Shown piece after piece: positions 1 through 18,739 of a stretch of DNA of 18,739 nt. This stretch comes from Promethearchaeota archaeon. Its GTDB lineage: Archaea; Asgardarchaeota; Lokiarchaeia; Sigyniarchaeales; SOKP01. The DNA is taken from the NCBI GenBank assembly GCA_016926735.1, contig JAFGOA010000221.1, forward strand, positions 1 through 18,739, in the 5' to 3' direction. How positions within the stretch are numbered: position 1 is the stretch's first letter; each line of letters opens with the position of its first letter. Position numbers and translations under genes: made by a program. Under the pieces are notes generated by a model, which saw only the letters and a list, made by a program, of their open reading frames with translations, did not search any database and had not been told where the DNA came from.

Positions 1-5
1 AAAAA

Positions 6-37
<32 letters not shown>

Positions 38-57
38 TTTTTATTTGCTATACAAAT

Positions 58-1053
58 ATGGGAGAGTTAATATTTTTAGACATTTTTGGAAATTTTATAA
101 AATCTGAAATCATACTTGAAAAAAAACCAATCCATTGTATAAAAATAAAAGATTTAAATAATAATGGATTTCAAGAGATCCTTATAGGAGGATTCGATGG
201 GATCTTAAGAATTTTTACAATAAAAGATGATTTATCTCTAGAGTTATTCTGGATTCATAAATTTGAAATGTCAATAAGTGGTATCATATTAGATGATATT
301 AATTCTGATAATAATTTAGAAATAATCGTTTTTTCTCTTGATAGAACTCTCAGAATTTTGAATGTAAATGGTGAACTAATCTGGGCTCAGATGTTTGAAA
401 AAGGAATTGGAGATGTTACTATTTATTTTGATAGGAAAAGTAATAAAAAACAAATATTTGCAGTTGGAAATGATGGAACATTGAGAATTTATGATGGAAG
501 TTCAGGTGATTTATTATGGTTTAAGATTTTTAATAATAAATTAAGATGTCTTTCTATTATTAAAACAAATGGAAGATCAATATTAGCTTGTGGAGGTGAT
601 GATAGAAAACTTTATCTTATTGAATTGGATAATCAAGAAATTATAAAAACTCTAGCTTTTAATAACTATGTTTGGAAATGTAAAGCTTTCCCAAAATCAT
701 CCTTAGATAATTTAATTGTAAGTAGTTATTCATTTGAATTTTTTAATAATTCAAAGTCTTTAGCTGATATTAATTTTACCTCAAAAATTGTATCTATAAA
801 TAAAAATATTGAAATAAAATGGGAATTAACGGAAATTAATTCGGAAGATTTTTGTATATTTAATAAAAATAAACATATACTAATAGGAATTGGTACAACT
901 AAAGGAGATCTAATAATTGTAGATGAAAACAGTGGAAATATAATTTTTAAAATAGAATTATTTTCTTGCATTAATATGGTTCAATATATTTCTGAAGAAG
1001 ATTTATTAATAGCTTGTAATGATGAAGGAAAGATGTATGCGTTCTCTTTATAA
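58..1053 (+). CDS. Beta-propeller protein with WD40/FG-GAP-like blades; probably 5'-truncated, as the frame is open to position 1
   Basis: Repeating ~40-aa blades: DLNNNGFQEILIGGFDGILRIF, DINSDNNLEIIVFSLDRTLRIL, AVGNDGTLRIYDGSSGDLLW, CGGDDRKLYLIEL, GTTKGDLIIVDENSGNIIF, CNDEGKMYAF. No in-frame stop between 1 and 58. Confidence 0.8.
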   Translation: MGELIFLDIFGNFIKSEIILEKKPIHCIKIKDLNNNGFQEILIGGFDGILRIFTIKDDLSLELFWIHKFEMSISGIILDDINSDNNLEIIVFSLDRTLRILNVNGELIWAQMFEKGIGDVTIYFDRKSNKKQIFAVGNDGTLRIYDGSSGDLLWFKIFNNKLRCLSIIKTNGRSILACGGDDRKLYLIELDNQEIIKTLAFNNYVWKCKAFPKSSLDNLIVSSYSFEFFNNSKSLADINFTSKIVSINKNIEIKWELTEINSEDFCIFNKNKHILIGIGTTKGDLIIVDENSGNIIFKIELFSCINMVQYISEEDLLIACNDEGKMYAFSL

Positions 1054-1139
1054 AATACTAAAATAAATATATTCGAATTCTAAGTTTGATAAGATTAAAA
1101 GAAAAAAATATTTAAAAAAAAAAGACTAAAATGTCTGTA

Positions 1140-1472
1140 CTAGTCGTCATCCTCATTTAGAACTTTCTCTTCAGCAGCTAACTCTTGTTCAAGTTCTTCT
1201 AAAGGTACTGGTGCTGGCGTTGTAAGCATACTATAACCTATCCAAACAGCAATTACTGCAATTAATGCTACAATTATACACATAGGAACTACAACAAAAA
1301 ATTGCCACTTAAAAACATCAAATCCTAACCAAGATGTAGTTATGTCGAATCCAGCGGGATAATCCCAAACTTCCCACATAAGATAATCAACAATTGAACC
1401 TAGCACATATAAGATACCTATAGCGGCACCTAATATCATTACAATTAATCCAATTATTTTATCTTTTCTAAT
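1140..1472 (-). CDS. Small two-TM membrane protein, DPM2/PIG-P-like, with an acidic C-terminal tail (ORF track start GTG 1481; proposed start ATT 1472)
   Basis: Two hydrophobic helices (IIGLIVMILGAAIGILYVL; FFVVVPMCIIVALIAVIAVWIGYSML) followed by TTPAPVPLEELEQEL. Residue spacing matches DPM2 as recalled. Confidence 0.65.
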   Translation of the reverse strand: MRKDKIIGLIVMILGAAIGILYVLGSIVDYLMWEVWDYPAGFDITTSWLGFDVFKWQFFVVVPMCIIVALIAVIAVWIGYSMLTTPAPVPLEELEQELAAEEKVLNEDDD

Positions 1473-1617
1473 TGTTAACACCTTTATTATTATTATAACT
1501 TGATAATGAATTCTAATTTCTCAAGTTATTACTAATAAAATCACATTTCAATAAAAACCATTTGATTCTAAATAGAATCTATATCTTTAAAATTTTTTAT
1601 TTTTTTTCCCTTAATAA

Positions 1618-1828
1618 TACAGAAACAACCATCTCTTACAGGAAGGGGATGAATAGCGTAAATTATTTTTAAAAATTGCTTTTAAAAAAATCTAAGATAT
1701 TGGGACTGTGAACTTAATATGATTTAAAGGTCTTGATTCCCTAAGACTATATAAGCATTTCTATCATGGTTTAGCATGTATTCACGCTCAATTCATTACC
1801 TTCATAAGTAAAGGTATGTTCTTGAGTA
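1618..1828. mobile_element. Degenerate non-autonomous IS200/IS605-like element remnant (MITE/PATE-like)
   Basis: Imperfect inverted ends: 1642-1663 GAAGGGGATGAATAGCGTAAAT versus reverse complement of 1780-1803 GAAGGTAATGAATTGAGCGTGAAT. The right arm has a hairpin TACCTT(1797-1802)/AAGGTA(1811-1816). No ORF of note inside. Confidence 0.5.
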
Positions 1829-1834
1829 ACAATA

Positions 1835-2818
1835 ATGATTACTTCTAAAATTGAACCATATGTCCTTATAATTGGTTCCAGTAATATGGATCTAAATATT
1901 TATTCTCAAAAATTACCCAAACCTAGTGAAACGGTGACAGGTGGAACTTTCAAACAAACCTTAGGTGGAAAAGGGGCAAATCAATCAATAGCATCAGTCA
2001 GATCTGGTGCAAAGACTATTTTTATTAGTAAAATTGGTTTAGATCCTTTTGGAGATCAGATGATTAAGAATCTAAATGATAATGGCGTAATTACTGATTT
2101 TATCATAAGAGATCCAATAAATCCAAGCGGAGTTGCTTTCATTTTGATTGATGATAAAGGAGAAAATATGATCAGTGTAGCTCCAGGTTCTAATTCAAAA
2201 TTAGAGATATCTGAAATAAAAAAAATTAAAAATATAATCAAGAATTCCAGTGTGTTAATAATTCAAATGGAAATTCCAATTAAGACGATTGAAATTATTT
2301 TTAAAATAGCTTCAAAAGGAAATACTATAAAGATACTCAATCCAGCACCTTTAAGATCTATTCCAATAGAACTTTTTAAAAATATTGATATTCTTGTACC
2401 AAATGAAGGAGAACTTTTCAAATTACATACCATCTTAGGTTTTAAAAAGCATTATAAAAAGAATTCTAATATTGATTTTAATACAATTATAAAAACATGT
2501 AAAGATATTGGTGAATTAGGGCTTAAATTCATTATTCCTACTTTAGGTTCAAAAGGTTGTATATTATATGATGTTTTGAATAAAAAAGGAACCATATTTC
2601 CCTCATTTAATGTCAAAGCAATTGACACTGTTGGTGCCGGAGATTGTTTTAATGGTGTATTAGCTAGTCAATTATATAAAAAAAAATCAATAATCGAATC
2701 AATAAAATATGCAATATCAGCAGCATCAATAGCAATTACAAGATTAGGGGCTCAAGAATCCATACCCTTTTTAGAAGAAATTCATGAAAAAGTAAAAGAG
2801 TACAAAAAAATTTTATGA
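1835..2818 (+). CDS. rbsK: Ribokinase (PfkB family)
   Basis: GSSNMDL, GGKGANQ, GENMISVAPGSN, LNPAP, PNEGE and DTVGAGDCF motifs. Confidence 0.9.
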   Translation: MITSKIEPYVLIIGSSNMDLNIYSQKLPKPSETVTGGTFKQTLGGKGANQSIASVRSGAKTIFISKIGLDPFGDQMIKNLNDNGVITDFIIRDPINPSGVAFILIDDKGENMISVAPGSNSKLEISEIKKIKNIIKNSSVLIIQMEIPIKTIEIIFKIASKGNTIKILNPAPLRSIPIELFKNIDILVPNEGELFKLHTILGFKKHYKKNSNIDFNTIIKTCKDIGELGLKFIIPTLGSKGCILYDVLNKKGTIFPSFNVKAIDTVGAGDCFNGVLASQLYKKKSIIESIKYAISAASIAITRLGAQESIPFLEEIHEKVKEYKKIL

Positions 2819-3060
2819 AACCAAAATTTGTGTCTTTTTTTCATCTTTTAAGCTAAATATTTTTAATAAAAAAAATTTAGTCAGAAAATACATTTGAAAG
2901 GCTTCTTTTTCTTCTTTAGTTTGAAATTTTCAAAATTTTAATTCAATCAAGATCAATAAAATTAAAAAATTATAAAACACTGATCTAATCCTCAAAATAA
3001 CAAAATTAAAAAAAAAAAATAATTTTGTAAAACTTATCGGAACAATAAGATTTGATTAAG

Positions 3061-3579
3061 ATGACTCCAGACGAAGAACATAGAGAAGAAGAAATAGAAG
3101 AAAAAGTAGAAGAGGATACTTCTGAAGAAATAGATGATGAAATAGAAGATGAAATTGACGCAGATAAAGAACTTGATAAATTAAAATTTCATTATCGCGG
3201 ATATACCTTAGATGATTTAAAAAAAATGAATATGGATCAATTCATACAATTATTACCTGCAAGAGCAAGACGATCTTTGAAACGTGGTCTACCTCCAAGG
3301 CAAAAGAAACTTTTAGAAAGATTAAGAAGATCCTATCGTGCTAAAAAAAGAGGAAAAGATATTCTTACAAGAACTCATGTGAGAGATATGATAGTGTTTC
3401 CAGAAATGGTTGGATTAAAAATCGGGGTATATAATGGAAAAACATATGAAGTTGTTGAAATTAAACCAGATATGATTGGCCATTATCTTGGAGAATTTTC
3501 ACAAACAAGAAAACGAATAACACATGGATCTCCTGGTGTTGGTGCTACAAGAAGTTCAAAATATGTTCCATTGAAATAA
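3061..3579 (+). CDS. rps19: 30S ribosomal protein uS19 with acidic N-terminal extension (ATG 3061 preferred over TTG 3052)
   Basis: [71 protein letters not shown]. Confidence 0.97.
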
Positions 3580-3614
3580 ATTATAAAAAAAATAAAAAAA
3601 AGTGAATATAAACT

Positions 3615-4094
3615 ATGCCAAATTGGGGATACTCATTTACAGAAGAGAAATATGATGTAGAAAGAATTGCAAAAGCATCAGGAAGAGATCTAAGAATAAA
3701 ACCAAAACATGCAAGAGAAATATGTGCTGTAATTAAAGGTATGAAACTTGAAAAAGCCAAAGAATTTTTGGAAAAAGTAATTAGTATAGATCAATCAGTA
3801 CCATTCAGAAGATATAAAAAAAAACAAGCTCATAGAAACGATTTAAAACAATTCAAATGGTATGCTGGAAGATATCCACAAAAAGCTGCTGCAAGAATCT
3901 ATGAATTATTAGCTCAAGTGGAGGCCAATGCAGAATATAAGGGATTAGATGTTGAGTTATGCAGAATAATTCATGCTGCCACTCAAAAAGGAAGAATTAT
4001 TAAACGTTATATTGAAAGAGCTATGGGTAGATCATCACCATATTTTAAATATTTAGCCCATGTTGAAATAGTAATTTATGAAGTTCCAAGTTAA
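3615..4094 (+). CDS. rpl22: 50S ribosomal protein uL22
   Basis: AKASGRDLRIKPKHAREIC, VPFRRY, GRYPQKAA, ANAEYKGLD, RAMGRSSP, HVEIV. Confidence 0.97.
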   Translation: MPNWGYSFTEEKYDVERIAKASGRDLRIKPKHAREICAVIKGMKLEKAKEFLEKVISIDQSVPFRRYKKKQAHRNDLKQFKWYAGRYPQKAAARIYELLAQVEANAEYKGLDVELCRIIHAATQKGRIIKRYIERAMGRSSPYFKYLAHVEIVIYEVPS

Positions 4095-4108
4095 ATCATA
4101 ATATTATA

Positions 4109-4130
4109 TCTTTTTTTATACCCTTTTTCT
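4109..4130 (+). terminator. Putative archaeal oligo-U terminator after rpl22
   Basis: TCTTTTTTTATACCCTTTTTCT about 15 nt after the stop codon. The background is AT-rich, so the signal is weak. Confidence 0.3.
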
Positions 4131-4348
4131 AAATAAAATTTAAAATGGATTAATCAGATCTAACATTTTATTAGATAATATAATTTTTTTTGATATATTT
4201 TTTTACTACATTATCTTTTTTAATGATTAACATATTTTTTGTATTATTAATTACTGAACCCATATTATCAATTTCATATTTATAATTGAATAATTATTGA
4301 TATAATTAAAGGAAAAGAAAATTCACATCAAATTTTATCTTTAGAAAA

Positions 4349-5983
4349 ATGGCTGTTAATTCTTATCTGTATTGGAATAATAAAGGTGATGAATTCTATC
4401 AGAATAAAGAGTTCCATAGAGCAATTAAATGTTATATAAAAGCATTAGAAACTAATAGAAAATCTTCCCTTATATGGAAAAATTTAGGAGATGCTTATAT
4501 TAGCTTGAAAAACTTCCAAAAATCTATTAAATGTTATAATCATGCGTTAAAAATAGACCCTCGATGTAAGGAAGTATGGAATAATAAAGGGATGGCTTAT
4601 AGTCATTTTGAAAGATATAATGAAGCAATTAAATGCTATAATAATGCTATAAGGTTAGATCCACAATATCTATTAGCCTTAAATAATAAAGGGTCTTCTT
4701 TAATACAATTAAAAAGATATAATGAAGCAATATCTTGCTATAATAAAGCTCTTAAAATCGAACCAACAAAATTAATTGTTCTATACAATAAAGGACTGAC
4801 ATTATATTATCTAAAACGATATAAAGAAGCTATTGATTCATTTGATAAAGCATTAAACCTTAAACCTAATCACATTTTTACCTTAGTGAATAAAGGAATT
4901 ATTCTTGCTCACCTTAAAAAATATGAAAAAGCAATTGATTTTTTTGATAAAGCCTTAGGATTAGGATCAAATGAAAAACAAACATGGCATAATAAAGGAA
5001 CTGCTTTAGGTAAACTTAAGAGATATAAAGAAGCTATTGTTTGTTTTGATAAAGCATTAGAATTAGATGAATATTATATACAAGCTTTGAGAGGAAAAGG
5101 GATTGCATTATTTCACCTGAAAAATTATGATGAAGCATTAAATTATTACAATAAAACTTTAGAATTGGATAGTAACAGTACACAGTCTTGGAATAATAAA
5201 GGAGTTGTTTTAGATAAACTTAAAAGATTTGAAGAAGCTATCTATTGTTTCAATAAAGCTTTAAAATTAGATTCAAAATATGTATACGCTTGGAGTAATA
5301 AAGGCTTTTCCCTAAACAATCTAAGAAGGTATGAAGATGCAATAAACTATTATGATAGAGCTTTAGAACTAGATTCCTCTGAAAAAGAAACATGGTATAA
5401 TAAAGGAACTGCATTGGGTAAGCTTAAGAATTATAAAGAGGCACTTAAATGTTTCGATAAAGCCTTAGATTTAGATCATAGCTATTTAAATGCTGTTAAA
5501 GGTAAAGGAATTGTACTTTTTCATCTTAAAAATTATGATGAAGCTCTTTTATTTTATGATAGAATAATAGATCAAGGTGCAGAATCTAAACAAGCATGGA
5601 ATAATAAAGGAGTAATTCTTTTCAAACTTAAGAAATTTAAAGAAGCAATAAGTTGTTTCAATAGAGTATTAGAATTAGATTCAGAATATAAATTCGCTTG
5701 GAACAATAAAGGTCGTTCTCAAATAAATCTTGAAAAATATAGTGATGCAATTATCTCTTTCAGTAAAGCCTTAGAAATAGACCCTAATTTTGCAGACGCT
5801 TTATATAACAAAGCTTGTATAGAGTCAGAAATTAATATAATTAATCAATCTATTAGAAATTTAGAAAAAGCTATTTTTATAGATGAAAAATATAAGAGGA
5901 GAGCTCAAAATAACAAACATTTTAGGAAACTAAAAAATCTACCTGAATTTATAAAAATAACTTCAAATTCTTCAAAATATTGA
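4349..5983 (+). CDS. Tetratricopeptide repeat protein (15 tandem 34-aa TPRs, the last with a YNKAC... capping module)
   Basis: Exact 34-aa periodicity with the consensus W/L-x-NKG...Y/F-x-EA...Y/F-x-KAL-x-LD. The C-terminus YNKACIES...NLEKAIFIDEKYKRRAQNNKHFRKLKNLPEF resembles a TPR end cap. Confidence 0.95.
   Translation: MAVNSYLYWNNKGDEFYQNKEFHRAIKCYIKALETNRKSSLIWKNLGDAYISLKNFQKSIKCYNHALKIDPRCKEVWNNKGMAYSHFERYNEAIKCYNNAIRLDPQYLLALNNKGSSLIQLKRYNEAISCYNKALKIEPTKLIVLYNKGLTLYYLKRYKEAIDSFDKALNLKPNHIFTLVNKGIILAHLKKYEKAIDFFDKALGLGSNEKQTWHNKGTALGKLKRYKEAIVCFDKALELDEYYIQALRGKGIALFHLKNYDEALNYYNKTLELDSNSTQSWNNKGVVLDKLKRFEEAIYCFNKALKLDSKYVYAWSNKGFSLNNLRRYEDAINYYDRALELDSSEKETWYNKGTALGKLKNYKEALKCFDKALDLDHSYLNAVKGKGIVLFHLKNYDEALLFYDRIIDQGAESKQAWNNKGVILFKLKKFKEAISCFNRVLELDSEYKFAWNNKGRSQINLEKYSDAIISFSKALEIDPNFADALYNKACIESEINIINQSIRNLEKAIFIDEKYKRRAQNNKHFRKLKNLPEFIKITSNSSKY
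4991..5806 (+). repeat. Diverged 408-nt (4-TPR) tandem duplication inside the TPR gene
   Basis: AATAAAGGAACTGCTTTAGGTAAACTTAAG at 4991 versus AATAAAGGAACTGCATTGGGTAAGCTTAAG at 5399. Protein motifs NKGTALGKLK and GKGIxLFHLKNYDEAL recur 136 aa apart. Confidence 0.8.
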
Positions 5984-6191
5984 CAAAATTTTTATTTTTC
6001 CCATTCTCGAAATTATGAATATTAAATTCTACAAAATTGCTTTTAAATTTTTCCCTTCATATTTCTTTTTTTGTAATCTCTTTTCATAAAATTAAAATTG
6101 AATATATCACTTTTTTTTTTACTATAGTGGTAAAATAATTAGATTTATTTAAAAATGAAAGTAATGAAAAGAAAAATGATCGGTGATACAT

Positions 6192-6980
6192 ATTCCCCTT
6201 TCTAAGCATTTCATTGAACAAGGTATCAGATTGATGCAAATAAATGAATATTTGCGTTCTGAACTAGTACGTGCAGGTTTTGCTGGAATTGAGTTGCAAA
6301 AAACACCACTTGGAGTTAGAATAACCTTAAAAACTTCAAGACCTGGATTAGTTATTGGTAAAGGTGGTAAAAGAATTCAAGAAATTACTGAAACCCTAGA
6401 AGAAAGATTTCATCTTGAAATGCCACAAATTGAAGTTGAAGAAATCAAAGATCCAAGTTTAGACGCACAAATTATGGCTGAAAGATTAGCATATTCCTTA
6501 GATAGGGGTAGACATTATAGAAGAGCTGGATATTATATTTTAAGACGAATTATGGATGCGGGTTCAAAAGGTGTCGAAATTAGAGTATCTGGGAAAGTAA
6601 CTTCACAGAGAGCAAGAACACAAATATTTAGGGCTGGAACTATGAAGAAGAGTGGTTATTCTGCTCAAGAAGCTGTTGATAAAGGTGTGGCCCAATGCAT
6701 TCAAAAATCTGGAACTTTGGGTGTTATCGTAAAGATTTTTCATTCAAATTATAACATTGGGGATGAAATAAAAGTACATTCCGATTTATTATTCAAAAGA
6801 CAGAAAGAACTTGAAGCAATGAAACCAAAATCCAAAGCAGAAAAATTAGCTGATGGAGATTATCTTATTGAAGAACATGAAGAAGAGCTATCTGATGAAG
6901 AAAAAGCGTTAATTGATGAAATTGACGAAGAAGAGATCTCAGAAGTTTCAATTGAAGAATTAGAAGATGATCAAAAATAA
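6192..6980 (+). CDS. rps3: 30S ribosomal protein uS3 with long acidic C-terminal tail (ORF track start GTG 6183; proposed start ATT 6192)
   Basis: KH domain RPGLVIGKGGKRIQEI, KTPLG, DAQIMAERLA, RGRHYRRA, GVEIRVSGK, GTLGVIVKI. Confidence 0.97.
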   Translation: MPLSKHFIEQGIRLMQINEYLRSELVRAGFAGIELQKTPLGVRITLKTSRPGLVIGKGGKRIQEITETLEERFHLEMPQIEVEEIKDPSLDAQIMAERLAYSLDRGRHYRRAGYYILRRIMDAGSKGVEIRVSGKVTSQRARTQIFRAGTMKKSGYSAQEAVDKGVAQCIQKSGTLGVIVKIFHSNYNIGDEIKVHSDLLFKRQKELEAMKPKSKAEKLADGDYLIEEHEEELSDEEKALIDEIDEEEISEVSIEELEDDQK

Positions 6981-7012
6981 TTTAAACACAAGTAATAAAG
7001 TGAGAAAAAAGA

Positions 7013-7234
7013 ATGACTGTATTAAAAGCTAAAAATATTCGAGAAATGGAAGAAAATGAAAGATTGAGAACTCTTACAGATTTACGAGAAGAACTAATGA
7101 TGCTCTATAGTATGCAAACAGGAGGCGGGTTATCAGACAACCCTGCAAAAGCAAAACAATTAAAGAAGCAAATCGCAAGAGTCCTTACTGTCCTGAATGA
7201 AAAGGATTTAGAAGATTTAGAATATGAAGACTAA
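7013..7234 (+). CDS. rpl29: 50S ribosomal protein uL29
   Basis: LKAKNIREM...LREEL...NPAKAKQLKKQIARVLTVLNE; lies directly after uS3. Confidence 0.93.
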   Translation: MTVLKAKNIREMEENERLRTLTDLREELMMLYSMQTGGGLSDNPAKAKQLKKQIARVLTVLNEKDLEDLEYED

Positions 7235-7535
7235 TCCAAAATATTTAATTTATCATGATCTGATTGGATTTTATATATATGCAAAATTAAAATCCAAGAA
7301 AGATATTGAATTTGATAATATGGGTTTAGTAATTAATGATACAAAAAATATGTTAATCATTAAAAAAGATAATGTAGTAAAAAAATATATCAAAAAAAAT
7401 TATATTTTCAGAATAAAATTACCAAAAACTGAGGAAAACGAACAATATTATTTAGAAATTGATGGGAAAAAAATTGTTGGTCGACCTGAAAAAAGATTGA
7501 GAAGCTTAAAAAAGAAAAAAAGGTTTATAAAATGA
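7224..7535 (+). CDS. rnp1: Ribonuclease P protein component 1 (Rpp29/POP4)
   Basis: LIYHDLIG, GLVINDTKNML, IDGKKIVGRPEKRL; canonical position between uL29 and uS17. Confidence 0.9.
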   Translation: MKTNPKYLIYHDLIGFYIYAKLKSKKDIEFDNMGLVINDTKNMLIIKKDNVVKKYIKKNYIFRIKLPKTEENEQYYLEIDGKKIVGRPEKRLRSLKKKKRFIK

Positions 7536-7888
7536 GTAGAAATGTAGGTATTCCAAATGTAAATCTTCCAAAAACAAAATCAGAAGATTGTCATGATAAT
7601 GATTGTCCATTTCATGGGACAACAAGAGTTAGAGGAAAGATCACTAAGGGAGTAGTAGTAAGTAAGAAATCAAAAAATACAATAATTATAAGATTTGATT
7701 ATGTTCATTTTGTTAAAAAATATAAAAGATATGAAAGAAGAAATTCACGTTTAGCATGTCATTTACCTGAATGTTTACATCATGATATTAATTTAGGTGA
7801 TTTGGTAATAGTTGGTGAAAGTCGTAAAATTTCAAAGACAAAATCATTTATAGTCCTAGATAAAGTCAAAAAAATAGGTGAAAAATAA
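7532..7888 (+). CDS. rps17: 30S ribosomal protein uS17
   Basis: RNVGI, CHDNDCPFHG, RVRG, KYKRYERRNS, HLPECL, GESRKISKTKSF. Confidence 0.97.
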   Translation: MSRNVGIPNVNLPKTKSEDCHDNDCPFHGTTRVRGKITKGVVVSKKSKNTIIIRFDYVHFVKKYKRYERRNSRLACHLPECLHHDINLGDLVIVGESRKISKTKSFIVLDKVKKIGEK

Positions 7889-8313
7889 TGGGAAGTCGAC
7901 GAAAATCTGGAAGAAAAAAAGTAGTTAAATCTCGAACAAGTTATGGTCTTTGTAACGGTTCAAAGTTAAATATTGTTGATAACTCTGGAGCAAAAATTGC
8001 AAAGATAATTGGAGTAGATCATATTAAAACAAGACAAAGAAGACTTCCTAAGGCAACTGTAGGGGATGTATGCACCGTCACTATTAAAAAAGGAAAACCT
8101 GAATTACGAGGTAATATTTTAAAATGTGTAGTTGTTCGCCAGAAGAAAATTTATAGACGTATAGATGGTAGTCGTTTATGTTTTGAAGATAATGCTGGTG
8201 TGATTATTTCTAAAGAAGGAGAACCAAAAGGAACTGAAATAAGGGGGCCAATTGCTAGAGAAGCAGCAGAAACTTTTCCAAGATTAGCCTCTATTTCATC
8301 ACTAATAGTATAA
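7888..8313 (+). CDS. rpl14: 50S ribosomal protein uL14
   Basis: DNSGAK, RRLPKATVGD, KKGKPELR, VVVRQKK, FEDNAGVI, PKGTEIRGPIAREAAE. Confidence 0.97.
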   Translation: MGSRRKSGRKKVVKSRTSYGLCNGSKLNIVDNSGAKIAKIIGVDHIKTRQRRLPKATVGDVCTVTIKKGKPELRGNILKCVVVRQKKIYRRIDGSRLCFEDNAGVIISKEGEPKGTEIRGPIAREAAETFPRLASISSLIV

Positions 8314-8339
8314 AAAAATAATAATAATAAGTGAATATT

Positions 8340-8783
8340 ATGAAAGTAAATTCTAAAAAACCAAAAAAACAGAGAAAAGCACTCTTTACATATAAAAATC
8401 ATCAGAAATCAAAGTTATTAAATACAAGATTAGCAGATTTTCTACAAGAAGAATATGGGTTAAAAAGACTTCCTTTAAAAGTAGGAGATCAAGTTCGAGT
8501 AATAACTGGTGAATTTAAAGACTTTGAAGGTGAAGTCATAAAAATTACTAAAGAACTTCGTGCTCAAATAAAAGAAGCTACTTTTCAAAAAGCAGATGGT
8601 ACAGAATGGAATCCCAGCATTCATATTTCAAATTTAATTATTACTAAATTTAAAAAAGAAGGTAAAGATATGGATCCATGGAGATCATCGATTATTGACC
8701 GAAAATCTGTCTTTGGTTATGAGTTTGAAAGTGAATTAAAAGGGCCTAAAAAAGGTAAAAAAAATGAGGTAGAAGCTGAATAA
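8340..8783 (+). CDS. rpl24: 50S ribosomal protein uL24 (ATG 8340 preferred; GTG 8331 is part of the SD motif)
   Basis: SKKPKKQRK, KOW motif VGDQVRVITGEFKDFEGEV, KADGTE, IHISNLIITK. Confidence 0.95.
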   Translation: MKVNSKKPKKQRKALFTYKNHQKSKLLNTRLADFLQEEYGLKRLPLKVGDQVRVITGEFKDFEGEVIKITKELRAQIKEATFQKADGTEWNPSIHISNLIITKFKKEGKDMDPWRSSIIDRKSVFGYEFESELKGPKKGKKNEVEAE

Positions 8784-9532
8784 TGACAAGACATGGTGGA
8801 CAAAAAGTATTAAAACGTTTAAATACTGCAGGTCATTTACAAATTAGTCGAAAACATGGAACATTTTTTGTTAATCCTTCTCCAGGACCTCACAAAAAAG
8901 ACTTTTGCTTACCACTTATTCATATTATAAGAGATCTACTAAAAATAGCAGATAATCATAGAGAAGCAAAAAAATTAATTAAAAATGGCTTTTTTAAAAT
9001 AGATGGAAAAATTATAAAAGATGAAAGATATCCAATAGGACTAATGGATGTATTGTCTATTGATAAGATTAAAAAATATTATAGAATTCTCCCAGATTCT
9101 CACCACGGACTTATTCTTCACGAAATTGATGAAAAAGAAAGTACCTTCAAGCTTTGTAGAATAGATAATAAAACCACTGTAAAAGGTGGTAATATACAAT
9201 TAAATCTTCATGATGGTAAAAATATTCTTATAAAAGTAAAAAACCCTCAAGATCCAAAAGAAGATACGTTCAAAAGGATGGATATACTAAAAATTTCCAT
9301 CCCTGAAAAAGAAATTTTAAAAACTTTTAGATTTCAAGAAGGTAATTTAGCAATTATTATGGATGGGAAAAACATAGGCCAAACAGGTAAAATTCTAAAA
9401 GTTAAAAAGAGATTTGGACCAAATGCTAGTACAGTATCAATACAAAATGATGAGGAATTAACAGAAACATTATATGATTATACATTTATTATTGGAGAAA
9501 AACAATCCGAAATTAGTTTACCAACAAATTAG
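8783..9532 (+). CDS. rps4e: 30S ribosomal protein eS4
   Basis: LKRL, PSPGPH, PLIHIIRDLL, IDGK, PIGLMDV, KLCRIDNKTTVKGGNIQLNLHDGKN. Confidence 0.97.
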   Translation: MTRHGGQKVLKRLNTAGHLQISRKHGTFFVNPSPGPHKKDFCLPLIHIIRDLLKIADNHREAKKLIKNGFFKIDGKIIKDERYPIGLMDVLSIDKIKKYYRILPDSHHGLILHEIDEKESTFKLCRIDNKTTVKGGNIQLNLHDGKNILIKVKNPQDPKEDTFKRMDILKISIPEKEILKTFRFQEGNLAIIMDGKNIGQTGKILKVKKRFGPNASTVSIQNDEELTETLYDYTFIIGEKQSEISLPTN

Positions 9533-9552
9533 AGAAAAAAAAGTGATATTAT

Positions 9553-10143
9553 ATGTCAACAGAAATTAAAAAGAAAAAAATAACAACCAATAATATATTT
9601 GAAGAGGTATGGAACAATCCTATGAAAAAACCATATTTAGAAAAATTAGTTTTAAATATAGGTGTAGGAGCTGGTGGAGAGGAGTTAGAACGTGCTTTCG
9701 CAGTTTTGAAAAGTATCACTGGTAGAGAACCAAAAAAAATGCTTTCAAAAAAAAATGTAAAAGAATTTAACTTAAGAAAAGGAAGACCAATCGGAGTTAA
9801 AGTTACAATTAGAGGAGAAGAAGCCGAGAAGTTATTGAAAAGACTTTTAATCGTACATAATAATAGAATGCTGAAAAAAAGCTTTGATAATTATGGTAAC
9901 TTTGGATTTGGGATTGTAGAACATATCACTATTCCAGGGGTTGAATATGATAATTTAATTGGTATTTGGGGGCTTGATGTATGTGGAAGAATTATAAGAC
10001 CTGGTATGAGAATAAAATATAGAAGAGCACACAGAGCAAAGATCCCTAAACATCATTATGTTTCTAAAGATGAAGCATATTATTTTCTTGAGAAATTTTT
10101 CAAAGCTAAAATAGTAGATAAAATGGAAATAGAATATTTCTGA
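9553..10143 (+). CDS. rpl5: 50S ribosomal protein uL5
   Basis: NPMKKPYLEKLVLNIGVG, PIGVKVTIRG, FDNYGNFGFGIVEHI, YDNLIGIWGLDV, RPGMRI. Confidence 0.97.
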   Translation: MSTEIKKKKITTNNIFEEVWNNPMKKPYLEKLVLNIGVGAGGEELERAFAVLKSITGREPKKMLSKKNVKEFNLRKGRPIGVKVTIRGEEAEKLLKRLLIVHNNRMLKKSFDNYGNFGFGIVEHITIPGVEYDNLIGIWGLDVCGRIIRPGMRIKYRRAHRAKIPKHHYVSKDEAYYFLEKFFKAKIVDKMEIEYF

Positions 10144-10198
10144 ATTAATTTAAACTTAAAAATAATACATAATTTAAATAATAAATATAGTGAAGTAA

Positions 10199-10345
10199 AT
10201 GCCACAAGGAAGCCAAGGTAAAGGTCAGAGGGCCTGTAGACGATGTGGAACCCATAGAGGATTAATTAGAAGATATGGGTTATATATCTGTAGAAGATGT
10301 TTTTATGAAATAGGCAAGGAAATTGGATTCCGCCGTTATGATTAA
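10199..10345 (+). CDS. rps14: 30S ribosomal protein uS14, Zn-binding type, 48 aa (absent from the ORF track)
   Basis: Manual translation: [48 protein letters not shown]. It has two CxxC motifs, an SD-like AGTGA 5 nt upstream, and the canonical position between uL5 and uS8. Confidence 0.97.
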
Positions 10346-10364
10346 AAAAAAGTGAAAAAAAAAA

Positions 10365-10748
10365 ATGGTAAATACATTAGCAGATGCAATGGCTGTAATT
10401 AAAAACGCAGAAAGAGCGCGTCAAAAAGAGGTTATAATCACCCCTGCTTCTAAATTAATGCAGCGTATACTAAGAATTTTCCAACAACATGCTTATATTG
10501 GAGAGTTTGAACGATATGATGACGGAAGGCAAGGAAAGTTTAAAATCGCCTTATTGGGAAGGATAAATGAATGTAAGGCATTATTAAGATTAAATCTGAA
10601 AATGAATCAGTTCGAAGCTCTTGAACGAAGATTATTACCTGCTCCTGGATTAGGTATTATTATATTAACTACTAATCAAGGAATAATGACATTGAAAGAA
10701 GCTCAAGAGTGTAATATTGGTGGAATGTCTCTCTGTTATGTATATTAA
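10365..10748 (+). CDS. rps8: 30S ribosomal protein uS8
   Basis: LADAMAVIKNAE, PASKL, YIGEFERYDDGRQGKF, LLGRINEC, LPAPGLGIIILTTNQGIMT, IGG...YVY. Confidence 0.97.
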   Translation: MVNTLADAMAVIKNAERARQKEVIITPASKLMQRILRIFQQHAYIGEFERYDDGRQGKFKIALLGRINECKALLRLNLKMNQFEALERRLLPAPGLGIIILTTNQGIMTLKEAQECNIGGMSLCYVY

Positions 10749-11322
10749 TACAATACATTGAGAGAATAAGTGAAAAATCTGGATATTTATGAATATCCAT
10801 AAAATCCTCTTTATTGATTGTTTAGTATTAGTAATGATATCCATAATAGAGAATATCAATCTTTCTTTTTGAATTGAAAATACTAATCTCTAAAAAAAAA
10901 TTATTTAATTATTTTTACCTTTTTTAAAATTATGATGCAGTCTTAGACTAATCATATTTTTTAATATTTAATTTTGGTTTTTATTTTTTGATGAATTTTT
11001 AAATATTATAAATAACAAATTTTTTAATAATGAAACTCATCAATAGATCAATTTTATCTTTTTTAAGGGTTGGCAATTCACTGGGTAATTGTTTGAAAAA
11101 GAGCTGTATTGAGATTCAAAGTTGAGAAATATTCCTTAAAAACTTTTTCCTTTGATTATCTTTTTCAGAAGATTATCATAAAATTAAAATTAAATCTTCT
11201 ACTTAATATTACACAAGTATCAATTTTGATTATGTCAATTTGGATTTTTGTCAGAACTTTAAAATTATTAAATTTATTGAATGTGATTGAAAAAACGGTA
11301 TTTAAGAACAAAGTGATTATAT

Positions 11323-11907
11323 ATGGTAAAAGTAGCCTTTTTCAAAGAAGAATTGGAGATACCTAAAGATGTTAATATCACATTAGAAAGTGATAATCAT
11401 ATTATTATAGAAGGTCCTAATGGGGGACCAATATCAAAAGATTTTTCTCATATTAGAGGAATTAACATATCAAAAAAGAATAATCAACTTATTTTTTCAT
11501 CAAATTTCCCTCGGGGATCCACAATTGCTCTTGCTAATACTATAATTAACATTGTAAAGAACTTAATGGCAGGAGTTCTTGAAAATTACAAATATATCTC
11601 AAAAGTATGTTATTCACATTTTCCTTGCTCTGTAGAAGCAAAACCGAAACAAAATGAAATTCATGTTATTAACTTCTTAGGAGAACGTGCTCCAAGAAAA
11701 ATAAAATATAATCCAAAAGATGTTGATGTAAAAGTACAAGATGATGATGTTTTTTTTATTGGTGCAGATAAAGAAGTATTAGGTCAAACCGCAGCCAATC
11801 TTAAGAAAATATGCCGAATTCGAAAAAAGGATCCTCGTATCTTCCAAGATGGAGTATTTTTATATAAAATCTTACATGGTGAAGATCTTATATGGCAGAT
11901 TAAATAA
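11323..11907 (+). CDS. rpl6: 50S ribosomal protein uL6
   Basis: EIPKDV, GPNG, NLMAGV, YSHFP, NFLGERAPR, GQTAANL, KDPRIFQDGVF. Confidence 0.97.
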   Translation: MVKVAFFKEELEIPKDVNITLESDNHIIIEGPNGGPISKDFSHIRGINISKKNNQLIFSSNFPRGSTIALANTIINIVKNLMAGVLENYKYISKVCYSHFPCSVEAKPKQNEIHVINFLGERAPRKIKYNPKDVDVKVQDDDVFFIGADKEVLGQTAANLKKICRIRKKDPRIFQDGVFLYKILHGEDLIWQIK

Positions 11908-11935
11908 ATAATATTTAGAATAAAAGTGATTGATT

Positions 11936-12391
11936 ATGGTACAAAAAAAAGAGAGTTTGTTGGAACTTAGAAAGAGATTGAAGAAAAAAAGACCTGAATT
12001 TAGAAGAGTTGAATCATGGCGTTATAAGAGAGTTAAAGATTCATGGAGAAAAGCAAGAGGAATAGACTCAAAAACCAGAAAAAAAAAGAAATCTGCAGGT
12101 ATAAGAATGCCAACTGTTGGATATAGAGCTCCAAAAAAAGTAAGAGGTCTACATCCATCTGGATTTGAAGAAGTTAATATAAGTACACAAAAAGATTTAG
12201 AAGGATTAAATCGAAAAAAACATGCAATAAAAATCTCAAGCAAATTAGGTACAAGAAAAAGGATAGCTTTGGTAGAATATGTTCAAAGAAGAGGGTATAA
12301 AATACTAAATCTCGGTGTATCTCAGAAAGAACTTGAAGAATTGGAAAATATCCTTGATTCAGATATACCTGACATTGAGGATGAAGAATAA
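11936..12391 (+). CDS. rpl32e: 50S ribosomal protein eL32 with acidic C-terminal tail (ATG 11936 preferred)
   Basis: KRPEFRRVESWRYKRVKDSWRKARGIDSK, PTVGYRAPKKVRGLHPSG, KILN. Confidence 0.97.
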   Translation: MVQKKESLLELRKRLKKKRPEFRRVESWRYKRVKDSWRKARGIDSKTRKKKKSAGIRMPTVGYRAPKKVRGLHPSGFEEVNISTQKDLEGLNRKKHAIKISSKLGTRKRIALVEYVQRRGYKILNLGVSQKELEELENILDSDIPDIEDEE

Positions 12392-12450
12392 ATCTCAATT
12401 AATAGATTATAAAATTTATTGTAAAGAGTGAAATAAACAAGGTAATATAA

Positions 12451-12915
12451 ATGAAATTAAATGCTCAAAAACGAATGGCATCAGAAATATTAAATTGTGG
12501 AGAAAATAGAGTATATTTTGATCCTTATTTAATTGATGAAATTAAGATGGCAATTACCAGAGAAGATATTAGAAATCTCATAAAGGAAGGAGTAATAAAA
12601 AAAAAATATAAAAAGGGAATTTCTAATTACAGAAAGAATTTAAATCATGAAAGAAAGAAGAAGGGCAGGGGTACAGGACTAGGCAAAAGAAAAGGTAAGA
12701 AAGGTGCAAGAACTCCAAAAAAACGTGCTTGGATAAGAAGAATCAGACCTATCCGAAGAGAACTTAAAAGTTTAAGAGATAAAAAATTAATATCAACAAC
12801 AAATTATCGTAAATTATATAAAAACGCCAAAGGAGGTATGTTCCACAGCGTTGCTCACGTTAATCGATATATAACTGAAAAAGAATTAATAAAAAAAGGT
12901 AGAAGGAGGAAATAA
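12451..12915 (+). CDS. rpl19e: 50S ribosomal protein eL19
   Basis: LNAQKRMASEILNCGENRVYFDP, AITREDIRNLIKEG, GKRKGKKGAR, WIRRIR, YRKLYKNAKGGMF. Confidence 0.97.
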   Translation: MKLNAQKRMASEILNCGENRVYFDPYLIDEIKMAITREDIRNLIKEGVIKKKYKKGISNYRKNLNHERKKKGRGTGLGKRKGKKGARTPKKRAWIRRIRPIRRELKSLRDKKLISTTNYRKLYKNAKGGMFHSVAHVNRYITEKELIKKGRRRK

Positions 12916-12917
12916 AG

Positions 12918-13517
12918 ATGGCAAAAGGACCAAGACATTCTAAACCTTTAAGAAGAAGATCTGAAGGAAAGACTAATTATCATAAGAGATTGAGATTATT
13001 AAAATCAAAAAAAATAAGATCAACTGTAAGAGCTTCGAACAATCACATAATTGTACAATTTATAGAATCAAAATTTGGTGGTGATAAAATTTTGATTGAT
13101 GCTAATTCAATTGAATTAAAAAAAAAATATGATTGGAATGCTAATACAGGAAATATTCCTGCAGCATATTTAACAGGATATTTAGCAGGAGTAAGAGCTA
13201 AAAATAATAAAATTAAAGATGCAATTCTTGATTTAGGTCTTTTCTATCATCAAAATCGAGTATTAGCTGCGATAAAAGGGATTATTGATGCGGGAATAGA
13301 AATACCCTATCGAGAGGAATTCTTTCCTGAAAATTTAACAGAAAGAATTAATGCCAGTCATATTGAAAATTATGCTAAATTATTAAAAAAAGAAGATAAT
13401 GAGAAATATCAAAAAATATTTTCTGGTTATCTTAAAAAAGAAAATTTAAATCCTGAGAGATTAAAAGATGTCTTCAATAAATCTCTCCAAGTAATAAAAA
13501 GTCAAGTTAAAAGTTGA
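12918..13517 (+). CDS. rpl18: 50S ribosomal protein uL18
   Basis: RRRSEGKTNYHKRLRLLKS, GNIPAAYLTGYLAG, AILDLG, KGIIDAGIEIP, HIENYA. Confidence 0.97.
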   Translation: MAKGPRHSKPLRRRSEGKTNYHKRLRLLKSKKIRSTVRASNNHIIVQFIESKFGGDKILIDANSIELKKKYDWNANTGNIPAAYLTGYLAGVRAKNNKIKDAILDLGLFYHQNRVLAAIKGIIDAGIEIPYREEFFPENLTERINASHIENYAKLLKKEDNEKYQKIFSGYLKKENLNPERLKDVFNKSLQVIKSQVKS

Positions 13518-13522
13518 AAATT

Positions 13523-14140
13523 ATGAGTAGTCGCCGAAAAAGTATTGAAGAAGTGTGGGTACCAAGAACGAAACTTGGTGATTTAGTCCAACAAGGATTA
13601 ATAACATTAGAAAAAATCTTTCAAAACAACCTTGTTGTAAAAGAAACAGAAATAATTGATACACTTCTTCCACAAATCAGAGATGAAGTTATAAAAATAG
13701 CAATGGTTCAACAAATGACTGCCTCTGGTCAAAAGTCAAGATTTAAAGCAGTTGTTATTGTTGGAGCAGATGGTTTTTTAGGTGTAGGCTCTGCTAAAAG
13801 TAAAGAAGTCGGACCGGCTATAAGAAAAGCCATTGATAAAGCAAAATTATCTATTGTCCCTATTAAAAGAGGATGTGGTAGTAGAGAATGTGGGTGTGGA
13901 GGAAACCATAGTATTCCTTATAAAATTGAAGGAAAATGTGGTTCTGTAAAAGTGAGATTACTTCCTTCACCTGCAGGAGTAGGTTTAGCATGTGCAGATA
14001 AGGTTAAACAAGTATTAAAACTTGCAGGAATTGAGGATATATGGAGTAAAACATTTGGAGATACAAGAACTAGTGAAAATCTAGTTAAAGCAACATTCGA
14101 TGCTTTAAAAAATGCTCATAAATATAATTTTAATATCTAA
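13523..14140 (+). CDS. rps5: 30S ribosomal protein uS5 (ATG 13523 preferred)
   Basis: WVPRTKLG, RFKAVVIVG, KEVGPAIRKAI, RGCGSRECGCG, HSIPYKIEGKCGSV, LAGIEDIWSKTFGDTRT. Confidence 0.97.
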   Translation: MSSRRKSIEEVWVPRTKLGDLVQQGLITLEKIFQNNLVVKETEIIDTLLPQIRDEVIKIAMVQQMTASGQKSRFKAVVIVGADGFLGVGSAKSKEVGPAIRKAIDKAKLSIVPIKRGCGSRECGCGGNHSIPYKIEGKCGSVKVRLLPSPAGVGLACADKVKQVLKLAGIEDIWSKTFGDTRTSENLVKATFDALKNAHKYNFNI

Positions 14141-14156
14141 TATAAGTGGTGTATAA

Positions 14157-14693
14157 ATGGTTATGGCAGAAAATTTGAGTAAAAAAAGTTTAAAATTAAA
14201 ACACGTTGAATTTGTACCTAAATTATATTTTGCAATTCGAATAAGAGGTGCTCCAGGAATGAATCAAAAGATTGGAGATACTTTAAAAATGCTTAGAATG
14301 CACAAATTAAATCACGGTGTTCTACTTTGGGTAGATAAACCTACTTATGGAATGCTTCAGAAATGTAAAGATTACATTGCTTTTGGTGAAATTGATGAAA
14401 AAACTCTAGTAAGACTTATAAGAGTGAGAGGAAAGATAGAAGGTAACAAACCACTTACAGATGAGGATCTAAAAAATCTTACTAAATATAAAAATATTAA
14501 AGAATTAGCTAAAGATCTTTATAATGGTAAGATAAAATACAATTCAAAATTTTTATATAAAGTAAAACCCGTTTTTAGATTACATCCACCAATAAAAGGT
14601 CATCGAGGTACAATAAAAAAACATTACAAAGAGGGTGGTACTCTTGGTTATGTTAATATATTTATAAATGAACTAATTCATAAAATGATCTAA
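14157..14693 (+). CDS. rpl30: 50S ribosomal protein uL30 (long archaeal/eukaryotic type)
   Basis: AIRIRG, TLKMLRMHKLNHGV, GMLQKCKDYIAFGE, FRLHPPIKG, GGTLGY, INELIHKMI. Confidence 0.95.
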   Translation: MVMAENLSKKSLKLKHVEFVPKLYFAIRIRGAPGMNQKIGDTLKMLRMHKLNHGVLLWVDKPTYGMLQKCKDYIAFGEIDEKTLVRLIRVRGKIEGNKPLTDEDLKNLTKYKNIKELAKDLYNGKIKYNSKFLYKVKPVFRLHPPIKGHRGTIKKHYKEGGTLGYVNIFINELIHKMI

Positions 14694-14705
14694 TGAGGTA
14701 ATATT

Positions 14706-15188
14706 ATGAGTGTAAAATATAACAGAAAAATTCGAGAGAAAAGAGGATCAAGAACTATTGGTTATGGTAAAGTAGGCCAACATAGAAAAGCAGGGCAAAG
14801 AGTAGGAAAAGGTAAAACTACACAATGGATGAAAGCTATGAAAAGTTACTATCTCAAACAAAAAGAATTAGGTTTTCCAGATCCAGACTGGGATCTTAGA
14901 AAGAAAGGTTTTAAAAGACCCCAAGATATGGTTAGAATATCTAAAGTAAACTCGATTAATATAAAAGATTTAGATCAAAAACTTGATGATTTTGTAAAAG
15001 AAGAAAAAGCAACAAAATCAGGAAATTCATATGTTGTTAATTTAACAGAAATTAATATTCAAAAACTACTTGGTCGAGGAGAAATTAATAAAAAAGTAAA
15101 TGTAACTGTTAAAAAAGCCTCCAAAAATGCTGAAGAAAAAATAAAAAAAGCAGGAGGAAAAGTTATCTATCTTACTCCAAAAGAATAG
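14706..15188 (+). CDS. rpl15: 50S ribosomal protein uL15
   Basis: RGSRTIGYGKVGQHRKAG, KKGFKRP, INIKDLD, KLLGRG, ASKNAEEKIKKAGGKV. Confidence 0.96.
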   Translation: MSVKYNRKIREKRGSRTIGYGKVGQHRKAGQRVGKGKTTQWMKAMKSYYLKQKELGFPDPDWDLRKKGFKRPQDMVRISKVNSINIKDLDQKLDDFVKEEKATKSGNSYVVNLTEINIQKLLGRGEINKKVNVTVKKASKNAEEKIKKAGGKVIYLTPKE

Positions 15189-15190
15189 AG

Positions 15191-15210
15191 TCTCTACTTT
15201 TTCTTATTTA
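15191..15210 (+). terminator. Putative oligo-U terminator ending the ribosomal protein cluster
   Basis: Pyrimidine/T-rich tract TCTCTACTTTTTCTTATTTA directly after the uL15 stop, followed by a long intergenic region. Confidence 0.35.
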
Positions 15211-15256
15211 TCATTATATTTTTAGTTATTTTAGTAATAATTTTATTTTAGCTATT

Positions 15257-15399
15257 TTAATTTATCAAGAATTCATATTTGTTTTTAAAAATGTTGAATT
15301 ATAATCCAAAAGAAAATCATTATTTCGTTAAAGAATCCTATTTTTACCATATTATCATTTAATATAACATCAATAAAATTTAATTTCTTGATAAATTAA
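15257..15399. repeat. Perfect 15-bp inverted repeat bounding a 143-bp segment
   Basis: TTAATTTATCAAGAA (15257-15271) and TTCTTGATAAATTAA (15385-15399), with imperfect continuation inward. Confidence 0.6.
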
Positions 15400-15632
15400 C
15401 TTTCTGTCGTATAATCTGTCTGTGAATGATAAATTGTTCTAAGCATAATTAGATAGGGTTCTACAACAAATATGATAATATATTATAAAAGTGATTGTAT
15501 ACTTCTAGGAAATCATAATAATTTGACAATGATTAGTTAACTTTTTTTAAAAAAGAGGTGTTTTTTTTTTGATTTTAGATTTTGAAAAAATTAAAAAGTA
15601 TAGGAAACCTATCCTATTATATATAATTTAAA

Positions 15633-16178
15633 ATGGTGTTTTATATTAGAAAAGAACTAAATAAAGGATTAATCCAAATTTATTGGGGACGAGGAAAGGG
15701 AAAAACTACAGCAGCGCTTGGTCAAGGATTGAGAGCGACAGGACATGGTTTTAAAGTATATATGATTCAATTTTTAAAAGGAAATACGGAATATGGTGAA
15801 ATTGAAGCAATAAAATATAATTCTAATTTTAAAATAAAACAATTTGGAACAAAAGATTTAATTATTTCTCCTAGAAAGATTGATATAAAAGAAGGTAGAA
15901 AAGCTATGATTTTTGCAGATGAAATAATTAAAAGTAGGAAATACGATATTGTAATTTTGGATGAAATATGTGTAGCACTTGAAATGGGAATAGTTCATAT
16001 AGATGAAGTAATGAAATTATTGGAAATTAAACCTGAAAAAGTTGAATTAATTCTCACAGGAGGAGGAAAAATTCACCCAAAACTACGAGAATCTGCTGAT
16101 CTTATAACGGAAATGAAAATGATAAAACATTATTATTCTTCACAAGGTATTATTGCTCGATTTGGTATTGAATACTAA
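15633..16178 (+). CDS. cobO: ATP:cob(I)alamin / cob(I)yrinic acid a,c-diamide adenosyltransferase (CobA/CobO/BtuR type)
   Basis: GLIQIYWGRGKGKTTAALG...RATGHG...IQFLKG, YDIVILDEI, ELILTG, ADLITEM..IKH, ARFGIEY. Confidence 0.92.
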   Translation: MVFYIRKELNKGLIQIYWGRGKGKTTAALGQGLRATGHGFKVYMIQFLKGNTEYGEIEAIKYNSNFKIKQFGTKDLIISPRKIDIKEGRKAMIFADEIIKSRKYDIVILDEICVALEMGIVHIDEVMKLLEIKPEKVELILTGGGKIHPKLRESADLITEMKMIKHYYSSQGIIARFGIEY

Positions 16179-16311
16179 ATTTACAATATTTAATGAAATT
16201 CTTAATTTAAAAAAAACTTCTGATACTATCCAATGATTTAACAATTGATTATGAAAATATGTTCATTTCAAAAATAAGCTTTTGATAAAATCAATAAATA
16301 AACTAATATAC

Positions 16312-16740
16312 CTATTTTCTTTGCTTTTCTATCTGTTTTAGCAATGGTTCCATTATTCGAAAGGCTTTCCTTATTTTATGGAAATAATACCCTAATTTAT
16401 AACCTTTTTTACAATTAGTAAAAAGCATGTAATTATTGTCTATTGATCCTACAACTATTATTGTATATCCATTAGTACCTCTGATTACGATTTCTTGTAA
16501 TTCTCCTTGTTCTAAACCCATACTTATTTTTTCTCCTAATGAAATTAATGTTGCAGGACTAGCACTATATATATCTGCAGCAATATCTGCAGTTTCAGAA
16601 CTTGCCACTCTCAACCCTGTTTTTGAAACTATTGCAGTTCCTTCTAAATCAGTCGAACTTTCTAACCATTCTAAGTTTCTCATCAATTCTGCTAATGTAT
16701 CCTTATCTGTCTCAAGATCTGACCAATAAAATGCAACCAT
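16312..16740 (-). CDS. Roadblock/LC7 (LAMTOR2/MglB-like) domain protein
   Basis: Pattern LEGTAIVSKTGLRVAS...SASPATLISLGEKISMGLEQGELQEIVIRGTNGYTIIV...KLGYYFHKIRKA is typical of roadblock helix-strand order. An SD-like GAGGA lies upstream. Confidence 0.88.
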   Translation of the reverse strand: MVAFYWSDLETDKDTLAELMRNLEWLESSTDLEGTAIVSKTGLRVASSETADIAADIYSASPATLISLGEKISMGLEQGELQEIVIRGTNGYTIIVVGSIDNNYMLFTNCKKGYKLGYYFHKIRKAFRIMEPLLKQIEKQRK

Positions 16741-16780
16741 TTTAAATTCCTCTTTATGTATATAAATAATTTATAGAAAT

Positions 16781-18199
16781 TTAAATCTTCTTTAGTTTAA
16801 GAATTCTTAATTCTTTTAAAATAACAGGGTCACTAATATTAATTTCATTTTTTTTTTTTTTACTACTAATTATCACTGAACCTTTAGTTCCAAATGTGTT
16901 GATTATTTTATCAAATGGAGGTTCCAAACTTCTATTTAATATTTTTCGAGCCCCTTCCAAGCTCTGAGCTAATCCTTTACAGATAAATCCTTGAGGATGA
17001 TCATCTTTACTAATTCTTCCTTTTTTAGTTTTATACTTATACAGAGAAGGGATTTCTTGATGAATTGTAATCAAATTTGAAGCACCTATAATCCTTAGAG
17101 TAGTTGGAGGTAAATCTAATCTGCTTAAAAGAAAAACAGTTTTTTCTTTTCTTATCAATACTCTTTCATTTAATACTAATATTGCTTTAAAATAAGGGTC
17201 TTCTTTTGAAATATCTTTTTTGATTTTATTTCCTTCTTTATCATAGTAGGGATATAGTTTTCCTGATACAGTAATCATCCCTATAGTTATGTGAATTTGT
17301 GTTCCAAAGGTTATATCTTTCTTAAATAAATCGGATTTATTAACACCTATTTCTATAATATCTGAAAATTCAAATTCTTCAGAGTGATCTGTAACATAAC
17401 ATCCTCGATAAAGATCTTTAATATCAATGTTTTTTAGATTTAATCCTACTCTATATCCTGTGGTTGCAAATTCAGTATTTTCACTATAAATCTCAATATT
17501 TTTTATTCGAGATTTTAAATTTAATGGTAATATAATTATTTCCTGATTTTTACTAATTTTTCCAGATACTATTGTACCAGTAATTATAGTTCCTTTCCCT
17601 TTAAGATTAAAATAATGATCTATTGGTAAGATAAAACTACTATGAAATTTTCTTTGTAAATCAATTGCATTTATTATTTTGTAAATTCCATCTTTTAACA
17701 AATCAAATCCTGTTTTCTTTTTAGCTGAAACGGCAAAAATTGGAATATTTGCTCCAAAAATAGTTGATTCAAAAAATTTTCTTGTTTTTAATATTTGATT
17801 CTCTAAATCTCCATGAAATAAATCTATTTTATTTAATATTATGATAATATTTTTAATTCCTAAAGATTGAATCATTATTAAATGCTCTCCTGTTTGAATT
17901 TGAGGCCCTTTATTAATATCTATTACTACTAATGCTAAATCAATTATCTCCATAGAAGATGCACTGATTTTAATCAAATCAGCATGACCTGGAGCATCAA
18001 CAAGATTTATGATATATTCATTTAAAATAAAGCTTGTGAATCCTAAATCAATTGTAATCCCTCTGTGTTTACTTTGAGGGTGCGCATCAATTCCTGCTGT
18101 TGAAATAATTTCAGAAATTACTTCTGCGATTGCTGTCTTTCCACTATCTATATGACCAAAAAGTCCTAAATTAACAGGAATTTTATTAAGAATATCCAT
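16781..18199 (-). CDS. selB: Selenocysteine-specific translation elongation factor SelB/EFSec (archaeal/eukaryotic type)
   Basis: G1 GHIDSGKT, G2 RGITIDLGF, G3 DAPGHADL, QTGEHL, G4 NKID, G5 SAK, and PIDHYF...GTIITGT in domain II. The C-terminal RLDLPPTTLRI, GLAQS and TFGTKG motifs match archaeal SelB as recalled. No bacterial winged-helix tail. Confidence 0.93.
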   Translation of the reverse strand: MDILNKIPVNLGLFGHIDSGKTAIAEVISEIISTAGIDAHPQSKHRGITIDLGFTSFILNEYIINLVDAPGHADLIKISASSMEIIDLALVVIDINKGPQIQTGEHLIMIQSLGIKNIIIILNKIDLFHGDLENQILKTRKFFESTIFGANIPIFAVSAKKKTGFDLLKDGIYKIINAIDLQRKFHSSFILPIDHYFNLKGKGTIITGTIVSGKISKNQEIIILPLNLKSRIKNIEIYSENTEFATTGYRVGLNLKNIDIKDLYRGCYVTDHSEEFEFSDIIEIGVNKSDLFKKDITFGTQIHITIGMITVSGKLYPYYDKEGNKIKKDISKEDPYFKAILVLNERVLIRKEKTVFLLSRLDLPPTTLRIIGASNLITIHQEIPSLYKYKTKKGRISKDDHPQGFICKGLAQSLEGARKILNRSLEPPFDKIINTFGTKGSVIISSKKKKNEINISDPVILKELRILKLKKI

Positions 18200-18327
18200 T
18201 ATATTATAAATAATACAGATTTGATTAAATTCTTATCACTTGATATAAAAAAAAAGATATCATCTAGTAAACTAATAAATCATAGTAGTGTTTGTATATA
18301 AATTCGATACTTTTCCATAATAGTATA

Positions 18328-18570
18328 ATGAAATCATCCGAAGCTTGTAAATTATTACAAATCACGAAGCCTACATTATATAAATATAAAAATAATGGTC
18401 TTTCAAAAGCTATTCGGTTACCAAATGGATATTGGGATTTTGATCAAGAGTCTATTTATTCCTTCTTTAATAAAGACGTACCAAGGAAAACTTATGCATA
18501 TGCAAGAGTTTCTACAAACAAGAGAAAAAAATCATTAATTCAACAATTATTATCGCAAGATGGTGCTTAA
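18328..18570 (+). pseudogene. tnpA: IS607-family TnpA serine recombinase, internally deleted (80 aa from ATG 18328)
   Basis: MerR-like HTH (EACKLLQITKPTLYKYKNNG...RLPNGYWDF), then the catalytic motif YARVST, with a stop about 20 aa later. Most of the resolvase domain is missing. Confidence 0.85.
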
Positions 18571-18739
18571 GTGAAATTAACTGAGATCATTCAGGTAAAG
18601 AAATCAAAGGAACTCTCTCTGCTCTGCTATTTGGCTAAAAATCTTTATAACGTAGCAAATTTCCATTATCGTCAATTCTTTTTTCATTTGGATGAATTTA
18701 TTAATTACTATGATCTACAAATCATCCTAAAAGATCATG
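18571..18739 (+). CDS. tnpB: TnpB RNA-guided nuclease, N-terminal part (runs off the window; absent from the ORF track)
   Basis: Manual translation from GTG 18571: MKLTEIIQVKKSKELSLLCYLAKNLYNVANFHYRQFFFHLDEFINYYDLQIILKDH... The L-C-x-x-AKNLYNxANxxxRQ pattern is typical of a TnpB N-terminus. It abuts the tnpA stop, with GGTG SD upstream. Confidence 0.85.
   Translation, partial: MKLTEIIQVKKSKELSLLCYLAKNLYNVANFHYRQFFFHLDEFINYYDLQIILKDH

Follow-up and report, generated by a model that had tools for sequence, protein, structure and literature searches.

DPM2 and PIG-P are poorly understood helpers in two essential pathways of the endoplasmic reticulum (ER), the supply of dolichol-phosphate-mannose (Dol-P-Man) and the opening step in GPI-anchor synthesis, and both have been linked to human glycosylation disorders. 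DPM2 is the regulatory subunit of the eukaryotic type-II Dol-P-Man synthase and also a component of GPI-GlcNAc transferase, of which PIG-P is a subunit alongside PIG-A, PIG-C and PIG-Q. An N-in/C-in topology has been reported for both. Type-I, type-II and type-III Dol-P-Man synthases were described by Gandini et al. (PMC5526996), who suggested a topological correspondence between DPM2 and DPM3 and the two helix pairs of the Pyrococcus enzyme, PfDPMS, and human DPM1 has no membrane helices and depends on DPM2/DPM3 (PMC5526996). A proteoarchaeal origin of Dpm1 has been proposed by Lombard (PMC4973528), and the entry for PF07297 in the supplement of a Nature 2025 study gives a DPM2/PIGP duplication before LECA and a descent from the Asgard lineage (PMC12872463).

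The window, the whole stretch of DNA analysed here, comprises 18,739 nucleotides from a Promethearchaeota archaeon, is AT-rich (27% G+C) and carries an archaeal ribosomal-protein operon. On its minus strand, an ORF of 113 codons plus stop encodes a DPM2/PIG-P-like membrane hairpin protein (1140..1481; called start GTG at 1481-1479, stop codon at 1142-1140). It is a real gene: it appears in the ORF list, has homologues and is present as a single copy. With a G+C of 0.345 against 0.272 for the window overall, it ranks highest among the window ORFs; its GC3 is 0.211, and G+C reaches its maximum of 0.43 in the part that encodes the tail of the protein. The start codon is ambiguous between GTG and ATT. 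The box GGTG (1479..1482, minus strand) may be the GTG start with its preceding G, or a Shine-Dalgarno-like element for an ATT start at 1472-1470, nine bases downstream of the GTG. Starting at ATT would give the N-terminus M-R-K-D-K, which is usual for the archaeal hairpin family, most members of which begin with M-x-K-D-K in our alignments. The stretch AAAGGTGTTAACAATTAG (1470-1482, minus strand) is the same in four relatives with 79-96% protein identity, and the DNA upstream of it differs among them. One relative (L003) has an in-frame upstream ATG instead.

The protein is laid out as two helices, a loop and an acidic tail. Transmembrane helix 1 (residues 6-37; 1371..1466, minus strand) carries D7, G11, G18 and Y25, reads D7-K-I-I-G11-L...Y25 (DKIIGLIVMILGAAIGILY) and aligns to helix 1 of DPM2 and PIG-P. 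It is followed by an acidic, Trp-rich loop (residues 38-58; 1308..1370, minus strand), the length of which varies in the family alignments, and by transmembrane helix 2 (residues 59-87; 1221..1307, minus strand), which reads V65-P66...W80-I81-G82-Y83-S84-M85-L86 (VPMCIIVALIAVIAVWIGYSML) and also aligns to DPM2 and PIG-P. The motifs from which the original prediction had argued for a DPM2 homologue are thus present as it wrote them, D-x3-G-L-x12-Y and P-x14-I-G-Y-x-M-L at residues 7-25 and 65-86, with TTPAPVP after the second. The C-terminal tail (residues 88-113; 1143..1220, minus strand), which is probably cytoplasmic, consists of this TTPAPVP linker and an acidic helix, LEELEQELAAEE. AlphaFold2, run on a 40-sequence alignment, confidently predicted a hairpin (mean pLDDT 86) with helices at residues 6-37, 49-52 (a short one, within the loop), 59-87 and 94-111. 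The N-terminus is basic (RKDK), the loop acidic and rich in Trp, and the tail strongly acidic. From the basic N-terminus and the positive-inside rule we infer an N-in/C-in topology, with the Trp/Asp-rich loop outside.

A word-indexed search yielded 536 homologues (E<=0.01), which, where they bore names, were hypothetical proteins of Lokiarchaeota, Thorarchaeota, Hodarchaeota and Promethearchaeota MAGs. An exhaustive search of 50%-identity representatives added 56 more divergent members of equal layout. Njordarchaeota and Thermoproteota MAGs occur among the named cluster members; outside Asgard, the family is known from such members and a few contigs. A family model found a single copy in the source genome (E 4e-34), where the tail motif occurs in no other protein. 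Of 121 genomes sampled from the phylum, 108 contained a match to this model, among them 50 of the 52 that are at least 90% complete.

Conservation is strongest at the motif positions and in the tail. The 32 aligned Asgard homologues, 54-84% identical to the window protein, show no variation at G18, Y25, P66, W80 to E98 and E100 to E105, and their conservation at D7 and G11 is 90% or more. The acidic tail TTPAPVPLEELEEELAAEE does not vary in this alignment, and the tail is invariant across Loki-, Thor-, Hod-, Hermod- and Odin-labelled MAGs. Across 40 diverse archaeal sequences, G11, W80, I81, G82, T88 and P89 remain invariant and D7, P66, T87, P91, P93 and E95 reach at least 90% conservation, with W, Y, F or other residues at position 83; Thermoproteota-type members retain T-T-P-[PA]-P-x-P-[IL]-E. 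The D, G, Y and P positions and the I-G-aromatic-x-M element that the original prediction singled out are accordingly conserved in the archaeal homologues of both alignments. Its further remark was that the tail recalls a poorly annotated archaeal small-protein family; the archaeal hairpin family bears the NCBI label 'hypothetical protein'. All family hallmarks occur in the window protein, namely the M-x-K-D-K-x-x-G start, the Tyr at the end of helix 1, the Pro at the start of helix 2, W-I-G-aromatic-[ST]-M, and the T-T-P-[PA]-P-x-P-[IL]-E-acidic tail. The best explanation is that the gene is a vertically inherited housekeeping gene and belongs to an archaeal branch of the DPM2/PIG-P superfamily.

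Membership in this superfamily was assessed by profile-profile comparison. Aligned by hhalign with 13 named mammalian DPM2 proteins, the profile of the 40 diverse archaeal members gave a probability of 97.0, an E-value of 9.3e-11 and a score of 59.3 over DPM2 residues 3-77 of 84. Against 15 named vertebrate PIG-P proteins, it gave a probability of 96.9, an E-value of 1.9e-10 and a score of 62.8 over 85 columns. The human DPM2 blocks quoted in the original prediction are correct, letter for letter, in NCBI/UniRef-named DPM2 proteins (P0178 and others); the entries retrieved by a 78-residue DPM2 query go by the name 'dolichol phosphate-mannose biosynthesis regulatory protein', share 97-99% identity with it and all carry PF07297. 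The equal, ungapped spacing claimed for these blocks is borne out by the alignment with DPM2, which pairs D7/D6, G11/G10, Y25/Y24, P66/P54, I81/I69, Y83/Y71, M85/M73 and L86/L74, all columns of the motif residues, without a gap in either helix. P66 also stands opposite P59 of PIG-P, and IGYSML lies opposite ISYVML of DPM2. The alignment with PIG-P takes in the segment after helix 2, with GYSMLTTPAPVPLEEL opposite GINMMSTSPLNSIHTI. Controls in which one or the other partner was reversed scored 14-17, and 100 segment-preserving column shuffles gave a mean of 16.2 (sd 3.1, maximum 26.3) for DPM2 and of 18.5 (sd 3.9, maximum 34.0) for PIG-P. Because the real scores lie far above all these controls, the match is position-specific and goes beyond generic hydrophobicity. 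These results support a true but distant relationship of the hairpin protein to DPM2 and PIG-P, with an identity of 16-18%.

Searches with the Pfam models, which the original prediction had proposed as a check, gave a divided result. With the window protein, PIG-P (PF08510) reached 14.7 bits (E 0.029), under its gathering score of 39.3 bits, and DPM2 (PF07297, gathering score 27.3 bits) gave no match at E<=10; run over the whole genome, both models returned noise only. Scanned member by member at E<=0.01, 21 of the 40 diverse sequences matched PIG-P (best 3.9e-10) and 15 matched DPM2 (best 1e-7). The Pfam families that recurred across these members were PIG-P, DPM2 and Phage_holin_3_6, PIG-P being the most frequent.

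The similarity could in principle be convergent, the product of two hydrophobic helices with a Gly and a Pro at the helix starts in an otherwise unrelated archaeal membrane hairpin. Such proteins are short and hydrophobic, the identity to DPM2 and PIG-P is low, and the Pfam models missed the protein in the window and in the genome-scale scans. Comparisons of fold were uninformative: neither the hairpin protein nor either of the two family profiles gave a meaningful hit in sequence searches of the PDB, Foldseek returned zero matches in the PDB, and a shape search of ESM Atlas found solely the family's own and Bathyarchaeota clusters. As the PDB copy searched holds no solved DPM2 or PIG-P structure, the fold could not be compared with theirs. 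Against convergence, the real scores exceed the segment-preserving shuffles by about 11 to 14 sd and the reversed controls by a wide margin, the alignment stays in register end to end over both helices, some members reach Pfam-level E-values for both families, and an independent phylogenomic study places Asgard sequences in PF07297. We consider this reading already disfavoured and very unlikely. Still more improbable, to the point that we give it hardly any credence, is a holin-like protein (Pfam Phage_holin_3_6, Holin-X, PF07332) that permeabilises the membrane. Phage_holin_3_6 is the best single Pfam match of the window protein (E 0.0034, 17.9 bits) and matches 18 of the 40 members at E<=0.01 (best 8.7e-6), but 17.9 bits is below the gathering score of 28.4, the matches across the family are weaker than those to PIG-P and DPM2, and the gene occurs in single copy, almost universally and in synteny with adjoining ribosomal genes, without phage genes in its surroundings.

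Within the superfamily, the hairpin protein looks like a relative of the type that preceded the DPM2/PIG-P duplication. The archaeal profile matches both families, whereas the DPM2 and PIG-P reference profiles, which are vertebrate-only, barely match each other (E 0.0048); the comparison thus points to an undivided relative rather than to a DPM2 orthologue. Homology to DPM2, as put forward in the original prediction, has held; the protein is nevertheless no DPM2 orthologue, since its match to PIG-P is equally good. The suggestion of a possible prokaryotic root for an ER accessory subunit is supported as regards the Asgard kinship, but it is not new: this kinship is already in print, in the Nature 2025 supplement cited above, and in automatic database names. 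ESM Atlas has a cluster of Thorarchaeota proteins automatically named 'Dolichol phosphate-mannose biosynthesis regulatory protein', and its Asgard clusters near the hairpin protein either bear the automatic name DPM2 or contain PF07297 in 11% of members.

Like the archaeal protein, DPM2 is a two-helix hairpin of similar size, about 80-90 residues compared with 113 in the window protein, for which two long helices are modelled. They have in common the D-x3-G at the start of helix 1, the Tyr at its end, the Pro at the start of helix 2 and the I-x-Y-x-M-L at its end. The archaeal loop is about 15 residues longer, and the archaeal protein ends in a 26-residue acidic tail, in contrast to the short basic C-terminus of DPM2 (K-x-K-R-x-x-K-K). 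With PIG-P it has in common the G of helix 1, the Y, the P of helix 2 and G-x-x-M, and the juxtamembrane T-[ST/A]-P segment of PIG-P and its spaced hydrophobic residues align with the archaeal TTPAPVPLEEL. The longer C-terminal domain of PIG-P, ending in IPALKDISISEVN, is missing from the archaeal protein.

The neighbourhood of the gene was compared across 80 Asgard loci from species-representative genomes; these were retrieved by Asgard-specific tail patterns, and the counts concern Asgard alone. The gene order is remarkably constant among them: uS3, uL22, uS19, a PMI-type cupin, a ribokinase-like PfkB kinase, the hairpin gene, a beta-propeller protein, a 375-residue protein, an M20 peptidase and OST3/OST6. 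The kinase gene (1835..2818, plus strand; PfkB E 2e-55) is adjacent to the hairpin gene in 79 of 79 Asgard loci, usually divergent from it, as in the window, and co-directional in some genomes. Against the ribokinase model TIGR02152, the window kinase scores 295 bits, just below the cut-off of 299.65. In 72 of the 80 loci, the gene for the PMI-type cupin (PF01050, 45 bits) separates the ribokinase-like gene from uS19. It is not at this usual place in the window (2819-3051, compared with L030:4143-4859). On the other side, a beta-propeller protein (58-1053, plus strand) is the neighbour of the hairpin gene in 51 of the 80 loci. Its Pfam matches are weak: BBS7 beta-propeller with 28.8 bits (cut-off 27), the PTHB1 N-terminal domain with 30.3 (cut-off 28.6), Itfg2 and FG-GAP. 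A gene of the OST3/OST6 family (PF04756, E 5e-11, L004:11396-11962) is found about 5 kb off in 32 Asgard loci, after the M20 peptidase gene and mostly on the strand of the hairpin gene; the window contig ends short of that position.

In a Thermoproteota metagenome contig (L084:6171-7327), the hairpin gene is divergent from a cis-prenyltransferase gene (PF01255) across a gap of 48 bp. Genes for a DegT aminotransferase, a GT2 enzyme and a member of Glycos_transf_4, which we take to be the family of ALG7, cluster within 6 kb, and a cupin-type PGI (PF06560) is also nearby. In another archaeal contig, a GT4 gene abuts the hairpin gene. The neighbours in other lineages are AdoHcy hydrolase, an MFS transporter and an Arf-like GTPase, and ribosomal genes are found nearby in two further settings, eL31/eL39/eS19 in contig L083 and uL3/uL4 in another lineage. 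The genomic context thus hints at a link of the hairpin gene to dolichol and glycosylation without making a compelling case, and the synteny with the kinase and the ribosomal operon may be frozen and not necessarily functional.

Possible partner enzymes were sought in the source genome, which is 99% complete. Its best GT2 enzyme, on contig C61, has 256 residues and resembles Dol-P-hexose synthases and DPM1; its top solved relative is the Pyrococcus Dol-P-Man synthase 5mlz (E 1.3e-25, chain residues 22-232 of 374). In NCBIfam, it is closest to AglJ and other polyprenyl-phosphate hexose synthases, under the cut-offs. It ends about 20 residues past the catalytic domain, in a short amphipathic or hydrophobic stretch. 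It is thus without the four-helix membrane domain of the Pyrococcus type-III enzyme. In comparison with the type-III synthase of Pyrococcus furiosus (PDB 5mlz), a free-standing hairpin and a short synthase would be a split version of the design. The hairpin family profile did not detect 5mlz at E<=10, and the C-terminal helices of longer Asgard GT2 enzymes went unmatched by the family HMM. A scan of the whole genome for DPM3 (PF08285) returned noise only, PIG-C (GPI2) was not found in it, and a PIG-A domain reached 23.7 bits, under the cut-off of 27. The eukaryotic complexes thus seem not to be present as such.

By analogy with its eukaryotic relatives, the hairpin protein most likely has no catalytic activity of its own. 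We propose that it is a small accessory subunit that would hold or stabilise some membrane-associated enzyme active in lipid-linked (dolichol-phosphate) sugar metabolism. The faces of both helices that carry the G, Y, P and G-x-x-M residues would pack against a partner within the membrane, and the invariant tail, with TTPAPVP and the acidic helix, would be the docking site for a cytoplasmic partner. The best candidate class of partner would be a Dol-P-hexose synthase without a membrane domain of its own, such as the 256-residue C61 enzyme. This general reading, in which the membrane hairpin is an accessory to a cytoplasmic or peripheral enzyme of dolichol-linked sugar metabolism and docks it by its acidic tail, has in our view about an even chance of being right. 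A more specific and distinctly tentative version, which we hold to be rather improbable as it stands, is that the protein is an undivided, ancestor-like form that does the jobs of both DPM2 and DPM3, with the hairpin as the membrane part and the tail tethering a Dol-P-hexose synthase that has no membrane domain. The split, multi-subunit type-II design of eukaryotic Dol-P-Man synthase and, through duplication, PIG-P would then be older than eukaryotes.

The main competitor accepts the kinship to DPM2 and PIG-P and places the archaeal role outside glycosylation: the protein would be a general housekeeping membrane adaptor, for example in membrane-protein biogenesis or some other process with high expression, with a tail that recruits a conserved cytoplasmic factor unrelated to sugars, and the roles in glycosylation would have come later. 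A near-universal, single-copy gene with the highest G+C of the window genes would suit such a role, as would its place next to the uS19-uL22-uS3 operon in all Asgard loci examined and near the other ribosomal genes in contig L083 and in the lineage with uL3/uL4. Several lineages have neighbours without a link to glycosylation, and DPM2 does without the tail. However, both eukaryotic descendants act in lipid-linked sugar transfer, PIG-P partly keeps the tail segment, and neighbours linked to dolichol or glycosylation occur in three independent settings. We regard a non-glycosylation adaptor as a serious but somewhat unlikely alternative to an accessory role in dolichol-linked sugar metabolism.

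As a near-universal, single-copy archaeal relative of DPM2 and PIG-P, the hairpin protein offers a simpler system for studying the function of such hairpins. With it, the ER glycosylation machinery gains one more component of Asgard/TACK ancestry, next to STT3, OST3/6, ribophorin and Dpm1. What is worth asking is which enzyme the protein partners and what its invariant acidic tail does, rather than whether the gene exists. Should the hairpin indeed unite the functions of DPM2 and DPM3, a split type-II design would be amenable to study in cultured Asgard or Thermoproteota.

The ribosomal-protein operon of the window has two further features. A gene for a TPR-repeat protein of 544 residues (4349-5983, plus strand) separates uL22 from uS3 and shares their strand; in the Asgard loci examined for gene order, uL22 and uS3 stand side by side, with no such gene at this place. 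The uS19 ORF (3052-3579, plus strand), as listed with a TTG start, carries about 45 additional, acidic residues at the N-terminus, and uS19 in other Asgard loci reaches a similar length (median 181 residues).
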